A program made the position numbers and the translations under genes. DNA of 64,000 bases from a phage: sequence record OZ336093.1, one strand, 5' to 3'. The notes beneath the pieces were generated by a model, which did not search any database, was not told where the DNA came from, and worked only from the letters and a program-made list of their open reading frames with translations. Positions 1 to 64,000 of this stretch are shown here, piece after piece. How positions within the stretch are numbered: position 1 is the stretch's first letter; each line of letters begins with the position of its first letter.

Positions 1-363
1 AGCATACGGTAAAGCATTGACAAGGATACCTGCACCACCAATTACAAAGACATCTTCATCAATAGAGCTATCAAGATACTTCAAAAATGCTCCAAATGAC
101 TCTTTACTGGCTTTAGCATACATTACATCATCTTTGCCAAAGTCTATGCCTAAGTATGGTACAGAATTTGTTAAGATGAGGTTTGCACGTTCTGGTAAAG
201 GTTTACTACCCAGAGTCTTAAAAGTCTCATTACCCATGACTACTAAGTTATTTTTAGTGAGTCTCTTAAACTCTTGCATGTCCTGTTTATGTCGAGGCCA
301 CGGCATACCAGTCGGTGTACCAAATTCACCGTTTTCACCACTTGCAAAGATTAATTTAATCAT
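1..363 (-). CDS. frd: dihydrofolate reductase (partial; 3' end lies beyond window start)
   Basis: reverse translation begins MIKLIFASGENGEFGTPTGMPWPRHKQDM..., classic DHFR N-terminal GxxGxxxxMPW motif; start ATG at 361-363. Confidence 0.8.
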   Translation of the reverse strand, partial: MIKLIFASGENGEFGTPTGMPWPRHKQDMQEFKRLTKNNLVVMGNETFKTLGSKPLPERANLILTNSVPYLGIDFGKDDVMYAKASKESFGAFLKYLDSSIDEDVFVIGGAGILVNALPYA

Positions 364-620
364 TTTGTAAATCCTTTCTTAATGAACCAGTTGATAACAT
401 TCTTCACAGCTTTATTGCTATGGTAGATTAAGTGTGGTGCAGGTTGGTATGAACCATAAGCCCAGAAAGCAATGATTTCATTACACCCTGTACACCTTGT
501 ACTCTCTTCAGCGATATGACCGTTGACTATTTCACTTACCTCACCTTGCAAGTCTGTACATCCACAATGTGGACATCGGATAGGTGTTCCATCAGACTCA
601 TAGCAGTGTTCAATTTTCAT
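360..620 (-). CDS. hypothetical Cys-rich (zinc-ribbon-like) protein
   Basis: 86 aa ORF with CPHCGC...CTGC motifs, tightly packed in same-strand gene block. Confidence 0.5.
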   Translation of the reverse strand: MKIEHCYESDGTPIRCPHCGCTDLQGEVSEIVNGHIAEESTRCTGCNEIIAFWAYGSYQPAPHLIYHSNKAVKNVINWFIKKGFTK

Positions 621-1136
621 TTATTTAACCTCAAAAACTGGCTCAAGAACCAATATAAAGTCTACACAGTCATCTTCTTCATCCAGAATACCATCAAAGT
701 TCTTAGGAACGAAGTCGAAGAGGCTCATAACAAAACAGTCAGAAGTGACCCTGATAGTTCCTCCCATGTTCTCTACAGTTAACACTGTGCGACTTTCTTT
801 TACCTCCCTCAGAAGATTACTCACAAAGTCATCTAAGAAGTACTTCATCAATGACTTAAAACCTTTAGGGTAGTCTGTACCAGAGTATGTTTCAATCTGA
901 GGGACAAGCTTAACATTTATGCTAGTCTTTGTTAAGAACGTACTAGAGAACATACTGTCAGGTAGTTTACAAACAATCTTTCCAGTACCTTCATGTTCAA
1001 TCTCAACAAAACCAGCTTCATCGCCACATGTAACTATTTTAAAAGATGCTTCATTCTCACCCTGTGAAGCCATAAACTTTTTAAGCATCTCTTTAAGGAA
1101 ATCTGCATGAGCATCTTGTAAGTAGACATCAATCAT
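621..1136 (-). CDS. hypothetical protein
   Basis: 171 aa ORF, abuts neighbours on same strand. Confidence 0.55.
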   Translation of the reverse strand: MIDVYLQDAHADFLKEMLKKFMASQGENEASFKIVTCGDEAGFVEIEHEGTGKIVCKLPDSMFSSTFLTKTSINVKLVPQIETYSGTDYPKGFKSLMKYFLDDFVSNLLREVKESRTVLTVENMGGTIRVTSDCFVMSLFDFVPKNFDGILDEEDDCVDFILVLEPVFEVK

Positions 1137-1149
1137 AGTTAATCACCTA

Positions 1150-1509
1150 TTATGGGAACAGACACTTAATGTCATCGTTTTTGAAAACAAAACTTGTGTA
1201 GTTGTGACCATCAACATCCAACCAAACAGCCTGAACATCTACACCATCAAGATTCTGGTAAAGCTCTTTGATGAAGTGGTCTTTCACAATCTGACTGCTA
1301 GTTGTTTCCAGCTTAATGTTCGAGATTGCTGAACCTACAGCCATATAGCCCATGACACGTTTCTTCTCAGTATGCTTAATCTTACCATCTTTGTAAGCCA
1401 TAATGAGATTGGAGAGAATCTTCACACCATAATACTTTTCAAGGTGAGTGGGTACGCCATAAAAACCTAATGCGAAGTTTTCAGAGTGGATAATGTTTTC
1501 ACGTTTCAT
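1150..1509 (-). CDS. hypothetical protein
   Basis: 119 aa ORF in operon-like packing. Confidence 0.55.
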   Translation of the reverse strand: MKRENIIHSENFALGFYGVPTHLEKYYGVKILSNLIMAYKDGKIKHTEKKRVMGYMAVGSAISNIKLETTSSQIVKDHFIKELYQNLDGVDVQAVWLDVDGHNYTSFVFKNDDIKCLFP

Positions 1510-1510
1510 A

Positions 1511-1810
1511 TTAATCTGCCAACCTTAAATTAAAATTAACACCAAATTTTTCACATACTTCCAACATATACTCAAGGGAGACATTACCAGTGAGATGAAT
1601 TATGTTGGACACACGAGCCTGAGAGATACCACAAATTTTAGCAACTTGCTCTTGAGAAAGACCTCTGGATTTAATCTCTCTCTTAAAACGATGTGCAACG
1701 AAATCTCTCATTTCGTATACATCCATTGGACAAATATAACTCTCCATTTCAGCCTCTCTATCAGCCTCCCAATCATCTTGTGGGGCATAAGGGTCAAAAA
1801 CCTCATTCAT
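1511..1810 (-). CDS. helix-turn-helix DNA-binding protein (XRE-like)
   Basis: C-terminal motif LSQEQVAKICGISQARVSNI typical of HTH; start chosen at internal Met (alternative 1840). Confidence 0.5.
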   Translation of the reverse strand: MNEVFDPYAPQDDWEADREAEMESYICPMDVYEMRDFVAHRFKREIKSRGLSQEQVAKICGISQARVSNIIHLTGNVSLEYMLEVCEKFGVNFNLRLAD

Positions 1811-2015
1811 CTTTCTTCTTCCGTTTGCGTGAAGTATCAATCAACGAATCTATGTTTGTAGCTCTAACCTTTTCACGTTCATCGTTAAGATAATCATCAA
1901 GAGCCTTTTCAATCTGTGAATCATCTTGACAGATGACTGTAAAGACTGTAAAGCCGTCTGTATCATCAATTATCTTACCATAACCGCTTCTGGGATGTAA
2001 CTTTTTAAGAGCCAT
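1803..2015 (-). CDS. hypothetical small protein
   Basis: 70 aa ORF with basic C-terminus, small overlap with downstream gene. Confidence 0.35.
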   Translation of the reverse strand: MALKKLHPRSGYGKIIDDTDGFTVFTVICQDDSQIEKALDDYLNDEREKVRATNIDSLIDTSRKRKKKDE

Positions 2016-2016
2016 A

Positions 2017-2400
2017 TCAAATACCTGTGCAGCTTCTGTTTTCTAAGAAATACTCAACACCATACATAGCTTTTTGCATCAAATCTTCTTTAAACTGGAT
2101 ACGGTGGTTGAGCATCGCCTGTACATCAATATCATCATGGTGTTTCTCTTTAATGTTTGCAGATTGCAGGAAATACTCTGCAAGAACACGATATTGATAG
2201 TCAGTTACCTTATCAGTCATCTCTGTCAAAGACTCTTCAGAGATTGGTTTAAGTAACTCACCATTAGCTAGAGCAATACCTTTTACAATCTGGCAAGTGT
2301 CTTCTGGAACACCTGATAAGTCCACATTTGGAAGTTCTGTTGCATTGACTGGTAAATTCATTGCCATAACCATTGCAGCAGCTAATAAAATCTTTTTCAT
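2017..2400 (-). CDS. secreted/periplasmic protein with N-terminal signal peptide
   Basis: N-terminus MKKILLAAAMVMAMNLPVNA is signal-peptide-like. Confidence 0.55.
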   Translation of the reverse strand: MKKILLAAAMVMAMNLPVNATELPNVDLSGVPEDTCQIVKGIALANGELLKPISEESLTEMTDKVTDYQYRVLAEYFLQSANIKEKHHDDIDVQAMLNHRIQFKEDLMQKAMYGVEYFLENRSCTGI

Positions 2401-2594
2401 AATGACCTCAAAGTTATATTAAATTTTGTATTACGTTGAGTATAAAAATAAGCTATAACACCTGACTTGTCAACAGATTTTATAGCTTATTTGGCAGATT
2501 TTTTATAAGGCTACTGCCATCCTTCCATACCATACCACACCAAACCACACCATACCGAACCACACCCTACCAAACCCGACCAAACCCGACCGAG

Positions 2595-2633
2595 CATCAC
2601 TTAAAAATCCTCTTAGAAGACTCTTAAGTGATG
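2595..2633. repeat. inverted repeat CATCACTTAA-N19-TTAAGTGATG (copy 1 of 3)
   Basis: perfect 10 bp arms; related copies at 3986-4046 and 4160-4199. Confidence 0.7.
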
Positions 2634-2744
2634 TAATCGAATTTTTATGTAGCTCCGATTAACTACCCGCACTTTACCAAACCTCACCCTACCCTACCAG
2701 ACCTTACCTAACCGCGCCGTACCTCATTAAAAGACCCTCTTAAA

Positions 2745-2778
2745 GACCTTTTAAAAAGGAGCCTCCGAAGAGGCTACC
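2745..2778 (-). terminator. rho-independent terminator
   Basis: minus strand reads GGTAGCCTCTTCGGAGGCTCC followed by TTTTT, directly downstream of the 2787-3227 gene. Confidence 0.6.
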
Positions 2779-2786
2779 TAGTCAAC

Positions 2787-3227
2787 TTAGAAAGGTTTTC
2801 TACGTTGCTTGTTAATGTTAGCTTTCATAGCAGCTAAATGGTTTTGCTGTTCAATCAGTCGTGAGCGTTCTTGATGGCTAAGTGCCATAGTGTTCACATT
2901 CTCAATCGCTTGAGTGGCTTGCTTTAAAGCACGACCAATCTTACCAGACATTTTACGTTTTGCAATAGTTGCTTGATGTTTAGGTTCAACCACACGATAG
3001 CCAACACCCATTGAAGCAACCAGATAAATCTTCTCTTCTTTAAGAAGCTTTTCAATAAACTTCTCAAGTCGGTTTAGTCGTGTAAGTGCATAAGCCTTCA
3101 TTTCATCTTCGTACTTAACAATGTCACCTTGATAAGTTGGCTTCACAATACCTAAGAAGGTGTCCATCTCAGAATGTGATACAGTGTCACCGTAACTGAA
3201 CTTTGCTGCTAATGCTTTTGTATTCAT
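2787..3227 (-). CDS. hypothetical protein
   Basis: 146 aa ORF; first gene of a two-gene cassette bracketed by repeat-rich spacers. Confidence 0.5.
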   Translation of the reverse strand: MNTKALAAKFSYGDTVSHSEMDTFLGIVKPTYQGDIVKYEDEMKAYALTRLNRLEKFIEKLLKEEKIYLVASMGVGYRVVEPKHQATIAKRKMSGKIGRALKQATQAIENVNTMALSHQERSRLIEQQNHLAAMKANINKQRRKPF

Positions 3228-3229
3228 AA

Positions 3230-3835
<606 letters not shown>

Positions 3836-3985
3836 TTAGTTTATTGTTAAGTTGTTTGTAAAGAACCCTCAACAGAAGACTCTTTAGAAACTTGGTAGAT
3901 TTTTAACGTGGCTACTACCATCCACCCACACTTTACCATACCTCACCGCGCCTTACCCGACCGGGCTGCACCTTGCCTTGCCAAA

Positions 3986-4046
3986 CATCACTTAAAAACC
4001 CTATGAGATAACCTATCGAGTATAATTTAAAGGCTCTTAAGTGATG
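3986..4046. repeat. inverted repeat CATCACTTAA...TTAAGTGATG (copy 2, longer loop)
   Basis: same 10 bp arms as 2595-2633. Confidence 0.65.
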
Positions 4047-4159
4047 CAATCGAATTTTAATGTAGCTCCGATTAACTACCCATACCCTACTTTGCCTTGC
4101 CGTACTGTACTTTACCCGACCATACCGGACAATACTTAACCCGACCTCGCCCTACCGGA

Positions 4160-4199
4160 CATCACTTAAAAACCCTCTTAGAAAGACTCTTAAGTGATG
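4160..4199. repeat. inverted repeat CATCACTTAA...TTAAGTGATG (copy 3)
   Basis: near-identical to 2595-2633 including loop CCTCTTAGAA(A)GACTC. Confidence 0.7.
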
Positions 4200-4414
4200 C
4201 TGGTGAGTACCCGTTGGTTTATGCTGCTCAGTATACTCACCAAATTTTCTATGTCAACAACTTTTTATAAAAAAGTTCTGATAGCTATATGTGTCACGAA
4301 ACAAAAGATTGTAAACAAGACACCCATTGCAAAAGATGTGTCCAAAAGCTTACTTGCAACGTATGACAATACAAAGACAACCAGTATAAACAGAATGACT
4401 GTACTGAACATAGT

Positions 4415-5515
4415 TTATTCATAATCCCTAATAACTATCCCTACAGGAAACTGTAAAGAACCCTTACGAGTCATCTTCTGGAACTGAACAGTTAAAGGTT
4501 TCCCGATAAACTCTTCAGGATGTTCAGCAAGATACTGTTTCTTCTCATGAGTAGTCTTCCATGAGACATCTACAAAGACATTAGGAAGAGTCTCTACAAC
4601 GAACTTGCCATGACCACGTTTATCGGTCTTTACACCAGTCACTTTAAACTCTTCAGTGTGCATCTTCTTGTGCTTAATCAAGAAGTATGAACGGTGACCA
4701 CACTCGTAGAAAGATTCTTCAGAGATTGAGCGGTACATTGCACCTTCAAACTTAGCTTCAACCCACTTATCATGAGCTTCATCAAACTCTTCCCAAGAAT
4801 TTACACGGATAGTCTGCACAGGAACAACTCTACAGGTATCCCCAAGCTCAACAATGGGTGAGTTATCAATAACTTCACGACGCTCAGGCCAAGATTTTGA
4901 ATTGTCACAGATATCATACCAGTAGAATTTAAGAAGGTGACGGTCTGGATTGTCAGCATTCTTAATCATAGATACAATATCTTCTAAGTCCCAACCATGA
5001 GCATAAATCTCTCCATCAAAGTCTTCAACTTGCGGGTGTAATTTAAGCAACAAAAGCAAATCTGGGATTAGTTCTGCTGGAACGTTGTAAACAGTATTCT
5101 CACGAGAATAAGCCGTGAAACTAACTGAATCATCATCTCTTGAAATTCTACAACGTACACCATCCAGTTTTGGTTGAGCATCAGCAGGGAACTTCAGATA
5201 CTTTGCGTGACTAACCTTTGCAGCATCATGAGCAAGCTGTACGCCTACCTTCTCAGTATTCTGTGCAGACTCTTTTGTGTAAGCATAACCTTTACGGTCA
5301 ACTTGCTTTTTATACTTAGCAGCAACTTCAAAGAGAGCTTGCTGTTCAGCATTACGCTCATTCTTTTTACCGATGTTCTTAGGCTCTGCTGTGTACTCTT
5401 CAAACATCATCTTGCCATTTTCTTTACCATAGGTTGTGATAACTTTGTCACCTACAGCAACACATGACCAGACGTTGAAGGAACCATCTTTATTTTGTTT
5501 GTACAGAATTGTCAT
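4415..5515 (-). CDS. ATP-dependent DNA ligase
   Basis: adenylation motif KLDGVRC (KxDG), DGEIY and EGAMYRS motifs, LIKHKK; start at internal Met with GAGG RBS (alternative 5551). Confidence 0.85.
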   Translation of the reverse strand: MTILYKQNKDGSFNVWSCVAVGDKVITTYGKENGKMMFEEYTAEPKNIGKKNERNAEQQALFEVAAKYKKQVDRKGYAYTKESAQNTEKVGVQLAHDAAKVSHAKYLKFPADAQPKLDGVRCRISRDDDSVSFTAYSRENTVYNVPAELIPDLLLLLKLHPQVEDFDGEIYAHGWDLEDIVSMIKNADNPDRHLLKFYWYDICDNSKSWPERREVIDNSPIVELGDTCRVVPVQTIRVNSWEEFDEAHDKWVEAKFEGAMYRSISEESFYECGHRSYFLIKHKKMHTEEFKVTGVKTDKRGHGKFVVETLPNVFVDVSWKTTHEKKQYLAEHPEEFIGKPLTVQFQKMTRKGSLQFPVGIVIRDYE

Positions 5516-5708
5516 TTTTAACCTCTGAGTGATACCAAGTGTTGCAAGCATTACATGCGTAAAGCTCTAAGTCGTTTTTATCTGGTTTATGGAAACAGTT
5601 TGACCCACAACGACACCGGAATAACTTACCATCAACACGAAGAATGAATGTTTCAAGCTCACCATCTTCTGTAAGAACTGCGTTCTTAAATTTATTATCT
5701 TTACCCAT
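5490..5708 (-). CDS. hypothetical zinc-ribbon protein
   Basis: 72 aa, CRCGSNC...CNACN motifs. Confidence 0.45.
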   Translation of the reverse strand: MGKDNKFKNAVLTEDGELETFILRVDGKLFRCRCGSNCFHKPDKNDLELYACNACNTWYHSEVKNDNSVQTK

Positions 5709-5864
5709 TTGTACTCTCGCCTGTGTCAGATTTTATATAAGACCTCTCACTACGTCTTTTAATGAAATGTACAACGCATTTTGGTGTATTTTTTACATCT
5801 TTAATGTGCAACCTTTCGAAACTGTGTACTGTGAAGATTGCATCTGTCATTGTTTGCTTAGATT

Positions 5865-6071
5865 TCATTTTCTCTTACCACCAATTTCCACGTCGATAAC
5901 TTGAACATCACCAGCAACATCAAACTTATGAATGATGCTTTCCACAGTGTAAGTCCAACCATCAATGCGAACAAGCTCACCTTCTCGTGGAACTATTGGA
6001 TTGCGTTGAGCTACAGTTGTAGTGGAGTGAACAACATCATAACGATAGATATAGTTTACTAATACTTCCAT
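5865..6071 (-). CDS. hypothetical small protein
   Basis: ORF truncated to internal Met preceded by GAGTGAGG RBS, to avoid overlap with upstream lipoprotein gene. Confidence 0.4.
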   Translation of the reverse strand: MEVLVNYIYRYDVVHSTTTVAQRNPIVPREGELVRIDGWTYTVESIIHKFDVAGDVQVIDVEIGGKRK

Positions 6072-6081
6072 CGTAAAAACC

Positions 6082-6339
6082 TCACTCAATAACCGTGGTA
6101 TGTGATTGACCATTTTTGCCATAGCTATAAGATGTTGTTGTTTGAGAGTTTGGGCATCTGACAACAACAATATCTCTGCTTATAGCATCACCATTGAGTT
6201 TGTAGATTTTGCAGTCTTGCATCTCTGGAGGGAGGCTGTAAGAAGCATCTTTGTTTTCATAAGATGGGTTGCAGCCAGCCAGAAAAATTACTCCAAGTGC
6301 AACCATTGCTTTCACACAACTCTTAACCTTATTGTTCAC
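6082..6339 (-). CDS. putative lipoprotein
   Basis: signal peptide with lipobox-like FLAGC (MNNKVKSCVKAMVALGVIFLAGC). Confidence 0.6.
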   Translation of the reverse strand: MNNKVKSCVKAMVALGVIFLAGCNPSYENKDASYSLPPEMQDCKIYKLNGDAISRDIVVVRCPNSQTTTSYSYGKNGQSHTTVIE

Positions 6340-6471
6340 GATAGTCTACCTCTCTGTATGTTTTTAAATAGTGAGTGATGAGTTCTGGTAATTCACTACG
6401 TTTAACGTTTGAACGAAGAAGTGTCCAGTCAAAACCTTTACCAACCCTTCCCCAGAGACTGTACATCTTCT

Positions 6472-6705
6472 TCATAGCAACTCCAGAATATCAATACGTT
6501 CACCTTTGAGTACTCCAGTACGGTCTTTTGCAATCTTACCGTCAACGATAAGGATGTGTGTAGACCTTAAAGCGTCGTTGTTAAAGGTTTTTACGAACTT
6601 GCTAGGCATGACTACAATGGACATCTCCTGAATTAACTCTGGAGTGTAGCAGTTATCATGAAGTTGCTGAATAACGTCTGCAAGTGTCATTTTTGATGTC
6701 TCCAA
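6472..6705 (-). CDS. hypothetical protein
   Basis: 77 aa ORF. Confidence 0.45.
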   Translation of the reverse strand: METSKMTLADVIQQLHDNCYTPELIQEMSIVVMPSKFVKTFNNDALRSTHILIVDGKIAKDRTGVLKGERIDILELL

Positions 6706-6902
6706 TATTCAATGTCAATAAGCTCTTGTGCAATGCTTTTCAGATTACCTTTCAAGAAAACCTTCTCAGAACCTGAAAGAGATGAATTATCAATTAGCCT
6801 GTTCATTCTCTCAAACAACTTCTGCTTACGATTCTTGATGGTTTCCTTTGAAGCACCTTTCATCATTGCTGCATGGGTTCTTCCACGGTGGCTCATAATC
6901 AC
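6687..6902 (-). CDS. hypothetical protein
   Basis: 71 aa ORF. Confidence 0.4.
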   Translation of the reverse strand: MIMSHRGRTHAAMMKGASKETIKNRKQKLFERMNRLIDNSSLSGSEKVFLKGNLKSIAQELIDIEYWRHQK

Positions 6903-6957
6903 TCCTATATAAGATATAGTATAAGGTACTCTTCCATGAGCACCTTGTCAATACTAA

Positions 6958-9657
6958 TTAGTGAACCTCAAGCCAGCTTTTACCAACCTTACCAGTACCT
7001 ATAACAAGTGTTTCTTTCTTAAGACCTAAGTTTTTAGAAGCTTGTCCATAATACCAGTCAGTAACTGCTTTCACTTCTGCCGTCATACTTTCTGGACATT
7101 CCCAACTTGTTTCATCGTGATATGCGCAGAGCAAACGAGCACCAATAGCTGGTTGACGACCATTCAACTTCATCAAACCTTCGTCAATCATACGACGACA
7201 AGCAAGGTTAATTGCCTCATTTTGAATCTGAGCCTCTGAACCCATCAAAAGATAGTTCAACAGTTTGTGTGGAGATTTACACCACAACCAAGCTCCAGCA
7301 ACCTTTACAAAACCCCCTTTAGAGATTGCAGCAGTCTTACCAAACACCTCTTCAAGTGCCTTCTTAGTTGCTTTGTAGTCAGCTTCCAAGTTATCTAGCA
7401 ACTTCTTAATTTTAGGCAAACGCACAAAGTAAGTCTGTTTAGTTAATGCACCTTCCTGAGTAGTGGCTGCCTTAATAGTTTTAGCAAACTTTTCATCACC
7501 TGCACCGAACAGTAGTGCATAGATACCATTCTTAGCTTTCTTACGACCTTTGCTAATCTCATGAAGAAGATTCTCATCCTGAGTAGCTCGACAAGTCAAG
7601 ATATCCTGCTCATCATTCAAGCTAAAGTAAATACTGTTCAGTGTATGTGCATCAGTCCCTGAATAGACAACGTACAGGTCATTCTCAGAGTCATAGCGAA
7701 GGTACTTATCAATCTCTGGGTTTAGGTACTCATCAAAATGTTTGCAGTAATAGCGTCCATCTTCTTGACGAATAAACTCAATCTCTTCTTTACCTTGCGT
7801 TACCGCTTTGGTGAAGTCTTTGTCACCCATAAAGTTACAAAGGAGAACTAGCTGAGCTGAGTTCATGTCTACAGAGACAACATTAGTACCTTCTTCACAA
7901 ATCCACACTGCCCTCATTGGTTCCCCATAGACGGCAGCACCAGACGGTACGTTTACAATACCATATTGTGTCATACGTCCAGTTGAAGTACCAAATACCA
8001 TTGCACCAGCACTAAGGCGACCATCAGGACGAATCTGGTTCAACCAACCTTTTTCATCATCCTTTGAGTTCTCAATAGTTCTGCGTCTGTGCATCAAAGT
8101 GTAGTACTTAGCAATCTTCTGTCCAAGCTCACCTTCAATCGTATCATAAGATGATTCAGTAAGTTTTGGTGAAGTACGGATTAAGCAAGGCTCAAGCAAA
8201 TCTGTGTATTTCTTCACAGACCAGTTATGCTCAATGTACTGTACACCTTCATGCTCAACATAGCTCAAACCACACCGCTCAATCATTTCCTGCCACTTAG
8301 GATGTTTTGTAATCATCTTTTTATTGTCTTTGAAACGACAAACTTTGACAGGGCGACCATCTGAGTCTTTCTTGTAGTTCCAGTCATCTGGAATCCAACC
8401 AACTGATTTCAAGTAGTCTTTAACAACTGCTACCTGAGTCATACGAGAAACTTCAAACTCAATTGGTGTATATGGTGCATCAATCAAACCTGTGTAGCGA
8501 CTTGACTCAAGTTCAAAGTGGTTAACAACGTGACTGTTATAGTACTTCACAGTTTTGACTGTTTTTACTGGCTTCCAGTCTTTGCATTTCTTGCCAATCT
8601 TTGCATTCAACTCATTGCAAATTGCACGAGCATCCTTCATTGCTACAAAACCTTCCTTGTACTCTTCACCAGTTACAGAGTTGGTTGGTGTATAGCAATT
8701 TCTCTTTTCAATGTTGAAAATCTTTGTAGTTGGCTTACCAAATGGCTTGATTTCATATGTCTGCATCTCACCGTTACGTACCTGCTGACGATACTTTGTC
8801 TTAGGGTACTTGGTAATTCTCTTCAGTCCATCTGCATGACCGAATGTTTCAACATACTCATTCCAAGCTTTTGCAAACTCTTCTCCAGTGACTTTACCTT
8901 TGGTCTTAATAGTTGGAGGTAGATGTGGTTCAACCTCTGAAGCAAGTTCATTAGTCAATTTGTCAAGCTCCTTTACATGGAACTCCATAAGCTCCTTATC
9001 AGCTTTCCAACCATTGATAGCTTGTTGGCTCATCCAGAAAGATGTCTCTTTAGCTCGCATGTAAGTTTCATAAGTGTCTATACCACACTTCTTAAGCTTG
9101 AGATACTCGTTATCAAGTGCCCGTTTAGTTTTGGCGTTAATACGGATATCTTCTACAACACGAGTGAAGATTTCTGCATTCCATACACCCCAATGCTCAA
9201 TCTCTGGTTTACGAACACCAACACGAGCACCCCATGCAGCCAAACCATGAGCACCTTTATAACCCTTTGGAGTTGGTCTATCCATCCACTGAACACGAGA
9301 CTGAATAAGAGAATCCTGAAAGAAATTACTCCACGGCTTACATTTTGGATTATCAAAGTTCCATAAATCCGGTGCAATGTGATTGAAGACCCACCAGTCA
9401 TAACCGAGGCCGTTATGGATACAAAGTCGTTTTGCCTTTAACGCAAACTCAACACCTTCACGTAAACCACCCTTAATGTACTTAGTGTACTTGTGACCGA
9501 GGATAGGCTCATCTGTAAAGACCCATACAGGTGGCTCTTCATCGTCAGATTTATAGTCTGCAAAGGCCATTACGTGAACTTTAGTGAACTCAAGGAGTAA
9601 ACCATCAGTTTCTGTATCACCAACCAAATGTAAGTTTTTAAAATCTACGTTTTCCAT
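6958..9657 (-). CDS. DNA polymerase, family A (PolI-like) with 3'-5' exonuclease domain
   Basis: Exo I motif VGDTETDG near N-terminus; motif A-like VDMNSAQLVLL, motif B-like LLFGAGDEKFAK, motif C YHDE; start at Met with AGAGGGAG RBS. Confidence 0.85.
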   Translation of the reverse strand: MENVDFKNLHLVGDTETDGLLLEFTKVHVMAFADYKSDDEEPPVWVFTDEPILGHKYTKYIKGGLREGVEFALKAKRLCIHNGLGYDWWVFNHIAPDLWNFDNPKCKPWSNFFQDSLIQSRVQWMDRPTPKGYKGAHGLAAWGARVGVRKPEIEHWGVWNAEIFTRVVEDIRINAKTKRALDNEYLKLKKCGIDTYETYMRAKETSFWMSQQAINGWKADKELMEFHVKELDKLTNELASEVEPHLPPTIKTKGKVTGEEFAKAWNEYVETFGHADGLKRITKYPKTKYRQQVRNGEMQTYEIKPFGKPTTKIFNIEKRNCYTPTNSVTGEEYKEGFVAMKDARAICNELNAKIGKKCKDWKPVKTVKTVKYYNSHVVNHFELESSRYTGLIDAPYTPIEFEVSRMTQVAVVKDYLKSVGWIPDDWNYKKDSDGRPVKVCRFKDNKKMITKHPKWQEMIERCGLSYVEHEGVQYIEHNWSVKKYTDLLEPCLIRTSPKLTESSYDTIEGELGQKIAKYYTLMHRRRTIENSKDDEKGWLNQIRPDGRLSAGAMVFGTSTGRMTQYGIVNVPSGAAVYGEPMRAVWICEEGTNVVSVDMNSAQLVLLCNFMGDKDFTKAVTQGKEEIEFIRQEDGRYYCKHFDEYLNPEIDKYLRYDSENDLYVVYSGTDAHTLNSIYFSLNDEQDILTCRATQDENLLHEISKGRKKAKNGIYALLFGAGDEKFAKTIKAATTQEGALTKQTYFVRLPKIKKLLDNLEADYKATKKALEEVFGKTAAISKGGFVKVAGAWLWCKSPHKLLNYLLMGSEAQIQNEAINLACRRMIDEGLMKLNGRQPAIGARLLCAYHDETSWECPESMTAEVKAVTDWYYGQASKNLGLKKETLVIGTGKVGKSWLEVH

Positions 9658-9716
9658 TTTTACTCCCTCTAAAATCATTAACCCCATACATTACTGCAAA
9701 AAATTATAAAAAGCAA

Positions 9717-9750
9717 GTTGACAATACACTTGACAAGGTGTTAATCTTTG
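9717..9750 (+). promoter_or_regulatory. candidate promoter region (tandem TTGACA boxes) in divergent intergenic region
   Basis: TTGACAATACACTTGACAAGGTG; motif CTTGACAAGGTG recurs at 24992 and 56236. Confidence 0.4.
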
Positions 9751-9855
9751 CGAAGTGGGTTTTTACTTAAAAGGTTACTTAACAGTTTAACTATACAGAT
9801 ACTTTAAAACTCTTAAAAGATTATTTAATAGCTTTTAAAAAGCTTTAAAGTATAA

Positions 9856-9872
9856 CGTATAGAATACGTTAA
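9856..9872. promoter_or_regulatory. palindromic operator-like site AACGTATAGAATACGTT
   Basis: perfect 7 bp inverted repeat with 3 bp spacer, 40 bp upstream of first plus-strand gene. Confidence 0.4.
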
Positions 9873-9914
9873 GATAAAAGATTAAAACTTAATAGTTACT
9901 TAAAAGAGGCTTAC

Positions 9915-10337
9915 ATGCAGAAAATGTTTGTTCACCCAGACATAGCTGACTTTGTTAGAGCTTTGCAGAAGTTGGAAGAACTTGACATTGCTGCTCAACG
10001 GGAATATGCTCACCATCACAGGAGAATGGTTGATATACAACATGAAATAGAGTTGTCTGAAAACTATGAAGATGACTTAAAATGCTCTGTATTTGAGCAT
10101 ATGAAAGATGTTGCTACAGCGAGACGTAAAGCTAAAGACACAGTTGCTTTACTAGATTCTCTTAAAAAGATGTTGCAAAGTGGTACAGACCTGTGTAATC
10201 TAGCGTCACTGATTAACGATGTTGAAACTTCTTGGGATAGGCACTATTATCCACGTTCTGAAAAGACACTTGACTTTTCTTCATCTGAAAACTTAAAATG
10301 TTCTAGAAAGAAACTTAACCAACTGAGAGAGAAATAA
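9915..10337 (+). CDS. hypothetical protein
   Basis: 140 aa ORF at head of long plus-strand block. Confidence 0.5.
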   Translation: MQKMFVHPDIADFVRALQKLEELDIAAQREYAHHHRRMVDIQHEIELSENYEDDLKCSVFEHMKDVATARRKAKDTVALLDSLKKMLQSGTDLCNLASLINDVETSWDRHYYPRSEKTLDFSSSENLKCSRKKLNQLREK

Positions 10338-10338
10338 T

Positions 10339-11139
10339 ATGAATATCGATGTAGAAAAGATGCTTGAAGAAAAAGGTATTGACGAAGCATTTTTAATCAA
10401 TGCCGTAGAAAGCATGGCTATGATTCTTCGTGGGAACAACTACACAGAACAGTTTATGCCTGCAAGCTATAACTTGCCTGAAGACAAGTCTGATAACGGT
10501 GCTTTTGCAGAACAGGTTAACATGATGCTTTGCGACAAAACACTCGCTCTGGCATCTATTGCGGTTGGTGTTGATGCTCTTGCAGAGTTTATTTTTTATG
10601 AGATGCAGAGAAATGACTATATCAGGATGTCAGACGAAGATAAGGAACTGTTGCTGACTAAGGACACTGATTTCATTATTGATACACTTATCTCATCAAC
10701 AAGTGCTGTTATGGCTGTTCTTGAGAAGCGTATGGAAGAGAAACTTTCACGATATGAAAAACTTGATTGGGGCGTAGAAGAATTAAGCCCACGAATCAAA
10801 GAGATTATCCAGCAAACTAAAGAGTCTTTGGAAGAAGCTGTTGAAAATGACTCTGTAGCTGATATAGAACCACTTCAGGTGAAAGTTGCACTGATGATTC
10901 CAGCTATCTCTACGATGATGAATATCGTTGCACTAATCCAACTTTCACAGATGATGGGTGTGAGTATTGAGTTCATTGAAGAGATGACTGGTGGCGTCAG
11001 TATGCAAGCAATCAATGATGTTTTGGTGAACATTGGTGCTTCCATCATTGAAGAGAAACTACGCATTAACTTCGGTGATGATTTTGTGAAGCAACTCTCA
11101 GCTATGGCTGAAAAAGAGTCTGCTGAGCAACTTCACTAA
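10339..11139 (+). CDS. hypothetical protein
   Basis: 266 aa ORF, 2 bp after previous stop. Confidence 0.55.
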   Translation: MNIDVEKMLEEKGIDEAFLINAVESMAMILRGNNYTEQFMPASYNLPEDKSDNGAFAEQVNMMLCDKTLALASIAVGVDALAEFIFYEMQRNDYIRMSDEDKELLLTKDTDFIIDTLISSTSAVMAVLEKRMEEKLSRYEKLDWGVEELSPRIKEIIQQTKESLEEAVENDSVADIEPLQVKVALMIPAISTMMNIVALIQLSQMMGVSIEFIEEMTGGVSMQAINDVLVNIGASIIEEKLRINFGDDFVKQLSAMAEKESAEQLH

Positions 11140-11157
11140 GTCTTTATAAATCTTACA

Positions 11158-11182
11158 AGCCTCCTTAGTTGGGGGCTTTTTA
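11158..11182 (+). terminator. rho-independent terminator (leaky)
   Basis: AGCCTCC-TTAGTTG-GGGGCTTTTT hairpin plus T-run. Confidence 0.5.
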
Positions 11183-11200
11183 GTAATTAATGGAGATAAA

Positions 11201-11944
11201 ATGAGTAATATTATAGCATTTACTGGAAAGGCACGTTCTGGAAAAGACACCTCATGTTCTATTGTGAAGAACATCTTAGAGGATGAGCACGGCTACAATG
11301 TTGAAGTAATGGCCTTTGCAGACAACCTTAAACTATCTGCATCAAAGATATTTGACTTGACTTGGAATGACCTGTACGGTGAAACTAAAGAGACTCCACA
11401 GGTTTTTGACTTATCATATCCTGAACTGATGTTCAAAGTTACGGAAGCTATGGAGTTCACCTTCAGAGATGAACGTTACCATATGGACTACAAGCTTATG
11501 TCAGAGTTAACCGGACGATTAATCATGGAGCTTAAGAAGGTTGCTAAACCGACTCTATTGACACGTCTGGGGTTTAGCAAAAAGTATAAATTCTCATCAA
11601 GACAAATTCAACAGATTTGGGGTACTGAAGTTATCCGTAAAGTTATGGGCGACAAGTTCTGGTCTAAAGACCTTGAAAAAAGAATGGTTAGATTCTATGA
11701 AATGTGCTCACTTAGAAATCAATATGGTTTTGTCTTAATCAGTGATTTAAGATTTGACTCTGAAGCTGAATGGCTGAGTAGATTTGCACACCAAACTATT
11801 GAAGTAAAAAGAGACAATGTGGACAAAGTTTCATCACATGTTTCAGAAAATGGGATTTCTACAAAATATGAGCGTGACATTATTCATAATAATGGTACTC
11901 TTGCAGACCTTGAGAACAAGCTAAGAGCCATCATTAAAGTTTAA
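11201..11944 (+). CDS. deoxynucleoside monophosphate kinase
   Basis: N-terminal IIAFTGKARSGKDT P-loop resembling T4 gp1 dNMP kinase. Confidence 0.7.
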   Translation: MSNIIAFTGKARSGKDTSCSIVKNILEDEHGYNVEVMAFADNLKLSASKIFDLTWNDLYGETKETPQVFDLSYPELMFKVTEAMEFTFRDERYHMDYKLMSELTGRLIMELKKVAKPTLLTRLGFSKKYKFSSRQIQQIWGTEVIRKVMGDKFWSKDLEKRMVRFYEMCSLRNQYGFVLISDLRFDSEAEWLSRFAHQTIEVKRDNVDKVSSHVSENGISTKYERDIIHNNGTLADLENKLRAIIKV

Positions 11945-11952
11945 AAGAGAGA

Positions 11953-12153
11953 ATGAAGATGAGAGTAAAAGACAATTTTAAAGTTATTGACCACCGTTTA
12001 GTGGAACTCTCATCTCTTTCCAATGAGGTAATGATTGAACGTCTTAAGAGAGTTGAATCACGAAGGAAAGAGATTGCAGATGAAATTCATGAACTGGACA
12101 AGATTGAAAATGGATTGAAGGCAGAACTACAACGAAGAGGTGCTAATGTCTAA
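11953..12153 (+). CDS. hypothetical small protein
   Basis: 66 aa coiled-coil-like ORF. Confidence 0.4.
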   Translation: MKMRVKDNFKVIDHRLVELSSLSNEVMIERLKRVESRRKEIADEIHELDKIENGLKAELQRRGANV

Positions 12154-14131
12154 AGGTCGTAAATTGAAAGAGGCTGGTCAGTTTGTTGGTCATTGTGCAT
12201 GTCCACGTTGTGGTTCATCAGATGCTGGTTCAATCTATCATCATGACGATGATTCTTATTCAATGACTTGCTTTAGTTGTAACAAAGGTTTCCCAGAGTG
12301 GGATTTTGATAAAGGACAAATCGTGAGCACTTATTCTACTGGTTCAGACAATAAAAACCGTACTTTCCGTGGAATGGACTTAGAAGATGTAAAAGAAAAC
12401 CTAGAAGCAATGGACTTGAAAGACAGGAAGATTCCTGCAAAAGTCCTTGAACGCTTAGGTATCAAGGTTGACATTGACAGTGACGGTGAAATTGATGCGC
12501 ACTTCTATCCAACTTACAAACGTAATGAAGATGGTAAGCTAGAACACGTTGGTTACCGTGTACGTCACCGTTACCCAGAAGACCATCCAAAAGAGCACCT
12601 ACGTGGTAAGCTAAAAGACTTTTCTGGTGGTGTTGGAGACATTAAAGGTGAACTAGCAATGTTCGGTTCATGGATTGCTCCAGAAGGTGGTAACCGTCTA
12701 TTCATCTGGGAAGGTGAGATGGAATGTGCGACAGCAATCTATATGACTTCTCTTGCGATTAAGGACAAATCTCGTCGTAAGAATTACTGTCACGTATCTG
12801 TTCCGTCAGGTGCAAACATTAAGTCTATCAAAGATAACTATCAGTACATTACATCATTTGATGAGATTTACTTGTGCTTTGATAATGATGAAGCAGGTGC
12901 TAAAGCTACCAAAGAGGCTGCTGGCATTCTCCCTATCGAGAAGGTTCGTTTATTTCAGTATCCAGAGGGTGTAAAAGACCTTAACGAATGGTGGACAAAG
13001 TTCTATAAAGAGAAAGACACAGTTCTTGAAGGGTTTAAGCAGCGTATCTACAATGCACCCCGTTACTGCCCTGCTGGTATCAAGAACTTCGCAGATGGTT
13101 TTGAGGCAATGAAGAATCGTGGTCAGATTCCATTGATTCCTTTCCCAGAATCTTTCGGAGATTTGAACAGGCTGACTTATGGCGGTTACGGTTTAGGTGA
13201 GATTACAACTCTGGCAGCACCATCTTCAGTGGGTAAATCTGCATACACTCGTGAAATGATTTATACTGCTTGGAAGGATACCGATTACAATATTGGTGTA
13301 ATTCCTGTAGAAGATACCTATGAAGAGTTGATGGAGATGCTTTGTGCAATCCACCTCAGCAAGCAGATTTCTGAGATTCCTTATGACGAACGTGATTGGG
13401 ATGAATTGAAGGAAGCACATGCAGAGCTATCTAAAGGTCGTCGTATCCACATCGTAGACCATCAAGGTGCAATTGACCAAGATAACCTGCTGGAATTTGT
13501 TGACTATCTTGTTAACAGTTTAGACTGTAAGATTATTATTCTTGACCCTATTACGTTGGCTCTGTCACGTTCAGATACGGATGAAGAGGAAGTTTTGTCT
13601 GAACTATTGCGCCGTTGCAAACGCTACCAGTATGCACAGGTGAACGTCTGTCACGTTCGTAAGAGCGCAGGTGGTCAGAAAGCTAACTCTGAAGGTGGAG
13701 ACATCTCTGAAGAGGATATTAAAGGTTCAGGTGCGTATTTCCAGATTTCTATGAACAACATTCTGTTAATGCGTAACAAGGTTGACCCAGACCCTGTTAA
13801 GAAAAACTTGACAAAAATCAAGTTAACTAAATGTCGTCGTCACGGTAAGTCAACAGGTATTGCTGGTCATACTTGGTACAACCCAGATACAGGACGCCTC
13901 ATCAAAGCATCTGGTTGTGGAGTTGACATTGATGGTGCAGCAGAAAATATTCGCCAACAGTTTGGTATTGGTGAAGCTGAAGACCATTACGATGACTCTT
14001 TGCCACATTATGAGGATGAAGTGTTTGACCGTGAAACTGGTGAAGTTTATACTGAAGAACAACGTCAAAGTTCAACAATTCCACCTGTATTAAGTGAGGA
14101 TGCAGATGACTGCCCATTCGAAACTGAGTGA
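12140..14131 (+). CDS. bifunctional primase-helicase (T7 gp4-like)
   Basis: N-terminal zinc ribbon CxxC...CxxC, TOPRIM FDNDEAGAKATKEAAG, DnaB-like Walker A APSSVGKSAY and Walker B IIILDPIT. Confidence 0.85.
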   Translation: MLMSKGRKLKEAGQFVGHCACPRCGSSDAGSIYHHDDDSYSMTCFSCNKGFPEWDFDKGQIVSTYSTGSDNKNRTFRGMDLEDVKENLEAMDLKDRKIPAKVLERLGIKVDIDSDGEIDAHFYPTYKRNEDGKLEHVGYRVRHRYPEDHPKEHLRGKLKDFSGGVGDIKGELAMFGSWIAPEGGNRLFIWEGEMECATAIYMTSLAIKDKSRRKNYCHVSVPSGANIKSIKDNYQYITSFDEIYLCFDNDEAGAKATKEAAGILPIEKVRLFQYPEGVKDLNEWWTKFYKEKDTVLEGFKQRIYNAPRYCPAGIKNFADGFEAMKNRGQIPLIPFPESFGDLNRLTYGGYGLGEITTLAAPSSVGKSAYTREMIYTAWKDTDYNIGVIPVEDTYEELMEMLCAIHLSKQISEIPYDERDWDELKEAHAELSKGRRIHIVDHQGAIDQDNLLEFVDYLVNSLDCKIIILDPITLALSRSDTDEEEVLSELLRRCKRYQYAQVNVCHVRKSAGGQKANSEGGDISEEDIKGSGAYFQISMNNILLMRNKVDPDPVKKNLTKIKLTKCRRHGKSTGIAGHTWYNPDTGRLIKASGCGVDIDGAAENIRQQFGIGEAEDHYDDSLPHYEDEVFDRETGEVYTEEQRQSSTIPPVLSEDADDCPFETE

Positions 14132-14383
14132 TAGTTATAAAAGAGAGGGGTTCACACCCTTCTTTGAAGAAAAAAGTTTAAATAAATTTCAGGAAGAGTG
14201 TTTGACAAAGGTTGATAGGTTCTATAGAATGCTCTACATGAAATGTGATGGAGGTGTTGAGGTAGAAGAAAAGTTCCACCACAGTATTATCACAGTCACT
14301 ATTACTATACCTCAGCATAATATTGGTTGGCTGTTTATAATGAAAGAAAATGTGTTTGAATATCAAGTATATCGGAGAATATC

Positions 14384-14533
14384 ATGAAACACTCTAAAGC
14401 ATTTGAAAAAGTTTTTGGGGATTCCTTAAAAGCCACTGCTGGAAAACCAGCAAAATACTATGAAGAAAAACGTGTAAGAACTGGAAAAACTGCACGTAAA
14501 GCAGCTTCTAAAGATAAGCACAACTTCCAGTAA
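14384..14533 (+). CDS. hypothetical small basic protein
   Basis: 49 aa ORF with GGAGAA RBS; not in supplied track (under 60 aa). Confidence 0.3.
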   Translation: MKHSKAFEKVFGDSLKATAGKPAKYYEEKRVRTGKTARKAASKDKHNFQ

Positions 14534-14547
14534 TTAGTAATTAGTAT

Positions 14548-14582
14548 TTGACAATAGAGTATCAACAAACTAGAATTAGTAC
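14548..14582 (+). promoter_or_regulatory. sigma70-like promoter TTGACA-N17-TAGAAT
   Basis: consensus -35 and near-consensus -10 about 30 bp upstream of the SSB-like gene. Confidence 0.55.
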
Positions 14583-14612
14583 TCTTCATAAATTGAGATA
14601 GAGGTTTAAATA

Positions 14613-15470
14613 ATGTCTAAAGTTGTTAAAATGAAAGCTCCGGTAGAGAAGTACAACGGTACTGAACGCCAAACTCTGCGTTACCTGCTGAAAGATGTCT
14701 GGTTTTATTACCTGAACACTTCACCACGTCCGGGAAAAGGTAAATCTATTGATAAGAAATTCCCAGGAAAAGACTGTAACTACAGCGTATCAATTCTGGC
14801 AGAAGACGGTAACAAACTGTTTAAAGAGTTTACTAAGTCTAAGAAAAATCCAGAAGGCTGGGATAAAGTCACTACTGAAGCAGTTGATGCAGACGACTTC
14901 GAAGAGAAGTTTGGTTGTAAACCACCTTTTGAAGCAGACACTTACTACATCTTGAAAGTAAGTCGTGCAGCAGCTTATAAAGATGGTGCTGTATGGACAG
15001 CTAAACAGTCATTCCCTGTTATGCTTATTGAAGAAGTAAATGGTAAGCGTGTAGCTGTTAAACAGCCGATGAAGAAAATCAAAGCTCAAGCATCTGATAA
15101 ACATGAAGATGATAAGAACTATGATGTAATTCATCCAGATATTGCAGTTGGTAACGGTTCTTTTGGTAGTGTGATTCTTTCTACTCACTTCTACACTTTT
15201 GAGAATAATGTTCTGACAAAACCTATTCAGGAACAGTTTATCATTGATACTCTTGTACCTTACACTGGTGGTAACGGTGCTAACGGCGAACCTGAACTGG
15301 ATGAAGACGAACTGGCTATGCTTGGTCTTGATGGTGTCGAAGATAACGGTGAAATCACTGAAGAAGACGCAACAGACCACAAACCTTCGAATGATTCTGA
15401 TGATGGTGACGATGAAGACTTGCCAGACCCAGATGACGAAGAAGATGAAGACTTCGATACAGAAGACTAA
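14613..15470 (+). CDS. putative single-stranded DNA-binding protein
   Basis: strongly acidic C-terminal tail (DDGDDEDLPDPDDEEDEDFDTED) as in phage SSBs; position between helicase and nuclease. Confidence 0.5.
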   Translation: MSKVVKMKAPVEKYNGTERQTLRYLLKDVWFYYLNTSPRPGKGKSIDKKFPGKDCNYSVSILAEDGNKLFKEFTKSKKNPEGWDKVTTEAVDADDFEEKFGCKPPFEADTYYILKVSRAAAYKDGAVWTAKQSFPVMLIEEVNGKRVAVKQPMKKIKAQASDKHEDDKNYDVIHPDIAVGNGSFGSVILSTHFYTFENNVLTKPIQEQFIIDTLVPYTGGNGANGEPELDEDELAMLGLDGVEDNGEITEEDATDHKPSNDSDDGDDEDLPDPDDEEDEDFDTED

Positions 15471-15488
15471 TCTCTAAAAGTTACTTTA

Positions 15489-15516
15489 AAGCCCTGTACT
15501 TAGTATGGGGCTTTTT
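15489..15516 (+). terminator. rho-independent terminator
   Basis: AGCCC..GGGGCT hairpin followed by TTTTT. Confidence 0.5.
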
Positions 15517-15532
15517 CATATGGAGAGTCACA

Positions 15533-16573
15533 ATGGAGAAGTACACATTAAAAAAACTTCCCGATTCAGTTACACATGTCTTTATTGACTCTGACAGTAT
15601 TGCCTATAAAGGTGCTTGTGTAGTTGAGAAAGCAAAATATAAATATGTCAATAAACTCACAGCAGAAGAATCTGAATCATTTGATAATGCAAAAGATGCT
15701 GCAAGATGGTTAGCAGACCAGAGAATCCTTGTGGAAGAGCTTGGCCTGACATTTGATGAAGATGAATGGGAAAGACAGACTTGGAAAGAAGCTAAGAGTG
15801 AGAAAGAAGCTATCATGGCTACTCAACAGGTTCTTCAGGAATGGCTTAAGGTGGTTGGTAAAGAGAGAACTTGGGTAGGTTATTTAACAGAGAAAGGTGT
15901 GCATAAACATAAAGACATTAAAGGTCTTGAGCACCAATATCAAGGGAACCGTAAAGATGCTGTCACACCAACACACTTAGTTGCTTGTCGTGAGTATCTT
16001 CTGTCAAGACCAGAGTTCAAACTCTTAAAGGGAGGATTCGAAGCCGATTCAATCGTAATTGCTAAAGCTGAAAAGATGGGTAAGAAGGCTGCTCTTATGA
16101 GTATTGACAAAGACCTTCGACAAGCTGAAGGAACTTATTGTATTGATATGACTTATGAAAAATCACCACTAATCTTTATTGCTGATAATAATGTTGGCGA
16201 TATCTGGGATTGTCCTATCAAATCAAAACCAAAAGCTGCAAAAACAGTTGGTGTAGGTTTTAAGTTCTTGTGCTATCAGGCTGTTGCTGGAGATAATGCA
16301 GACAACTACTTCGGACTTAAAGGTGCTGGTAAAGTAGCTGTGATGAATGCTTTAGATGGTAAAGAGACCTACAAAGAGTGTCTTGATGCTATCTATGAAC
16401 TCTATGCTAAAAAAGACTCTTACACCTATGTATCATGGGATGGACAGACTGTTACAAAGACACCGTTAGAGCTAATGGAACAGCATTTCTGGATAGCTTA
16501 TCAAGAAAGAAATCCAAAAGATAATTTCTCTTTTAAGAAATATAATTGGGAGCCGTGTATGAATGAAGATTAA
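15533..16573 (+). CDS. 5'-3' exonuclease / flap endonuclease (RNase H-like)
   Basis: PIN-like N-terminus VFIDSDSIAY and GFEADSIVIA...SIDKDLRQ resembling T5 D15/T4 RNase H family. Confidence 0.65.
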   Translation: MEKYTLKKLPDSVTHVFIDSDSIAYKGACVVEKAKYKYVNKLTAEESESFDNAKDAARWLADQRILVEELGLTFDEDEWERQTWKEAKSEKEAIMATQQVLQEWLKVVGKERTWVGYLTEKGVHKHKDIKGLEHQYQGNRKDAVTPTHLVACREYLLSRPEFKLLKGGFEADSIVIAKAEKMGKKAALMSIDKDLRQAEGTYCIDMTYEKSPLIFIADNNVGDIWDCPIKSKPKAAKTVGVGFKFLCYQAVAGDNADNYFGLKGAGKVAVMNALDGKETYKECLDAIYELYAKKDSYTYVSWDGQTVTKTPLELMEQHFWIAYQERNPKDNFSFKKYNWEPCMNED

Positions 16574-17060
16574 AAGATTTGGCAATTGCCCCACCTATGG
16601 TCATTGGGTATCTTTATGTGGGGAAGTTGACCCCACTAAACATTTTGGTTTTGTCTATTTAGTACACTGTAAGAAGACTGGACAATATTATATCGGAAAG
16701 AAACAGCTTAATAGTGTGACCAAAAGAAAAGTTGCTGGCAAGACTCGGAAGAAGGTAGTCACTAAGGAGAGTGATTGGATGACTTACGAGACTTCTTCTG
16801 AGTATATTAAAAAAGATATTGAGAGCTTTGGAAAAGAATTTTTTGACTTTTACATTATCCAAACCTACTACACGAAAGGTGGTCTAGTTTATGGCGAAGC
16901 AAACCTTCAACATAAATTCGATGTAATGACAAAAAGGATTGACTCTAAGCTCAGACTCTTCTACAATGCCAATATTGCAGCAATTAAGTTTATCACTAAA
17001 GAAACTTATGAAGATGCTGAAAAAAGAATCCATAAGGTAATGAAAGCAAATTGTGCTTGA
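16563..17060 (+). CDS. GIY-YIG endonuclease (putative homing endonuclease)
   Basis: GFVYLVHCKKTGQYYIGKK matches the GIY-(N10)-YIG motif. Confidence 0.65.
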   Translation: MKIKRFGNCPTYGHWVSLCGEVDPTKHFGFVYLVHCKKTGQYYIGKKQLNSVTKRKVAGKTRKKVVTKESDWMTYETSSEYIKKDIESFGKEFFDFYIIQTYYTKGGLVYGEANLQHKFDVMTKRIDSKLRLFYNANIAAIKFITKETYEDAEKRIHKVMKANCA

Positions 17061-17066
17061 TAACTA

Positions 17067-17312
17067 TTGAGAGAGAATAAAATGTTTAACAAAAGTAAAG
17101 CTGTGAGTCATGTAGCAAAGGTTGACAGCAAGATTGAAGAACTTGAGCGCATTCTTGCAAATGCCAGAGAGTCAATAATTAAAGAAGTTGAAGCTGTTGA
17201 ATCTCAAATGCAGCACCTAATGCTTAAACGTCAAGAGTTACGTGAGCATCTGGAATATATTGAAACACGAGAGCTAAAAGTTAACAGATTTTTAAGGAGT
17301 CCGAATGTTTAA
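17067..17312 (+). CDS. hypothetical coiled-coil protein
   Basis: 81 aa ORF. Confidence 0.45.
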   Translation: MRENKMFNKSKAVSHVAKVDSKIEELERILANARESIIKEVEAVESQMQHLMLKRQELREHLEYIETRELKVNRFLRSPNV

Positions 17313-18060
17313 CTCAAGAGAATCAGTAAAAAACTGGAATCTTCGTTGTGGAAACACCCAAAAGCAACCTTACAGCAATGAGTATTGGGAATCTTTGAAA
17401 TCTCAATCTCTGTGTATGCTTGAGGAAGCAAAAGAGCTTGTAAAAGCAATTGAAGAGAAAGACCCCATTGAGACACTGGATGCTCAGGCAGATTTGCAAT
17501 ATGTTCTTGATGGTTTGATTTACCTGTCACAACATGACCATAACGGTGCTATGAAAGCTGTTTGTCATAATAATGACCTGAAGTACACAGATGACTATGA
17601 AGAAGCTTTAAAACGTCTTGCAGATATTGAGAAGCGTACTGGTCAAGAGTGTATCATCAGAATGTCAGTAGTTGATGGTAAAGAGTGGTATGCGATTGTT
17701 CGTGCAGCCGATGGTAAGATTATGAAGCAGTCTAATCTTCCTAAAGTGCAGCTTGGTGAATACATTGTAGAACTTGAAAGCCAAGAACTTTTTGTGGTAG
17801 TATCTGAGACATGCGTTATCTGCAAAAGTATTGTAGGTAGCTTAAAGGATTTGGGTGTAGATGGTTTTGTAGAAGTTAATCCAATTACCTCTAAAGCAGA
17901 TAAAGATTTCTGTAAAGAGAACGGACTATGGATTGCAGATATTGTCTACTATGATGGTGAGCAGTTCCATGTAACCTCATACCCGAAACTGAATTATGAT
18001 GCTAATAACCTGAAGTGCTGGTTAAAAGGGGTTGGTTATAATGGATTCACAGAACATTAA
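17305..18060 (+). CDS. hypothetical protein
   Basis: 251 aa ORF. Confidence 0.5.
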   Translation: MFNSRESVKNWNLRCGNTQKQPYSNEYWESLKSQSLCMLEEAKELVKAIEEKDPIETLDAQADLQYVLDGLIYLSQHDHNGAMKAVCHNNDLKYTDDYEEALKRLADIEKRTGQECIIRMSVVDGKEWYAIVRAADGKIMKQSNLPKVQLGEYIVELESQELFVVVSETCVICKSIVGSLKDLGVDGFVEVNPITSKADKDFCKENGLWIADIVYYDGEQFHVTSYPKLNYDANNLKCWLKGVGYNGFTEH

Positions 18061-18364
18061 TAAAGAGGGTGTGGCTCAGAAGAGCCACTTCTCAAACTAC
18101 AATATTTCTATGACGGTGTTTATGAATGACCCGTTACTAGAAAAATATGGTGAGACTCCAGATACACTTCTGGACAATGAACAAGTTTTAAAAGCAGTCC
18201 TGTACAAATACGGGATTGATATTGAGAAAGAATATTCTTTTGAAATCTGCCAACACAGAAATACTTTTGGTAAAGTTGTGATGGCTCCGCTCTTTATGGG
18301 TGTAGAAAGAACTGACTATGGTTGGTTGTATCTAAAAAGAAACTTGGAGAAATACCGTGTCTAA
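18032..18364 (+). CDS. hypothetical protein
   Basis: 110 aa ORF, start uncertain. Confidence 0.4.
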   Translation: MVIMDSQNINKEGVAQKSHFSNYNISMTVFMNDPLLEKYGETPDTLLDNEQVLKAVLYKYGIDIEKEYSFEICQHRNTFGKVVMAPLFMGVERTDYGWLYLKRNLEKYRV

Positions 18365-18689
18365 AACAAAAAAGCTATCTTATGATGACATTATCTCAGG
18401 TGCTAAGTTAGGTGTTGATAGTATAGGACAAGACGTTAAGCACGGAGACACAGTTATGTACTGTGATGACCGAAAAGGCAGAAGTGCAATCTTGTTTGGA
18501 AGAGTTGTTTGCAAGATACGAGGTAATTATGTTGTTGAAGACATGAATGTTGATGTCACAAAACAGCTTGAAATTATTATGAGTAATAATATATCATGGT
18601 TCATCAATTGTATGCACACTTCTTCAGTCACAAAAGTAAGTGATAAGTTTTACGACATGTGGCAGAATGAGCAAATTTTCAAGATTTAA
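18357..18689 (+). CDS. hypothetical protein
   Basis: 110 aa ORF, apparent GTG start after GGAGA RBS. Confidence 0.45.
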   Translation: MSKTKKLSYDDIISGAKLGVDSIGQDVKHGDTVMYCDDRKGRSAILFGRVVCKIRGNYVVEDMNVDVTKQLEIIMSNNISWFINCMHTSSVTKVSDKFYDMWQNEQIFKI

Positions 18690-18696
18690 ACTAGGG

Positions 18697-18718
18697 AGCC
18701 TCTTCGGAGGCTCTTTTC
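18697..18718 (+). terminator. rho-independent terminator
   Basis: GAGCCTC-TTCG-GAGGCTC followed by TTTT. Confidence 0.65.
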
Positions 18719-18734
18719 ATCTGTAGGATTCAAA

Positions 18735-20969
18735 ATGATTAAGACAATTAAAAAATCAAACGGTACAGTAGTAAGCTTTGACCCAGAAAGACTGAATAAA
18801 TGGGCATCATGGGCAGATAAGCGTGGAATTATCTGGTCAGAAGTCACTATGGAAGCCATGAAACGTGTCTATGAAGGCTGCACTACAAAAGAGATGCACC
18901 AAGCCATGATTGATGTTTGTGTTGATAAACAAACTCAAGAGTACTCAGACATGGCTGGACGGCTACTTCTGGGTATTATCTACAAAGAAGCCTTTGGAGG
19001 CTTTACTAAGGTTCCTACTCTGGTTACCTTCGTTAAAAATATGGAGAGAGCAGGACTTTGGGAGAAGATGGATTATTCACAGGAAGAGCTTGAATACCTG
19101 CAAGGTTACATCGTGCACTCAAAAGATATCTCTTACGGCTATGCAGTCTTGAAACAGTTCAGAGACAAGTATGGTATCCGTGATATTAAAACTGGAAGAC
19201 TTTTTGAGTCACCTCAATTTATGTTTATGGGTATGGCTATGAAAGCCTTTGAGAAGCAACCAAAGCACCGTAGACTGCAAGATGTTATCAAGCTGTACAC
19301 TTACCTATCTGACCTGAAGATTAACGCTCCTACTCCTTATTTAAACGGTTTAAGAGCAACTAAATCAGGCTATGCGTCATGCTGTTTGATTAAGGCAAAT
19401 GATACTGCTGAATCACTTGGTATTGCTGCAAAGGTTGCTTATGATATGACTACAAAGCAAGCTGGTATCGGTATGCTGATGGAGACTCGCACTATTGGTG
19501 ATGGTATCCGTCAAAACACCATTGAGCACATGGGTAAGCTACCTTATTATAAGCTTGTACGTTCATCTGTAGAGGCAAATAAACAGAAGAGTCGTGGTGG
19601 CTCAGCTAATAACTTCTACACTGCTCTAGACCCGCAGATTGAAGATTTACTGCGTTTGAAGCACCCTACAACGGTTCCTTCTAAACGTATTAATGAGATG
19701 GACTACTCATTCGGCACAAACGATTATTTCTGGCAGTGTGTTCAGTATGATACAGATTGGTTGCTATTCTCTTACAAAGATGCACCAAAACTCTATGACA
19801 TGTTCTACACAGCATCTGCTGATGAGTTTGCTATGGCAGTTGGTCATGCAGTACATTCAGGTGTTAAGCACAGACGGGTAAAGGCTCGTGAAATTGCTAA
19901 GCTGTTTATCCAGCAGCGTTATGCAACAGGTCGTGTGTATCCTTTCTTCACCAACAATGCAAACACACACACGCCATTTAAAGAACCATTGAAGATGTCA
20001 AATCTTTGTATGGAAATTGTGTTGCCAGTGTACGGATTTGAGAAAGAGACAGACCTTTACAGAGATGATGCTGTGAAAGAGGATGGTGAGGTGGCTCTTT
20101 GCTTCCTAGCTAGTTTGGTTGCAGGGAGAATTTCAGAAGATGAATACGCTGACGTTGCTTATTATGCTCTTGCAATGGTTGACTCCGTTATTGACCTTAT
20201 GGATTATCCGTATCCGTCGATGCGTAACCATGTTCAGAAGCGTCGTTCTGTTGGGATTGGCCTTACAAATGTGGCTCATTACCTTGCGAAGAACTACGTG
20301 AACTACTCTTCACGAGCAGGTAAAACGAAACTCCATGAACTGGCAGAGATGCACTCTTACTATCTGCATGAAGCCTCTCTGAGACTTGCTAAAGAGCGTG
20401 GCGTTCCAGAGTACATGAAGTTCACTAAGTATCCTGAAGGTTGGGTTCCTCCAAAGACAGCTAACAAGAAGATTGATGAAAAGCATGATGCAAAACTACG
20501 ATATGATTGGGATGACTTAGCACAACGTATCAAAGAAAATGGTGGAATCCGAAACTCTGTATTAGAAGCTTACATGCCTAATGAGAGTTCTTCACTAGCA
20601 ACTAATACGACAAATGGCTTGTACCCAATTCGTGACTTTATTTTAACTAAAAAGTCTGCAACTGGTAACGTGCTGTTTATTGTTCCAGATTATGAAGAGT
20701 TAAAGTATGTATATGAAATTGCTTGGGGTATTGACACCTTTGACCTGATTGATTGTTATGCAATTGTTCAAAAGTTCACTGGTCAAGCTATCTCTTCAGA
20801 TTTCTATGTTGACTACGCAAAAGCTAAGAAGGTATCATTGGCTCAAGCTTTGAAGTACATGATTTATGCCAACTCGGTAGGTATGAAAACCATGTACTAC
20901 CTTAACAGTCGCATTGGTGTAGGTAAATCTGCACTGCAAGATGCTTATTGCGAGGGTTGTGGTGTTTAG
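18735..20969 (+). CDS. nrdA: ribonucleotide reductase class Ia alpha subunit
   Basis: N-terminal ATP cone (IKKSNGTVVSFDPERL), catalytic NLCMEIVLP region, 744 aa. Confidence 0.9.
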   Translation: MIKTIKKSNGTVVSFDPERLNKWASWADKRGIIWSEVTMEAMKRVYEGCTTKEMHQAMIDVCVDKQTQEYSDMAGRLLLGIIYKEAFGGFTKVPTLVTFVKNMERAGLWEKMDYSQEELEYLQGYIVHSKDISYGYAVLKQFRDKYGIRDIKTGRLFESPQFMFMGMAMKAFEKQPKHRRLQDVIKLYTYLSDLKINAPTPYLNGLRATKSGYASCCLIKANDTAESLGIAAKVAYDMTTKQAGIGMLMETRTIGDGIRQNTIEHMGKLPYYKLVRSSVEANKQKSRGGSANNFYTALDPQIEDLLRLKHPTTVPSKRINEMDYSFGTNDYFWQCVQYDTDWLLFSYKDAPKLYDMFYTASADEFAMAVGHAVHSGVKHRRVKAREIAKLFIQQRYATGRVYPFFTNNANTHTPFKEPLKMSNLCMEIVLPVYGFEKETDLYRDDAVKEDGEVALCFLASLVAGRISEDEYADVAYYALAMVDSVIDLMDYPYPSMRNHVQKRRSVGIGLTNVAHYLAKNYVNYSSRAGKTKLHELAEMHSYYLHEASLRLAKERGVPEYMKFTKYPEGWVPPKTANKKIDEKHDAKLRYDWDDLAQRIKENGGIRNSVLEAYMPNESSSLATNTTNGLYPIRDFILTKKSATGNVLFIVPDYEELKYVYEIAWGIDTFDLIDCYAIVQKFTGQAISSDFYVDYAKAKKVSLAQALKYMIYANSVGMKTMYYLNSRIGVGKSALQDAYCEGCGV

Positions 20970-21024
20970 TTTTAACAACTATGAGGGTCGTAAAAGACCC
21001 TCTAAAAATAACTTTGGAGAGACC

Positions 21025-21282
21025 ATGAAAGATTTAATAGAAAAACATGAGCGGCCTATATACTTGCTCCACAAGCCTCGGAAAACGATGTACTATGTGA
21101 GTAGCACAGATATGATGATAAAACAAAAGGATGACTCATGGGTTGCTGGTATCTCTTACATCTCTATAGCAGATGGTAAAATCTACGCAAGACCTTATGA
21201 GATGTTTAACAAAGAAAATTGGGAAGTTTTAGACAGAAAACAAGCCTTAGAAATGATAAAGAAAGGAGAAATCACGCTATGA
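21025..21282 (+). CDS. hypothetical small protein
   Basis: 85 aa, GGAGAG RBS, ATGA overlap with nrdB start. Confidence 0.35.
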   Translation: MKDLIEKHERPIYLLHKPRKTMYYVSSTDMMIKQKDDSWVAGISYISIADGKIYARPYEMFNKENWEVLDRKQALEMIKKGEITL

Positions 21283-22352
21283 TTAACCAGCACCCAATCT
21301 TTTTAGGTGGTGAGAGAAAAACTTTTGACTCACTTAATAAACACTACCCAAAAATCTTTGAACTTTATAAACAACAAAAAGCACAAGATTGGTCAGAAGA
21401 TGAGTTCCCTTTTGAACAATCACGTCTTGATTTTGAGAGTGTACCAGCATCAATGTCAGGTGTAATGCTTGAGATTCTTAAGTGGCAGTGGGAAGCAGAT
21501 ACTCAAGTTGCTAAGAGCTTGGCATTTGCCTTTGCACCATTTATCTCTGATGACATCTATGCAACTGCAATTATGAAGCAGTCTGAGATTGAAAACCTAC
21601 ATGCTCTTACTTACTCAGAGATTGTAAGGCAATGTATTAAAAACCCTGAAACAATCTTAGATGAGATTAACCAGAATGTTGCTGTACAAGACCGATTAAA
21701 AACTGTGAATCGTGTTCTTGAAGAATTACTGGATGAAGGTATAAACTATCGTCTGAGTTATGTGCGTGATTCACTTCTGGACAAAGACCCTTTACACTTC
21801 CATAAAGTGATTCTGAAAGGGCTATTTGCAGTGACTGCACTTGAAGGTATATCTTTTATGGCATCCTTTGCATGTACCTTTGCACTTGATGCTCAAGATA
21901 AATTTCAGGGTATTGCTCAAGCTGTCCAGAAAATTATGCTTGATGAAATCCTTCACACTAAAATTGATATTGAAGTTTTAAAAGAAACTTTAAGAGATGA
22001 TGAGTGGCAGAAAGCTTTTCAACAAATTCTTCCAGAGATTAAAGTAATCTTAGATGAAGTAGTTGAAAGTGAAGAGAAATGGTCGTATTATATCTTCTCC
22101 GAAGGACGTGCTGTAGTTGGCTTAAATACAAAGCTTCTTCATGAGTGGGTTTACTATAATGCTGCCCCACTGTATGATATGTTTGGCATTCCCAGAGATT
22201 TTGTAGCTCCTAAAGAACCACCTTTGAAGTACATGATTAAGAAGATGGAAATTGATAAAGAGCAGAATGCTAATCAGGAGCAACAGAATGGTGCGTACCT
22301 ATTGAATACTGTTGTAGATGATTTGAATAGTGGATTTTTAGAGGTTCCTTAA
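21279..22352 (+). CDS. nrdB: ribonucleotide reductase class Ia beta subunit
   Basis: 357 aa immediately downstream of nrdA, AAGGAG RBS; size, position and the EILHTKID stretch are consistent with a di-iron R2 subunit (full ligand set not verified here). Confidence 0.85.
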   Translation: MINQHPIFLGGERKTFDSLNKHYPKIFELYKQQKAQDWSEDEFPFEQSRLDFESVPASMSGVMLEILKWQWEADTQVAKSLAFAFAPFISDDIYATAIMKQSEIENLHALTYSEIVRQCIKNPETILDEINQNVAVQDRLKTVNRVLEELLDEGINYRLSYVRDSLLDKDPLHFHKVILKGLFAVTALEGISFMASFACTFALDAQDKFQGIAQAVQKIMLDEILHTKIDIEVLKETLRDDEWQKAFQQILPEIKVILDEVVESEEKWSYYIFSEGRAVVGLNTKLLHEWVYYNAAPLYDMFGIPRDFVAPKEPPLKYMIKKMEIDKEQNANQEQQNGAYLLNTVVDDLNSGFLEVP

Positions 22353-22594
22353 TGACTTATGTAATTTACTCCAAAACTGGATGCCCTCAATGTGAGACTG
22401 CAAAGAATTTTGCAAAAGCTCGTGGTATTGAACATGTTGTGAGAATGTTAGGGCAGGATTATGAGCTATCAGACCTGATGGATATTGCACAGATGCCAGT
22501 TCGTCAGATGCCATTCATCATGAAAACTGATGGGCAAAACCTAAAGCCTGTTGGAACGCTACAGAATTTTATGGCAGAGGTGAATAATGCTTAA
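22352..22594 (+). CDS. glutaredoxin (NrdH-like redoxin)
   Basis: CPQC active-site motif near N-terminus, 80 aa, adjacent to RNR genes. Confidence 0.7.
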   Translation: MTYVIYSKTGCPQCETAKNFAKARGIEHVVRMLGQDYELSDLMDIAQMPVRQMPFIMKTDGQNLKPVGTLQNFMAEVNNA

Positions 22595-22793
22595 ACGCCT
22601 TTGGGAAGGTTTGGTTGTTGATGCACCAGCTATTGTGATTGGTATGCTTATTGTTAACCTATTTACTGACTTTGAACAAGGTTCATTGTTTGGAGCTATG
22701 TTACTATGGGTTATCTTCGAAATATTAGAGATACAGTTAGGTATCACTGAAAAACTAAGAGAACTCTTTTCGAAGTTTTCTAAAAAGATTTAA
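22587..22793 (+). CDS. hypothetical small membrane protein
   Basis: hydrophobic 68 aa ORF. Confidence 0.4.
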   Translation: MLKRLWEGLVVDAPAIVIGMLIVNLFTDFEQGSLFGAMLLWVIFEILEIQLGITEKLRELFSKFSKKI

Positions 22794-22800
22794 AATGAAA

Positions 22801-22823
22801 GGGTCTCTTCGGAGACCTTTTTA
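22801..22823 (+). terminator. rho-independent terminator
   Basis: GGTCTC-TTCG-GAGACC followed by TTTTT. Confidence 0.65.
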
Positions 22824-22841
22824 GCATGTAAAGGGGCAATA

Positions 22842-24986
22842 ATGAACAAAGTACAGATTATTAAAAAGAACGGCTCACTTGAAGAACCTGATATCAAAAA
22901 AGTTTTAGCAGCAGTCACAAAGTCAGCTAACAGAGTTGGTTATAAAGAGCTTCCACCAGATGTTACTCAAGCTCTTGAGTCAGCATTTATGAGGATTCTG
23001 GTAAAGTCCACTAAGCAGAATAATTTGCTAATTTCTGTAAATGATATTCACAGTATTGTTGAGGGTGCTTTGGCAGAAGTCAATCACGAGATTTATGAGT
23101 CTTACTCAACATATAGAAATTACCGTAAAGAAGTTGCTCAAAATTGGGATGAGCTTTACCAGAAGACCAAAGATACACTCTTCTTAGGTGACCGAGAAAA
23201 CGCTAATTTTGACAGCAGTTTAATTTCTACAAAAGGTTCAATTATTCGTGGTTATCTGACTAAAGAAATCTTTAAACAGTACCACTTAACACCAGAGGAA
23301 CTTGAAGCCATTGAAAAAGGGTTTATCTATATCCATGATTTAAGAGACCTAATTTTTGGTGGTATCAACTGTTGCCTGTTTGACATTGGTAAAGTCCTGA
23401 AAGGTGGCTTTGAAATGTCTGGCATCGAATATTGTGAACCGAAGTCTGTACTGTCAGCCTTACAGGTTATTGGTGATGTAGTTCTTTCAGCAACTGCACA
23501 GCAATTTGGTGGTTTTACTTTAGCAGAGATTGATAAGGTACTTGTACCGTATGCTAAGAAGTCTCTACGCTATCATGCTGAGAAAGCATCATCTTATGGT
23601 ATTCCTAAAGAGCATTACCACAATTATGTAATGGAGCAGTTACAAATTGAACTGACTCAAGGTTTTCAGTCACTTGAGATGAAACTAAATACCGTGCCTT
23701 GTAGCCGTGGTGATTTTGCATTCACAACTTTGACATTCGGGTTACTTGAATCAGATATGTCCAATGAAGATAACCGACTGCAATATATGATTGCAAGTAC
23801 TCTCCTAGATGTTCGTATGAATGGTCAAGGTAAGAGCAAGAAACCTGTTGTATTCCCTAAACTGGTTTATATTTATGACCAGAAGAGACATAATGAGAAT
23901 ATCTGCCAAGGCCACCTGTACAGTAAAGCTATAGAGTGTTGCTCTAAAGCGATGTATCCAGATTTCTTAAGTGTGTCTGGTCATGGTGCTGTAGCAGAAG
24001 CTTTTGAGCGTTCTGGCAAGGTAATTTCGCCGATGGGTTGTAGAGCCTTCTTATCTCCATATCTTAATGAGGATGGGGAAGAGTTCTACGTTGGTCGTGC
24101 TAACATTGGTGCTGTATCTTTGAACTTACCGATGATTTATCAGTACGCCAAAGAGAATGGTTTAGATTTCTGGAAAGAGCTTGATAAGTACCTAGAGATG
24201 ATTCGCAGCTTCCACAAGAAACGCTACGAAATGATTGCTAATATGCCAGCAAGTTCTAACCCTCTCGCATTCACACAGGGTGGTCTATACAAAGGGAATA
24301 AGAAACCTACTGATAAGGTTGGCTGGGATATCGTGAAGTCCTTCACAGCTTCTTTTGGGGTTACTGCGCTTGATGAATTATCTGTTCTTGCTGAAGGTAA
24401 ACGACTTCATGAAGTTGGAAGTTGCAGTTTTGCATACGATGTTCTGGAATACATCAACATGAAAACTGAAGAGTTTAAAAATGAAGATGGTTTCTTATAT
24501 GCAGTCTATGGCACTCCAGCAGAATCACTTTGTGGAACTCAGCTAAAACAGTTCAGAGATATGTTTGGAGTTATCAAAGGTGTTTCTGATAAGGAATACT
24601 TTACAAACAGCTTCCATATGAATGTTGCAGCAGACATCACACCATTTGAGAAGCAGGACTTAGAAGAACCTTTCTTCCATATCTGTAGAGGTGGCAGAAT
24701 CCAGTATGTAAGGGTAGCTAATCCAGAAAACTTATCAGCACTTAAGAGTTGTATTACAAGAGGGATGTTGAAAGGTTTCTATCAGGGACTTAACTTTGAC
24801 TTAGCAATCTGTGAACATTGTGGTAACAGACCAAAGGCTGATGTTGAAGAGTGTGAGGTTTGCCATTCACATGATATCTCTGTGATTAACAGGGTGTGTG
24901 GGTATCTTGGATGGACTAAGATTAAAGGTGAATCCCGAATGAACGATGCAAAAATCGCTGAGATTCGTGATAGAGTCTCTATGTAA
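22842..24986 (+). CDS. nrdD: anaerobic ribonucleoside-triphosphate reductase (class III)
   Basis: C-terminal glycyl-radical motif RVCGYLG, Cys-rich C-terminus, N-terminal ATP cone. Confidence 0.9.
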   Translation: MNKVQIIKKNGSLEEPDIKKVLAAVTKSANRVGYKELPPDVTQALESAFMRILVKSTKQNNLLISVNDIHSIVEGALAEVNHEIYESYSTYRNYRKEVAQNWDELYQKTKDTLFLGDRENANFDSSLISTKGSIIRGYLTKEIFKQYHLTPEELEAIEKGFIYIHDLRDLIFGGINCCLFDIGKVLKGGFEMSGIEYCEPKSVLSALQVIGDVVLSATAQQFGGFTLAEIDKVLVPYAKKSLRYHAEKASSYGIPKEHYHNYVMEQLQIELTQGFQSLEMKLNTVPCSRGDFAFTTLTFGLLESDMSNEDNRLQYMIASTLLDVRMNGQGKSKKPVVFPKLVYIYDQKRHNENICQGHLYSKAIECCSKAMYPDFLSVSGHGAVAEAFERSGKVISPMGCRAFLSPYLNEDGEEFYVGRANIGAVSLNLPMIYQYAKENGLDFWKELDKYLEMIRSFHKKRYEMIANMPASSNPLAFTQGGLYKGNKKPTDKVGWDIVKSFTASFGVTALDELSVLAEGKRLHEVGSCSFAYDVLEYINMKTEEFKNEDGFLYAVYGTPAESLCGTQLKQFRDMFGVIKGVSDKEYFTNSFHMNVAADITPFEKQDLEEPFFHICRGGRIQYVRVANPENLSALKSCITRGMLKGFYQGLNFDLAICEHCGNRPKADVEECEVCHSHDISVINRVCGYLGWTKIKGESRMNDAKIAEIRDRVSM

Positions 24987-24998
24987 AAACTTGACAAG

Positions 24999-25037
24999 GT
25001 GATGTAGGTCTTGATAGGCTTACATCACCTTTTTTAT
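24999..25037 (+). terminator. rho-independent terminator
   Basis: GGTGATGTA..TACATCACC stem followed by TTTTTT. Confidence 0.65.
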
Positions 25038-25141
25038 TGGATGTTAGATATGGCAGAGAGTATTATTGGGTTGTTCATAGGTTCTGTCTTACTAGGGTTC
25101 TTTTTAGGACTTTCTTATTGTGAATTGAAAGGTAAGTTAAA

Positions 25142-25342
25142 ATGTTTAAGATATCAAAAGCGTTGATATACATACTCCATATTCTAGTCTTCTTCTTTGG
25201 GGTTAGTGTTATGGTATGGGGTTTTTCAGACCCACAATGGAGTTTCTCATATCATGGTCAGATGGATTTATGGTCATGCTTCAAACCATTTTTAGGGTTA
25301 GTCATAGCATTCAGTGCATTACCAACTAAGGTGAAATTATGA
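25142..25342 (+). CDS. hypothetical small membrane protein
   Basis: 66 aa with two hydrophobic segments. Confidence 0.4.
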   Translation: MFKISKALIYILHILVFFFGVSVMVWGFSDPQWSFSYHGQMDLWSCFKPFLGLVIAFSALPTKVKL

Positions 25343-25734
25343 TTAAGTTGAACAAAAAACAGTTTGAGTGGATTAAAGATTATGCCTCAGAGTGTGGCTC
25401 TTGTGAAAAGAATCACGTAAGGTACTCAACATTCCATACAGCCTTTACATTATATCTCAGCGAAAACGTTCTAGCTGATTCTGTAGAAGATGGTGTGTCA
25501 TTACCTAATGAGTTACTTGATAAATTAGCTGTAGTTACTGGAACTTGGTCTGAAGAAGATGGTCATGAGTTATCTGATGATGTTGTCTTCTACAGTCTTG
25601 AAAACATTATGAATCCAGAGTATATTGCACTAATGACCTGTGCACAAGACTGTGTAATCTTGCAGGATTTCATCAAGAAACACTGCGAAGAGTTTATTAC
25701 TAAACAGGTTCCTTGTCAGGTGGTGTTTGAATGA
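25339..25734 (+). CDS. hypothetical protein
   Basis: 131 aa ORF. Confidence 0.45.
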   Translation: MIKLNKKQFEWIKDYASECGSCEKNHVRYSTFHTAFTLYLSENVLADSVEDGVSLPNELLDKLAVVTGTWSEEDGHELSDDVVFYSLENIMNPEYIALMTCAQDCVILQDFIKKHCEEFITKQVPCQVVFE

Positions 25735-26030
25735 GTAAAACAATTCGAAGAAAAGGTTTAAAGAACGTTCATGGACTCTACGAGTGGAGAAATGAGGTAC
25801 GTAACAGAGAAAATGCTTCAGATGTCTACTTCCATTCTGATATGATGTCCAGAAAAGGTGGCTCTTACGACTTCACAAGCCAGCCTTGTAGAGAGATTAA
25901 GAAGGCCACTAAACGTCTTACAAGAACACAAATAAGGCAGCTTTCTAAGACATCCTTCTTAGATGAAGATTTTGATATTGATAGCAAGTCTCCAAAGAAA
26001 GCCGCTAAGAACACTTATATGTATTGGTGA
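25731..26030 (+). CDS. hypothetical protein
   Basis: 99 aa basic ORF. Confidence 0.45.
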   Translation: MSKTIRRKGLKNVHGLYEWRNEVRNRENASDVYFHSDMMSRKGGSYDFTSQPCREIKKATKRLTRTQIRQLSKTSFLDEDFDIDSKSPKKAAKNTYMYW

Positions 26031-26039
26031 GGTAACTAG

Positions 26040-26525
26040 ATGAATTACATGGAGATTCGACCATTTGACACAGCTAATGGTGAAGGGGTTCGTGTAAGCC
26101 TCTTCGTAGCTGGTTGTAAGCACCACTGTGAAGGTTGCTTTAATAAGGAATCTTGGAAGTTTAATGCTGGTAAAGAGTTCACTTATGCAAACCTTTATGG
26201 CATCATTAAGTTAATGGATGATAATGCCATCAGTGGGCTGTCAATACTTGGTGGAGAACCTCTGGATGATAGAAACATTCAAGAGGTTACCAACATATGC
26301 AAACGTATTAAAACCGTTTACCCAGAAAAATCTATCTGGCTCTGGACAGGTTTTCAGTTACATGAAAAAATTCACCTTGATGTGATGAAATATGTTGACG
26401 TGGTGATTGATGGTAAGTATGATTCATCTAAACCAACAGTTAAACCATATCGTGGTTCTGATAACCAAAACCTCTGGAGAAAAGAGTATGGGTGGCAAGG
26501 TGATTGTCAGTGGAGAGCAGAGTGA
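26040..26525 (+). CDS. nrdG: anaerobic RNR activating protein (radical SAM)
   Basis: CKHHCEGC cluster in N-terminal region, 161 aa, downstream of nrdD. Confidence 0.75.
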   Translation: MNYMEIRPFDTANGEGVRVSLFVAGCKHHCEGCFNKESWKFNAGKEFTYANLYGIIKLMDDNAISGLSILGGEPLDDRNIQEVTNICKRIKTVYPEKSIWLWTGFQLHEKIHLDVMKYVDVVIDGKYDSSKPTVKPYRGSDNQNLWRKEYGWQGDCQWRAE

Positions 26526-26607
26526 TTATTCTGGCAAATGGACTAAGGTATAACTCCAATTGGTATCACTGAAGAAGAACTTCATAAGTTCTGTATTAAA
26601 CTTTAAT

Positions 26608-26631
26608 GAGAGAGAGAGAGAGAGAGAGAGA
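26608..26631. repeat. (GA)12 dinucleotide microsatellite
   Basis: gagagagagagagagagagagaga immediately upstream of ATG at 26638. Confidence 0.9.
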
Positions 26632-26637
26632 CTAAAA

Positions 26638-26904
26638 ATGGGAATTTTAGGTAATATGAAAGCTGGATTCTTGAAGGCACTGGCAAAAGCAGCAGCAATT
26701 GTTTCTATGACTGGAAAGCAGGTCGGTGTAGATGCTTCAGCGGTTGCACAGGTTCTTACAAGCCAAATTGAACAGCAGCCTTACATCTATGTAGGTCGTG
26801 GCAAAGGTGGTAAGAAACAAGCCCACCGTCCGTCTGGTGCAGCAGCTATTAAACGAGCAGCTAAGAAAGCTCGTAACCGTAAACGTAATAAGAAGGCTAA
26901 ATAA
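26638..26904 (+). CDS. hypothetical basic protein (Lys/Arg-rich C-terminus)
   Basis: start chosen at Met after the GA repeat; C-terminus AAIKRAAKKARNRKRNKKAK. Confidence 0.45.
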   Translation: MGILGNMKAGFLKALAKAAAIVSMTGKQVGVDASAVAQVLTSQIEQQPYIYVGRGKGGKKQAHRPSGAAAIKRAAKKARNRKRNKKAK

Positions 26905-26906
26905 TC

Positions 26907-27227
26907 ATGAGCAAAGTTTATAACACTCGTAAATTACAGATTTTCTTACTGTGCCAGTTTATGGCTAGAGAGCATAACTCCTACTATTGTGGTACAGGAT
27001 TCATTAGTGATAATGATGGCTCATATCTCCCATTCAAAGAGGCTGTAAAACTCTTCAATGAAGAGAAAAGCTCTGAGAAAGATATTGAAAAGGTTAAATT
27101 AACCTATAGTAAGAAAGATAAGAAGATTATCTGCCTAGATAACTTTGTGAAAGTTACCAAAGAAACTAAAGAGTTAATGGAAGAAAGTGAAATTCCATTC
27201 ACAAGAATCTTGAAAGTAGCTCAGTAA
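26907..27227 (+). CDS. hypothetical protein
   Basis: 106 aa ORF. Confidence 0.45.
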   Translation: MSKVYNTRKLQIFLLCQFMAREHNSYYCGTGFISDNDGSYLPFKEAVKLFNEEKSSEKDIEKVKLTYSKKDKKIICLDNFVKVTKETKELMEESEIPFTRILKVAQ

Positions 27228-27250
27228 GCAGATACTATAAGGGAACTGTA

Positions 27251-27276
27251 AAGGTTCCCTTTTTATTTTGGAGATA
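27251..27276 (+). terminator. rho-independent terminator
   Basis: GGGAAC-TGTAAAG-GTTCCC followed by TTTTT. Confidence 0.6.
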
Positions 27277-27278
27277 AT

Positions 27279-27794
27279 ATGTATCTGTCAAATCTGAAAC
27301 GTTCTGCTGCAATGTCAGTGTTAAGACTCAGTTTTGAGGAACGTCAAGAGTTCATTGACTCCCACCAATACGACCCTTCCAACTCCAATCACATGATTCT
27401 CTGGAATCGTGAGAGTACTCGTGAAAGAGCATTATTTCGATATTACCCACACTATACCATAGACAACCTATATGAATGCTTTGTTGTGAAGAACACCATT
27501 ACAGTACTCAATAAACTTTGCAGATACACAGGCAGTCAATCCTTCACATTAGGTCACCACAAACCTGTTACAAAAGGTGGTGAACATCACTGTGCAAACT
27601 GGTTTATCCAGACTAAACTTGATAACCAGAAGCAAGGGGATAGTCTTTTAAGTACCCCTAAGATGACCTACGAAGAGCAAGAGAAATATATCAAAAACAA
27701 TATGCCAGATGTGCTTGACAACAACTATACAGATTTGGCAATATCTCTCCTGTTGAAGTTCGAGACAGTTTATAGGGCAACTTATAATGGCTAA
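27279..27794 (+). CDS. HNH endonuclease
   Basis: HNH core GHHKPVTKGGEHHCANWFIQTKLDNQKQG. Confidence 0.65.
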   Translation: MYLSNLKRSAAMSVLRLSFEERQEFIDSHQYDPSNSNHMILWNRESTRERALFRYYPHYTIDNLYECFVVKNTITVLNKLCRYTGSQSFTLGHHKPVTKGGEHHCANWFIQTKLDNQKQGDSLLSTPKMTYEEQEKYIKNNMPDVLDNNYTDLAISLLLKFETVYRATYNG

Positions 27795-28065
27795 AGAGAA
27801 GTGGGAGATTTTACCATTAGTCAGTGAAGGTGGTAATGGTTGTGAGATGTACATGATACGTGGTCATGTTCCAGAACCAATTGCACTTGAGATGGTAAAC
27901 AACTTTACAGATGGCTCTTACAAAGACTTAGGAGAGCCAACTATAAAGCAGCAATGGGTAAAGCCTGTACCAGACAGCACAGGTAACTGTAGTGTACTTT
28001 ATCACGTTGTAGACCCTGCAAAATGCAAATCTGCAATGGCAGTAACAAACGTAACTTTTGATTGA
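27787..28065 (+). CDS. hypothetical protein
   Basis: 92 aa ORF. Confidence 0.45.
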   Translation: MAKEKWEILPLVSEGGNGCEMYMIRGHVPEPIALEMVNNFTDGSYKDLGEPTIKQQWVKPVPDSTGNCSVLYHVVDPAKCKSAMAVTNVTFD

Positions 28066-28076
28066 GAGAGAAAACT

Positions 28077-28958
28077 ATGAAAACATCTATCCGTGTTACA
28101 GTTCATTCACCAACTAAAGGGACTCATGAAGAAGAGTTTAACATCGTCCAATTCCCTTCTGGTGAGATTGGTGGACACTTTTCGCCAGAGTTTGTTGATT
28201 TTACTGCTTATGCAGCATCATCTATCAACAATGTGATTATGATTGTAAAAGGTTATGATAAGGACACATTGTTTGCTGTGGCACTTGCTAAAGAAGCAAT
28301 TGATGATTTAGTACCTCATAAGTTTGCTATGAAGACTGCTATCTTTTACTATTTGCCAAATGCACGTTACGACCGTCACATGTTTAAAGGTGATGCAGCA
28401 GCTTTGAAAGTGTTTGCACAACAGGTTAATGCAATGGGTTTTGATGCAGTCTGTGCAGTTGACCCTCACAGCTATGTACCAGATAACCTGTTTAACTGCT
28501 TCCAGAGTATTCCTCAAAAGGAAATTGCAGTCCACTATGCAAATGACCCACTGATTGATTACTTAGTAGCCCCAGATGCAGGTGCTGCTAAGAAGATTGC
28601 AGAGACTGCTAAAGAGGTGGATAAACCATACATCACAATGTCTAAAGTGCGTAACCTTAAGACTGGTGAAATTACTGGTATGCGAATCCTTGATGATGTT
28701 GATTTGACAGATAAAACCGTCATGATTCTGGATGATATCTGTGATGGTGGTCGAACCTTCATAGAAGCAGCGAAGCATCTTCGTGAAGCAGGTGCAAAAC
28801 GTGTGGAACTTTATGTAACACATGGTATCTTCTCTAAAGATGTTGAAAACCTTCTTGACAATGGTATCGACCATATTTACACTACAAACTCTTTAGGCGA
28901 AGCTAAAGACCGTGGCTTAACACATTACAGTCAAGTTACTGTAGCAAACCTTGATTGA
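28077..28958 (+). CDS. ribose-phosphate pyrophosphokinase-like enzyme (Prs family; could be an ADP-ribose pyrophosphokinase)
   Basis: PRPP-binding motif VMILDDICDGGRTFIEAAKHLREAGAKRVELYVTHGIFS; start at ATG after GAGAGAG RBS. Confidence 0.8.
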   Translation: MKTSIRVTVHSPTKGTHEEEFNIVQFPSGEIGGHFSPEFVDFTAYAASSINNVIMIVKGYDKDTLFAVALAKEAIDDLVPHKFAMKTAIFYYLPNARYDRHMFKGDAAALKVFAQQVNAMGFDAVCAVDPHSYVPDNLFNCFQSIPQKEIAVHYANDPLIDYLVAPDAGAAKKIAETAKEVDKPYITMSKVRNLKTGEITGMRILDDVDLTDKTVMILDDICDGGRTFIEAAKHLREAGAKRVELYVTHGIFSKDVENLLDNGIDHIYTTNSLGEAKDRGLTHYSQVTVANLD

Positions 28959-28966
28959 AAGTTTAT

Positions 28967-28988
28967 AGGGGCTTAAAAGCCCCATTTT
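28967..28988 (+). terminator. rho-independent terminator
   Basis: GGGGCTT-AAA-AGCCCC followed by ATTTT. Confidence 0.5.
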
Positions 28989-29003
28989 GAGAGAGATTAA
29001 AAG

Positions 29004-30785
29004 ATGACTAAATCACTTTATGCAGTACCAGCAGGTTTAAACGCAGATGCTTACAAATCTGGTCATGTTTACCAGTACCCTAGTGCAACAGAATACTTGA
29101 TGTTCAACCTGACACCACGTAGTGACAAATGGTTTAACAGCCCATTAGCAATTGATGGTGTAGTAGCTTTTGGTATTCAACGTTTCGTTAAAGATTACTT
29201 GATAGACCACTGGAACGCCACTTTCTTTGAACGTGATAAAAAAGAAGCCATTGATGAAATATTAGAAGTCATGAATGGTGTTCTGGGTAAAGATGCTATC
29301 GGTCGAGAGCATTGGGAAGCACTTCACGACTTAGGTTATCTACCAGTTGAAGTATACGCTGTAGAAGAAGGTACAGTTGTCCCTATGCGTGTCCCAATGA
29401 TTGTCTTCCAGAACACTGTTTCAGGTTTCCATTGGGTAGCGGGGTATCTGGAAGATGCTTTCTCTGCTGAGATTTGGAAGGCTTGTACCATTGCAACTAT
29501 TGCATTGCATTATAAACGCATCTGTAAGAAGTGGGCTGACCTTACTTGCGACAACGACTTACATTTACCTTATCAGTGCCATGACTTTGCTATGCGTGGT
29601 ATGTCCGGCTTTACTGATGACGCATTTAACGCTGTAGGCCACTTAACCAGCTTTAAAGGAACTGATAGCTTCCCTGCTGTGTATACGGCTAAACGAATCT
29701 ATGGACAGTCTTACCCAATCTCTGATATTGGTAGCTCTGTACCAGCCACTGAGCACTCTGTAATGTGTGCAAACATTGCTTGGGAAGGTGGTAATGAGTT
29801 GATTGAAGAAGAAAGACGCTTTAAAGGTGAGTTACAAACCTTCCGTCGTTTCTTAACAGAAACTTACCCAACTGGTATTGCAAGTATTGTTTCAGATACT
29901 TATAACTTCTGGAGAACTGTGTCAGAAATCTTACCAGCACTCCGTAAAGAAATTATGGAACGTGATGGTAAACTGGTAATTCGCCCTGACTCTGGAGACC
30001 CTGTACATATTGTCACAGGTTATAAAGCAATCCACTTAGAGTGTGCTAAAAAGGCTTATTACGAGCACCTAAGCAAGCTTGAAGCCAGCGACACAATGTT
30101 GAATGCTGTTCTGAACATGAAGCTTGAAAACATCAACTATGGTATTGCTGGATGGCTACTGTCAGAAGGCTACGAAATGGTTGTTGACAGAGAAGACTTT
30201 GAAGTTGCTGATACAGTGCTGTTGAAAAACGCTTATATGGTTGGTTCTGCAAACGTTGTAACACGTCCTGTAGCGGAGATTGATGGAGCTATCAAGACAC
30301 TGTATAACATCTTTGGGGGAACTATTAACTCTAAAGGGTTTAAGGTACTGGATGAGCACATCGGCCTTATCTATGGTGACTCTATCACGCTGGAACGTGC
30401 AAACGAAATCATGAAGCGTCTGTATGAAATGGGTTTTGCAAGCTCTAACGTAGTATTTGGTGTAGGCTCTTACACTTACCAGTACATGACTCGTGACACC
30501 TTTGCATTTGCTGTCAAAGCAACTCTTGCAAGCATTGGTGGTAAAGAGATTATGCTTGCAAAAGACCCTAAAACAGATAGTGGTGTTAAGAAATCTGCCT
30601 TTGGTGGTGTAGCACCTATGTGGGATGGTGAAAATCTGAAAGCTGTAGATGGCTATGGGTTCCAGAGCTTTGCAGATGCACTTGAACACCCAGCTTGTGC
30701 TTTACGTCTAGTCTTTAGTGACTCTGAGCAGTTCGGCTACACAACTCTTGGTGATATTCGAAATAATATTGACAAGCAGCTTTAA
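29004..30785 (+). CDS. nadV: nicotinamide phosphoribosyltransferase-like enzyme (NadV/NAMPT family)
   Basis: 593 aa with NAMPT-like layout, directly downstream of Prs-like gene. Confidence 0.8.
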   Translation: MTKSLYAVPAGLNADAYKSGHVYQYPSATEYLMFNLTPRSDKWFNSPLAIDGVVAFGIQRFVKDYLIDHWNATFFERDKKEAIDEILEVMNGVLGKDAIGREHWEALHDLGYLPVEVYAVEEGTVVPMRVPMIVFQNTVSGFHWVAGYLEDAFSAEIWKACTIATIALHYKRICKKWADLTCDNDLHLPYQCHDFAMRGMSGFTDDAFNAVGHLTSFKGTDSFPAVYTAKRIYGQSYPISDIGSSVPATEHSVMCANIAWEGGNELIEEERRFKGELQTFRRFLTETYPTGIASIVSDTYNFWRTVSEILPALRKEIMERDGKLVIRPDSGDPVHIVTGYKAIHLECAKKAYYEHLSKLEASDTMLNAVLNMKLENINYGIAGWLLSEGYEMVVDREDFEVADTVLLKNAYMVGSANVVTRPVAEIDGAIKTLYNIFGGTINSKGFKVLDEHIGLIYGDSITLERANEIMKRLYEMGFASSNVVFGVGSYTYQYMTRDTFAFAVKATLASIGGKEIMLAKDPKTDSGVKKSAFGGVAPMWDGENLKAVDGYGFQSFADALEHPACALRLVFSDSEQFGYTTLGDIRNNIDKQL

Positions 30786-30798
30786 AAGTATATGATAA

Positions 30799-30823
30799 GA
30801 GGCTCCTACGGGAGCCTTTTTAA
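30799..30823 (+). terminator. rho-independent terminator
   Basis: GAGGCTCC-TACG-GGAGCCTTTTT. Confidence 0.65.
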
Positions 30824-30835
30824 TTTCTGGAGAAG

Positions 30836-31183
30836 ATGATGGATAGCCTTTCTATATGGTTTAACAAGAAACCTGTGCAACCAAAATACTTACAAGTTGC
30901 CTATACAGACATCCTTGAAGTTCTCGGTAAAGAAAAGTTTGAAAAGTTTTGTGAAGGTATCTACAATCACCACTGCCAATTTGCTACAAAAGAAGGTATG
31001 TTTGTCATAGAACAATTCTTTGGCAGAGACCCAGATGACTACGAAGAGATTAGCTTTGTAATGAAATACATGATAGAGTATATTGAAAATCGTGGATTCG
31101 AAGTTAATCCTGAATTTTATGAACATGAGGGTGTACCTTTAGCAAAAGGTTTCGATGGCATACTCGTTAACTGGACTTGGTGA
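30836..31183 (+). CDS. hypothetical protein
   Basis: 115 aa ORF. Confidence 0.45.
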   Translation: MMDSLSIWFNKKPVQPKYLQVAYTDILEVLGKEKFEKFCEGIYNHHCQFATKEGMFVIEQFFGRDPDDYEEISFVMKYMIEYIENRGFEVNPEFYEHEGVPLAKGFDGILVNWTW

Positions 31184-31524
31184 AAACTATGAAAATCAAA
31201 GAGATGAACATCAACATTGTCTTAGAAGAACGTTGGGAGAACATCAATAAGCCTGAAGATGGCCATAAGTTTCTTAACAAAATTTTAGTAGCAGCTAAAG
31301 AAGAACTGACTGGCAAGGTCGCAGCAGCAATTACAATAAAGGTCTGCGTAAAAGGTCTTCCAGACAATCACCAATTTGCACTTGACGAGTTTAAAGGAAG
31401 CTTCTACAATCCAAACAAACAGATGCTTGAAAGTAACTTTGCAGTGTCTACAAGTATCGTTCATGACAGAAGCTTTATCCTTTACAAGAATATGAGAGGT
31501 GAGTCATGCAAGCATATTGGATAG
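31177..31524 (+). CDS. hypothetical protein
   Basis: 115 aa ORF. Confidence 0.45.
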   Translation: MVKTMKIKEMNINIVLEERWENINKPEDGHKFLNKILVAAKEELTGKVAAAITIKVCVKGLPDNHQFALDEFKGSFYNPNKQMLESNFAVSTSIVHDRSFILYKNMRGESCKHIG

Positions 31525-31682
31525 AAATTTTACTGTCACTCGGTAGTGTAGCAGTCCTTGTTTATCTTCTTTGTAAGTACTTTGCAGAACATAAGAAGTG
31601 TGACTACTGTAACGGAGAAGGGTATACAAGAGCAGGTTGTTGCCCTATGTGTGGTGGTTCTGGTAAAATGTTTAATAAGTAA
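31506..31682 (+). CDS. hypothetical small membrane-anchored Cys-rich protein
   Basis: 58 aa; N-terminal hydrophobic helix then CDYCNGEG...CPMCGGSG (DnaJ-type zinc-finger-like); not in supplied track. Confidence 0.3.
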   Translation: MQAYWIEILLSLGSVAVLVYLLCKYFAEHKKCDYCNGEGYTRAGCCPMCGGSGKMFNK

Positions 31683-31710
31683 TTTAACAGTAAACTAAGA
31701 GGAAAGTATT

Positions 31711-34077
31711 ATGCGCATGGTAAATGACCACGCAGAAGTGATTAAGAGTTCAACTTCTTTAGAGACGTCTCAAGCACAGATTACAATGACACCTGAGATG
31801 TTCAGCCTTTTGAGTTCTGGTGTATATACCTTTAAAGAAAGGGCAGTGATTCGTGAACTGTCATGTAACGCAGTAGATGCTCAGAAAGAAGCTGGAAAAG
31901 AGAACATCCCATTCCATGTGCATTTACCTACTCGTTTTGAGCCTTACTTCGAAGTTCGTGATTTTGGAACTGGATTGACTCATGATAAAGTTATGAGTTT
32001 GTACCTAAACTATGGAGCTTCTACGAAGAATGACTCTAATGACTACATTGGTGCAATGGGTATCGGCTCAAAGTCACCATTTGCAATTGCTCAGTCATTC
32101 ACAGTATCTAGTTATGTTGACGGTGTTGTTAATAAGTACTCTGTTTATCTTGAGAATGGTATCCCTCAAGTAACTAAGCTGACAACTAACCAAACAAAAG
32201 AACCTAATGGTTTAGCTGTACGTGTGGCAGTTGCTGACCACCGTATCTCAAAGTTCTTTGAAGAAGCTGGGAATGTGTACTCATACTTCACTGTAAAACC
32301 AGAAAGTAATATTGAGTACGACGATGTATTAGCAGATATGAACGTAATTGCCCGTGAAGAAGGTGTTTATGATGCCATGATTCATAAGCACAGCTGGCGT
32401 TCTAGTGATAACAGGACAGAGTTTAATGTGGTGATGGGTAACATTGCCTACCCTGTTAATATGGAAGCATTACTTGGCGATGATTTCTTCAAAGTATTGC
32501 CAGAATTTTTCCGTAGGAGCGTAGACCTTGTAAACATCTACATGCCTATTGGTTCAGTTGCTATTGCAGCTTCTCGTGAAGCATTGCAGATGAATGACAC
32601 GACAAAAAATGTTATCATTGAGGCTACTAAAAAGATAACTGAAGCCATTACAAAGGATGTTATCAAAAAGATTAACAATCAGCCCACACTCATGGATGCT
32701 GCACAGGCTTATGCTGAGTTGCGTTTGAACTCACGAGAAATGTTTAATGCTGTGTGTCCAAAGCTAGAGTGGGGAGGCGTTAAGCTTGATTCTCTGGAAG
32801 AAGAGTTGCTAAACATTCGTCGCGGGATTATCTACGCAGAAGACGGCTCAGTCATTTATGAACGTGACGGTAAAGGTAATATTAAGGTTGATAGGAACGG
32901 GAACAATATCCCTAAAGTAGATTATCTTTATAACCCAGTTGCTTATGTCAAGTTCAACTCTTTAGAGAGTAAGATTCGTGCAACAGCACTTTCCTACACT
33001 CAAGAGGCAAGTATGTTCAATATCTTTGGTGCAATGCGTAAAAGCCAAATTGAACAGTTTTTGTTCGTGATTAATGACCGTCGCAATAAAAATGGTACTG
33101 AGAAGACTGTAGGCCGCAATCAGATTCTGCGTGGTGCATGTCGAGACTACGCCAGTGAGTCAAGTCTGTTTCACAGATACAATGGTATTGTGTTTGTATT
33201 CTCGACTGAAAAAGAGTTAGACGACCTAATCAATCTACACAAACTTGATAAAAGCTTGTTAAAGATTGTGAAGATGTCTGATAAGGAGCACCATTATCAG
33301 CGTAAAGAAGCTGTAAGAGGTGTTGTAAAACTCTGGAAAGCTGTTCCAGCAGAAGGTGTAGCTTCCTATAAAGAGGTTTCAGAGGACTTTGATACAATTG
33401 AAGAACCTCAGCTTTACATTAAGGCAATTGGTGACACAGTTGATGGCGAATGTTTTTGCTCATCTCCAGAAGATGTAGCCAAGTCAGTTGCTAATGTTAC
33501 AGGGAAGACAGTCTATGTTTTCCGAAAAGCAAATTGGAAAAAGATACCAGAAGACTGGATTGAAGTAGATGAGAAACTCTTGAACGACAGCTTAACTGAT
33601 GTTCATTGGATTAATCATAACAGGTATATGACACGTATCTATATGAATGGTGTCCTTGACCTTACAAGCAGTTGGATTATTGCCAGAAACTTTACGTTCA
33701 ATAACAGGAAGATTTCTCGTGGCTATTGCTATTCACGGGATACAAACAAAACTATCTTCCTAGAAGGAAATGAAGATGCTGTAGAGGCAATGTTCGGTAA
33801 AATCCAATACGTTGCTGCACCATTTGCATACACTTATACTATTAGTGTATTGAAAACTTTGAAAGACTGTCTTGACAATGATACAAAGCTTTACAAGAAA
33901 ATTAAGAAAGCTGGTGACCGTATGGTCATTAAGGTGACAAACTACCTTTCAAAAAGAAAACAAGAAAACTTCTTGCTTTCTCATTTAGATTGGAATAAAG
34001 TGTCACCCATCGAAGTGAGTAAGTTCTTAGGCTTTGATGTAAAATGTGTTCCAGAAGGGACTACAATTTATGATTAA
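31711..34077 (+). CDS. rIIA: rIIA-like protein (GHKL ATPase domain)
   Basis: Bergerat-fold motifs RELSCNAVDA, DFGTGL, GAMGIGSKSPFA; N-terminal region aligns by eye with T4 rIIA as I recall it. Confidence 0.8.
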   Translation: MRMVNDHAEVIKSSTSLETSQAQITMTPEMFSLLSSGVYTFKERAVIRELSCNAVDAQKEAGKENIPFHVHLPTRFEPYFEVRDFGTGLTHDKVMSLYLNYGASTKNDSNDYIGAMGIGSKSPFAIAQSFTVSSYVDGVVNKYSVYLENGIPQVTKLTTNQTKEPNGLAVRVAVADHRISKFFEEAGNVYSYFTVKPESNIEYDDVLADMNVIAREEGVYDAMIHKHSWRSSDNRTEFNVVMGNIAYPVNMEALLGDDFFKVLPEFFRRSVDLVNIYMPIGSVAIAASREALQMNDTTKNVIIEATKKITEAITKDVIKKINNQPTLMDAAQAYAELRLNSREMFNAVCPKLEWGGVKLDSLEEELLNIRRGIIYAEDGSVIYERDGKGNIKVDRNGNNIPKVDYLYNPVAYVKFNSLESKIRATALSYTQEASMFNIFGAMRKSQIEQFLFVINDRRNKNGTEKTVGRNQILRGACRDYASESSLFHRYNGIVFVFSTEKELDDLINLHKLDKSLLKIVKMSDKEHHYQRKEAVRGVVKLWKAVPAEGVASYKEVSEDFDTIEEPQLYIKAIGDTVDGECFCSSPEDVAKSVANVTGKTVYVFRKANWKKIPEDWIEVDEKLLNDSLTDVHWINHNRYMTRIYMNGVLDLTSSWIIARNFTFNNRKISRGYCYSRDTNKTIFLEGNEDAVEAMFGKIQYVAAPFAYTYTISVLKTLKDCLDNDTKLYKKIKKAGDRMVIKVTNYLSKRKQENFLLSHLDWNKVSPIEVSKFLGFDVKCVPEGTTIYD

Positions 34078-34088
34078 AGTGTTTGACA

Positions 34089-34108
34089 AGGGGCTTCAAA
34101 GCCCCTTA
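34089..34108 (+). terminator. hairpin, possible terminator
   Basis: AGGGGCTT-CAA-AGCCCCT; weak T-run. Confidence 0.4.
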
Positions 34109-34156
34109 AAATAGCATCACAAAATGATTTATTAACTAACAAGAGAGAGTAATAAG

Positions 34157-35266
34157 ATGACTACTAAAACTAAAGCACAGATTGACGCAGAAATTTACAA
34201 ACTGGTTAAAGAGGGCAAGCTGACTAAAACCGCTATTGCACAGAAATTTAACACCTCAACCCGTTCAGTCGGTCGTGCTGTAGAGCGTCATGAAGCAACC
34301 TTAAAAGGGAATAAGAAGGTGACTTCTACACCAGCTACGAAGACTTTGAAGCAAGTTGCTAAGACCTTTAAAAAGAAAGCTGACAAACCAGTTGAAAAGG
34401 TTGTTAAAGAGTCTGTACAGAAAGCTCCAGTAAATAAACTACATGAAGCTATGCAGAAAGATGACAAGATTGAGTACATGATTACTGGTGACTCTGTAAT
34501 TATGACTTATGGTTCAGAGTCTGAAATTGTTGAGTCTACTCATCCGAACTATCAAGAGATTGTAGTTCATGTTGTGAAAGGTGAGTTTAAGAAAGCCTTT
34601 GAACTGATGAACATTCGTAAGTCTATCGAAAACTTCACTCAGGGTGCTATCACAATCAAAGGTGATAAGTTATTCTACGGTGCTGTTGAGATGCGTTCTA
34701 CTCTGGTTGACCGTATTCTTCACATGATGAAGACTGGAGATAAAGGCTTTGAACGCCTTGTGATGTTCTTCGAAAAACTGATGGAAAACCCATCTAAAGA
34801 TTCCGTAGAACAACTTTGGGGCTTCGTATCTCACCTTGATGTTGAAATTGATGAAGAAGGCTACATCATTGGTTGGAAGAAAGTCTCTACTCGTGAAGGC
34901 AAGCTGGTTGACTCCCACACCTACAGAGTACCTAATGATTTGGGTAACATTGTAGAAATGCCACGTTGGATGGTTGATAATAACCGTAACGTGACTTGCT
35001 CTCAAGGTCTTCACGTTGGTGCTTGGGATTATGTTCGCTGCTTCTCAGGTGATACAATTCTTAAGGTTCGTGTTCATCCACGAGACGTTGTATCCGTACC
35101 AACTGATTACAACGATATGAAGATGCGTTCATCACGTTATGAAGTTGCAGCAATCGTTGATAATCAACGTAAAGTACTGAAAGCATGGGATGGTAAGACT
35201 GAAGCTTTACATGTCATCGTTGGTACTGCTGGTGAACTTATCTCTCAGCGTAAACGTGAAAGCTAA
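34157..35266 (+). CDS. rIIB: rIIB-like protein
   Basis: blocks GDKLFYGAVEMRSTLVDRILHMMKTGD and VRVHPRDVVSVPTDYNDMKMRSSRYEV resemble T4 rIIB as I recall it; follows rIIA-like gene. Confidence 0.7.
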   Translation: MTTKTKAQIDAEIYKLVKEGKLTKTAIAQKFNTSTRSVGRAVERHEATLKGNKKVTSTPATKTLKQVAKTFKKKADKPVEKVVKESVQKAPVNKLHEAMQKDDKIEYMITGDSVIMTYGSESEIVESTHPNYQEIVVHVVKGEFKKAFELMNIRKSIENFTQGAITIKGDKLFYGAVEMRSTLVDRILHMMKTGDKGFERLVMFFEKLMENPSKDSVEQLWGFVSHLDVEIDEEGYIIGWKKVSTREGKLVDSHTYRVPNDLGNIVEMPRWMVDNNRNVTCSQGLHVGAWDYVRCFSGDTILKVRVHPRDVVSVPTDYNDMKMRSSRYEVAAIVDNQRKVLKAWDGKTEALHVIVGTAGELISQRKRES

Positions 35267-35282
35267 TAAGTAATTTCTTAAA

Positions 35283-35307
35283 AGGCTGCTTCGGCGGCCT
35301 TTTTTAT
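35283..35307 (+). terminator. rho-independent terminator
   Basis: GGCTGC-TTCG-GCGGCC followed by TTTTTT. Confidence 0.65.
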
Positions 35308-35366
35308 TTGTATTTTGTGCAGAGTGCTGTATAATTGTTGTCACGATAAACTAAACAGGAGAACCA

Positions 35367-35915
35367 ATGAAGAAATTGATTCTAGGTTTGTGCTTAATGT
35401 TTACAGCACACTTATCTTATGCAGTTGACTGCCCAGAGCTATCAATTAGCCAAAAAGTAAACATGTTAAAAGCTTACCAGTATGGTGAGAATAACATGGG
35501 TAAAGGTTGGGGTATAACTCTAGCTGCTATAGCCTTACAAGAGTCAGAGTTAGGTCTGAAGGTAGAGAATAAAAAGACACATGATTATGGTATTTTCCAG
35601 AATCACTTGAAGACTGTTGTAAAGCGTAACAAAATTAGCCCTAATGTGGCTAAAAAGAAACTCTTAAAAGATTTTGACTATGCTGCGAAGGAAACGCACA
35701 AAGAACTTGAGTTTTGGACAAAGGTGCATGGTCAGCCAAAGTCAAAGAAGACTTTACAAAAAGTTTTAGCATCATATAATGCTGGGTATTCGTACAGAAT
35801 CCCTAAAGCTAAGAAGTATTCTCAAGATGTCTATAACAACATGAAAGTTATTGCTCAATGTGAATTTGCAACAAACATTTCTAAGGTAAATCATGAAAAA
35901 ATTAAGAAAGTCTGA
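35367..35915 (+). CDS. secreted lytic transglycosylase-like protein
   Basis: signal peptide MKKLILGLCLMFTAHLSYA; SLT-like motif ALQESELG...GIFQ. Confidence 0.5.
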   Translation: MKKLILGLCLMFTAHLSYAVDCPELSISQKVNMLKAYQYGENNMGKGWGITLAAIALQESELGLKVENKKTHDYGIFQNHLKTVVKRNKISPNVAKKKLLKDFDYAAKETHKELEFWTKVHGQPKSKKTLQKVLASYNAGYSYRIPKAKKYSQDVYNNMKVIAQCEFATNISKVNHEKIKKV

Positions 35916-36588
35916 TGAAGTACTGTGTCATGCTTATGACTTACATCCTCATGAGTTAGGTCTTGATTCCTGTGTATGGACTCCAGAACAGTGTAGGGAT
36001 TTTGAAGACACCGCAAGAGAGGTTGTATGTTCACTCGAAGAGTTCCACACATCAGAGCCAATTGTTAATGTTGTAGATAAAGAGACTGGACAAGCTATAG
36101 GTGTAAGTCGTGATAGTTTAGTCATAGTCAATAAAGACCTTGTAGAAAAAGGGAATCTCATCTTAGCAGATATTGATGGTGTTCTTACAAATTTTAATCA
36201 CGAAGATTGTTCAACGGAATTGACTGACGGTTCATTCTCGCAGTATACCAATCTTCTTGATTCTGTAAGAGCAAAGCCGACGTATGTTTTCAATATCATT
36301 GATGCAATTGCTAATCATGCTGCTGTTGGACTCTTGACAGCGAGAGGTGAATCTCAGAGAATACCTACTGAGATGTTTTTAAGGCATAACACAGAGCATG
36401 ATTACATGCTTTTTATGCGTGGTTTTGGGACTAACTCTATAAGTGCAGAAAGTTTGAAAGTAAGGATGATTCAGTCTTGCATTCTTCCTTACTTTAATAT
36501 AGTATGCTTTATAGAAGACACAGAGAAGAATGTTCAGAAGGTAAACAGAATACTTCCACACATCAAAACCATGTTAGTTAAACATTGA
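35893..36588 (+). CDS. hypothetical protein (possible HAD-like phosphatase)
   Basis: internal LILADIDGVLTN resembles HAD motif I; weak. Confidence 0.4.
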   Translation: MKKLRKSDEVLCHAYDLHPHELGLDSCVWTPEQCRDFEDTAREVVCSLEEFHTSEPIVNVVDKETGQAIGVSRDSLVIVNKDLVEKGNLILADIDGVLTNFNHEDCSTELTDGSFSQYTNLLDSVRAKPTYVFNIIDAIANHAAVGLLTARGESQRIPTEMFLRHNTEHDYMLFMRGFGTNSISAESLKVRMIQSCILPYFNIVCFIEDTEKNVQKVNRILPHIKTMLVKH

Positions 36589-36598
36589 GAGAAAACTT

Positions 36599-37063
36599 AT
36601 GAACAATATCATTACGGTAGCACTGGACGTTACGGCAAACAAATCTGAAGTAGTTCGTAAAATGATTCAAGGTAACTTTGAAGGTAAAATTTTCCGTGCT
36701 GTTAATGTAAAAGCTGATGGTAGCATTCGTGAATATCGTGCATTGTTGAACGTTAAGAAGCACGTAAAAGGTGTTGGTTCAACGACTGCACACAAAGAAA
36801 ACCTGATGACTATCTATGATATGGGTAAGGCTTCAGAGTTAGGTGCTGAAGGTATCGTTAAAGAAGGTGCTCCGTATCGCTCTTTCAATCTGGAAACTAC
36901 TCTTATGCTTTCCTTTACAAGTGGTTCTAAAACAATCACTTATCTCTTTACTGATGCTGCAACGGTATCTGCTATTAAGGATAGCACTGTCAAAGCTGGC
37001 GTAGTTGCTGCTGCAAAAGCTTCTTCGATGGCTGCGAATATCCTTGCTAAAGTCCTCGGTTAA
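36599..37063 (+). CDS. hypothetical protein
   Basis: 154 aa ORF. Confidence 0.5.
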   Translation: MNNIITVALDVTANKSEVVRKMIQGNFEGKIFRAVNVKADGSIREYRALLNVKKHVKGVGSTTAHKENLMTIYDMGKASELGAEGIVKEGAPYRSFNLETTLMLSFTSGSKTITYLFTDAATVSAIKDSTVKAGVVAAAKASSMAANILAKVLG

Positions 37064-37074
37064 GGTTAAGATAC

Positions 37075-37096
37075 AGGCTCCTTCGGGAGCCTTTTT
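37075..37096 (+). terminator. rho-independent terminator
   Basis: AGGCTCC-TTCG-GGAGCCTTTTT. Confidence 0.65.
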
Positions 37097-37115
37097 CATT
37101 TCAGGAGATTGTTAA

Positions 37116-37463
37116 ATGACATTTAAAGAGTTTTGTCAAGCTACTTTCATAATTGTTTTCTTAGTTGGGGCAGGTGTCTGGGGAGGATACTCTTACAGAG
37201 ACTACCAAGTTGCTGAAACTGAGCTAAATAATGAGAAACTAATAAGTGTTGCCAAAGATGCTTATCAGGAAGGTTTAGCCACACTCAGCACCAATTACAA
37301 AAATGATTTGAAAGATGTGCTTGCTAAGAATAAGCACACAAAAGAGGTACTAACATATGAAAAAACTAAGCCAGAGTTTTATAATGTTTGTGTTACTGAT
37401 AATTATGTCAGGGTGTTCAACGAACAAAGTGAACAGTACATTCAAAAACTCCCAAGTAAGTGA
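37116..37463 (+). CDS. membrane protein (possible i-spanin-like)
   Basis: N-terminal TM segment FIIVFLVGAGVWGG then charged helical region. Confidence 0.4.
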   Translation: MTFKEFCQATFIIVFLVGAGVWGGYSYRDYQVAETELNNEKLISVAKDAYQEGLATLSTNYKNDLKDVLAKNKHTKEVLTYEKTKPEFYNVCVTDNYVRVFNEQSEQYIQKLPSK

Positions 37464-37626
37464 GAGTGATAAGTACACTCAAGAAGATTCAAGATTCACT
37501 ATCAAAGGTAATACTGGTAGTGATGTGGCAGCAGCCCTTGAGTTCTATCGTGATGGATTTTACCAGTGCACAATCAAAGCTAATAACCTTATTGATATGA
37601 TTTTATTAGGAAATAAACAGCAATGA
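37357..37626 (+). CDS. lipoprotein overlapping previous gene (possible o-spanin-like)
   Basis: lipobox IIMSGCST; starts inside the 3' part of the previous gene in another frame. Confidence 0.4.
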   Translation: MKKLSQSFIMFVLLIIMSGCSTNKVNSTFKNSQVSESDKYTQEDSRFTIKGNTGSDVAAALEFYRDGFYQCTIKANNLIDMILLGNKQQ

Positions 37627-37892
37627 CAGAGAATGAAGATACTTTTTACGTAGAAGGGTACTTACTGTTACCGCGACCAAAAGAAACTTATATGCGAATT
37701 GACTTCATACCAACCATTATGGATAATGTGATGTGTCATATCTTTATGCAGGGTGTCACAGCACAGCTTAAGCATGTTGGTAAAGACTGCAAAATAAAGG
37801 TTGACACTCATCCAGAAATCAAAGAGAATCACTACACATGGTTCTTACCAGACTCTAAAGAAATCTTAGCAGTTCTCAAAACGAGGAAGTAA
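37623..37892 (+). CDS. hypothetical protein
   Basis: 89 aa ORF. Confidence 0.45.
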   Translation: MTENEDTFYVEGYLLLPRPKETYMRIDFIPTIMDNVMCHIFMQGVTAQLKHVGKDCKIKVDTHPEIKENHYTWFLPDSKEILAVLKTRK

Positions 37893-37894
37893 CT

Positions 37895-38221
37895 ATGCAG
37901 ATTAATGGAAGAGACTTTGTAGCCGTTTACTACGAGAAAGGTAAAGAGGTTGGTGTAGCACAAGTATCTTATGGCAATGGTAAGTGGCTATATGGGACAA
38001 TCGCAGTAGTAGGAACAAGAAGTGATACAAAAACTTTTAAAGATTGTGTTGACCTTCTTGAAGAATCCATACACAATCATTGGTGTCTGATATGGATGAC
38101 TGACAACGAAGTGATAGAACGCTTCAAAAAGATTGGTATCAACATTGATAGCATTGAACATGTTGATTTATATGAGCTAACTGAGAAGGTAAACTATGAA
38201 AGTAATACTAGCCAGAGATAA
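37895..38221 (+). CDS. hypothetical protein
   Basis: 108 aa ORF. Confidence 0.45.
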   Translation: MQINGRDFVAVYYEKGKEVGVAQVSYGNGKWLYGTIAVVGTRSDTKTFKDCVDLLEESIHNHWCLIWMTDNEVIERFKKIGINIDSIEHVDLYELTEKVNYESNTSQR

Positions 38222-38423
38222 AAAGACACGGAAACTTATCAGGTCAGCGGTGTTCATTGGACGAAATAAGGTCATACCATTTGCAGCAAATGATGTGATA
38301 GCTTACCGGAAGAACTTAGTATTCACTGACTGTTTACGTGGCTTCATCTCTGAACCATTAGAACACTTTAAAAGTCGTTGTGGTAAAGGCATCATCATTC
38401 AAGAGGTAATTATTCATGGCTGA
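38196..38423 (+). CDS. hypothetical protein
   Basis: 75 aa ORF. Confidence 0.4.
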   Translation: MKVILARDKKTRKLIRSAVFIGRNKVIPFAANDVIAYRKNLVFTDCLRGFISEPLEHFKSRCGKGIIIQEVIIHG

Positions 38424-38616
38424 TTTCTGCAAAGACTGTGCTATCGAAATGTTTGGACGTGATACAGGTGATTTAAAAGGTCTTATCACTGAAGATGACT
38501 TTAAAGCTGGCTATGCAATGCCAGTAATCTGTGAAGGTTGTGGGTGCATCTGGGTAGACCACGAAGGGCAACGTGTAAAACCTTCAGAAGATAAAGAATC
38601 TTGGGAGAGATGTTAA
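38416..38616 (+). CDS. hypothetical Cys-rich small protein
   Basis: 66 aa, CKDC...CEGCGC. Confidence 0.4.
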   Translation: MADFCKDCAIEMFGRDTGDLKGLITEDDFKAGYAMPVICEGCGCIWVDHEGQRVKPSEDKESWERC

Positions 38617-39402
38617 ATGGGTATTGTAAAAATCATCAAAGGTGATATCTTTGACGCATTTGATAAAGGTAAGTTTGACATCATTGGTCACGGTTGCAAC
38701 TGTATGAACTTCATGGGTGCAGGTATTGCAGCAACTATTTCCAAGCGTTATCCAAAAGTGTATGATACTGACACAGAAGTTTACCTGTTTGCAGGTGGCA
38801 TTCGTCACAAACCCTGTGAAAATTTACTAGGTAATTTCTCTGTAGCACGTTTAAAACAAGGCCGTATAGCTAACCTTTACACCCAACTTCATACTGGTAA
38901 AGATGCCCGATACAGTGCTTTAGAGTCATCTTTGAAACAGCTTAACAGATACTGTGAAGTTAACCAGTTGAAGAAAGTTGGTCTACCTATGATTGGTGCA
39001 GGTATCGGTGGGCTTGACCCTCAAGCTGTCACAGTTATCATTAATCAGGTGATGAAGAGTGTAGATGTTTATCTGTATGTCTATGAAGCAAAAATGTATA
39101 ATGAGTTACACTCAGGTTGGAAAAACTACTGTGAACCAGAATACTTTGCAGGTGTAGTTGTGTTCACAGATAACGAAGTTACCCTCTTCAGACGAAGAAA
39201 AGGTAAGATACATCAAAGTAACCCTCCGGTTGAAAAGATGTCTCTGAGTAACGCTCTAGTTACCCACCTGTCGAAGAGCAATCACAGGATTGCAGTAACA
39301 TTTGGCAGTGATGCAGATACTTATATCTATGCAAGAACTGATGAGGATATCGAGACAGTTTTCTCTTCACCAGAAGTTACCTTCTTAGACGCAAAGAACT
39401 AA
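38617..39402 (+). CDS. macro-domain protein (ADP-ribose binding/processing)
   Basis: N-terminal IIKGDIFDAFDKGKFDIIGHGCNCMNFMGAGIAATI matches macro-domain layout (GDI..., Gly-rich AGIA loop). Confidence 0.65.
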   Translation: MGIVKIIKGDIFDAFDKGKFDIIGHGCNCMNFMGAGIAATISKRYPKVYDTDTEVYLFAGGIRHKPCENLLGNFSVARLKQGRIANLYTQLHTGKDARYSALESSLKQLNRYCEVNQLKKVGLPMIGAGIGGLDPQAVTVIINQVMKSVDVYLYVYEAKMYNELHSGWKNYCEPEYFAGVVVFTDNEVTLFRRRKGKIHQSNPPVEKMSLSNALVTHLSKSNHRIAVTFGSDADTYIYARTDEDIETVFSSPEVTFLDAKN

Positions 39403-39469
39403 GAAACTCTGTAGAATATTCACAATAGACCAAGCCTTTCTTATCTGGTAAATTTTTCAGGTAAGGAGG

Positions 39470-39670
39470 GCTTTTTCATTTCAGAATTGTGCAGGTAGAT
39501 TTCTATAGAGAAACCTGTAGAGAAAATATTGAACTCCAAAGAGAAAATTCATTTTCAAACTGTGCAGATAATCTCCAAAGAGCTTTTTCATTTTCAAAAC
39601 GTGCAGACCCCGCTCAGGTCGGGCAAGGAAAATCATTTTAGATTTGTGCAGGTAGGTTTTTATAGAGAGC
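39470..39670. repeat. four iteron-like direct repeats (core TTTTCAnAnnTGTGCAG)
   Basis: copies centred near 39489, 39562, 39601, 39647; copies 1 and 4 share TGTGCAGGTAGrTTTyTATAGAGA. Confidence 0.6.
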
Positions 39671-39710
39671 CAGACCAACCCCTCTCCCCCTCTTACTCCC
39701 CCTCTCCCCA
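39671..39710. repeat. C-rich polypyrimidine tract
   Basis: ccagaccaacccctctccccctcttactccccctctcccc. Confidence 0.8.
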
Positions 39711-39831
39711 AAAGTCAAGAGAAAAATTTGTAGCGGATTGAAAAATAATTCTTGATTTGTGTTCTGTTTTGTGGTAGTCGTGTGCGCCCGTTTCATTACA
39801 GTTTTGCCAAAAATATTTTTAAAATTTTTTC

Positions 39832-39860
39832 TTGACTCTTTGAACGTGGTTATCTAGTAT
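39832..39860 (+). promoter_or_regulatory. sigma70-like promoter TTGACT-N17-TAGTAT followed by GGGGAGG/CCTTCCCC stem-loop
   Basis: first unit of the recurring promoter/stem-loop/leader cassette. Confidence 0.5.
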
Positions 39861-39923
39861 TTGCATCAACGGGGAGGGAATGACCTTCCCCACTAAATAA
39901 AGTCCTAAACTGGAGATTCAAAA

Positions 39924-40307
39924 ATGGCATATCGTGCACCTAAATTCATCAACAAAGACAACTTTCGCAACGCACTGGAGAAGTCACTTGATGAGAATTT
40001 TAAAGGTAACATTATCGTTGTTCACGCATTCAATTTTAAGTATGATGTAAACGGGAATAGAATCAACCATTACACGGCAACCATGTTAGATGGTACACTT
40101 TCAAGTGAAAAAGCCGTACTAAATGCACTGGCAGGACGTGGAAAGGTATTAGTAAGATGTGATAAGAGACGTTATCAGGGCGGCGCATATGGTTATGATG
40201 ATGCTGTTTACCATCTTGAAAATATGGGCTATCAAGTAGAAAAAGCTGGAGCATCACAAATCATCGGCAGCGATGGTTATGTAACTATCTTCAAAATTAA
40301 CAAATAA
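39924..40307 (+). CDS. hypothetical protein (ORFan cassette gene)
   Basis: 127 aa; conserved leader ...CTAAACTGGAGATTCAAAA before ATG. Confidence 0.5.
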   Translation: MAYRAPKFINKDNFRNALEKSLDENFKGNIIVVHAFNFKYDVNGNRINHYTATMLDGTLSSEKAVLNALAGRGKVLVRCDKRRYQGGAYGYDDAVYHLENMGYQVEKAGASQIIGSDGYVTIFKINK

Positions 40308-40393
40308 AGTACTTTACAAGGGGCTTATAGTTCGATAAAGTAAGCCCCAGATAAAGAGCTTTACCACTAAATCCTAAATTGGAGAACTTAAAA

Positions 40394-40687
40394 ATGGCTA
40401 TTATCAAAAACGTTGTAATTACTGCAAAGACTCGTGATGACGCTCGCGTTATGGCTAAAAAGTTATGCGGGAAAGTGGTTGACAATGGAAAACAATCCGC
40501 TGTAAGGTGGGGCGTGAAGGTTGATAAACAGTTGAAGTTAAAAAATTCACCGATAAACCTTTTTACATGTGTAAACACTATCGGGAAGACAAATGTATAC
40601 ACGAAAAAGGCATACATTAGGCGCGTAGCATTAACATCCCCCATTCGTACAATGAGAAGTTATGCAAAGCTGAAAATTAACAAATAA
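40394..40687 (+). CDS. hypothetical protein (ORFan cassette gene)
   Basis: 97 aa; start set at ATG after conserved leader. Confidence 0.5.
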   Translation: MAIIKNVVITAKTRDDARVMAKKLCGKVVDNGKQSAVRWGVKVDKQLKLKNSPINLFTCVNTIGKTNVYTKKAYIRRVALTSPIRTMRSYAKLKINK

Positions 40688-40772
40688 AGTACTTTACAGG
40701 GGGCTTAAAAGTTGATATCTTAAGCCCCAGATAAAGAGCTTTACCACTCAATCCTAAACTGGAGATTCTAAA

Positions 40773-41285
40773 ATGAAAACTGTAGACGCTACCTTTGAAG
40801 TTGTAAAAGAAAAATTTTCCATCATCTACGAAGCGGTAAATTGCTACGAAGCAAGCCATAATCTCGATAATTGGGAGTTTACAAACGACCATCAAGGCGG
40901 TGTGACTGTTAAAAATCCTAACTGTCAGCATAATGATTTTAAATATGCAATCCCTTTGCATTACAGCCTTAAACAGCTTTCAAGTGACTATGCAAAACAA
41001 GGCCGGGAAAATCCATCAAAAGAGGCTTACGCAAGCTTACAAAAAGAACTAGAAAGAGATTTAGAGGCTTCAGAGTACAGCCTTGCCGCGAAAGTTGTGG
41101 ATGCAAACGGTAACACGGTTTTAGAAAGTTTTTATCTTGGTTATGCTTTCGATTGGTGCTATCGTGACGGCGATGATTTAGAGGATAGACTAAAAGAAGA
41201 GGTGAACAATTCAGACGCAGAAACTGAAGTATTAGAACGTTTGGAATCGTTGAAAGATTCAGTGATGAATATCTTTAAGAACTAA
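40773..41285 (+). CDS. hypothetical protein (ORFan cassette gene)
   Basis: 170 aa; conserved leader. Confidence 0.5.
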   Translation: MKTVDATFEVVKEKFSIIYEAVNCYEASHNLDNWEFTNDHQGGVTVKNPNCQHNDFKYAIPLHYSLKQLSSDYAKQGRENPSKEAYASLQKELERDLEASEYSLAAKVVDANGNTVLESFYLGYAFDWCYRDGDDLEDRLKEEVNNSDAETEVLERLESLKDSVMNIFKN

Positions 41286-41377
41286 ATAGATTTCTTTACA
41301 CGGGGTTATCAAGCTGGTAGGATAGCCCCAGATAAAGAGATTTATCAAATAAAGCCCTTAAACTAGGAGATTCTAAA

Positions 41378-41674
41378 ATGAAATTATCAAATCAAGTGCG
41401 TGAAAATCTGAGCAAATTACTCAACAAAATTGATTTCATTGAAACATCAAGGAATAGCCATGATGTTATGGAATGGTTACACGGCAAAATAAAAGGTCGT
41501 CGTGTAGTGATTTGCTTATGGAACAGTTGCAGGGAGTATAAAAAACCTGTATTACAAGTCAATATCTATGATGATACTTTTAAAAGTCCAGTAAAGTCTA
41601 AAAGCGATTTATTAGAATCTTATGAGATATCTGTAAATGGCAAAGTATCACGTAATGAGGTAACACCATGTTAA
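41378..41674 (+). CDS. hypothetical protein (ORFan cassette gene)
   Basis: 98 aa; conserved leader. Confidence 0.5.
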   Translation: MKLSNQVRENLSKLLNKIDFIETSRNSHDVMEWLHGKIKGRRVVICLWNSCREYKKPVLQVNIYDDTFKSPVKSKSDLLESYEISVNGKVSRNEVTPC

Positions 41675-42000
41675 TGACTGGTATCACTGCAATCATTGCC
41701 ATTTTCGCGCTATATAAGGCATATAAAGCCTATAATCTAGCAAATAAGGCAATCACACAGCAGGTTAGTAATAACCTTGTAGAAAGCTTTCTAGGGCGCC
41801 TCAGTGATGAGCAAATAAAGCGGCTAGAGATGAGCTTCAGATATAAAGCGAAAACCTATCAGATAAGTGACATCTTTAAAGATGATTTTCAGTTAGTTGA
41901 TGATTATAATTCTCTGATAAATGCTTTAAACGTCAGTGACTTGAAAGACTATCACGCTGTAATTGTTCAAGAATTGAGCAAACGAAAACAAAACTGTTGA
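41668..42000 (+). CDS. hypothetical protein with N-terminal TM helix
   Basis: 110 aa ORF. Confidence 0.45.
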   Translation: MLMTGITAIIAIFALYKAYKAYNLANKAITQQVSNNLVESFLGRLSDEQIKRLEMSFRYKAKTYQISDIFKDDFQLVDDYNSLINALNVSDLKDYHAVIVQELSKRKQNC

Positions 42001-42025
42001 CACTGGTTTTCAGATAGATTAAATT
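41997..42025 (+). promoter_or_regulatory. sigma70-like promoter TTGACA-N17-TAAATT
   Basis: followed by GGGGAGGGAATGACCTTCCCC stem-loop and conserved leader. Confidence 0.55.
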
Positions 42026-42088
42026 ACACACCAACGGGGAGGGAATGACCTTCCCCACTAAATAAAGTCCTAAACTGGAGATTCAAAA

Positions 42089-42247
42089 ATGTTTTTTGCA
42101 GGTGATAAAGTTGTCTGGAATGATATAGATGACGGTTTATGTACGAAAGTTGTTGTTATCTTAGAAATTGATTATATCACTGGTGTTGCAACTGTAGCAG
42201 ATAATGATATAATCTTTGATGTCTTAATTAGTGAACTGTCAAAATAA
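42089..42247 (+). CDS. hypothetical small protein (ORFan cassette gene)
   Basis: 52 aa; not in track; own promoter/leader cassette. Confidence 0.4.
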   Translation: MFFAGDKVVWNDIDDGLCTKVVVILEIDYITGVATVADNDIIFDVLISELSK

Positions 42248-42272
42248 AATCCTTAAACTAGGAGCTTTTAAA

Positions 42273-42545
42273 ATGTACACTACTAACAACGGTCGCACTT
42301 TAAACGTAACCCTTCGTCACTATGTGAACGGTGTAATGCACTTCGAGGATTTACAAGCCGAACAACATATCTTAGATTGGCAACTAGCAGGACTCCAAAA
42401 AACTGCTACCGGATACGGCAAAAAGATTCCAACTAGCTGGAAAGTACACTATGAAGGACGTTTGCGCAGAATTTACCAAGATGTATGCAGCAATAGCGCA
42501 TCTAGTTACATCATAGTAAAAGGTAAAAAGCTGCATTTAGTATAA
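42273..42545 (+). CDS. hypothetical protein (ORFan cassette gene)
   Basis: start at Met after leader ...CTAGGAGCTTTTAAA. Confidence 0.45.
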   Translation: MYTTNNGRTLNVTLRHYVNGVMHFEDLQAEQHILDWQLAGLQKTATGYGKKIPTSWKVHYEGRLRRIYQDVCSNSASSYIIVKGKKLHLV

Positions 42546-42630
42546 AGTACTTTACAGGGGGCTTATAAGTCTGTACAGTAAGCTCCCGATAAAGAATTTT
42601 ATCACTCAATCCTAAATTGGAGACTCTAAA

Positions 42631-43035
42631 ATGGCTATTAATAATCGTGAACTGGCTGTATTAAAAGCACGTTTGACCGTCAACCGCATCAACGTTATTA
42701 CATCAGCAGCACCGGACGAAACATTACACAACATTATCGGGAAGATTCAAGGCGTTATCTTAGACGTTGAAAATGTAAAAAACTCATTAGCCGACGTTGC
42801 AGCAGGTATCACACTAGATGGCGCACAATATGAAATGTCCGACATGTTAGGTAAATCAAAGGTAATGAATAAAGAGATTGATTTAAAAATGTTTAGATTT
42901 GCCGTGAAAGTGTGGCTATCTGTTGAGTATGACGCTAATTTTGCAATCGCTGATTTCTTTGCCACATGGTTGCAACGTAATTTGGCGAGTCATGACTTCC
43001 GTGACATCTGCGATGCAATTTACGCAGAACTCTAA
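42631..43035 (+). CDS. hypothetical protein (ORFan cassette gene)
   Basis: 134 aa; type B leader (GGGGCTTA..TAAGC hairpin). Confidence 0.5.
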   Translation: MAINNRELAVLKARLTVNRINVITSAAPDETLHNIIGKIQGVILDVENVKNSLADVAAGITLDGAQYEMSDMLGKSKVMNKEIDLKMFRFAVKVWLSVEYDANFAIADFFATWLQRNLASHDFRDICDAIYAEL

Positions 43036-43043
43036 AAATTTTA

Positions 43044-43072
43044 TTGACACTGATTTTTAGATAGATTAAATT
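43044..43072 (+). promoter_or_regulatory. sigma70-like promoter TTGACA-N17-TAAATT
   Basis: near-identical to the promoter at 41997. Confidence 0.55.
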
Positions 43073-43136
43073 ACTCATCAACGGGGAGGGAATAACCTTC
43101 CCACTAAGTAAAGTCCTTAAACTAGGAGATTCAAAA

Positions 43137-43385
43137 ATGATGAATTTTTTAAATATCCCTGATACTTGCCGACTGTTGACGCAACCAGAAAATTTAGGCA
43201 AACCTTTCCTGTACCATATGCCAGACAATACACCAAAAACATATAGCTACACGGTTAACCGCTTTACGGGTTACGCTGCAAAAAACGGTTACAAGGTTAC
43301 TACTCAAAAAGTAACACTATTTACAAATATCGAAGAGCTTCCAACAATCGCTGTAAAACTAATATTTACGAAGAAGACGCAATAA
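43137..43385 (+). CDS. hypothetical protein (ORFan cassette gene)
   Basis: 82 aa. Confidence 0.45.
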   Translation: MMNFLNIPDTCRLLTQPENLGKPFLYHMPDNTPKTYSYTVNRFTGYAAKNGYKVTTQKVTLFTNIEELPTIAVKLIFTKKTQ

Positions 43386-43470
43386 AGTACTTTACAGGGG
43401 GCTTAAAAGTTGATATCTTAAGCCCCAGATAAAGAGCTTTACCACTAAATCCTAAACTGGAGATTCTAAA

Positions 43471-43674
43471 ATGACTATTATTAACGGCGTATCTATCGAG
43501 ACTGTACATATCAAAGACATTAAAGTTGGTGATGTAGTCCTTTCCCACGGCGTAGAGAAAACTGTCACTGCAAAGGATATCAAAGATGATTCTTTCATGG
43601 GTAGAACTCTCTTCGGTGATTCTTATTGCTTAGGTTATCTTGCAGTTTTAAAAGTTGTAAAAAATAACAAATAA
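43471..43674 (+). CDS. hypothetical protein (ORFan cassette gene)
   Basis: 67 aa; C-terminal KNNK then repeat AAGTACTTTACA. Confidence 0.45.
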   Translation: MTIINGVSIETVHIKDIKVGDVVLSHGVEKTVTAKDIKDDSFMGRTLFGDSYCLGYLAVLKVVKNNK

Positions 43675-43759
43675 AGTACTTTACAAGGGGCTTATAGTTC
43701 GATAAAGTAAGCCCCAGATAAAGAGCTTTACCAATCAATCCTAAACTGGAGATTCTAAA

Positions 43760-44302
43760 ATGAAATGTTTTCACGGTACTACTCAAGAAAATTTCCTCAA
43801 CCTGATTAATAACGGTAACAAGCCATCAGGTGCATGGAATTGTTCGGATATGGACGGCAATTTTTACGTGTATCCAGAAAATAAAATCTATGGCGACGAT
43901 GAGGAAGAGATAACATCGGAGGGCATTCAGCAAGCTCTAGGCAATGCCACTATCACCGCAGCTTTTCAGATGAAGACTCAAAATATTGTTATCTTAGAAC
44001 TCGATATTCCAGAGGATGAGCTAAATGATGATTATTCTTGTGATAATATGTCTGGCGTAGCAAGTTTTACAGAATACTTCGATTTAAATTGGATTAAAAA
44101 GGTTTACGTAACCGAGTTTAATGCGATGTTTTCACCTTTTTGTCTTCCTTCACTGGATAACCCAAATATGAACTATCTTGATGAGACATTAGAACTACTT
44201 GCTAAAAGTGTTCAACAATCGGACAGTATTCAGGTTTTTTGTGACATCATGGATACACTGACAGAAAACATCGCAGAAGAGGATTTAAAGAGCTTTTTCT
44301 AA
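43760..44302 (+). CDS. hypothetical acidic protein (ORFan cassette gene)
   Basis: 180 aa. Confidence 0.5.
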   Translation: MKCFHGTTQENFLNLINNGNKPSGAWNCSDMDGNFYVYPENKIYGDDEEEITSEGIQQALGNATITAAFQMKTQNIVILELDIPEDELNDDYSCDNMSGVASFTEYFDLNWIKKVYVTEFNAMFSPFCLPSLDNPNMNYLDETLELLAKSVQQSDSIQVFCDIMDTLTENIAEEDLKSFF

Positions 44303-44367
44303 AACCTATACAATCACCTTATAAACACTGATTAGCCCCTCACAGGGGCTTTTAGAGGGCTTAAATC

Positions 44368-44601
44368 ATGCTTACAACCGTTTATCTCATCCTTTCTATT
44401 TGTAATGGCCATTCATGTGACTTTAAAGGGCTTGAGGAGTTTACAGGGAGTAAAGAAAATGCTGTTCAAGTGTGCCAGATAGCAAGGCAAGACTACCCCG
44501 CCAGTGATGATATACAATGTTACTTTAAGACAGAAGATGAAGACGGTATCTATTTTGACAGCGTAGATGGTCAGTATGAAATTATCATTGAAAAAGACTA
44601 G
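44368..44601 (+). CDS. hypothetical small protein
   Basis: 77 aa; preceded by AGCCCCTCACAGGGGCT hairpin. Confidence 0.4.
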   Translation: MLTTVYLILSICNGHSCDFKGLEEFTGSKENAVQVCQIARQDYPASDDIQCYFKTEDEDGIYFDSVDGQYEIIIEKD

Positions 44602-44691
44602 ACAAGCCTGATAAAAATCTGTAAATTGTCAATAAACGGGGAGGGAATGACCTTCCCCACTAAATAAAGTCCTAAACTGGAGATTCTAAAA

Positions 44692-45033
44692 ATGGCTTAT
44701 GTAACTGTAATTACCAATAAAGAAAATTCATCTTGGTCAACTCAAGTCAGTGATAAGATGTCACCTATGCAGTGCCTAAAATACTTTGAGCAGTGGAACA
44801 AAGGCGAGGGTGTCAGCCCCTTTCAAGTGATGCAAATCATCCATACGGATAACGAAGGGAACAAAACGACACTTAATAGCGAATATTACGCAAATCGTTT
44901 TGAGAGTCGAGTTGAAACGATGAAGGGGCTACGTGAGGCCGGATATGGGCACATTGCCGCCCTGTTATGGGATAACCTACTAAAAAACCAACGTATCAGC
45001 TATGTAAAACCTGAAAAAATATTCATCAGTTAA
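44692..45033 (+). CDS. hypothetical protein (ORFan cassette gene)
   Basis: 113 aa; type A leader. Confidence 0.5.
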   Translation: MAYVTVITNKENSSWSTQVSDKMSPMQCLKYFEQWNKGEGVSPFQVMQIIHTDNEGNKTTLNSEYYANRFESRVETMKGLREAGYGHIAALLWDNLLKNQRISYVKPEKIFIS

Positions 45034-45230
45034 TCAATAACTTACAAAAAACTTTTAAAAAAGTGTTGACAATACCCATTGACATTGGTAACTTTGTTCG
45101 AGGGGGTTATCTAAAAGGGATTCACTTAACAGATTCTTTATATATAAACTTAAAAATTGCTTGCAATCACTTTCTAAAAGCCCTATAGTATCTATCAAGC
45201 AAAACAACTTCCTAAACTGGAGAAATCAAG

Positions 45231-45758
45231 ATGAATAAGTTCACAGCAATCAATACTATTCGCTCAAAAGACGTAATGAAAAAGCCTGTCAAGGATACTT
45301 TCGAATTTACCCTGAAAGATAAAACTTTTGCAGTTATCACGAAAGGGGAAGATAAGAAATATTACATACATCGCCCAAATCAGCAAATGATAACAGCTAA
45401 CAGCTTTATGAAGGCCGTAGCGGTTATCCTGCCGGATTATATGGCTATCGTCGCAGAAATTCACGAAATGGCTATCAAGGCGACTAAAAACGAGCTAAAC
45501 CAATACAAAATGGCTTATGAACGCTCTATAAAGTCTCATAACCTTTTTATTGCAATTTTCTACACTGGCGTGTCTGCTACTGGTACAGGCAATCAACAAC
45601 ACCCAATCTATGAAGTTGAAAAACTGTTTACAAGTGAATACAAAACAGATATTTTTAAAGTAACGTTAGGCAAGGCATTAACAGACTTAATCAAGCTTTA
45701 CGAAAAATCTTTAAAAAATTTAGAAAATGCACTTGACGAAACGTTATCAAATCTTTAA
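45231..45758 (+). CDS. hypothetical protein (ORFan cassette gene)
   Basis: 175 aa; upstream TTGACA boxes. Confidence 0.5.
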   Translation: MNKFTAINTIRSKDVMKKPVKDTFEFTLKDKTFAVITKGEDKKYYIHRPNQQMITANSFMKAVAVILPDYMAIVAEIHEMAIKATKNELNQYKMAYERSIKSHNLFIAIFYTGVSATGTGNQQHPIYEVEKLFTSEYKTDIFKVTLGKALTDLIKLYEKSLKNLENALDETLSNL

Positions 45759-45824
45759 AGTATCTATCAAGGGGAAGAAATCACTTCCCCACTAAATAAA
45801 GTCCTTAAACTAGGGGTTATCAAG

Positions 45825-46088
45825 ATGGAAAACGTAGAATTAACCACACTATTGCAGATTGCAACTGACAAAGAAGATGTAGCACTGTTTCACCGTATCG
45901 AAAGCGATTTATTCAATGGTGAAATCATCAAAGAATCTTACGAAGTTGTCGGATTCAAAGATGGTAAAGCATTTGGATTCTTTGACCTCGACAAAGGCAA
46001 CGCTGTTACAAAGTACGATGTTTTGTCTTGTGAGATTCTTACAAAATACAACGAAAAAAGGCTTGCAACATACGCCAATATGCAGTAA
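45825..46088 (+). CDS. hypothetical protein (ORFan cassette gene)
   Basis: 87 aa. Confidence 0.45.
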   Translation: MENVELTTLLQIATDKEDVALFHRIESDLFNGEIIKESYEVVGFKDGKAFGFFDLDKGNAVTKYDVLSCEILTKYNEKRLATYANMQ

Positions 46089-46152
46089 ATTACTAATTAA
46101 CGGGGGATGACCTCCCCCACTAAGTAAAGTCCTAAACTGGAGAATCTAAATT

Positions 46153-46401
46153 ATGTCAACTATCCGCGTAACTGTTAATGCTTATGGCTGCCACGAACTT
46201 GATGCAAAATTCGATATCGGTGGAACAAATAACACCTTTGACCTTATCAAAATGCTGATTCAGCAGGTGCTACCAGATTATAACCCTACCGATGACTTTT
46301 GGAAGGACGCTGTAAAAGAAGCCATAAACGAGGAATATCACTACCACTACTGGGGAGAAAAAATTGTCTCCCTGTACTACAACAAGCAAGATTATAACTA
46401 A
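46153..46401 (+). CDS. hypothetical protein (ORFan cassette gene)
   Basis: 82 aa; last gene of plus-strand block. Confidence 0.45.
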   Translation: MSTIRVTVNAYGCHELDAKFDIGGTNNTFDLIKMLIQQVLPDYNPTDDFWKDAVKEAINEEYHYHYWGEKIVSLYYNKQDYN

Positions 46402-46439
46402 TCGACGCAGCGGGGCTATTTAGCCCCAGATACCTTGAC

Positions 46440-46465
46440 AGCCCCTATTTAAAGGGGCTTTTTTA
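46440..46465 (+). terminator. rho-independent terminator ending the plus-strand block
   Basis: GCCCCT-ATTTAA-AGGGGC followed by TTTTTT. Confidence 0.7.
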
Positions 46466-47098
46466 CGTCTATCCAATCCTTATACAATCCCTTTCCTTTC
46501 CTTTCCAGAATCTTACTAGACCTTAAAAGCAATAACTCTATAGTCTACTCTATAACCTCTTATCAAATCAACTTAAATAAAAGCCAATAACCCCAGAAAG
46601 GGGATGGCCCATTTAAACGCTCTATAAAGCTCTATAACATCCTTATCAACCTAACTTAAGGGATTGCATTAACTCACCCTAAAAAGCCCTTTATAAAGCT
46701 TCCTAGAGACTTAAAAGAATCTTATAAGGGTGTAAGCTTTATCGTCTCGTTAGTATTCTTGTGAATAACTAAACAACCCCTTGATAGTCACTAAAAAGTA
46801 TGTTATAGGGGCTATAAAGTAGCTTAAAAGTTGCTTAAAAGTTACGTAAATGCTAGCCCCCTTAACATTTTCTTAACAATTTCTTAACAATCCCTACATA
46901 GTTATGCTTGTTAGAGACTTGTTAGCCCCTTGTTAAATCTCTGTTAAGACCACGTAAAAACCTTGTAAGAGTCTTTGACATAGCCTTAAAAGCTCCTGTA
47001 AAGCCCTATAAAGAGCTATCCATACAGTTGAGGGGTAGATACTAGGAAGAGGCTTAAAAGAACTTATAAGGGGCTATAGAGAGCTTTTAAGAGGCATG

Positions 47099-48061
47099 TT
47101 TAGAGAATCACTAAGAGAGAAAGGGAACGATAAGAAAAGAGATAGTGACCATGTTAATAGCTTGTTAAAAAGATTAAACACTTGTTAGGAACTTGTTAAT
47201 TATCCCTACAAAATAACTCTTTAAAATTAACTTGTTAGCTCTTGTTAGTCATCTGTTAAGATTCTGTAAAGTCTATGTATCAACTGTTAAGAAACTGTTA
47301 CATCCCTGTTAGTTCTGTTAAGAGTCTATTAAGACCTTTGAAGAGTTGTTAAGAGCTTGAGAGAGTTGTTAAGAGATTGTTAAGGATATTTTAAAATTTT
47401 GCAAAGTACTTGTAAGGGAGTTGTTAAGGGTTACCAAGCAGATATACATCCTCAACAGATATTTTTGAGTTCCTTCAAAGACCCTAAAAAATGACTTGAT
47501 AGCCCTATTTTATAAAAATTTTAAAATTCTGAATAATTACCTAGACAGTCTTTTAAAAATACAGGCATAAACAGGCTTATTTAGAGAATCACTAAGAGAG
47601 AAAGGGAACGATAAGAAAAGAGATAGTGACCATGTTAATAGCTTGTTAAAAAGATTAAACACTTGTTAGGAACTTGTTAATTATCCCTACAAAATAACTC
47701 TTTAAAATTAACTTGTTAGCTCTTGTTAGTCATCTGTTAAGATTCTGTAAAGTCTATGTATCAACTGTTAAGAAACTGTTACATCCCTGTTAGTTCTGTT
47801 AAGAGTCTATTAAGACCTTTGAAGAGTTGTTAAGAGCTTGAGAGAGTTGTTAAGAGATTGTTAAGGATATTTTAAAATTTTGCAAAGTACTTGTAAGGGA
47901 GTTGTTAAGGGTTACCAAGCAGATATACATCCTCAACAGATATTTTTGAGTTCCTTCAAAGACCCTAAAAAATGACTTGATAGCCCTATTTTATAAAAAT
48001 TTTAAAATTCTGAATAATTACCTAGACAGTCTTTTAAAAATACAGGCATAAACAGGCTTAT
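47099..48061. repeat. perfect tandem duplication, 2 x 481 bp, non-coding
   Basis: unit TTTAGAGAATCACTAAGAGAG...AACAGGCTTAT at 47099-47580 repeats at 47580-48061, identical as far as I can read; dense in CTGTTAAG/TTGTTAG motifs. Confidence 0.85.
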
Positions 48062-48504
48062 AAGATACCTTGTTAGTACCGTGTTAGACCTTGTGAGATA
48101 AGGTCTGTAAAGATATTCCTGTTAAGTTTGTTAAAACAGTCTATATAGAGGCTTAGTAGCTCCTAGTGAACACCTATAGAGGGTATCATAGCTGACATAG
48201 AGATTAAGAGGTGTATAGGAGCTTCTAAGAGGGTGTAGAGAGATGGTTAAGGTGATTGTATAGGTTGTTAAGAAGGCTTGTTAGAGGGCTTGTTAGAAGG
48301 GTTATACAGAGGGGCTATTAAGACCACTAGATAGTTACTAAGACACTATATAGTACTATATAACTATATAGAGAGTAAGATTAAGAAGGTTGTTAAGAAG
48401 GATAGATATTTTATTCACATATGATGGTGACCCAGAGGTTGGGACAACCGATAAAATTTTATAAAAATTAAAAAGCCCCCGATTAAGGAGGCTCTTAAGA
48501 TATT

Positions 48505-49098
48505 TTAAATCAGTGTTTCCAGAACTGTTTTCAGGGATGACTTAGTTGTCTGATAAAAATGAGTGAATCCGTTGTTGTTATCGAATATCTGCATCATAAT
48601 ATCATCTCCCTTGATTGGATACACTCGGATATCATAGTGAAACCCGTTAAAGACAGCAGAACCATTACAGAACACACTAAAATCGTCCACTGAGATATAC
48701 TCTTCATGTCCTGTGATTTTTATACAGACGCCTTTGCTCGGTCTCTTAGGGTTGATATCTTCCATCACAGACATACTCTGTCCACCAAGAGATACCATAG
48801 TGACCACTTTACGGTTCTTCTGTCTAAAGTACATTTTAACTTTCTGTAAAGTGTCTTCATAGAACGGATAAGACTTCTCTACAAAGATTCCTTCAAGTGG
48901 CTCTTTACCATTTTCAACTTCTCTGGTATGTCGTACTGCAAAGATAATTTGTTGGAACCAGTCAAGATTTTCTTCGGAGAGTGCTTCACGAACATCACTC
49001 CAGTCAAGGACTAGGTAGTTGCCTTCAACTTCTTTTAAGTTATCTTTTTCCATACCTATCACACCGTTATCGTAAAACTTGGTAAGCTGGTACTGCAA
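48505..49098 (-). CDS. hypothetical protein
   Basis: 197 aa ORF; start may be at the internal Met. Confidence 0.5.
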   Translation of the reverse strand: MQYQLTKFYDNGVIGMEKDNLKEVEGNYLVLDWSDVREALSEENLDWFQQIIFAVRHTREVENGKEPLEGIFVEKSYPFYEDTLQKVKMYFRQKNRKVVTMVSLGGQSMSVMEDINPKRPSKGVCIKITGHEEYISVDDFSVFCNGSAVFNGFHYDIRVYPIKGDDIMMQIFDNNNGFTHFYQTTKSSLKTVLETLI

Positions 49099-49531
49099 AC
49101 TCGTTGCTACTGTTTCTAATAAGGTCTTCTTCTGTTACTAAGAATGTAATCCCACATAAGTGCGTATAGTGGCTGTCATACTCGAATACTTTAAGTAAGT
49201 ATTTACCATCATGATAAACAGATTCTACTACACCTTTTGCAACAATCTTTCCAGTCTTGAAGTCTTTAAGAGGGTATGTATTACCAACTTTAGGGACTGT
49301 TTTCACTTCAGGTTCTTTTAGCTTCTCACTAGCTTCTACATCACCTAGTAAGTTAGAACTTTCAAAAGCTCTGAATCTCATATAAGCTTCTGAACATTCC
49401 CAGATAAAACAATGTACAAGAACCTTAGCAGCATGTCTTGAGCAATTCAACTCATCACAGATTTCTTTGTACATTTCATCTTTAGTTGAATTGGTAAGTA
49501 TTGCTTTTCGAACTGTTTCTTTAATTTTCAT
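49067..49531 (-). CDS. hypothetical protein
   Basis: 154 aa ORF. Confidence 0.5.
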   Translation of the reverse strand: MKIKETVRKAILTNSTKDEMYKEICDELNCSRHAAKVLVHCFIWECSEAYMRFRAFESSNLLGDVEASEKLKEPEVKTVPKVGNTYPLKDFKTGKIVAKGVVESVYHDGKYLLKVFEYDSHYTHLCGITFLVTEEDLIRNSSNEFAVPAYQVLR

Positions 49532-49949
49532 AAGTTCTCCGAATAACCCTATTAAGCATCTCTAAAGTCAGCTTTCCAGATTCTAAATGTGGCACAATAA
49601 GTTTTAAAGCTTTTTCAACATCATGCACAACATCTATTATACCTTCTGCATAGGCTTCTACAAGGATATCTTTTACATTTTGTGATTTACCTTTTTGTGG
49701 TATCACTAGACGCATATCAAACTCATTTGCTTGAGGATGGTTCTTACCTTGCCAATAACCATCTTTGTTAAAGCTGATGTAGTCACCGTGGTAAAAGTGT
49801 ACACCATTAGCTTTAAACTTCTCCAGCACAAGGCATTGAATTGGGTATTCAGTATTCCACTCCCTGACTCCTATAACCTTCACTGTTGCGATGTACTCCT
49901 GTGTTTTTGCATCTATGATGTCAAGTTCTTGACCAGCTATGATTTGCAT
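49521..49949 (-). CDS. hypothetical protein
   Basis: 142 aa ORF. Confidence 0.5.
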   Translation of the reverse strand: MQIIAGQELDIIDAKTQEYIATVKVIGVREWNTEYPIQCLVLEKFKANGVHFYHGDYISFNKDGYWQGKNHPQANEFDMRLVIPQKGKSQNVKDILVEAYAEGIIDVVHDVEKALKLIVPHLESGKLTLEMLNRVIRRTYEN

Positions 49950-50002
49950 ATTCGCTACCTTCTAAGTTTCTACAAAGGGGCTATCAAGTAACCCCTAAGT
50001 TA

Positions 50003-50227
50003 TTACTCAGACTTTTCAGTCTTCTTATCGGATTTCTTACTAGTCTTCTTCTCAGCTTTCTGCTCAGGTTCCTTCTCAGAAGTTGCCTTAATAACCATAT
50101 CAAGAAGCTCTGATAGGTCACTCTTCAGCAAAGTAACAGGCTGCTCATTGTAGAAGTTTTTGTCAAGATAAACTTTGAACTCTTCTATAGAAGGAAATCC
50201 AAAGATTGGTACAGGTGTCTTAATCAT
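50003..50227 (-). CDS. hypothetical small protein
   Basis: 74 aa, Lys-rich C-terminus. Confidence 0.4.
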   Translation of the reverse strand: MIKTPVPIFGFPSIEEFKVYLDKNFYNEQPVTLLKSDLSELLDMVIKATSEKEPEQKAEKKTSKKSDKKTEKSE

Positions 50228-50303
50228 TACTTAGTCTCTCCATAGGCATCTTTCAAGATTGCCTTGTTAATCATTTCAGCGATTGCAAAACGAACACATA
50301 CAG

Positions 50304-50807
50304 CTATAATTGTAGGTTGCATTCTTTACTTACCTCTTCAAGTTTAATCTCCGAGTCCTTAAGTCGTTTCTTATGAACTCTGAATCTTAGTAGTGAGATA
50401 ATGATACCAGCTAAAGGAACAGCATACAAGTACCATGCATCATATACCTTTGCAGTAATCTGTGTGATAGTTAAATCTTGAGCTATGTAACTGATTGCTG
50501 ATACGGCTAGTAATGTTGCTAAGAAGAAAACCAGTATCATAGCAATATTCAGACAACCTCTGGCATGGTATTCATGCTTAATGCACTTATTCTTCTCTTC
50601 AACAACCCTGTTGTAGTCATTTGTAAAGTCTCTGTAGAAAGCTTTCAAGTATTCTTGAGTGTAGCCTTCAAAGCAACCTGTACCGTACCAATAGTCACCA
50701 CCAAAGTGTGCTATGATACCGGTATCCCCATTTGGTTTGGTTACTCTCAAAGAGGTGTGATGACGAGTATCCTGATAATCTATCTTGTATCTTTCTTCGT
50801 AAATCAT
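50304..50807 (-). CDS. hypothetical membrane protein
   Basis: two hydrophobic helices (ILVFFLATLLAVSAISYI, YAVPLAGIIISLL). Confidence 0.5.
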   Translation of the reverse strand: MIYEERYKIDYQDTRHHTSLRVTKPNGDTGIIAHFGGDYWYGTGCFEGYTQEYLKAFYRDFTNDYNRVVEEKNKCIKHEYHARGCLNIAMILVFFLATLLAVSAISYIAQDLTITQITAKVYDAWYLYAVPLAGIIISLLRFRVHKKRLKDSEIKLEEVSKECNLQL

Positions 50808-51022
50808 TTTCCAATCCCTCTCAATCGTTTATTCCACTCAAGGTCAACAAGTCTTTGCAGGACTTTCCCTCTAGGTGTTACACCTTTTAAATCTGCATCG
50901 TAGCAACGGTAAAAGTCACCTTCAGCGTGTTTACCATAGCACTTTCTTATATTCTGACTTCTACGATATTGCTCTAACAGGGACAGTTTGTAGTAATCTT
51001 CAACTGTAGTTAGCTTTTTCAT
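50804..51022 (-). CDS. hypothetical protein
   Basis: 72 aa ORF. Confidence 0.4.
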   Translation of the reverse strand: MKKLTTVEDYYKLSLLEQYRRSQNIRKCYGKHAEGDFYRCYDADLKGVTPRGKVLQRLVDLEWNKRLRGIGK

Positions 51023-51105
51023 TCTTTTACCATGCCTCTTATCTAGAAACTAAAAAGGGAACTACCTCTCGATAGCTCCCATCATAATCAGTGTTGTATA
51101 CTCGG

Positions 51106-51687
51106 TCAAGAGTATTTTTTAGGCAGCAATGCACTGCGCTTGTTACTCTCTTCACTCAATAGTGCAATGAAATCATCACTTTTACCTTTCCACGGGCTGA
51201 ATGAAGGGATATGTTCGCGGATAGCCTCAATCACTGTTTTAAGTGCTGTGTTCTTCATCCACCAATCAGAATCTGCTGATGCTACCACGTAGTATCCACC
51301 GTCATCAGTTAAAATTGGCTCTGAAATACATGGTGAAATCAAAGTGGTGATGATTGAACCGTTGTTCATGTAGTATGTGCGCTTCATAACCTTTTCAAGA
51401 AGCTTGTGAAGGTCACCAAACAGTGTTACAAGTTCTTTGTGGTCAATATCTTTTTCGAGGTTTGCTCGATACTTCAATAGTGCAGCATCAACCTCTCTGT
51501 CATTGAACTTGAAATATTGAACCTCTTCAACAAGGCAAACACTGATATTGTTGACATTCATAGTCAACTTGCAAACTTTTACAGGAGAGTTGATATTTGG
51601 TTGAAAAAGTGCAATACAACCTTCAATATTTCCAAAATGTTGTACCAGTGTTACTTGTGGAGTGATATTCTGTTGCTCTTCGGACAT
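51106..51687 (-). CDS. hypothetical protein
   Basis: 193 aa ORF. Confidence 0.5.
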   Translation of the reverse strand: MSEEQQNITPQVTLVQHFGNIEGCIALFQPNINSPVKVCKLTMNVNNISVCLVEEVQYFKFNDREVDAALLKYRANLEKDIDHKELVTLFGDLHKLLEKVMKRTYYMNNGSIITTLISPCISEPILTDDGGYYVVASADSDWWMKNTALKTVIEAIREHIPSFSPWKGKSDDFIALLSEESNKRSALLPKKYS

Positions 51688-52031
51688 TACAGTTTCCTCA
51701 TTAAATACTTTTTAAGTTGGGTGTTAGGTTTCTCAAAAACTTCTATAGAAGATATCTTGACAGATTCACCACGCATACCAGTATGTTTGAATATGTAATA
51801 CTCTAACATCCCTATGTACTTTGCTGGTAAGTCATATTTGACATACACCGTTACAGAATCTTCAAACTCAACAACCTTTGTACCATCTTTGTAGTTAAAC
51901 TCTTTAGGATGGTTGTAGTTGTCTATATCGTACATTAAGAAGAGTCTTTTACGTTGTAAGTCAAGCTTATTTGTTAAAGACTCTTTAATATCTGAGAAGT
52001 TTTTGTAAACTGTGACATGGAGCTTACTCAT
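51687..52031 (-). CDS. hypothetical protein
   Basis: 114 aa ORF. Confidence 0.5.
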   Translation of the reverse strand: MSKLHVTVYKNFSDIKESLTNKLDLQRKRLFLMYDIDNYNHPKEFNYKDGTKVVEFEDSVTVYVKYDLPAKYIGMLEYYIFKHTGMRGESVKISSIEVFEKPNTQLKKYLMRKL

Positions 52032-52317
52032 CGTTAAACTCTCTGACGAAGAAATAGTTGACTTTATTATTACCTACCATAAGGTCAAAGCAGGTGTTCT
52101 CAAAAGGCTTGTTGTAGGCATCATATGAAGTGTACGTATCAGCTACTTGCTTAGTAGTGAGCTTTTTACTTGATGGATTTAAGAGGCCACCATACAGTTT
52201 CTTGATAGCCTCTTCTACAACAGACCAGATGATTTCGTCAGTAATTTCTTCGTACAGGTCAAGTTCACGCTCTAGTGAGAAGTCACAAATAGGGAAAATA
52301 ACCTGTACTTTACTCAT
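52024..52317 (-). CDS. hypothetical protein
   Basis: 97 aa ORF. Confidence 0.45.
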   Translation of the reverse strand: MSKVQVIFPICDFSLERELDLYEEITDEIIWSVVEEAIKKLYGGLLNPSSKKLTTKQVADTYTSYDAYNKPFENTCFDLMVGNNKVNYFFVREFNDE

Positions 52318-52712
52318 TAGCGAATGACCTGTGTTACCTGAATAGCTTCAGTTACTGACAAATCACCAACCGTTTCTTCTTTGACGAAGGTGAAGGTAAG
52401 TTCAACAGGCTCTTGTTCTTCCTGCTCAACCGGAATACCGTTAAGCTCATCAAAGATTGATTGAGTTGTCCAGTCTTCTCCACCATCTGGGTAGTGGATT
52501 GCGTAAAGAGGGAACTCTAAATTATACCAAGCAAATACAGGACAACCATCTTCATCATCTCGACATCTGTGGAGATATGTGTTTGTACCTTCAAAATGCA
52601 AATGGAGATTACCATTCTTCTCAAATAGAAGAGCATCTTGCAGGTCTAGTTCCTCATTTTCGCTATAACGGCTGACATCAACCTTAACATGGATATGACT
52701 GTTATTATTCAT
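52317..52712 (-). CDS. hypothetical protein
   Basis: 131 aa ORF. Confidence 0.5.
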   Translation of the reverse strand: MNNNSHIHVKVDVSRYSENEELDLQDALLFEKNGNLHLHFEGTNTYLHRCRDDEDGCPVFAWYNLEFPLYAIHYPDGGEDWTTQSIFDELNGIPVEQEEQEPVELTFTFVKEETVGDLSVTEAIQVTQVIR

Positions 52713-53103
52713 AAAAACCTCTCTCTGCTTGTTCGATTTTTGCTCTTAAAATTTCGCAATGTTGTAAATGGTAGTTAGCTTCTTGTTCATGTGTTGCTAA
52801 CTGCCTTTCAAGAACAGTTTTATAATAACCTGCAAGTTGCTCTTTTGTCAACGGGTGTTCTGAAATAATATCAAGTCCACTTTCGCCAAGAGGGTTGAAT
52901 TGTCCATGCTCATTGACATTGTAAGTCTCAAACTTGAACAGACCATTGTTCACAGACTCAATAGGCGACAGCTCAACAAGCTCTACAGTAAACCGTGTAT
53001 ATACCTTGTCACCTCTTGAAACCACATTGTTTCCGACAATGCGTACAAGCGAGCCATTACGAGTGTACTTAAAAGTTCCAAAGTCACTAGCCCAAAGTTT
53101 CAT
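52705..53103 (-). CDS. hypothetical protein
   Basis: 132 aa ORF. Confidence 0.5.
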   Translation of the reverse strand: MKLWASDFGTFKYTRNGSLVRIVGNNVVSRGDKVYTRFTVELVELSPIESVNNGLFKFETYNVNEHGQFNPLGESGLDIISEHPLTKEQLAGYYKTVLERQLATHEQEANYHLQHCEILRAKIEQAERGFYE

Positions 53104-53117
53104 AGTTTTCTCCTTAG

Positions 53118-53140
53118 AAAATAAAAAGGCTCCCGAAGGA
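53118..53140 (-). terminator. rho-independent terminator
   Basis: minus strand reads GGCTCC-TTCG-GGAGCC followed by TTTTTATTTT, just downstream of the endolysin gene. Confidence 0.6.
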
Positions 53141-53153
53141 GCCTATGAAGATA

Positions 53154-53618
53154 TTACTTTGGATATACACTGTCAAGATAAATGTCAGCTTCCATTCTAC
53201 GTCTGTTTTTCAGGCCGTTTGAAGTGACCTTCTTACCTTTTACTGTAACCTTGTTCCACCACTGCATAGCTTCTGCACAACCGACCTTATTACCAGCATT
53301 GTGGCGCTTGATAAATGTAGAGTCCTGCATAGCTGTGATACCAATGTTGTATGTTTCACTTACAAGTGCATCAAACTCATTCTGAGAAGTTGGAACCTTG
53401 ATGGCTTTGTTCACTGCTGTAACGAACTTTTCAACATCTGCAAGAAGATACTGTTCAGCTTGTTCAGCGGTAATCTTCATACCCATCTTAACAGGCTTCC
53501 CACCAATACGAATTGTCCCATACCCAATTGTGGGGATTCCAGCAGAATCTTCGTAAGACTCAAGCTTAAGACCTTCAAAGAACTTAATAGCTTCTAAACC
53601 TTTTCTTGAGAGTTGCAT
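53154..53618 (-). CDS. endolysin, glycoside hydrolase family 24 (T4/lambda lysozyme-like)
   Basis: N-terminal LEAIKFFEGLKLESYEDSAGIPTIGYG matches GH24 catalytic region. Confidence 0.8.
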   Translation of the reverse strand: MQLSRKGLEAIKFFEGLKLESYEDSAGIPTIGYGTIRIGGKPVKMGMKITAEQAEQYLLADVEKFVTAVNKAIKVPTSQNEFDALVSETYNIGITAMQDSTFIKRHNAGNKVGCAEAMQWWNKVTVKGKKVTSNGLKNRRRMEADIYLDSVYPK

Positions 53619-54751
53619 TATGCCTCCCCTGCTGTGTTAACAGTAACTGTTGCTGCATTAGATGTTACAGAGCCACCTGCACCAGTAACTACACAGGTGT
53701 AGCTTCCTGCATCAGCAGCGGTTGCACCTTCTTTGGTGTAAGTTGCAGCAGTTGCGTCTGGGATGACTTCCTCACCTTTCTTCCACTGATAACCTGTTGC
53801 ACCAGTAGCCACAACATTCAGCGTTAAGGTCTCACCTTCAGTGATTTCTTGATTGGTTGGCTGTTGAGTAATTACTGGAAGTGCGTTCACAGTTACTACA
53901 GCAGCATTAGATGTCACTGCACCACCCGCACCTGTTACAACGCAAGTATATGAGCCTGCATCTGCTGGCAGAGCACCAGACTTGCTATAGGTAGCATTTG
54001 TAGCTGAAGGAATGTCAGAGCCATCTTTCTTCCACTGGTAACCTGTCGCACCTGTTGCAGTCACTTCCAAGTTAATGCTTCCACCCTCATTGACAGTCTG
54101 ACCAGAAGGCTGCTGTGTAATCACAGGCAGTGCATTAACAGCAACTGTTGCCGCATCTGAGGTAACACTTGTTCCAGCCTCTCCAGATACAACACAAGTG
54201 TATGAGCCAGCATCAGAAGGTACTACGGACTGTTTTGTATAAGTTGCAGAGGTGGCACTAGGAATATCCTCTCCATCCTTTTTCCATTGATATCCAGTGG
54301 CATTCGTTGCAATAACACTTAGGGTAAGCGTACCACCTTCATTTACTGTTTGATTGGTTGGTTGCTGAGTGATTGCTGGTGGCTTGATAGCATCCTTCAA
54401 CTTAGCATTCAACATTGAGAATGGTTTAACTCTTGCCAGCCATTCACAATAAATTGTGTCAACGTCTTTACCATTGATAATTGCATATTGTAAGTCCATG
54501 AAGAAGTCAGAAGTTCTCATTTGAGCACCAATGCTGTAAAGCAACTCATCACTAAATGGAACTTTGTAGTCTGGTTTGTAGTCAAACTCATCGACTTCTG
54601 CAATATCAGCTTCAGGCCAATACGAACTGTAGGTAAGCGGTAAAATAGCCTCTTGATATGTTCTAAAATCATATCTCTTACCAGCCTTTACGTTTGCAAT
54701 GAAGCCCTTCACAAACTCTTTGAAGTCTGGGTAAGTCTTTGCTTTAATCAT
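53618..54751 (-). CDS. protein with three tandem Ig-like domains fused to an N-terminal domain
   Basis: three repeats of about 90 aa each containing TGYQWKKDG...DAGSYTCVV; N-terminal 120 aa paralogous to the adjacent 54748-55119 product. Confidence 0.6.
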   Translation of the reverse strand: MIKAKTYPDFKEFVKGFIANVKAGKRYDFRTYQEAILPLTYSSYWPEADIAEVDEFDYKPDYKVPFSDELLYSIGAQMRTSDFFMDLQYAIINGKDVDTIYCEWLARVKPFSMLNAKLKDAIKPPAITQQPTNQTVNEGGTLTLSVIATNATGYQWKKDGEDIPSATSATYTKQSVVPSDAGSYTCVVSGEAGTSVTSDAATVAVNALPVITQQPSGQTVNEGGSINLEVTATGATGYQWKKDGSDIPSATNATYSKSGALPADAGSYTCVVTGAGGAVTSNAAVVTVNALPVITQQPTNQEITEGETLTLNVVATGATGYQWKKGEEVIPDATAATYTKEGATAADAGSYTCVVTGAGGSVTSNAATVTVNTAGEA

Positions 54752-55119
54752 TTCTTTTTAGCCTCTAAATGTGCGTTTAGTCTAAAATAACCTTTGTGAT
54801 GCGGAGATACGTCACCAACAACAATACCTTTAACCTTATAACCTTTACCAATTACATACTGGATATCCATAAGGAATCTTCCAAGACCAACAATATGGAA
54901 CATTGGATATAATAGATTCTCAGAGTCTGGAATATTGATTTCGGGTTTGTAGGTACGATGTTCGATTGTTGGTGTAATATCTTCTTCAGGCCATTTGCTG
55001 AGTCTCCATGTCAAAGGTGTTGGGATAACATCATTAAGGCTGTACCTTTCACCATTTTGCACGGAATTGACATAGGATTGTAGGAAGCAATAAAAGTCTT
55101 TTGCACTCTTAGCTTTCAT
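54748..55119 (-). CDS. hypothetical protein, paralogue of the N-terminal domain of the Ig-like protein
   Basis: shared blocks FLMDIQYVI, YKPE, LNA(H/K)L with the 53618-54751 product. Confidence 0.5.
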   Translation of the reverse strand: MKAKSAKDFYCFLQSYVNSVQNGERYSLNDVIPTPLTWRLSKWPEEDITPTIEHRTYKPEINIPDSENLLYPMFHIVGLGRFLMDIQYVIGKGYKVKGIVVGDVSPHHKGYFRLNAHLEAKKK

Positions 55120-55166
55120 TAAATATCCTTATAAATAGTTAAAGGGGCATCAGCCCCTATTCACAC

Positions 55167-55757
55167 TTAAGCTTTGGTCTTAAGTAGGTTCTTAAGTTTT
55201 TTAAGATTCATACTCTCATCAAACTTAAAACCAAATCCATTGACATAATCAATGAACTCGGATTTCTTACTAAGTGACAATGCGTAACTCATATCGAAGT
55301 TCTTACTTGTTTCTGCGTCTGGACTAGAGTTCACATCAAATGAAATTTCTGTAGGTTCTTGCTTACTTTTTCTCATATTATCAACCAACAAACATGTATA
55401 GTTTGCTGGATAGAAGTTTACACTGCCATCAACGTAGCTGTACTTATTATTATGGATAAGGTTGGAAAATACCTTAAGAAATGTTTCTGAGTCGTGGCAA
55501 ACAAGTTTGAATTGGCTGCTCTCTCCAAGCGCAACTAATGAGTACGGACTTTCACTATCAAAGTCATAATTTGGATTCGATGGCGTCACTGTTACACGCA
55601 TCAAGTTATTAGCAATAGTCTTCTGTTTAAAAGAATTTTGAACATAGTGAAGACCTCTATCAGACTGATTGACTAGCTCTTTAAGTAGGTCATTTGCATA
55701 TGGTGAATTAATTGATACAGAGCCATCACTATTGTAATTAAAACTTACTGTTAACAT
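55167..55757 (-). CDS. hypothetical protein
   Basis: 196 aa ORF. Confidence 0.5.
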   Translation of the reverse strand: MLTVSFNYNSDGSVSINSPYANDLLKELVNQSDRGLHYVQNSFKQKTIANNLMRVTVTPSNPNYDFDSESPYSLVALGESSQFKLVCHDSETFLKVFSNLIHNNKYSYVDGSVNFYPANYTCLLVDNMRKSKQEPTEISFDVNSSPDAETSKNFDMSYALSLSKKSEFIDYVNGFGFKFDESMNLKKLKNLLKTKA

Positions 55758-55984
55758 TTTTCAGTTCTCCTGCGGTTTATAATTTTGCTGCAATAGAGAA
55801 ACGAAGTAAACTCACTGGAAGAAACCATTAAGTGTTGTTCACTAGATTGAGCCATTGCCCTGAAATACATTCCAGTCAAAGCATCATAGTGACTATTCTT
55901 TCCAATTGAGGTTATATAGCCATGACTCTTTGCAGTTTGATATAAATCTATAATATCTGCGATTTCTAATTGGGAACTACACAT
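55751..55984 (-). CDS. hypothetical protein
   Basis: 77 aa ORF. Confidence 0.4.
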   Translation of the reverse strand: MCSSQLEIADIIDLYQTAKSHGYITSIGKNSHYDALTGMYFRAMAQSSEQHLMVSSSEFTSFLYCSKIINRRRTEKC

Positions 55985-56148
55985 AGATAATCCTCTTGTC
56001 TTCTGTAATTTTGAAAGAACAGGTACAGACCAATTTCAGAGGACGAATAGTAGATTAATTCTACCCTTTTTGATTCCTTACAGTGATTGGTATTCTTACC
56101 TTTCTTCGGTTTATTTGATTTTCTCATTAAGTCTCCTTTGTAGAACAA
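55966..56148 (-). CDS. hypothetical small basic protein
   Basis: 60 aa ORF. Confidence 0.3.
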   Translation of the reverse strand: MFYKGDLMRKSNKPKKGKNTNHCKESKRVELIYYSSSEIGLYLFFQNYRRQEDYLCVVPN

Positions 56149-56221
56149 GGCAGACCTACAGCTTAAGTAAGATGGTACAGTAATCCATACAACAAGTCAA
56201 GAACTATTGCAAGTTAAAAAA

Positions 56222-56262
56222 GTTGTTGACAAAGTACTTGACAAGGTGTAGGCTTATAAATA
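56222..56262. promoter_or_regulatory. divergent promoter region with tandem TTGACA boxes
   Basis: GTTGTTGACAAAGTACTTGACAAGGTG...TTATAAATACT; inverted repeat AGATATC-N6-GATATCT at 56310-56330. Confidence 0.45.
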
Positions 56263-56375
56263 CTTAGAAGATAACTTAAAAGGTTCCTCTAAAAAGGCTA
56301 TTTAAACAGATATCTTTCTGGATATCTATCTTTTATCTTAAAAGCCTTTTAAGAGGTCTTATAAGAGGCATACCA

Positions 56376-56747
56376 ATGAAAAACAGAACAAACAAAGGCC
56401 AGTTTAAAAAAGGCCAGTCTGGAAACCCATCTGGAAGACCAAAAGGCTCTCGTAACAAAAGCTCACTTGTAAAAGCTCAACTGACCATTGATAATTCTGC
56501 TGAGTTTGCTGCAAAGTTGTTTGAGGCGGTTGTTACAAGGGATGCTGCTAAGCTTGCAGAGTTCGGTTTGACGACTGACGATGTAAACCTGAAGTCGATG
56601 ATGGAGGCTGGTAAAACCATCATGACTCACTCAGCAGGTGAGATGAAAGCGATTGCAGCAGACACTAAGAAGACCCCTGATAATGGTGGTCAGTCTCAGA
56701 CAGATAACAAACCAACGTTCTCTGCTGTAGCGACTCTCAAAAAATAA
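56376..56747 (+). CDS. hypothetical protein with N-terminal GNPxGRPKG-type basic motif
   Basis: KKGQSGNPSGRPKGSRNK near N-terminus. Confidence 0.5.
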   Translation: MKNRTNKGQFKKGQSGNPSGRPKGSRNKSSLVKAQLTIDNSAEFAAKLFEAVVTRDAAKLAEFGLTTDDVNLKSMMEAGKTIMTHSAGEMKAIAADTKKTPDNGGQSQTDNKPTFSAVATLKK

Positions 56748-56828
56748 TTTTAAAAGGTGTTGACAGACTCTACAAAGTTGCTCTAAAGTCTGTCACATCA
56801 ACAAACAAATGAGAGAAGAGAGTAAAAT

Positions 56829-58244
56829 ATGAGCGAATTATTTAAACATGCGCACCTTCATGCAGGTCGAACTGAAAATGGTGCTGTAAACCATACTTCA
56901 TCAATGTCTGCTCTTGTAGACTTTTACAAAGCTGCTGGTTCAAGCCGTAGCAACGTAGAAATCTTACCAGACCTGTTCTACAAAGCTTTGCGTGAGGATG
57001 TTGATGTTGCAGTTCGTATTTTGCTTCATATGCGAGATGTACGAGAAGGCATGGGTGAGCGTAAAGCCTTCAGAACTGTTTTACTTCAAGCGATTGAAGA
57101 TAAGGTTTTAGAACCTACACAGGTTCTTCGCATTATGGATAAGATTGCAGAGCTTGGTCGTTTTGATGACTTCAAAATCTTCGTAGGTACTCGTTTCGAG
57201 ACAGATGCCTTCAAACATTTAGAAGCAGCATTACTAGACCCTGCAACAGCAGGTTTGGCAGCCAAGTGGCTACCACGAGTCAAACCACGTCATAAGCAGT
57301 TTGTAAAACGTTTCTGCAAGTTTGCCAACTTGAGTGAGAAAGAGTACCGCACACTGTTGTCTGCACTATCTGATACAGTTGAGCAAAAAATCTCTGCTAA
57401 TGAGTTTGGTAAGATTGACTACAGTAAGATTCCTTCACTTGCTGCTGCACGTTACCAAAACCTGTTTAACCGTAAAGATGGAGAGCGTTACAAAGCTTAC
57501 ATCGAGTCCTTATCAAAAGGTGAGACTAAGATTAACGCTGGTGCTGTTTACCCATACGATGTGATTAAATCTATTAAGTATGGTAATGCAGATGTTGCTA
57601 ATGAGCAGTGGAAAGCACTACCAAACTGGATGGCAGAAGGTGAAAACATCTTGTGCATGACTGATGTCTCAAGCTCAATGTCTTGGGTGAATCTTGGTTC
57701 AATCACTGCTCTTGATATTGGTGTATCACTTGCATTGTATGTTGCAGAACGTAATACAGGTTGCTTTAAGAATGAGTTGATGGTTTATTCAACAAACCCT
57801 CACTTCATCGAACTGAGTGGTGATTTACGAAACCGTCATCGTCAGGTGATGCGACACGTTGAATATGGCTCAACTAACTTACAAGCAGCTTTTGACCGTA
57901 TTCTTGAGACAGGTAAAAGAAACAACTTGACTCAGAAAGATATGCCAAGTAAGCTTATCATTTTCTCCGATATGGAGTTTAATCAGGTTGATGGTGCTAA
58001 TGGCCGTACAAACTTCGAAGCAATTCGAGATAAGTACGAAAAAGCTGGATATGAGATGCCACAACTGGTATTCTGGTACTTAGCAAACCGTAATGGTACT
58101 TGCGAAGTGTCTGTTAAGGATAACGGTGTAGCAATGGTATCAGGCTTCTCTCCAGCTACTTTAAAAGCTCTGCTTGGTGGTGAGAAGTTTGACCCAATCA
58201 GCGTAATGCTCAAAGCAGTAATGATTGACCGTTATATCTGGTAA
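56829..58244 (+). CDS. vWA-domain protein, possibly Ro60/Rsr-like (TROVE-vWA) RNA-binding protein
   Basis: MIDAS-like motif CMTDVSSSMS with downstream T and SDME residues at vWA-typical spacing; about 260 aa helical N-terminal region; sits directly upstream of tRNA/structured-RNA array. Confidence 0.55.
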   Translation: MSELFKHAHLHAGRTENGAVNHTSSMSALVDFYKAAGSSRSNVEILPDLFYKALREDVDVAVRILLHMRDVREGMGERKAFRTVLLQAIEDKVLEPTQVLRIMDKIAELGRFDDFKIFVGTRFETDAFKHLEAALLDPATAGLAAKWLPRVKPRHKQFVKRFCKFANLSEKEYRTLLSALSDTVEQKISANEFGKIDYSKIPSLAAARYQNLFNRKDGERYKAYIESLSKGETKINAGAVYPYDVIKSIKYGNADVANEQWKALPNWMAEGENILCMTDVSSSMSWVNLGSITALDIGVSLALYVAERNTGCFKNELMVYSTNPHFIELSGDLRNRHRQVMRHVEYGSTNLQAAFDRILETGKRNNLTQKDMPSKLIIFSDMEFNQVDGANGRTNFEAIRDKYEKAGYEMPQLVFWYLANRNGTCEVSVKDNGVAMVSGFSPATLKALLGGEKFDPISVMLKAVMIDRYIW

Positions 58245-58410
58245 AAAAGTTTTAAAAAGGGTATTGACAATGTGTTTAATACCCTTTAATATGTTCTACA
58301 TAGAAACGAAATGAGAGCTTTTCTAAGATACTGAAAAATATTTTAAAAAAGTTCTTGACAATCACTAAAAAATAATGTTAAAGTGGTTACATAGAGTTTG
58401 AAAAGTTTAT

Positions 58411-58487
58411 CTCTGTTTAGCTCAGCTTGGTAGAGCGTTCCGTTTGGGGCGGTAAGGCCGGAGGTTCAAGTCCTCCAACAGAGACCA
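58411..58487 (+). tRNA. tRNA-Pro (anticodon TGG)
   Basis: hand-folded cloverleaf, 7 bp acceptor, T-arm GGAGG-TTCAAGT-CCTCC, CCA encoded. Confidence 0.7.
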
Positions 58488-58494
58488 AATTAAT

Positions 58495-58572
58495 GTTCCA
58501 GTAGACAAAATGGTAAAGTCACCACTCTTTCAAAGTGGATATCTGAGGGTTCAAATCCCTTCTGGAACGCCA
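58495..58572 (+). tRNA. tRNA-Glu (anticodon TTC)
   Basis: acceptor GTTCCAG/CTGGAAC, anticodon loop CTTTCAA, CCA encoded. Confidence 0.7.
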
Positions 58573-58579
58573 GTTTTGA

Positions 58580-58655
58580 CAGAAGACCAATTACAGCAAA
58601 CTTAATCTTATTCATCTGAAGGTAAATCGGACAAAGAAGAGATTTGGTCTGGTCA
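58580..58655 (+). ncRNA. structured RNA element, copy 1 (5' AGAAGACCAA / 3' TTGGTCTGG closing stem)
   Basis: conserved 5' block CAGAAGACCnnTTACAGCAA and 3' block GGTCTGG; stem covaries between copies. Confidence 0.5.
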
Positions 58656-58663
58656 TTAAGAAT

Positions 58664-58740
58664 TGCGGGTATAGAGAAAGGGCGTCTCACATGTCTCATT
58701 AGCATGGTATCGGCAGGTTCGACTCCTGCACCCGCCTCCA
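58664..58740 (+). tRNA. tRNA with anticodon CAT (Met or Ile2), irregular fold
   Basis: T-arm GCAGG-TTCGACT-CCTGC and CCA present; acceptor/D-arm register ambiguous. Confidence 0.5.
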
Positions 58741-58746
58741 AATTTG

Positions 58747-58808
58747 CAGAAGACCGTATTCAGCAACAAAATACTTTTTGCGGATAAAAGAAAAAACACG
58801 GTCTGGCA
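58747..58808 (+). ncRNA. structured RNA element, copy 2 (5' AGACCGT / 3' ACGGTCT stem)
   Basis: same conserved blocks as copy 1 with compensatory stem changes. Confidence 0.5.
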
Positions 58809-58817
58809 ATGTATTAA

Positions 58818-58894
58818 GGTTAGGAAGCACATAAGGTATGTGCGGTCGCCTGTTAAGCGAATGGCACAGGGTTCGAATCCCTGACTAACCGCCA
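58818..58894 (+). tRNA. tRNA-Asn (anticodon GTT)
   Basis: acceptor GGTTAGG/ACTAACC, loop CTGTTAA, CCA encoded. Confidence 0.7.
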
Positions 58895-58903
58895 AATTTA
58901 AAT

Positions 58904-58991
58904 GTGTCGTTATCCCGTAGATGGTAGCGGTGGGGACTGTAAATCCCTTGTCATTGAGACTCGGTAGGTTCGACTCCTACACGGCACACCA
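58904..58991 (+). tRNA. tRNA-Tyr (anticodon GTA), long variable arm
   Basis: loop CTGTAAA, long variable arm, T-arm GTAGG-TTCGACT-CCTAC, CCA encoded. Confidence 0.7.
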
Positions 58992-58996
58992 ATAAA

Positions 58997-59074
58997 GGTT
59001 ATGTAGTTTAATTTGGTTAAAATGCTCCCCTGTCACGGGAGATGATGAGGGTTCAAATCCCTTCGTAACCGCCA
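58997..59074 (+). tRNA. tRNA-Asp (anticodon GTC)
   Basis: stem CTCCC/GGGAG around loop CTGTCAC, CCA encoded. Confidence 0.7.
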
Positions 59075-59135
59075 ATTTTGAGAGGGCTATTTAGCCCCTC
59101 CCTTAAAGGGTTCTTACGAGTATCCTTTAAAGGGG

Positions 59136-59211
59136 CAGAAGACCAAATACAGCAAGAATGTATGAAATTTCAAGCCAATTTAATTTTGAAAATTTAAAAC
59201 TTGGTCTGGCT
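59136..59211 (+). ncRNA. structured RNA element, copy 3 (5' AGACCAA / 3' TTGGTCT stem)
   Basis: conserved CAGAAGACCAAATACAGCAA and TTGGTCTGG. Confidence 0.5.
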
Positions 59212-59222
59212 CAACAAATTTA

Positions 59223-59356
59223 CAGAAGACCGTTTACAGCAAAACTTAAACAATCTATTTCTCCGGTAAAGAAAAGGCGAAGGTTCGATTCCTTCACTCG
59301 GCAGATGTCGAGTTGGTGTAATGGTAGCACTTAAGATGATAAACAACGGTCTGGTA
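59223..59356 (+). ncRNA. structured RNA element, copy 4, with internal tRNA-like module
   Basis: closing stem AGACCGTT/AACGGTCT; interior carries T-arm-like GAAGG-TTCGATT-CCTTC and D-arm-like GTTGGTGTAATGGTAGCAC but no complete tRNA. Confidence 0.5.
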
Positions 59357-59503
59357 ATTATCTTTGTAGATAAGTTATTAAGCTTACCTGTGAGTATGCG
59401 ACCACAAAGGGTGAAAGGGTAAATTCTAGATTTAAACCCAACAAGGCACATCGCTACAGACCTTAAGCAAGTCTGGGTAGCTTATCTACAAAGATAATTT
59501 AAT

Positions 59504-59579
59504 GGAAGTGTAGCAGAATGGTGATGCGGCAGACTTTTAATCTGACAGGCGATGGGTTCGAATCCCTCCACTTCTACCA
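59504..59579 (+). tRNA. tRNA-Lys (anticodon TTT)
   Basis: loop CTTTTAA, T-stem with one bulged T, CCA encoded. Confidence 0.6.
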
Positions 59580-59583
59580 ATAT

Positions 59584-59660
59584 GGTTCAGTCGCAGATAA
59601 GGTAATGCAAGGGTCTCATAAGCCCTATGAATGTGGGTTCGATTCCCATCTGAACCTCCA
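59584..59660 (+). tRNA. tRNA-Met (anticodon CAT)
   Basis: loop CTCATAA flanked by GGG/CCC stem, acceptor GGTTCAG/CTGAACC, CCA encoded. Confidence 0.7.
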
Positions 59661-59661
59661 A

Positions 59662-59738
59662 GCTGGTATAGTTAAGAAGGTTATAACACTCCCCTGATAA
59701 GGGAACATCGGTGGTTCGATTCCACCTACCAGTACCAA
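59662..59738 (+). tRNA. tRNA-Ile (anticodon GAT)
   Basis: loop CTGATAA, T-arm GGTGG-TTCGATT-CCACC, CCA encoded. Confidence 0.65.
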
Positions 59739-59753
59739 TTTCAATAAAGTTGT

Positions 59754-59782
59754 TGACATTGAGATGTGACTACTTTATAGTA
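59754..59782 (+). promoter_or_regulatory. sigma70-like promoter TTGACA-N17-TATAGT inside the tRNA array
   Basis: consensus -35 with 17 bp spacer and TATAGT -10; followed by about 200 nt with no tRNA. Confidence 0.6.
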
Positions 59783-59983
59783 ACCTTAGTTTTCGTTGCG
59801 TAGCGTCTATTTTGCAAATTTAAAATAAATGCAAACGACAATGTTTTTCTGGCAGTAGCTTGATAGGCTAAACACCAGCGAGGTCTTCCAATCCCTCATC
59901 AAAGAATTTGGCGTACTAGCCCACGGTATGATTAATAAGGTGGGCATCTTTAAGGGCTTTCTAAGAGAGTCTTTAAAGATTAA

Positions 59984-60060
59984 TGCACCCTTAGTTCAAT
60001 TGGATAGAGCAACGGTCTTCTAAATCGTTAGTTACAGGTTCGAATCCTGTAGGGTGTGCC
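59984..60060 (+). tRNA. tRNA-Arg (anticodon TCT)
   Basis: loop CTTCTAA, T-arm ACAGG-TTCGAAT-CCTGT, CCA encoded. Confidence 0.7.
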
Positions 60061-60203
60061 AATTAGTTAGCAGATTACTTAGACGACCTAAGCGGGTCTT
60101 CCTGTAGGGAGGTGGTCTGTATCTCATGTTTTCCAGAACATGTAAATAATCTGAGAAGGGGCTTTACAGTGTTGAGATAATACGGTAAGCTTCGAATTAT
60201 AGT

Positions 60204-60286
60204 ATGGGACGATGTTAAGACTCTAAGGCATGAGCAACGGCCTCCAAAACCGTTTCAAAGGGGTTCAAATCCTCCGTCCCATGCCA
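60204..60286 (+). tRNA. tRNA-Trp-like (anticodon CCA), irregular
   Basis: anticodon arm resembles E. coli tRNA-Trp (CTCCAAA loop); about 7 extra nt between acceptor and D-stem. Confidence 0.45.
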
Positions 60287-60299
60287 AAGTCTTATTAGG

Positions 60300-60387
60300 G
60301 GTAGGTAGCGGCTAATGGCAGCCAAACAGTCTTGAAAACTGTTGCCACTGTAGAGATACGGTGAGGGTTCGACTCCTTTACTTACCG
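60300..60387 (+). tRNA. tRNA-Ser (anticodon TGA), long variable arm
   Basis: loop CTTGAAA, long variable arm; CCA not encoded. Confidence 0.65.
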
Positions 60388-60544
60388 CCTAATAAGATTT
60401 AAAGCCAAGCTTCATTCGGATGTTGCTTTGGTATACCGCGTGTATTGTTGTACGCACTGATAAAGCACCTAGTAGGTGTCACGGAGAAGAGATAATATCA
60501 AGCTCTCCAAAGGTTCTAGTCACCGGATTAAACAAGACTATGCA

Positions 60545-60568
60545 AAGACCTTTTTAGGTCTTTTTAGA
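60545..60568 (+). terminator. hairpin terminator within tRNA array
   Basis: AAGACCT-TTTT-AGGTCTT followed by TTTT. Confidence 0.5.
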
Positions 60569-60645
60569 GGGCTTCTAAGGTTATTACAGCTTGTTGTGGA
60601 ACCTTGTTGCTTAGGTTCTTAGAAGTTCTCTAAAAAGATTTAATG

Positions 60646-60723
60646 GGAGATTGACGGTAATTGGTAAACCTACCATCCTTAGAAGTTGGTGTTTGAGGGT
60701 TCGAATCCCTTGTCTCCTACCAA
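60646..60723 (+). tRNA. tRNA with anticodon TAG (nominally Leu) on a short-variable-arm scaffold
   Basis: loop CTTAGAA, acceptor GGGAGAT/GTCTCCT, CCA encoded; weak D-stem. Confidence 0.5.
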
Positions 60724-60730
60724 ATTAATG

Positions 60731-60806
60731 CAGGTGTAGCAAAATGGTTATGCGGCTGACTCTTAATCAGTAAGACGATGGGTTCAATTCCCTCCACCTG
60801 TACCAG
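60731..60806 (+). tRNA. tRNA-Lys (anticodon CTT)
   Basis: loop CTCTTAA; paralogous to the TTT copy incl. bulged T-stem; CCA encoded. Confidence 0.6.
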
Positions 60807-60812
60807 ACATTG

Positions 60813-60888
60813 GGGATGTAGTTTACATGGTTAAAACATAAGTTTTGCAAACTTAAGTACAGGGTTCAATTCCCTGCTTCTCCACCAA
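60813..60888 (+). tRNA. tRNA-Ala (anticodon TGC)
   Basis: D-stem GTTT/AAAC, loop TTTGCAA, T-arm CAGGG-TTCAATT-CCCTG, CCA encoded. Confidence 0.7.
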
Positions 60889-60894
60889 TTAGTG

Positions 60895-60969
60895 CATCCA
60901 TAGTTTAAACGGGAAAATTACAGTCTTCCAAACTGAGGTTGAGGGTTCGATTCCCTCTGGATGCTCCAA
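60895..60969 (+). tRNA. tRNA-Gly (anticodon TCC)
   Basis: loop CTTCCAA, acceptor GCATCCA/TGGATGC, CCA encoded. Confidence 0.65.
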
Positions 60970-60976
60970 ATTAATG

Positions 60977-61053
60977 CTGCTTTCGTATAATTGGCTATTA
61001 CACATCCCTTGTAAGGATGGAAATGCGGGTTCGAGTCCTGTGAGCAGCACCAA
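60977..61053 (+). tRNA. tRNA-Thr (anticodon TGT)
   Basis: stem CATCC/GGATG around loop CTTGTAA, CCA encoded. Confidence 0.7.
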
Positions 61054-61055
61054 TT

Positions 61056-61147
61056 CAGAGGTCAAGTGAAAGACCGCTGGTGTCAACTGAAGACCGTAAC
61101 AAATTCCACGGAGTTGAGTTAGCGGCACAACTTCAGACCTCTTTCAC
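61056..61147 (+). ncRNA. possible small structured RNA between tRNA-Thr and tRNA-Val
   Basis: about 90 nt with internal complementarity (AGTGAAAGA recurs; GAGGTC pairs with GACCTC) and no tRNA fold. Confidence 0.3.
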
Positions 61148-61222
61148 ACTCGCTTAGTTTATATGGTAAAACATCACCCTTACAAGATGAAGAAAAAGGT
61201 TCAAGTCCTTTAGTGAGTACCA
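61148..61222 (+). tRNA. tRNA-Val (anticodon TAC)
   Basis: loop CTTACAA, T-arm AAAGG-TTCAAGT-CCTTT, CCA encoded. Confidence 0.65.
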
Positions 61223-61223
61223 T

Positions 61224-61301
61224 GTTCCAGTATCCCAATTGGCAGAGGATGCAAGCTCAAACCTTGTATTAGTGACGGTTCGAATCCGTCTTGGAACACC
61301 A
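61224..61301 (+). tRNA. tRNA with anticodon CAA (nominally Leu) on a short-variable-arm scaffold
   Basis: stem GCAAG/CTTGT around loop CTCAAAC, T-arm GACGG-TTCGAAT-CCGTC, CCA encoded. Confidence 0.55.
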
Positions 61302-61306
61302 ATTTT

Positions 61307-61382
61307 GCAGGATTAGTTCAAATGGATAGAGCAACAGTCTACGAAGCTGTTAATAGGGGTTCGAATCCCTTATCCTGCGCCA
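61307..61382 (+). tRNA. tRNA-Arg (anticodon ACG)
   Basis: loop CTACGAA, D-arm GTTC..GAGC, CCA encoded. Confidence 0.7.
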
Positions 61383-61399
61383 GATAAAAAGGTGATACT

Positions 61400-61642
61400 A
61401 TGCAAACATTAACAGTAGTTGAACATGAAAACTGTGAGAATATTGAGTTTGTCAGGGTCATTGGTGTTGAACACCACATTTTCTTAAAAGTAGGGTACTT
61501 ATGTGACCCCGCTAGAGTAGAAAGATTTATACGTGATTGTTTTGGTGGTAGACAGCTAAAGAGTGTTATTTTTGAGACAGTTTTACCAGAAGGTTTAGAA
61601 ACGAATAATAACATTTATCTCCTTACAAGGATTAGACGATGA
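61400..61642 (+). CDS. hypothetical protein embedded in tRNA array
   Basis: 80 aa ORF starting 18 nt after tRNA-Arg. Confidence 0.35.
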   Translation: MQTLTVVEHENCENIEFVRVIGVEHHIFLKVGYLCDPARVERFIRDCFGGRQLKSVIFETVLPEGLETNNNIYLLTRIRR

Positions 61643-62196
61643 GATATTTAAAATATGCTTCATGGATTTTCCTAGCTTTGCTAGAACCATTAGCAGCAAC
61701 CTTAGCAGTTATCTTAGCACCTTTCGTAGTTCCATTTTACAGTGAGAAGAAAGGCCACTTACCTTTCGGATTTAGATGGATGGAGACATATGACAACCCA
61801 ATTGATGGTGACGAAGGTCATATCGAACGATGGGCTAAGATTAGAAAGATTGGTAAGCTGGGTGTCTACATGCAGAGAGTCGGATGGCTCTGGAGAAACA
61901 AAGCTTATAACTTCTCTTACCATGTATTAGGAAGAGATGTAAAAGATGTTACTAAGTGGAAAGGTAATATCAACGTAAGTTCTGACCCTGAAGATAATCA
62001 GACAGGTTATCTCCTAATGTGGAACAGTAATGCTTGGGGATTATTCGCTTTTATCCCATCAATTAAAGTCTTTGGTAAACAGTTTTACTGGAGAATTTAT
62101 ATTGGATGGAAACTAAAAAGTGTTGTCCCAGAAGAAAGAGCATTCTCAAGGGAAAGAGTTATGTTGGCATTCTTTATTCATCCACTGAGAAAGTAA
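61639..62196 (+). CDS. hypothetical membrane protein embedded in tRNA array
   Basis: 185 aa, N-terminal TM segment, Trp-rich. Confidence 0.45.
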   Translation: MRYLKYASWIFLALLEPLAATLAVILAPFVVPFYSEKKGHLPFGFRWMETYDNPIDGDEGHIERWAKIRKIGKLGVYMQRVGWLWRNKAYNFSYHVLGRDVKDVTKWKGNINVSSDPEDNQTGYLLMWNSNAWGLFAFIPSIKVFGKQFYWRIYIGWKLKSVVPEERAFSRERVMLAFFIHPLRK

Positions 62197-62204
62197 AGAT
62201 TTAA

Positions 62205-62280
62205 AGGGGATTAGTTTACAAGGTTAAAACCTCGGTCTTTGAAATCGAAGAAGTTGGTTCAATTCCAACATCCCCCGCCA
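62205..62280 (+). tRNA. tRNA-Gln (anticodon TTG)
   Basis: loop CTTTGAA, weak 1-72 pair as typical for tRNA-Gln, CCA encoded. Confidence 0.65.
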
Positions 62281-62282
62281 AT

Positions 62283-62361
62283 ACTCCATTACTCCAATTG
62301 GCAGAGAGGCCAGACTTAAAATCTGTGTTATGTATCGGTTCGAATCCGATATGGAGTACCA
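62283..62361 (+). tRNA. tRNA with anticodon TAA (nominally Leu) on a short-variable-arm scaffold
   Basis: loop CTTAAAA, T-arm ATCGG-TTCGAAT-CCGAT, about 7 nt variable loop, CCA encoded. Confidence 0.55.
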
Positions 62362-62366
62362 AATTT

Positions 62367-62442
62367 AGCGGTATAGCATAACTGGCAATGCAACAGTCTC
62401 TGAAGCTGTCCTATTAAGGTTCAAATCTTTATGCCGCTGCCA
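62367..62442 (+). tRNA. tRNA-Gln (anticodon CTG)
   Basis: loop CTCTGAA, D-stem GCAT/ATGC, CCA encoded. Confidence 0.6.
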
Positions 62443-62471
62443 CTTCTAAGGGTTCTTACGAGAGTCCTTAA

Positions 62472-62547
62472 ATGTGGCCTTATCATAAATGGTAATGACC
62501 CATGCTGTGAACATGGTCTATACGGGTTCAAATCCCGTAGGTCACCC
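62472..62547 (+). tRNA. tRNA-His (anticodon GTG)
   Basis: loop CTGTGAA, discriminator C, CCA encoded. Confidence 0.65.
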
Positions 62548-62553
62548 CAATTT

Positions 62554-62629
62554 ATAGTCCAAGTAGCTTATATGGTTAAAGCGCGTGTCTGAAAAACATG
62601 AGAAGAGGGTTCAAATCCCACTGGACTAC
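62554..62629 (+). tRNA. tRNA-Phe-like (anticodon GAA), irregular
   Basis: loop CTGAAAA, D-stem GCTT/AAGC; acceptor and T-stem register off by one. Confidence 0.5.
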
Positions 62630-62647
62630 CAATTTCAAAGGTGCTTA

Positions 62648-63382
62648 ATGAAAGAGATGACAGAACAAGGTAAGGAGATTTTTAATCTCTTAAAAACCGG
62701 TAAAGGGTTTTCTAACCCACTTATTACTGGTGCAGCAGTTCTCGGTGGAACCGTAGCTGCTTCTACATCACTTGTAAGCTCTATTAGTTCTGTAACAGAC
62801 CCTACAATGCAGGAGAAACTTGTTGCTGCTGGACTTACAACAGTCCTTCTAAACAGCTTTACAACAAGCCTTACAAGCACTACAGCAACTACTAAGACCC
62901 TGACAGACTACGGTCAAAAATCTATTGATGAGTTTTCATCACGTATGCAGGTAGCAAAGGGATATTCCAATGTTATGGGTGCAGCAGGAGAACAAGTTGG
63001 TTGTACACCGTTCAGTGGTATTATGGGTGTTGCTACAGAATATGGTCAAAAAGCTATTGATACGATTAACAGTACACTAGAGAGTGTTAACAATGTATTA
63101 AGTGACTTACAAGACGCTATTGACAAGGGTCTTGATACTGTTTCTGATTTAGCTAACCAAGCTGTCAGTAAGATTAATGAAGGTATCTCAAAGATTACAG
63201 CTTATGCAGATGAAGTTGTGCAGATGATTGAAGAAGAAGCTGCCCTTATTGCAGAGTACCTTAAAACGAATATCAATGGGTTCTTAGCAGGTATCTTACC
63301 AGACTGGTTTGATGATGCCTGTAAAACTGGTGTAATTGACACTATTGCAACACCAGAAATGAAGAACGCATTACAGAAATAA
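62648..63382 (+). CDS. hypothetical Ser/Thr-rich protein embedded in tRNA array
   Basis: start moved to first ATG downstream of tRNA-Phe (track start 62585 overlaps the tRNA). Confidence 0.45.
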   Translation: MKEMTEQGKEIFNLLKTGKGFSNPLITGAAVLGGTVAASTSLVSSISSVTDPTMQEKLVAAGLTTVLLNSFTTSLTSTTATTKTLTDYGQKSIDEFSSRMQVAKGYSNVMGAAGEQVGCTPFSGIMGVATEYGQKAIDTINSTLESVNNVLSDLQDAIDKGLDTVSDLANQAVSKINEGISKITAYADEVVQMIEEEAALIAEYLKTNINGFLAGILPDWFDDACKTGVIDTIATPEMKNALQK

Positions 63383-63383
63383 T

Positions 63384-63476
63384 GGAAGATTAACCCTAAA
63401 AGGTAAGGGAGCAGTTTGCTAAACTGCCAGTAGCTGAGAAATCGGTGTACCAGTTCAAGTCTGGTATCTTCCTCCA
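63384..63476 (+). tRNA. tRNA-Ser (anticodon GCT), long variable arm
   Basis: stem GCAGT/ACTGC around loop TTGCTAA, long variable arm, CCA encoded. Confidence 0.7.
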
Positions 63477-63480
63477 ATTT

Positions 63481-63556
63481 GAATCCGTGACAGAAATGGC
63501 TATGTGCCTGTCTGCAAAACAGGTTTATAAGGGTTCGAGTCCCTTCGGATTCTCCA
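63481..63556 (+). tRNA. tRNA-Cys (anticodon GCA)
   Basis: stem CCTGT/ACAGG around loop CTGCAAA, CCA encoded. Confidence 0.7.
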
Positions 63557-63593
63557 AGTTATTTTACTCTCTCTCAATTAAAATAATAATAAT

Positions 63594-63653
63594 GCCCTGC
63601 TATAAGTATTCTTCCTTTCGCTACCGAAGAGTATTTTTAGACAGGGCTTTTTT
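63594..63653 (+). terminator. long hairpin terminator after tRNA array
   Basis: GCCCTG...CAGGGC outer stem followed by TTTTTT. Confidence 0.6.
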
Positions 63654-63718
63654 ACAGAGTTATACTTTATAGGAAGACTTATACAGTATGTCTCTGACGT
63701 ACATTGTGGTTTCTCCTT

Positions 63719-63742
63719 GACGGTCTCTGTGCCGTCTTTTTT
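63719..63742 (+). terminator. rho-independent terminator
   Basis: GACGG-TCTCTGTGC-CGTC followed by TTTTTT. Confidence 0.5.
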
Positions 63743-63778
63743 AAGGGGAAACATGGTTAATTATTTGGAGAAAACATA

Positions 63779-63979
63779 ATGAGTGAGACCGTTTACAAAG
63801 AACTTTATGAAGCTAATAAAAAGCTAGAATTTATGCAGAACACTATCATGGCAATTGCAGATAGATTATCTGTAGCAACAGGTATTGATATTAAAGAAGC
63901 ATCTATGGATGCACTTCTTGATGCTGTTGATGCAAAGTTCGAAGTTAAGAAAGAAGAGACTGCTACAGACTCTGAATAA
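63779..63979 (+). CDS. hypothetical small acidic protein
   Basis: 66 aa ORF with GGAGAAA RBS. Confidence 0.4.
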   Translation: MSETVYKELYEANKKLEFMQNTIMAIADRLSVATGIDIKEASMDALLDAVDAKFEVKKEETATDSE

Positions 63980-64000
63980 TTCTATTTGCGGAGGCGCTTA

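Follow-up and report, generated by a model that had tools for sequence, protein, structure and literature searches.

A Prs-like and NAMPT-like gene pair in a FelixO1-like phage is very probably a NARP1 operon orthologous to that of Bas63

The two adjacent genes at positions 28077 to 30785 of the window (the whole 64,000-nucleotide stretch of phage sequence record OZ336093.1 analyzed here) very probably constitute the NARP1 operon of a Felixounavirus (FelixO1-like phage), encoding an ADP-ribose pyrophosphokinase (Adps) and a nicotinamide ADP-ribose transferase (Namat). Sequence comparison assigns the window, which covers ~64 kb of an ~87-kb genome, to the genus Felixounavirus, and 256 phage records matched the gene pair, with a DNA identity of up to 98.3%. 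The pair is already explained by known NARP1, first defined in phage Bas63 (JohannRWettstein; MZ501086), a Felixounavirus like the window phage. The first-pass annotation had placed a Prs-like gene immediately followed by a NAMPT-like gene at 28077-30785, which was confirmed by family matches far above chance; both ORFs (28077-28958 and 29004-30785) lie on the + strand in a phage context, separated by a 45-nt spacer. It had left two alternatives, NAD+ salvage or NARP1, and considered that sequence alone cannot say which. NARP1 was the correct half of that pair. Sequence does discriminate between Prs/Nampt and NARP1, because the genes are positional orthologues of Bas63 genes 79-80 and carry the published hallmarks distinguishing Adps from Prs and Namat from Nampt. 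The Adps and Namat activities and the counter-defence phenotype of the allele pair in the window are those that we infer from this orthology.

NARP1 was discovered through deletion of genes 79-80 (bas63_0079-0080) in Bas63 (Osterman et al., bioRxiv 10.1101/2024.02.11.579819). The deletion raised the sensitivity of the phage to SIR2-HerA ~20-fold and aggravated the depletion of NAD+; protection was independent of host pncC and nadR, SIR2-HerA being overcome in the double-deletion host (bioRxiv 10.1101/2024.02.11.579819). The window Adps shares 80% identity with Bas63 gp79 (293/293 residues) and the window Namat 98% with gp80 (593/593 residues), in both cases at equal length and without gaps, and the gene order is the same in the two phages from nrdD/nrdG through adps and namat to rIIA/rIIB. 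Strong purifying selection was evident on both genes (dN/dS of 0.09 to 0.15 for adps and 0.05 for namat). Some points count against a direct transfer of the published results. The experimental support concerns the Bas63 allele, from which the window Adps diverges over its first 160 residues (only 69% identity there). The in vitro biochemistry of NARP1 derives from the SpbetaL1 and ICP1 enzymes, and the crystallized SpbetaL1 enzyme lacks an ~80-aa subdomain of the Felixounavirus Namat.

The adps gene (28077-28958, +) was identified by its ORF, its Prs-family matches, and its orthology to Bas63 gp79. The ORF spans 28062/28077 to 28958; the ATG at 28077, which yields a 293-aa protein, is the start annotated in Bas63 and has a purine tract (GAGAGAGA) just 5′ of it. 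The protein is 100% identical to that of phage vB_EcoM-Ro111lw. Its PRPS-like two-domain fold is supported by matches to Pfam Pribosyltran (PF00156; 1.3e-11) and Pribosyl_synth (PF14572; 4.4e-10), to NCBIfam TIGR01251 ribP_PPkin (127 bits; cut-off, 113), and to Prs sequences in the PDB, where a sequence search retrieved cellular Prs only (best 4twb; E = 2e-19). PHROG 619 ("ribose-phosphate pyrophosphokinase") matched at 2.7e-98. The generic TIGR01251 was, however, the sole NCBIfam model passed among those for Prs: none of the 11 models specific for ribose-phosphate diphosphokinase (7 equivalogs and 4 subfamily models) reached its cut-off, with scores far below the required values (e.g., NF002095, 105.8 versus 296; NF002320, 93.6 versus 297). 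The Prs profiles were matched only to ~20 positions short of their ends, and the C-terminal PRPS module α11-α12 is absent, as Adps stops 13 residues before E. coli Prs and has an additional 7-residue gap. BLASTP gave 116 to 129 bits to NARP1-linked Adps proteins (ICP1, Thalassavirus GRLPWR, and Pakpunavirus LPS-5) and 66 bits to E. coli Prs; on these scores, Adps is nearer to the Namat-linked Adps proteins than to cellular Prs.

The acceptor and catalytic residues of Adps are known from structures of the ICP1 enzyme (PMC13586617), with the catalytic lysine located on a β-hairpin (K185 in ICP1 and K162 in SpbetaL1), and all of them are conserved in the window protein. We took the ICP1 sequence (UniProt F1D1Q1) from a phage record and counted residue numbers against PMC13586617. 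The window protein is 31% identical to ICP1 Adps in a four-sequence alignment (40% in the local BLASTP match) and, in the alignment with E. coli Prs, 23% identical to that protein, which has a C-terminal filament/regulatory module that the window protein lacks; the truncation is the same in ICP1 Adps. ICP1 residues F18, R87, H121, D161, and K185 are conserved as F26, R97, H131, D167, and K190 in the window protein, and D212, D213, C215, D216, and F221 as D219, D220, C222, D223, and F228. K190, R97, H131, D167, D219, D220, D223, and F26 are invariant columns of the four-sequence alignment. The PP-loop region (residues 219 to 228; 28731-28760, +), aligned with ICP1 D212-F221, reads DDICDGGRTF in the window, DDICDGAASF in ICP1, and DDMIDTGGTL in E. 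coli Prs, the latter thus having DDMIDT where the window protein has DDICDG. Adps proteins share a remodelled donor site (ICP1 C215-S220, with F221 and F223 as a lid). Within it, C222, D223, G224, and F228 are conserved in the window protein, whereas ICP1 A218, A219, and S220 are replaced by G, R, and T. The lid residue F223 of ICP1 corresponds to E230 in the window Adps, a difference that weighs against the NARP1 reading but recurs in Bas63, which is functional in vivo with the same PP-loop and lid residues. ICP1 F92 aligns with M102, which is adjoined by F103.

The downstream gene, namat (29004-30785, +; 593 aa), was likewise assigned from its ORF, family matches, and orthology to Bas63 gp80. 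It matched Pfam NAPRTase (9.5e-35), NCBIfam PRK09198 (468 bits; cut-off, 405), and PHROG 448 ("nicotinamide phosphoribosyl transferase"; 5.7e-202), with NAMPT_N at 24.9 bits, slightly below the 25-bit cut-off. An AlphaFold2 model (pLDDT, 93.2; pTM, 0.92) found its best structural match in the SpbetaL1 Namat crystal structure (9w5x/9w5w; target-normalized TM, 0.95). The IRPDSG motif is present as VIRPDSGDP, and R327 corresponds to the catalytic R306 of SpbetaL1 (human R311). Namat proteins carry a selectivity-clamp helix (SCH) with the consensus GS-X-φ-X-φ-X-φ-TRD, X being aromatic (PMC12774641). The window motif GSYTYQYMTRD (residues 488 to 498; 30465-30497, +) fits this adenine-clamp consensus, as does GSFTYQYNTRD in SpbetaL1 Namat, whereas the aromatic residues of the clamp are missing from true Nampt/NadV (GGALLQKVDRD in Xanthomonas Nampt, 7yqo; GAQTYQRNTRD in Haemophilus ducreyi NadV, 9ke8). 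In the selectivity-clamp loop (SCL), position 3 is R, K, or Y, with a stacking residue at position 4 if it is K or Y, and W was modeled as the stacking residue in Bas63 Namat (PMC12774641). The window SCL reads S-D-K-W, as in Bas63, in a register taken from the wording of PMC12774641 rather than from its figure; SpbetaL1 Namat stacks the adenine with R, whereas the window protein would use K-W, as in the Bas63 model.

Two insertions set the window Namat apart from the SpbetaL1 enzyme. A short one (~15 aa; residues 258 to 272) is missing from SpbetaL1 Namat. The other is the lineage-specific subdomain of ~80 aa (about residues 340 to 427; 30021-30284, +), an α/β insertion revealed by structure and homologue comparison and lacking in the solved Namat and Nampt structures. 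Homologous copies occurred in 254 records, all from Ounavirinae, and the length at this site ranged from 12 to 94 residues among Namat homologues. The insertion, like the clamp residues, is the same in Bas63 Namat. Within the full-length AlphaFold2 model it forms a confident α/β unit (block pLDDT, 87 to 96), and modeled alone from the single sequence it was mediocre (pLDDT, 68.6). Foldseek searches of the PDB with this lone model returned nothing under E = 0.38, so that no fold could be assigned.

In the mechanism, whose steps are taken from published work on NARP1 orthologues, an NAD+-depleting defence system (SIR2-HerA, type I Thoeris, DSR1/2, or SEFIR) would split NAD+ into ADP-ribose and nicotinamide. 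Adps would then attach the β-γ pyrophosphate of ATP to ADP-ribose at its 1″ hydroxyl, yielding ADPR-pyrophosphate (ADPR-PP) and AMP, and Namat would replace the pyrophosphate by nicotinamide; NAD+ would be regenerated, and infection could therefore proceed. Housekeeping Prs and true Nampt/NadV, human NAMPT included, share superfamily folds and core phosphoribosyl chemistry with the window pair, and the names Prs and nicotinamide/nicotinate phosphoribosyltransferase recur in Pfam, NCBIfam, PHROG, and nearly all GenBank annotations. These names would suit classical salvage, in which ribose-5-phosphate is converted to PRPP and, with nicotinamide, to NMN, NAD+ being completed by host NadR/PncC. 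In vitro, SpbetaL1 homologues formed ADPR-PP and synthesized NAD+, and in the absence of ADPR-PP the SpbetaL1 Namat did produce NMN from PRPP (bioRxiv 10.1101/2024.02.11.579819). However, when Namat was given both substrates, NAD+ was the sole product (bioRxiv 10.1101/2024.02.11.579819), and Bas63 defeats SIR2-HerA in the host deleted for both pncC and nadR. The adenine clamp of the window Namat, absent from true Nampt/NadV, also speaks against salvage, as do an Adps that falls below every Prs-specific NCBIfam cut-off, lacks the PRPS regulatory C terminus, and scores ~2 times higher to validated Adps than to E. coli Prs. Salvage as the function of the pair is therefore very improbable, although some classical (NMN-forming) activity of the window Namat is still conceivable.

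Even less credible, to the point of being negligible, is a NARP2 (Nampt and Nmnat, as in KVP40) or NARP3 (NadR and PnuC, as in Bas30) route with partner genes elsewhere in the genome. NARP3 comprises a NadR-like RNK-NMNAT enzyme and a PnuC transporter (PMC13464706). The ~23 kb of the genome lying outside the window could accommodate such a partner. Against this, no CTP_transf_like/NMNAT (PF01467), NUDIX (PF00293), NadR, PnuC, or RyR domain was detected when 101 other ORFs of the window were scanned with Pfam, which bears out the earlier remark that no NMNAT partner is visible in the window. The scan set aside the six largest ORFs (DNA polymerase, primase/helicase, NrdA, NrdB, NrdD, and rIIA), which were identified by synteny with the Bas63 annotation only. 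In Bas63, which has the same gene order, no such partner is annotated among genes 45 to 110 (a 40-kb stretch), and in the published phylogeny Namat proteins that accompany Adps fall into a different clade from Nampt proteins that accompany Nmnat (bioRxiv 10.1101/2024.02.11.579819). The variant known as NARP1 with RyDEP (PMC13232231) is marked by a RyR-domain (PF02026) gene, and none was found in or beside the operon or among the scanned window ORFs.

The NARP1 genes lie in a putative transcription unit of four ORFs enclosed by two terminator-like hairpins. The upstream hairpin (27239-27266, +; 9-bp stem followed by TTTATTTT) would mark the beginning of this unit, and an intrinsic-terminator-like hairpin with a T-run is located 12 nt past the namat stop (30797-30825, +; 10-bp stem with 5 GC pairs, followed by TTTTTAATTT). 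The other two ORFs of this unit, only tentatively linked to NARP1, are small (27279-28065, +; 171 and 92 aa) and belong to the function-unknown families PHROG 3500 and 4726, with a weak HNH-like match for the 171-aa product. Their products are orthologous to Bas63 gp77 and gp78, which lie outside the published deletion (bioRxiv 10.1101/2024.02.11.579819). The adps-namat spacer contains a short GC hairpin read from the sequence (GGGGC-TTAAAA-GCCCC followed by ATTTT; 28968-28988, +), too weak to reach the threshold of the terminator scan, and in relatives such as VpaE1 this spacer houses a free-standing HNH endonuclease gene. A sigma-70 promoter scan returned 32 matches versus 17 expected, none of them convincingly placed 5′ of adps, and the promoter was left unassigned.

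The 5′ part of adps is a divergent-allele segment (28077-28556, +; codons 1 to 160, N-terminal domain), recognized by a drop in DNA identity to Bas63 from 100% (27943-28042) to 65 to 67% (28043-28342), with ~90% beyond 28543. Over these codons, at 69% amino acid identity to Bas63, dS was ~2.6 (saturated) and dN/dS was 0.09, which ruled out positive selection on the Adps N terminus. The first ~160 codons represent an old allele class distinct from that of Bas63, in a pattern of allele replacement by recombination. In the phage collection, the allele seen in the window predominates, with ~156 records matching at ≥90% identity and ~97 at 60 to 90%; the experimentally tested Bas63 allele belongs to the other, less common class.

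An extension of NARP1, NARP1-AP, consists of Adps-Adpp-Namat, as in Vibrio phage Gary (bioRxiv 10.64898/2026.01.28.702374). The window shares its Adps and Namat core, and the genome also encodes a homologous macro-domain protein (38617-39402, +; 261 aa) of the Tk.4/Poa1p/DarG-like type, assigned from Pfam Macro (30 bits; cut-off, 22), PADLOC, and PHROG 335 ("phosphatase") matches and regarded as a candidate accessory only. It has a C-terminal extension of ~105 aa. The operon itself contains no Macro (Adpp) gene, nor do the flanking ORFs up to two genes away; the gene at 38617-39402 is the sole one, 15 genes downstream of namat and past at least one terminator. An extended NARP1 in which this unlinked macro phosphatase turns ADPR-1″-phosphate (the aRES product) into ADP-ribose, i.e., NARP1-AP in trans, would agree with its membership in a Tk.4/Poa1p-like family that includes NARP1-adjacent macro proteins. 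Such proteins are encoded two genes past namat in Pakpunavirus LPS-5 (30% identity; E = 9e-21) and, in Thalassavirus GRLPWR, between the two NARP1 genes (28% identity; E = 4e-14). The gene is also retained in Bas63 (bas63_0095, "putative phosphatase"; 93% identity), and the published NARP1-AP survey was restricted to genes at most two positions from NARP1, a range that would miss 38617-39402. Against trans activity stand the distance and the intervening terminator, a slightly closer relationship (35% identity) to the T4-type Tk.4, which is the anti-DarTG2 factor AdfM, the match to the PADLOC DarG model (5.7e-15), and the occurrence of the family in ~3000 phage records, T4-like phages included. 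To our knowledge, T4-like phages do not carry NARP1. Comparison of the macro protein with Adpp and AdfM gave similar pairwise scores, and its resemblance to AdfM/DarG is at least as great as that to the operon-linked NARP1-AP proteins. The macro protein might thus be an unlinked ADPR-1″-phosphate phosphatase but is more likely a DarT counter, and NARP1-AP in trans is unlikely. Equally doubtful is the broader proposal that Felixounaviruses operate NARP1-AP in trans, with the Adps allele split and the Ounavirinae-only Namat subdomain reflecting host factors that target the enzymes. Were NARP1-AP to act in trans, the survey of two genes on either side would have undercounted it.

For the Adps-Namat pair as a NARP1 operon, the practical value lies in a corrected annotation. 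In almost all of the ~250 records of related phages, these genes still bear the names ribose-phosphate pyrophosphokinase and nicotinamide/nicotinate phosphoribosyltransferase, whereas they are orthologous to an experimentally defined counter-defence operon. This orthology predicts that the window phage would resist SIR2-HerA, type I Thoeris, DSR, and similar NAD+-depleting systems, and the predicted resistance may help in the selection of FelixO1-like phages for therapy or biocontrol.

The adjacent genes adps (28077-28958, plus strand; 293 aa counted from ATG) and namat (29004-30785, plus strand; 593 aa) encode members of the Prs and NAMPT families, respectively. The adps product matched PF00156 and PF14572 in Pfam (Prs family), TIGR01251 in NCBIfam (127 bits; cut-off, 113), and PHROG 619 (E = 2.7e-98), and that of namat matched PF04095 (E = 9.5e-35; NAMPT family), PRK09198 (468 bits; cut-off, 405), and PHROG 448 (E = 5.7e-202), with PF18127 slightly below its cut-off. 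With two same-strand ORFs and these family matches, the pairing reported in the first-pass annotation is real, at a level far above chance. A TTG at 28062 shares bases with the stop codon of the preceding gene; relatives annotate another start for adps. The region matched 256 to 258 phage records (megablast), nearly all from Felixounavirus or other Ounavirinae with Escherichia, Salmonella, Shigella, and Citrobacter as hosts; Escherichia phage heid is the closest across both genes (98.3%), and the Adps of phage vB_EcoM-Ro111lw is 100% identical. The neighbors are FelixO1-like (DNA polymerase, primase/helicase, NrdAB, NrdDG, rIIA/rIIB), as is a plus-strand cluster of 26 tRNAs (58411-63556) that covers 19 amino acids, with two tRNA-Met and no tRNA-Trp.

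In Bas63 (Escherichia phage JohannRWettstein; Felixounavirus, MZ501086), the experimentally tested pair is annotated as "ribose-phosphate pyrophosphokinase" (bas63_0079, 293 aa) and "nicotinamide phosphoribosyltransferase" (bas63_0080, 593 aa). In both phages, nrdD and nrdG plus five small ORFs lie 5′ of the pair, and three small ORFs followed by rIIA/rIIB lie 3′ of it. BLASTP aligned the proteins without gaps over 293/293 residues (80% identity, Adps) and 593/593 residues (98% identity, Namat). By position, adps and namat are orthologues of the Bas63 operon on which NARP1 was founded. Bas63 nrdD is an annotated join of two pieces enclosing the homing endonuclease gene bas63_0068, whereas that of the window (22842-24986, plus strand; 714 aa) is a single unbroken ORF; the two phages thus differ in whether they carry an intron or endonuclease here. 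The alignment also places ∼155 bp between nrdG and the next ORF of Bas63 that are absent from the window near 26544. Among the ORFs within 146-22793, Pfam identified an ATP-dependent DNA ligase, one SegE-like GIY-YIG endonuclease, and one PRA-PH pyrophosphohydrolase domain of MazG-like type, none of which is an NAD+ pathway enzyme.

The first-pass annotation had left two options, i.e., NAD+ salvage by Prs and NadV or the NARP1 counter-defence operon, and stated that sequence alone cannot say which. This statement was incorrect, as sequence signatures tell Adps from Prs and Namat from Nampt. Structures of phage Adps (UniProt F1D1Q1) have been described (PMC13586617), and the ICP1 protein sequence agrees with every residue number quoted there. 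Alignments revealed that ICP1 F18, R87, H121, and D161 are kept as F26, R97, H131, and D167, that catalytic K185 corresponds to K190, and that D212, D213, C215, D216, and F221 correspond to D219, D220, C222, D223, and F228. The PP loop of the window Adps reads DDICDGGRTF; that of ICP1 is DDICDGAASF, and E. coli Prs has DDMIDTGGTL. ICP1 differs from the window protein at three PP-loop positions and at lid residue F223 (E230 in the window), whereas Bas63 Adps is identical to it at all four. Furthermore, the window Adps stops short of the C-terminal alpha11-alpha12 module; loss of this module is described as a defining signature of Adps (PMC13586617). BLASTP scores were 116 to 129 bits against NARP1-linked Adps of ICP1, Thalassavirus GRLPWR, and Pakpunavirus LPS-5 versus 66 bits against E. 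coli Prs, and the protein fell below the cut-off in 11/11 ribose-phosphate diphosphokinase-specific NCBIfam models, passing only the generic one.

Namat is distinguished by an adenine "selectivity clamp" built from two elements, a helix with the motif GS-X-phi-X-phi-X-phi-TRD (X being aromatic) and a loop with R, K, or Y in third position (PMC12774641). The window protein carries GSYTYQYMTRD and S-D-K-W, both shared with Bas63, and the Namat of SpbetaL1 (PDB 9w5x), whose R306 aligns with catalytic R327, has GSFTYQYNTRD. In contrast, a true Nampt from Xanthomonas (7yqo) and a true NadV from H. ducreyi (9ke8) show GGALLQKVDRD and GAQTYQRNTRD at the helix position. The Namat motif occurs in 45/45 aligned homologues examined. 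An AlphaFold2 model built with 45 homologues (pLDDT 93.2, pTM 0.92) best matched Namat crystal structures in the PDB (TM 0.95 on target), with HdNadV and mammalian NAMPT ranking below them. Namat homologues of 496 aa are also encoded on contigs of megabase size from Klebsiella, Cronobacter, Phytobacter, Kosakonia, and Citrobacter (P0068, P0074, P0079, P0085, P0111-P0119). They probably represent NARP1 copies that are bacterial or carried by prophages, of a kind mentioned in PMC12774641; the two checked (P0068 and P0085) carry the clamp motif.

Pfam scans of 101 other ORFs of the 64-kb window for alternative NAD+ routes found no NMNAT or Nudix (NARP2, i.e., Nampt plus Nmnat), no NadR or PnuC (NARP3), and no RyR domain (RyDEP), confirming the earlier remark that no NMNAT partner is visible; likewise, Pfam found no macro domain within the adps-namat operon, as in NARP1-AP, the NARP1 variant with an ADPR-1''-phosphate phosphatase (Adpp). 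Bas63 orthology together with the Adps and Namat signatures makes NARP1 the right one of the two options, and on this comparative evidence the pair is very probably NARP1. Osterman et al. reported that deletion of Bas63 79-80 lowers plating on SIR2-HerA cells ∼20-fold and deepens NAD+ depletion, with protection still seen in a pncC nadR double-deletion host; that the SpbetaL1 homologue of gp79 (Adps) pyrophosphorylates ADP-ribose; and that the gp80 homologue (Namat) converts ADPR-PP and nicotinamide to NAD+, its sole product when PRPP and ADPR-PP are offered together (bioRxiv 10.1101/2024.02.11.579819). NARP1 is already known and was first described in Felixounavirus, the genus of this phage.

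Plus-strand terminator-like hairpins at 27239-27261 and 30797-30820 bound a unit of four ORFs, for which the promoter scan assigned no promoter. Two conserved ORFs of no putative function, 171 aa (PHROG 3500; weak HNH-like match) and 92 aa (PHROG 4726), occupy 27279-28065 (plus strand) between the upstream hairpin and adps and may therefore be cotranscribed with NARP1; their counterparts lie outside the published Bas63 deletion (bioRxiv 10.1101/2024.02.11.579819). The adps-namat spacer (28959-29003) holds a short plus-strand GC hairpin (28968-28983, then ATTTT to 28988), whereas in VpaE1, ULIM3, Z31, Meda, and many other relatives it is filled by a free-standing HNH endonuclease gene of ∼490 bp (2391-2882 of the compared VpaE1 locus, a homing endonuclease gene). 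Relative to solved structures, Namat contains insertions of ∼15 aa (residues 258-272; 29775-29819, plus strand) and ∼80 aa (residues ∼340-427; 30021-30284, plus strand), the latter directly after the IRPDSGDP strand. Among Namat homologues, this site spans 12 to 94 residues, which makes it a length hotspot, and the long insertion has homologous copies in 254 records, from Ounavirinae only. The long insertion is predicted to form a confidently folded alpha/beta subdomain in the full-length model; a model of the insertion by itself had no significant match to any fold.

Fifteen genes downstream of namat, 38617-39402 (plus strand) encodes a 261-aa macro-domain protein (Pfam, 30 bits; cut-off, 22) with a unique C-terminal extension of ∼105 aa, orthologous to the "putative phosphatase" bas63_0095. 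The Adpp of Vibrio phage Gary dephosphorylates ADPR-1''-phosphate, whereby NARP1 beats aRES defence (bioRxiv 10.64898/2026.01.28.702374). The window protein shares 28% identity with the GRLPWR macro protein, encoded between adps and namat and used here as a stand-in for the Gary type, and 30% with that of LPS-5, encoded two genes after namat. The aRES study covered two genes each side of NARP1, so a distal partner would go uncounted. Identity to T4-type Tk.4, recently named AdfM (anti-DarTG2 factor), is 35%; the protein matches the PADLOC DarG model (E = 5.7e-15) and belongs to the Tk.4/Poa1p/DarG-like family, which is represented in ∼3000 phage records. An anti-DarT role seems more likely; action in trans as a NARP1-AP partner is possible, with a low probability.

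Finally, DNA identity to Bas63 is 97 to 100% up to 28042, falls abruptly to 65 to 67% at the adps start, and returns to ∼90% past 28543 and to 94 to 99% through namat, delimiting a sharply bounded mosaic segment of ∼500 nt in the 5′ part of adps (28043-28556, plus strand). Codons 1 to 160 retain 69% amino acid identity with saturated synonymous sites and a dN/dS of 0.09. The segment is therefore an old allele, imported by recombination and held under purifying selection, and reflects neither decay nor fast positive selection. The window-type allele is the commoner (∼156 versus ∼97 records by tblastn identity classes), and the experimentally tested Bas63 allele belongs to the other class. Felixounaviruses carry the Adps N-terminal domain in two old allele classes, each under purifying selection.

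Follow-up and report, generated by a model that had tools for sequence, protein, structure and literature searches.

Felix O1-like phages carry a stand-alone gene for a macro-domain protein that is annotated in related records as 'phosphatase', 'putative phosphatase' or 'hypothetical protein', and the question raised by this locus is what such a gene does for the phage. The copy considered here lies in a stretch of 64,000 nucleotides (record OZ336093.1), the whole of which is referred to below as the window. The gene probably codes for an AdfM/Tk.4-type thymidine-ADP-ribose glycohydrolase, an orphan that counters DarT2, a reading that draws on its predicted clade, its homology to Tk.4 of phage T4, the genetics of that gene in T4, and the activity of SCO6735, a bacterial enzyme with the same Gln-type site. 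Several other roles for the domain have to be weighed against this one, and the C-terminal third of the protein requires separate treatment.

The source genome is that of a Felix O1-like myovirus (Felixounavirus), and over the 6 kb around the gene dozens of other members of this genus, from Escherichia, Salmonella and Shigella, show 92-97% identity to it. At the nucleotide level the macro gene is kept in 258 phage records. Across 16 distinct alleles, dN/dS for the whole gene is 0.105. Elsewhere in the window, 26 tRNA genes are clustered on the plus strand (58411-63556), as is typical of Felix O1-like phages. The features of the locus are collected in Table 1.

Table 1. Features of the macro-domain gene and its surroundings (window positions).
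Feature	Position	Strand	Basis or remark
Shine-Dalgarno-like GGGAGAG, then TAA of the upstream 66-aa ORF abutting the macro-gene ATG	38603..38616	+	read from sequence
Complete CDS, 261 aa plus stop, ATG start	38617..39402	+	ORF list; macro domain followed by orphan C-terminal domain
Macro domain, aa 1-160, predicted TARG1/DarG/SCO6735 class, Tk.4/AdfM-type	38617..39096	+	
Asn28 codon (= DarG2 Asn22, phiKZ AdfM Asn23)	38698..38700	+	family-invariant; aligned to AdfM/DarG Asn column
Gly-rich loop 1, M33-G-A-G-I-A38	38713..38730	+	M33, G36 and A38 invariant in phage members, TARG1, DarG and AdfM
N86-L-Y-T-Q90 motif	38872..38886	+	profile-TARG1 alignment, BLASTP to phiKZ AdfM, multiple alignment
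Gly-rich loop 2, I126-G-A-G-I-G-G-L-D134	38992..39018	+	invariant in full-length family
Orphan C-terminal domain (aa 166-261), modelled as six beta-strands with a short helix	39112..39399	+	structure model
Terminator-like hairpin, 17 pairs, with T-run	39432..39483	+	consensus scan
Intergenic repeats of ~100 nt between small ORFs	40293-40393, 40673-40773, 41286-41383, 42542-42640, 43382-43484, 43661-43766		
Second repeat, 63 nt, present twice: hairpin GGGGAGGGAATGACCTTCCCC and RBS	39864-39926, 42029-42091		

The macro gene and the 66-aa ORF immediately upstream appear to be translationally coupled. This small ORF (38416-38616) is Cys-rich (CxxC ... CxxCxC) and zinc-ribbon-like, belongs to PHROG 2210, and occurs in Felix-like loci only. 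A conserved small-ORF partner for the macro gene was considered and rejected, the upstream ORFs being found in Felix-like synteny alone. At the 3' end, the hairpin and T-run that come after the gene probably form a transcription terminator, so that the macro gene would close its transcription unit. A non-coding gap of 520 bp follows, in which Rfam gives no matches, and from 39924 an array of small ORFs with ~100-nt repeats begins; those repeat copies that were inspected hold a hairpin together with a promoter-like or RBS segment. At 39473-39668 the gap contains three to four copies of a ~22-nt motif, TTTTCATTTYNRAWHTGTGCAG (three matches where none are expected), which is found nowhere else in the window, and a polypyrimidine tract, CCCTCTCCCCC, lies near these copies.

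A macro domain was called in the preliminary description of the locus, and profile searches against macro-domain families bear this out with clear matches. Pfam Macro (PF01661) aligns to residues 25-141 over profile positions 2-117 of 118, scoring 30 bits against a gathering cut-off of 22 (E = 5.3e-7), and the protein matches PHROG 335 at 5.7e-115. Among curated families, it is the macro half of the DarG antitoxin that the protein matches best (NCBIfam, 9.1e-15; PADLOC, 5.7e-15). A family profile built from 17 members finds human TARG1 at 1.4e-18, SCO6735 at 1.1e-15, BT1257 and 2AFC at ~1e-15, Poa1p at 6.3e-15, and Mycobacterium tuberculosis DarG at 8.3e-15, with a MacroD-type structure at just 1e-3. 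The AlphaFold model (mean pLDDT 79, with the macro blocks at ~80-93) has the macro fold and superposes on TARG1 with a TM score of 0.85, on BT1257 with 0.81, on Thermus aquaticus DarG with 0.80, and on Poa1p with ~0.75; macro structures overall give 0.73-0.85, and residues ~1-160 alone take part in the superposition. By these profile scores the window protein is placed in the TARG1/DarG/SCO6735 (ALC1-like) clade and not in the MacroD clade, a class call that compares TARG1, SCO6735, Poa1p and DarG with a MacroD-type structure.

The residues that are invariant throughout the family are H25, G26, N28, M33, G36, A38, N86-L-Y-T-Q90, P124, G127, and G129. Asn28 corresponds to an asparagine with an active-site role in DarG2 and phiKZ AdfM (PMC13309987). 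A catalytic Asn/Asp and Gly-rich loop residues had been proposed as the features to look for in this domain. A catalytic Asn/Asp is what a MacroD-type enzyme would have; here the asparagine (Asn28) and both loops are conserved, but the key position is occupied by Gln90. Where the profile aligns to TARG1 without gaps, Gln90 stands at the position of TARG1 Lys84 and Gly131 at that of Asp125. BLASTP to phiKZ gp104 (AdfM) sets Gln90 opposite Lys78 and Asn28 opposite Asn23, and the residue pairing is the same when TARG1, AdfM and the macro domains of two DarG proteins are aligned together with the family, with the catalytic Lys80 of DarG in the Gln90 column and a Gly, as in the phage protein, where TARG1 has Asp125. 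Gln90 also takes the position of Gln85 in SCO6735, an equivalence that is transitive via TARG1 and DarG and does not come from direct alignment. SCO6735 efficiently strips ssDNA of thymidine-linked ADP-ribose and rescues cells from DarT toxicity, and its Q85A variant is inactive (PMC9411070). Of the 79 viral loci from IMG/VR, all retrieved with two peptide patterns that lack the NxYTQ motif, 77 have an N-x-[YF]-T-Q-type motif. Its last three residues read YTQ in T4-like and rV5-like members and YGQ in the one from a Pakpunavirus. Judged from these alignments, glutamine at the catalytic-Lys position is a trait of the whole Tk.4-type phage family.

This family is large. In a tblastn search with the macro domain, 3,029 of 50,697 phage records matched (~6%), including T4-like phages (where the gene lies beside vs), rV5-like phages, Pakpunaviruses, and jumbo phages. 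In T4 the family is represented by Tk.4, a protein of 155 aa annotated as 'phosphatase; contains A1pp phosphatase motif'. It is 35% identical to the window protein over aa 3-157 (E = 5e-24), and HGCNC, NLYTQ and IGAGIG occur in both. A HIDEN-SEQ screen reported in a preprint identified tk.4 as the single T4 gene that is depleted, or conditionally essential, on a DarTG2 host; a clean tk.4 knockout is DarTG2-sensitive and the gene was named adfM, on evidence that is genetic and confined to T4 (bioRxiv 10.1101/2025.11.20.689424). This result explains the earlier finding that T4 lacking AdfA and AdfN remains DarTG2-resistant (PMC11825919). Biochemically, phiKZ gp104, the AdfM of a chimallivirus, removes ADP-ribose made by DarT2 from DNA (PMC13309987), and of the enzymes in the panels assayed, only those of the class comprising DarG, TARG1, fly Targ1/3, and SCO6735 hydrolyzed thymidine-ADPr robustly (PMC12879935). 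When the complete genome of the DarTG2-sensitive phage T5 was screened with the family profile, there were no matches at E<=10, and the same profile recovered all of the T4-like, rV5-like, Pakpunavirus and phiKZ controls; the resulting T5/T4 presence-absence correlation comprises two phages only, the DarTG2-sensitive phages being taken from later papers. Within T5, the gene T5.105 (L087:7588-8094), labelled 'Sir2', was ruled out, by the checks made, both as a macro domain and as a Sir2 protein, and has a HAD-type DIDGVLN motif.

No ART or DarT gene is found among the neighbours of the macro gene, which consist of spanins and phage ORFs of no assigned function, with no Pfam matches; the gene stands alone, with no cognate darT beside it. 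Domain identity, clade, motif conservation, Tk.4 homology, purifying selection and the lack of a partner toxin gene are grounded in the present analysis, and the anti-DarTG2 phenotype of Tk.4 and the activity of the Gln-type SCO6735 are taken from the literature. Reversal of DarT-type DNA ADP-ribosylation, raised in the preliminary description as one possible role, thus emerges by homology as the best-supported function, given the TARG1/DarG/SCO6735 class, the 35% identity to Tk.4, and the tk.4 deletion phenotype. By analogy, the window protein would have the same substrate and phenotype as Tk.4. Its substrate specificity could nevertheless differ, as identity is just 35% to Tk.4 and 25% to phiKZ AdfM, and broader or additional substrates are possible since presence in ~6% of phage records may exceed what selection by DarTG2 alone would account for. 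The extra C-terminal domain, with no counterpart in Tk.4, AdfM or SCO6735, is likewise a point against the anti-DarT2 reading.

In the proposed mechanism, the protein would be made from an early or middle gene block of the Felix O1-like phage. Its N-terminal macro domain would bind the ADP-ribose that host DarT2 has placed on thymidines of single-stranded phage DNA and would then hydrolyze the N-glycosidic link of thymidine-ADP-ribose, restoring replicable DNA and so defeating the DarTG2 abortive-infection defence. Catalysis would probably follow the mode of SCO6735: Gln90 would position the distal ribose so that an activated water can attack it, and Asn28 and both Gly-rich loops would assist. 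A mode that depends on Lys, as in DarG and TARG1, is unlikely because the lysine is absent. The C-terminal beta domain would serve as an accessory module.

Comparison with characterized systems shows how far each of them resembles the window protein. T4 Tk.4 is the closest in kind: it too belongs to PHROG 335, has a Gln-type site, and is an orphan gene lying in the early region in a large, virulent myovirus of enterobacteria. It is, however, a single domain, whereas the window protein has ~100 extra C-terminal residues that form a separate beta domain and, at 261 aa, does not match the size of the single-domain AdfM/Tk.4-type proteins (about 150-170 aa). AdfM of phiKZ is likewise an orphan macro domain of a phage, of DarG-like class and with the Asn conserved, but its active site is of the Lys type (FPTK, with Lys78), it is much nearer to DarG than the window protein is (9.4e-25 to M. 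tuberculosis DarG), and it is a single-domain protein imported into the phage nucleus (PMC13309987). SCO6735 of Streptomyces coelicolor (PDB 5E3B) shares the macro class, the Gln site and the lack of the TARG1 Asp, and is a stand-alone thymidine-ADPr DNA hydrolase that neutralizes DarT (PMC9411070); it differs in being a single-domain, DNA-damage-inducible housekeeping gene product of a bacterium. DarG2 of T. aquaticus and M. tuberculosis (PDB 5M31, 5M3E, 5M3I, 7OMU) also has an N-terminal macro domain in a two-domain layout, but its catalytic residue is Lys80, it binds DarT through its C-terminal domain, and it is encoded beside darT, whereas the window gene has no toxin gene. Against the DarG equivalog model NF048014 the window protein reaches 54.7 bits, compared with a cut-off of 250, and covers only model positions 2-152 of 338. 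Human TARG1/OARD1 (PDB 4J5R) is the best match in both sequence and structure among solved structures and is also known to hydrolyze thymidine-ADPr (PMC12879935). Its Lys84/Asp125 dyad is nonetheless replaced by Gln90/Gly131 in the window protein, and the Asn found in the phage protein and in DarG is a Ser in TARG1.

A different substrate is suggested by the names the gene has been given. The domain could hydrolyze small-molecule derivatives of ADP-ribose, as a Poa1p-like ADP-ribose-1''-phosphate phosphatase or an O-acetyl-ADP-ribose deacetylase, feeding ADP-ribose into a phage NAD+ salvage pathway of PRPP synthetase (Prs) and NAMPT. Consistent with this are the Poa1p match and superposition given above and the labels in the records, 'phosphatase' in relatives of the window and 'O-acetyl-ADP-ribose deacetylase' on one tblastn match elsewhere. 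The Poa1p match does not surpass those to TARG1, SCO6735 or DarG, however, and the 'phosphatase' label is inherited from the name of the A1pp motif and not from an assay. Genomic context also bears on such a role, the gene having been described as standing next to NAD+-metabolism genes. This proximity proves weak: the prs and NAMPT genes lie 8 kb upstream on the same strand, separated from the macro gene by rIIA/rIIB, a lysin, a Pnk-like gene and spanins. There are isolated cases of closer adjacency; a Pakpunavirus macro gene (L006:301-780; YGQ) lies downstream of a nicotinate phosphoribosyltransferase gene, with one small ORF between the two, and that of Vibrio phage Chester adjoins a PRPP synthetase gene. 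When the window NAMPT and Prs were searched by tblastn against the 79 viral loci, a NAMPT homologue lay within 10 kb in none of the 54 diverse loci (L032-L085), and a Prs homologue in only one. NAD-salvage linkage is rejected as a general association, NAMPT proximity being limited to Felix-like synteny. Phage tRNA repair is not known to produce Appr-1''-p, which counts against a small-molecule substrate, and the sole phenotype found for T4 Tk.4 is specific to DarTG2. Since adjacency to NAD genes is isolated among diverse loci, a salvage or 'phosphatase' role is a minor rival to the anti-DarT2 reading and is quite improbable.

Across the diverse viral contigs a rIIA/rIIB neighbourhood is commoner than a NAD-salvage neighbourhood, and rIIA/rIIB often lie within a few kb of the Tk.4-type macro gene and are sometimes adjacent to it (L056, L073, L074, L067-L072, L078 and others). 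Related records name the ORF at 35893-36588 'polynucleotide kinase', but no Pfam model matches it at 1e-3 and it shows only a HAD-type DIDGVL motif.

The enzyme might instead reverse ADP-ribosylation of protein or RNA and not of DNA, for example marks left by CmdT or other ADP-ribosyltransferases. TARG1 and SCO6735 also strip protein-linked ADP-ribose (PMC9411070), and defence systems that ADP-ribosylate mRNA exist. Against this, the Tk.4 screen result is DarTG2-specific and no ART gene adjoins the window gene. Reversal of RNA-adenine (N6) ADP-ribosylation is in particular unlikely because CmdTAC still robustly restricts T-even phages that carry Tk.4. Taken as a whole, a protein or RNA target has little probability. 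A role against Thoeris immunity, as a sponge or hydrolase for ADP-ribose-based signals (the His-ADPR of type II Thoeris, or gcADPR), would accord with ThsA effectors binding His-ADPR through macro domains and with the fact that binders of NAD-derived molecules are a common phage counter to signalling immunity; it is very unlikely, since the nearest relatives are DNA- or protein-directed hydrolases and not ThsA-type sensors, the conserved Gln/Asn catalytic set favours an enzyme acting on a glycosidic adduct, and there is neither an experimental nor a genomic tie to Thoeris. Least probable of all, and to be set aside, is a catalytically dead reader that binds ADP-ribose to shield modified DNA, or binds DarT: the replacements at Lys84/Lys80 and Asp125 and the DarT inhibition by interaction that inactive SCO6735, DarG and TARG1 mutants retain would allow it, but SCO6735, which also has Gln there, hydrolyzes thymidine-ADPr fast and needs this residue to do so (PMC9411070), which argues that the window domain is not dead, DarG also does without the Asp, and the Gln is invariant across a family that includes the functional Tk.4.

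An anti-DarT2 glycohydrolase would account for the macro half of the protein. The C-terminal 100 residues had been left unassigned, and they remain an orphan, with no relatives by sequence or fold in the searches made. Modelled alone, residues 166-261 form a confident small fold (pLDDT 82, pTM 0.77). An exhaustive phmmer search over 1.84 billion representatives returned the domain's own family, one fragment and one spurious repeat match; a search of a viral structure library found only the orthologue in phage SUSP2; and family libraries gave no confident match except its own PHROG 335. A Pfam match of the full protein to NAC is below threshold (E = 0.14), and comparison with the C-terminal, DarT-binding domain of DarG detects no similarity. 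The domain is under purifying selection, with a dN/dS of 0.20 versus 0.07 for the macro half (16 alleles), and it diverges fast, identity between lineages being 13-24% compared with 35-50% for the macro domain. It is confined to Felix-like and related contigs, most family members being macro-only proteins of 147-195 aa. Other extensions occur within the family, namely a protein of 339 aa that combines PF20274 with Macro (P0020) and metagenomic ORFs of 209-249 aa (L047, L060, L081). The domain has no consistent charge bias, whereas the macro domain is basic throughout the family (pI 8.3-9.3); no case for a DNA mimic or a DNA binder arises from its charge. A tentative suggestion, and a rather unlikely one, is that it is a second antitoxin module, either a binder or inhibitor of DarT2 (a functional analogue of DarG with an unrelated domain) or a tether to single-stranded DNA at the replication fork.

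Alleles of the gene are also exchanged. In one Felixounavirus contig (L029) the flanks are ~94% identical to the window in nucleotide sequence, and the proteins of the adjacent 66-aa ORF share 98.5% identity. All nucleotide similarity is nonetheless lost from ~38758 to ~39588 of the window (L029:10142-10934), a segment that comprises the body of the macro gene and its terminator, with the break ~140 nt into the gene. The replacement is a divergent allele of the same two-domain layout (P0009 type), 39-40% identical in amino acid sequence over the full length and 50% over the macro domain alone. Similarly, many T-even genomes are alike only over the first ~150 nt of tk.4 (81-88% identity; L089:3423-3890), the rest being beyond megablast detection, which suggests that tk.4 exists in these phages as discrete allele classes. 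The swaps in L029 and in T-even phages fit an accessory, arms-race gene. Were the C-terminal domain indeed a second antitoxin module, co-evolution with host toxins would lie behind its fast divergence and the exchange of alleles.

From its sequence, the window protein appears to be an ordinary further member of a known anti-defence family, the AdfM/Tk.4-type macrodomains, with one unexplained domain; what is new here is the family-wide Gln-type active site and the orphan C-terminal domain of the Felix-type protein. This domain is small, constrained, well-folding in the model and without relatives found, and so constitutes a defined target for study. The Gln-type, SCO6735-like site across the Tk.4-type family (about 3,000 phage records) gives a mechanistic prediction for the enzymology of AdfM. 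For the Felix O1-like phages, among which are candidates for therapy and biocontrol, the analysis offers a probable function, protection from DarTG2, for a gene labelled 'phosphatase' or 'hypothetical' in hundreds of genomes.

Follow-up and report, generated by a model that had tools for sequence, protein, structure and literature searches.

Gene context and architecture of the array

The sequence OZ336093.1 belongs to a Felixounavirus, a Felix O1-like myovirus of the subfamily Ounavirinae, and the stretch of it analysed here (64 kb, hereafter the window) includes an intergenic gap of 521 bp that carries an array of short direct repeats (Table 1). The gap is bordered on one side by the gene of a macro-domain protein and on the other by the first of a long series of small cassette genes, all of which have a promoter and a hairpin of their own. 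A region of 1.8 kb around the array is 98% identical to Escherichia phage VpaE1_ev78, and 237 phage records match. The macro-domain gene, which is the last gene of the upstream early operon, is always located directly upstream of the array and is syntenic in Felixounavirus, Suspvirus, Mooglevirus, Kolesnikvirus and an uncultured contig of the L031 type. The operon is closed by an intrinsic terminator whose T-tract continues straight into the first repeat (R1); a terminator is annotated at the equivalent place in wV8, KhF2 and ASO1A, and an equivalent hairpin is found in Erwinia phage Tian. The genes flanking the array gave no match to a DNA-binding or Rep domain (Pfam, PHROG), those downstream falling into PHROG families of unknown function, and a search for distant loci with the macro protein returned only close relatives. 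Felix O1-like phages have direct terminal repeats of 0.58-0.61 kb (Bardina et al., PMC4837284; PMC8303462). The annotated 581-bp terminal repeat of Pr103Blw maps about 7.2 kb downstream of the array, with a record-end junction at about 47572, and the array was rejected as a candidate for the genome terminus or a packaging site.

Table 1. Features of the array locus and of the promoter-linked site (positions in the window)
Feature	Position	Strand	Sequence, basis or remark
Solitary fifth site	35304-35322 (element to 35335)	+	TTATTTGTATTTTGTGCAG; follows the rIIB terminator
-10 box of the fifth-site promoter	35330-35335		TATAAT
Transglycosylase-like gene	35367-35915
Macro-domain gene	38617..39402	+	261 aa; Pfam Macro PF01661 (aa 25-141, E 5e-7); PHROG 335 'phosphatase'
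Intergenic gap	39403-39923
Intrinsic terminator of the macro operon	39432..39473	+	Terminator scan: 17-pair stem, then T-run
Repeat R1	39476..39494	+	TCATTTCAGAATTGTGCAG
Repeat R2	39549..39567	+	TCATTTTCAAACTGTGCAG
Repeat R3	39588..39606	+	TCATTTTCAAAACGTGCAG
Repeat R4	39633..39651	+	TCATTTTAGATTTGTGCAG
C-rich segment	39658-39709		Column identity 0.63
C-rich tract	39679..39709		31 nt, 30/31 pyrimidines on + strand; G-quadruplex-type motif on - strand
Candidate leftward promoter P_L	39690..39718	-	TTGACT-17-TAAGAG; sequence and alignment
Most conserved block of the gap	39710..39780		Mean column identity 0.93, 28 genomes
First A/T patch	39720-39760
Candidate rightward promoter P_R1	-35 39752-39757, -10 39775-39780	+	TTGATT-17-TAGTCG; alignment
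Second A/T patch	39800-39840
Promoter P_R2	39832..39860	+	TTGACT-17-TAGTAT; sigma-70-type; promoter scan
First cassette gene	39924-40307		Driven by P_R2
Equivalent of the Pr103Blw terminal repeat	46856-47435

The repeats follow the motif TCATTT(T)-N6/7-GTGCAG, 18-19 bp in length, and the four copies lie on the same strand, span 176 bp and start 73, 39 and 45 bp apart. The pattern TCATTT-N{5,9}-GTGCAK has 4 matches in the window for 0.22 expected by chance, a number that none of 100 shuffles reached, and this bears out the earlier note on this DNA, which had described four direct repeats within 180 bp. The consensus proposed there, TTTTCAnAnnTGTGCAG, describes real repeats but in its literal form fits one copy only (at most one mismatch), because the copies vary by 1 nt in internal length. 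When at most one mismatch is allowed, TCATTTT-N6-GTGCA was found at the four repeats and nowhere else in the 64 kb scanned; at up to two mismatches the same strict motif yields 14 matches against 11.3 expected, which is chance level. Each site is bipartite and asymmetric, TCATTT(T) being followed by 6-7 variable bases and by GTGCA(G/T), so that the two halves are about one helical turn apart. The 3' half exists in the variants GTGCAGGTA and GTGCATAG, and the 4 nt that precede TCATTT are TTTT in 42 and AAAA in 36 of 78 distinct units. R1 and R4 have in common an extended unit of 36 nt (89% identity), and TATAGA lies 9 nt after each of them. The repeats have no dyad symmetry, the two portions that do not vary, TCATTT and GTGCA, not being mutually complementary. 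A partial AAAAT/ATTTT palindrome is seen in A-type copies only.

Beyond R4 lies a C-rich tract which is both the only pyrimidine run of at least 24 nt and the only canonical G-quadruplex motif of the 64 kb (G4-AGA-G5-AGTAAGA-G5-AGA-G4 on the minus strand). In Felixounavirus, two unrelated alleles, each 68 nt long, are seen for the segment from R4 to the next conserved block, and only one of them is C-rich; the other (allele B, VpaE1-type) is that of 10 of the 22 Felixounavirus-type variants listed. The G-quadruplex motif is present in Suspvirus and Mooglevirus, and has three G-runs only in Kolesnikvirus; neither allele B nor the L031-type contig has it. By sequence comparison, the C-rich tract is a dispensable, biallelic segment. 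The polypyrimidine run reported in the earlier note is real but measures 31 nt instead of 40 and is lacking in those 10 variants. The AT-rich stretch reported next to it corresponds to two patches of about 40 bp, which are modest (75-80% A+T, in a window of mostly 0.37-0.41 G+C) and consist mostly of promoter upstream sequence: both coincide with A/T tracts upstream of promoter -35 boxes, and no repeated element of the 13-mer type was seen.

The most conserved block of the gap contains two back-to-back -35-like boxes, AGTCAA and TTGATT, 33 bp apart. The first belongs to P_L, which points into the array and which falls below the threshold of the promoter scan because its -10 lacks the final T; this -10 is TAATAG in wV8 and TAGCCT in VpaE1. 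The second belongs to P_R1. Judging from their sequence, P_L and P_R1 are candidate promoters, with -10 boxes that both lack the usual final T in the window; a better back-to-back pair is present in Tian (leftward TTGACC-18-TATACT, rightward TTGACT-17-TATATT). At a place equivalent to that of P_R2, a promoter is annotated in ASO1A. If made, the leftward P_L transcript would run antisense through the array. Sigma-70 promoters arising from the repeats on the minus strand were also considered and discarded, the two good matches in Tian and the weak one in the window not being conserved.

Conservation of the repeats and their probable reading as DNA

In five Ounavirinae lineages (Felixounavirus, Suspvirus, Mooglevirus, Kolesnikvirus and the uncultured L031-type contig) the array is found past the terminator of the macro gene, with a copy number of 3-5 in the relatives. 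In Felixounavirus, Suspvirus and Mooglevirus the start-to-start distances are 73-75, 39-41 and 45 bp; Kolesnikvirus (Erwinia phage Tian, Salmonella phage SE5) has four copies at 37, 37 and 39 bp, and the uncultured 88-kb contig lineage has five, together with a macro gene that consists of a 148-aa macro domain only. Lack of conservation in relatives had been put forward as the result that would speak against a function; position, number, orientation and spacing are kept in the five lineages. A scan of 2.9 million viral contigs with a two-repeat pattern retrieved 31 loci, of which 30 belong to contigs (51-94 kb) of the Ounavirinae type and one appears to be a chance match. In an unrelated podovirus-like contig (L023), two identical motif-bearing repeats of 60 nt, upstream of a gene adjoining a large-terminase-like ORF, were judged to be a chance occurrence.

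Among 28 Felixounavirus, Suspvirus and Mooglevirus versions, the repeat cores reach a mean column identity of 0.92 and the spacers one of 0.81. The corresponding values for positions 1, 2 and 3 of the codons of the macro gene (0.84, 0.87 and 0.78) are below that of the cores: the repeats are under stronger constraint than the codons of the neighbouring gene.

This constraint is not that of a coding sequence. Small ORFs over the repeats are annotated in some GenBank records (gene 13 of wV8; minus-strand ORFs in Sf15, 3HA14, Tian and UAB_Phi87). When 33 distinct versions are aligned, each of the three window ORFs over the array proves to be interrupted, by frameshifts or by 1-6 stops, in wV8, Suspvirus, Mooglevirus, Kolesnikvirus and the L031-type contig, and the spacer indels between genera (2, 4 and 2 nt) are not multiples of 3; a coding role was rejected on both counts. 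Nor do the repeats behave as a known or structured RNA. Folding of either strand is no better than that of dinucleotide shuffles (z = +0.59 and +0.96), an Rfam search at E<=1 gave no relevant match, and the swap of TTTT for AAAA before TCATTT, a variation not tolerable for an RNA motif, indicates that the site is read as DNA. Host or plasmid counterparts that the array could mimic, such as a type III antitoxin array or CRISPR-like repeats, were sought and rejected. Blastn found no similar array in 72,556 plasmids (PLSDB) or 5,426 E. coli genomes, and the two-repeat pattern, run against one genome per GTDB species, gave 44 matches, all in unrelated phyla and none in Enterobacteriaceae.

The four repeats are therefore very probably bound, as DNA, by a single sequence-specific protein, and strong purifying selection would maintain them. 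Here we infer the binding of a protein and a direction of regulation; the protein would most likely be encoded by the phage. The earlier note had left the choice between a replication origin and a regulator-binding array. What these have in common, a protein-binding DNA array, is well supported by the conservation, the non-coding nature and the lack of an RNA signature, whereas three features specific to an origin, an adjacent initiator gene, helical phasing and a switch of skew, were looked for and not found (see below).

A promoter-linked fifth site and a possible operator function

A solitary fifth site lies 4.2 kb from the array. It ends 7 nt before a perfect -10 box and covers about -40 to -20 (the -35 and spacer region) of that promoter, which is followed by a transglycosylase-like gene. 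To judge by the ORF map and the two flanking terminators, an operon of about 4 kb would run from this gene to the macro gene. The relaxed motif WTTT-N7-GTGCAGR has 5 matches in the window against 0.29 expected, a count reached by none of 100 shuffles, and these are the four repeats and the solitary site; in a complete relative of 89 kb, the array and the solitary site are again the only convincing sites. One extra match to a relaxed motif is not rare by chance (0.29 expected per window), and the weight of the fifth site rests on its position and conservation: genomes of the Mooglevirus and Suspvirus type keep ATTTG, TGTGCAG and TGTATAAT there and differ in the intervening bases. In the flanks available for Kolesnikvirus and the L031-type contig no such solitary site was found, though the array is kept there; the function of the array thus cannot depend on it.

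It seems possible that the array is an operator-type cis-regulatory element for a regulator of early transcription, placed at the boundary of two early transcription units, and this is the interpretation we tentatively prefer. It is favoured because the sole other genomic copy of the motif occupies the -35 and spacer of a promoter, because the array has a terminator on one side and a promoter cluster on the other, where two early units meet, and because none of the three origin-specific features just named was found. The fifth site, in particular, tilts the balance between the two functions first proposed towards the regulator. The four sites lie directly past the operon terminator and upstream of back-to-back sigma-70-type promoters for the small-gene cassettes. 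According to this model, the protein, once made, would occupy the promoter site at 35.3 kb and shut off or modulate the 4-kb operon, and the four clustered sites would serve as high-occupancy auxiliary operators. They could do so by cooperative binding, possibly with a loop that reaches the promoter site at a distance of 4.2 kb, or could act as a roadblock or insulator between the terminator, the leftward promoter and the cassette promoters. A dual role as operator and origin is also possible.

Several observations weigh against an operator. The clustered sites overlap no strong promoter core and lie 100-360 bp upstream of the rightward promoters; they are asymmetric direct repeats, whereas phage repressor operators are typically dyads; and the centre-to-centre distances of 37-45 bp are not integral helical turns, so that simple cooperative binding on the same face is not favoured. 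No candidate for the cognate regulator gene was found among the neighbours of the array, and among arrays of direct repeats in the non-coding DNA of phages, origins outnumber operators. The annotation of a relative, D4, includes one 99-aa 'transcriptional regulator', distant from the array. Comparison by eye with the consensuses of sigma-E, sigma-54, CRP, Fur, IHF, Fis, LexA and P1 ParB box A gave no consistent match.

Known regulatory systems offer partial parallels. A motif at a promoter core combined with a cluster at a distance of kilobases recalls the looping of lambda OL/OR, the flanking sites of 186 CI and the p4 sites that phi29 has between divergent promoters, and multi-site phage operators resemble the array in that the cluster lies beside back-to-back promoters, at the position of a temporal switch. 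Unlike these, the present array is made of asymmetric direct repeats, its cluster is off the promoter cores and the phage is strictly virulent.

Arrays of this general type are familiar; of this particular one we found no description: the searchable literature on Felix O1-like phages describes neither the array nor any origin, and the text of the Bas63 essentiality study reports no intergenic result for the locus. The Felix O1 genome paper identified no origin, assumed early transcription from divergent promoters between genes 96 and 97, stated that the temporal regulation of transcription was unknown, and listed only exact repeats of at least 24 bp. Felix O1-like phages, known as classic phages for the typing of Salmonella, are today frequent components of cocktails for therapy and biocontrol. 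Together with its promoter-linked copy, the array is the most obvious candidate in the subfamily for a dedicated cis-acting control element; its defined 18-19-bp motif could serve as bait for the binding protein, and the five sites form a small mutation set. Whether such a hub is an operator or an origin matters for phage engineering (safe insertion sites, minimal genomes), and bears on essentiality screens with intergenic insertions and on the switching of mosaic small-gene cassettes.

A possible replication origin and other explanations

The main alternative is that the four repeats are iterons which bind an initiator or origin-organising protein, that the adjoining promoters provide an activating or priming transcript, and that the A/T-rich DNA upstream of the promoters melts; in genomes that have it, the G-rich non-template tract might stabilise an R-loop formed by leftward transcription. 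An origin function of any kind seems possible and is a strong alternative, if somewhat less likely than an operator; in one version of it, the array would be the primary origin of the subfamily, working through an iteron-bound protein and an R-loop. The order of elements fits: four repeats of 18-19 bp in the same orientation, then a strand-asymmetric tract, then A/T-rich DNA with promoters, all at a single, deeply conserved cis site. Promoter-like sites point leftward into the array in both Felixounavirus and Kolesnikvirus, and in Tian the G-rich tract would lie about 85-105 nt into the putative leftward transcript. The genome encodes a DNA polymerase and a primase/helicase (and, by annotation, a ligase) and has no annotated initiator, and no origin is reported for Felix O1-like phages in the literature searched. 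With a replisome of T7-like type (family-A polymerase and primase-helicase), a transcription-primed origin is plausible.

A single cluster of direct repeats next to promoters and A/T-rich DNA is a typical layout of phage origins, and such an architecture recalls lambda ori, T4 oriE, the primary origin of T7 and the origin of lactococcal phage c2. With iteron origins (lambda ori with its four O-protein sites and its A/T-rich, strand-asymmetric region, T4 oriE, iteron plasmids) the array has in common direct repeats of the same orientation at a unique non-coding locus, and an asymmetric purine/pyrimidine tract and A/T-rich DNA beside promoters. It differs from them in having no initiator gene in cis, a wider and unphased spacing, a dispensable tract, and a fifth copy in a promoter 4.2 kb away. 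Origins primed by transcription (T7 phi1.1A/B and its A/T-rich region, c2 and its non-coding primer transcript, ColE1 RNA II and its G-rich hybrid) resemble the gap in their strong promoters and A/T-rich DNA, and many array-bearing genomes also have a G-rich non-template tract in the path of the candidate transcript; the replisome genes are like those of T7. Such origins, however, need no iterons, and here the G-rich tract is polymorphic and the leftward promoter weak in the window.

Several observations speak against an origin. No gene of the Rep or O type adjoins or overlaps the array, and a spacing of 37-45 bp (73-75 for the first pair), without helical phasing, is unlike the phased iterons of about 22 bp in known origins. 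The GC skew does not change at 39.5 kb; it switches near 10 kb and at 46-48 kb, following the gene strand, although in phages this is a weak test. The C/G-rich tract is missing from 10 of the 22 variants mentioned above, the -10 of the candidate P_L lies inside that tract in the window and lacks the conserved final T, and a site within a promoter is better explained by a transcription factor.

It is improbable that the repeats act as RNA, in a leftward non-coding transcript from P_L or in a read-through product. Such an RNA could possibly be antisense to the 3' end of the macro operon, or could be a pseudo-ToxI-like mimic of an antitoxin that defeats an abortive-infection toxin. The repeat period of 37-45 nt is within the range of type III antitoxins, candidate leftward promoters exist, and GTGCAG/AAATTC may bear a superficial likeness to ToxI. 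ToxI and pseudo-ToxI RNAs likewise come from direct repeats of about 36-45 nt in a non-coding region of a phage, but the array differs from them in the irregularity of its period (73 bp between R1 and R2), its A/T swaps, and the lack of a host counterpart, of an RNA structure signal and of an upstream promoter in the orientation of the repeats. The negative folding and Rfam results, the A4/T4 exchanges between copies, and the lack of similar arrays in plasmids and E. coli, with GTDB matches confined to unrelated phyla, all argue against RNA; in addition, the location just past a strong terminator makes rightward transcription unlikely.

An analogy with T5 suggests a signal for DNA entry, which would pause injection or mark the boundary of the cassettes that enter first. 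In T5, the injection-stop signal is a conserved untranslated repeat region with DnaA boxes at 7.9% of the genome, and comprises nested inverted repeats, palindromes and eight paired DnaA boxes within a 10-kb terminal repeat (Davison, bioRxiv 10.1101/866236). The array is similarly untranslated, rich in repeats, better conserved than nearby genes, situated 8-9% from a physical end (about 8 kb, or about 9% of the genome, from the right one) and adjacent to a block of small early genes. A checkpoint of this kind, in which a block bound by a protein or host factor would separate about 20 small, first-entering host-takeover cassette genes from the rest, would imply staged genome delivery in Felix O1-like myoviruses; we consider it very unlikely. 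The array consists of four simple direct repeats outside the terminal repeat (0.5-0.6 kb), and lacks large inverted repeats or palindromes such as those of T5; the cassette genes are oriented towards the genome end, not away from it; and no report of two-step entry was found for Felix O1-like phages. In Kolesnikvirus, the 3' halves TGTGCATAG and CGTGCATAA are one mismatch from the DnaA-box complement TGTGNATAA, whereas the copies of the window, read on the complement (ACCTGCACA, ATCTGCACA, GTCTGCACG), are 2-3 mismatches from the DnaA box TTWTNCACA. Good matches being limited to Kolesnikvirus and poor in Felixounavirus, identification of the repeats as DnaA boxes was rejected.

Just as unlikely is a tandem of special promoters, in which each repeat would replace the -35 of a promoter dependent on an activator or an alternative sigma factor and firing rightwards into the cassettes. 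The solitary site does have its motif at the exact -35/spacer position, 7 nt before a perfect TATAAT, and the TATAGA past R1 and R4 could be read in the same way. The critical T at the end is nevertheless missing from this hexamer, no -10-like element lies past R2 or R3 at the corresponding distance, and the Kolesnikvirus copies have no consistent one. The motif, moreover, is absent elsewhere in the window, upstream of all other genes, so that it does not define a general promoter class.

Finally, a functionless relic, made of decayed duplications of the terminator tail, has next to no credibility: a T-tract is common to R1 and the terminator, and the solitary site, too, comes after a terminator, but the cores surpass codon positions 1 and 2 of the macro gene in conservation and are retained in genera between which the spacers have diverged and differ by indels.

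Allelic segment and leader modules near the array

Between repeat 4, the last copy of the repeat array, and the conserved AGTCAA box, a leftward -35-like box, the window was compared with ten VpaE1-type genomes (L014, L016, L018, L019, L024, L026, L028, L032, L036 and L039), revealing two unrelated alleles that both measure exactly 68 nt. The conserved feature of this segment seems to be its length rather than its sequence. Five IMG/VR metagenome contigs from sample 3300045988, representing co-occurring Felixounavirus strains (L101, L103, L110, L020 and L046), end about 130-415 bp beyond the macro gene, within or just past the array. Rather than marking a biological end, these positions are probably where the assembly broke, at the segment with two alleles and the repeated promoter modules.

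A recurring 59-70-nt module, composed of a 5' leader, a hairpin and a ribosome-binding site, precedes several of the small cassette genes downstream. Because it is repeated before these genes, BLAST places the query 3-7 times per genome.

Terminal repeat and probable genome ends

In phage Pr103Blw a direct terminal repeat of 581 bp is annotated, and its homologue in the window is overlapped by two tandem copies of a 481-bp unit (99% identity). This tandem is most simply interpreted as the junction between two terminal-repeat copies of one record, a reading that places the physical genome ends inside the window. Short TTGTTAA/CTTAACA-type motifs are dense in the terminal-repeat region, which also carries small tandem repeats. 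A similar TTAACA-rich tract lies directly past the repeat array of the uncultured relative L031 (about 470-760, minus strand).

Neighbouring genes and the divergent region

The stop codon of a 66-aa ORF directly abuts the start codon of the macro gene. A small ORF is annotated at the same position in phages SUSP1 (66 aa), Sf15 (66 aa) and SE5 (57 aa), and a Pfam search gave no match for the window ORF. Its two Cys pairs (CxxC ... CxxCxC) are zinc-ribbon-like, and its product is a possible nucleic-acid-binding candidate. The first gene past rIIB, for which the annotation in relatives does not go beyond 'phage protein' or 'hypothetical protein', encodes a product with a signal peptide and, in a translation judged by eye, lytic-transglycosylase-like motifs (ES..., GIFQN, YNAG).

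A GC-skew minimum coincides with a point of divergent transcription, flanked by a 909-aa minus-strand ORF on one side and a primase/helicase block on the other. By analogy with the layout of phage D4, this ORF presumably encodes the DNA polymerase. The region corresponds to the divergent 96/97 intergenic region of Felix O1, in which the Felix O1 genome paper placed the assumed start of early transcription.

Positions of features in the window
Feature	Number	Position	Strand
First gene past rIIB		35367-35915	
66-aa ORF		38416-38616	
68-nt allelic segment		39658-39725	
Leader/hairpin/RBS module		39865-39923, 42020-42088, 43067-43136, 44621-44690	
Tandem 481-bp unit	2	47092-48061	
Homologue of Pr103Blw terminal repeat		46856-47435	
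TTGTTAA/CTTAACA-type motifs		46600-47440, 48260-48375	
CTTAACAATTT	x2.8	46600-47440 / 48260-48375	
AAGAGTTGTTAAGAGCTTG	x3	46600-47440 / 48260-48375	
TTGTTAGAAGGC	x2.9	46600-47440 / 48260-48375	
GC-skew minimum and divergent point		9688-9914	
tRNA cluster	26 genes	58411-63556	+
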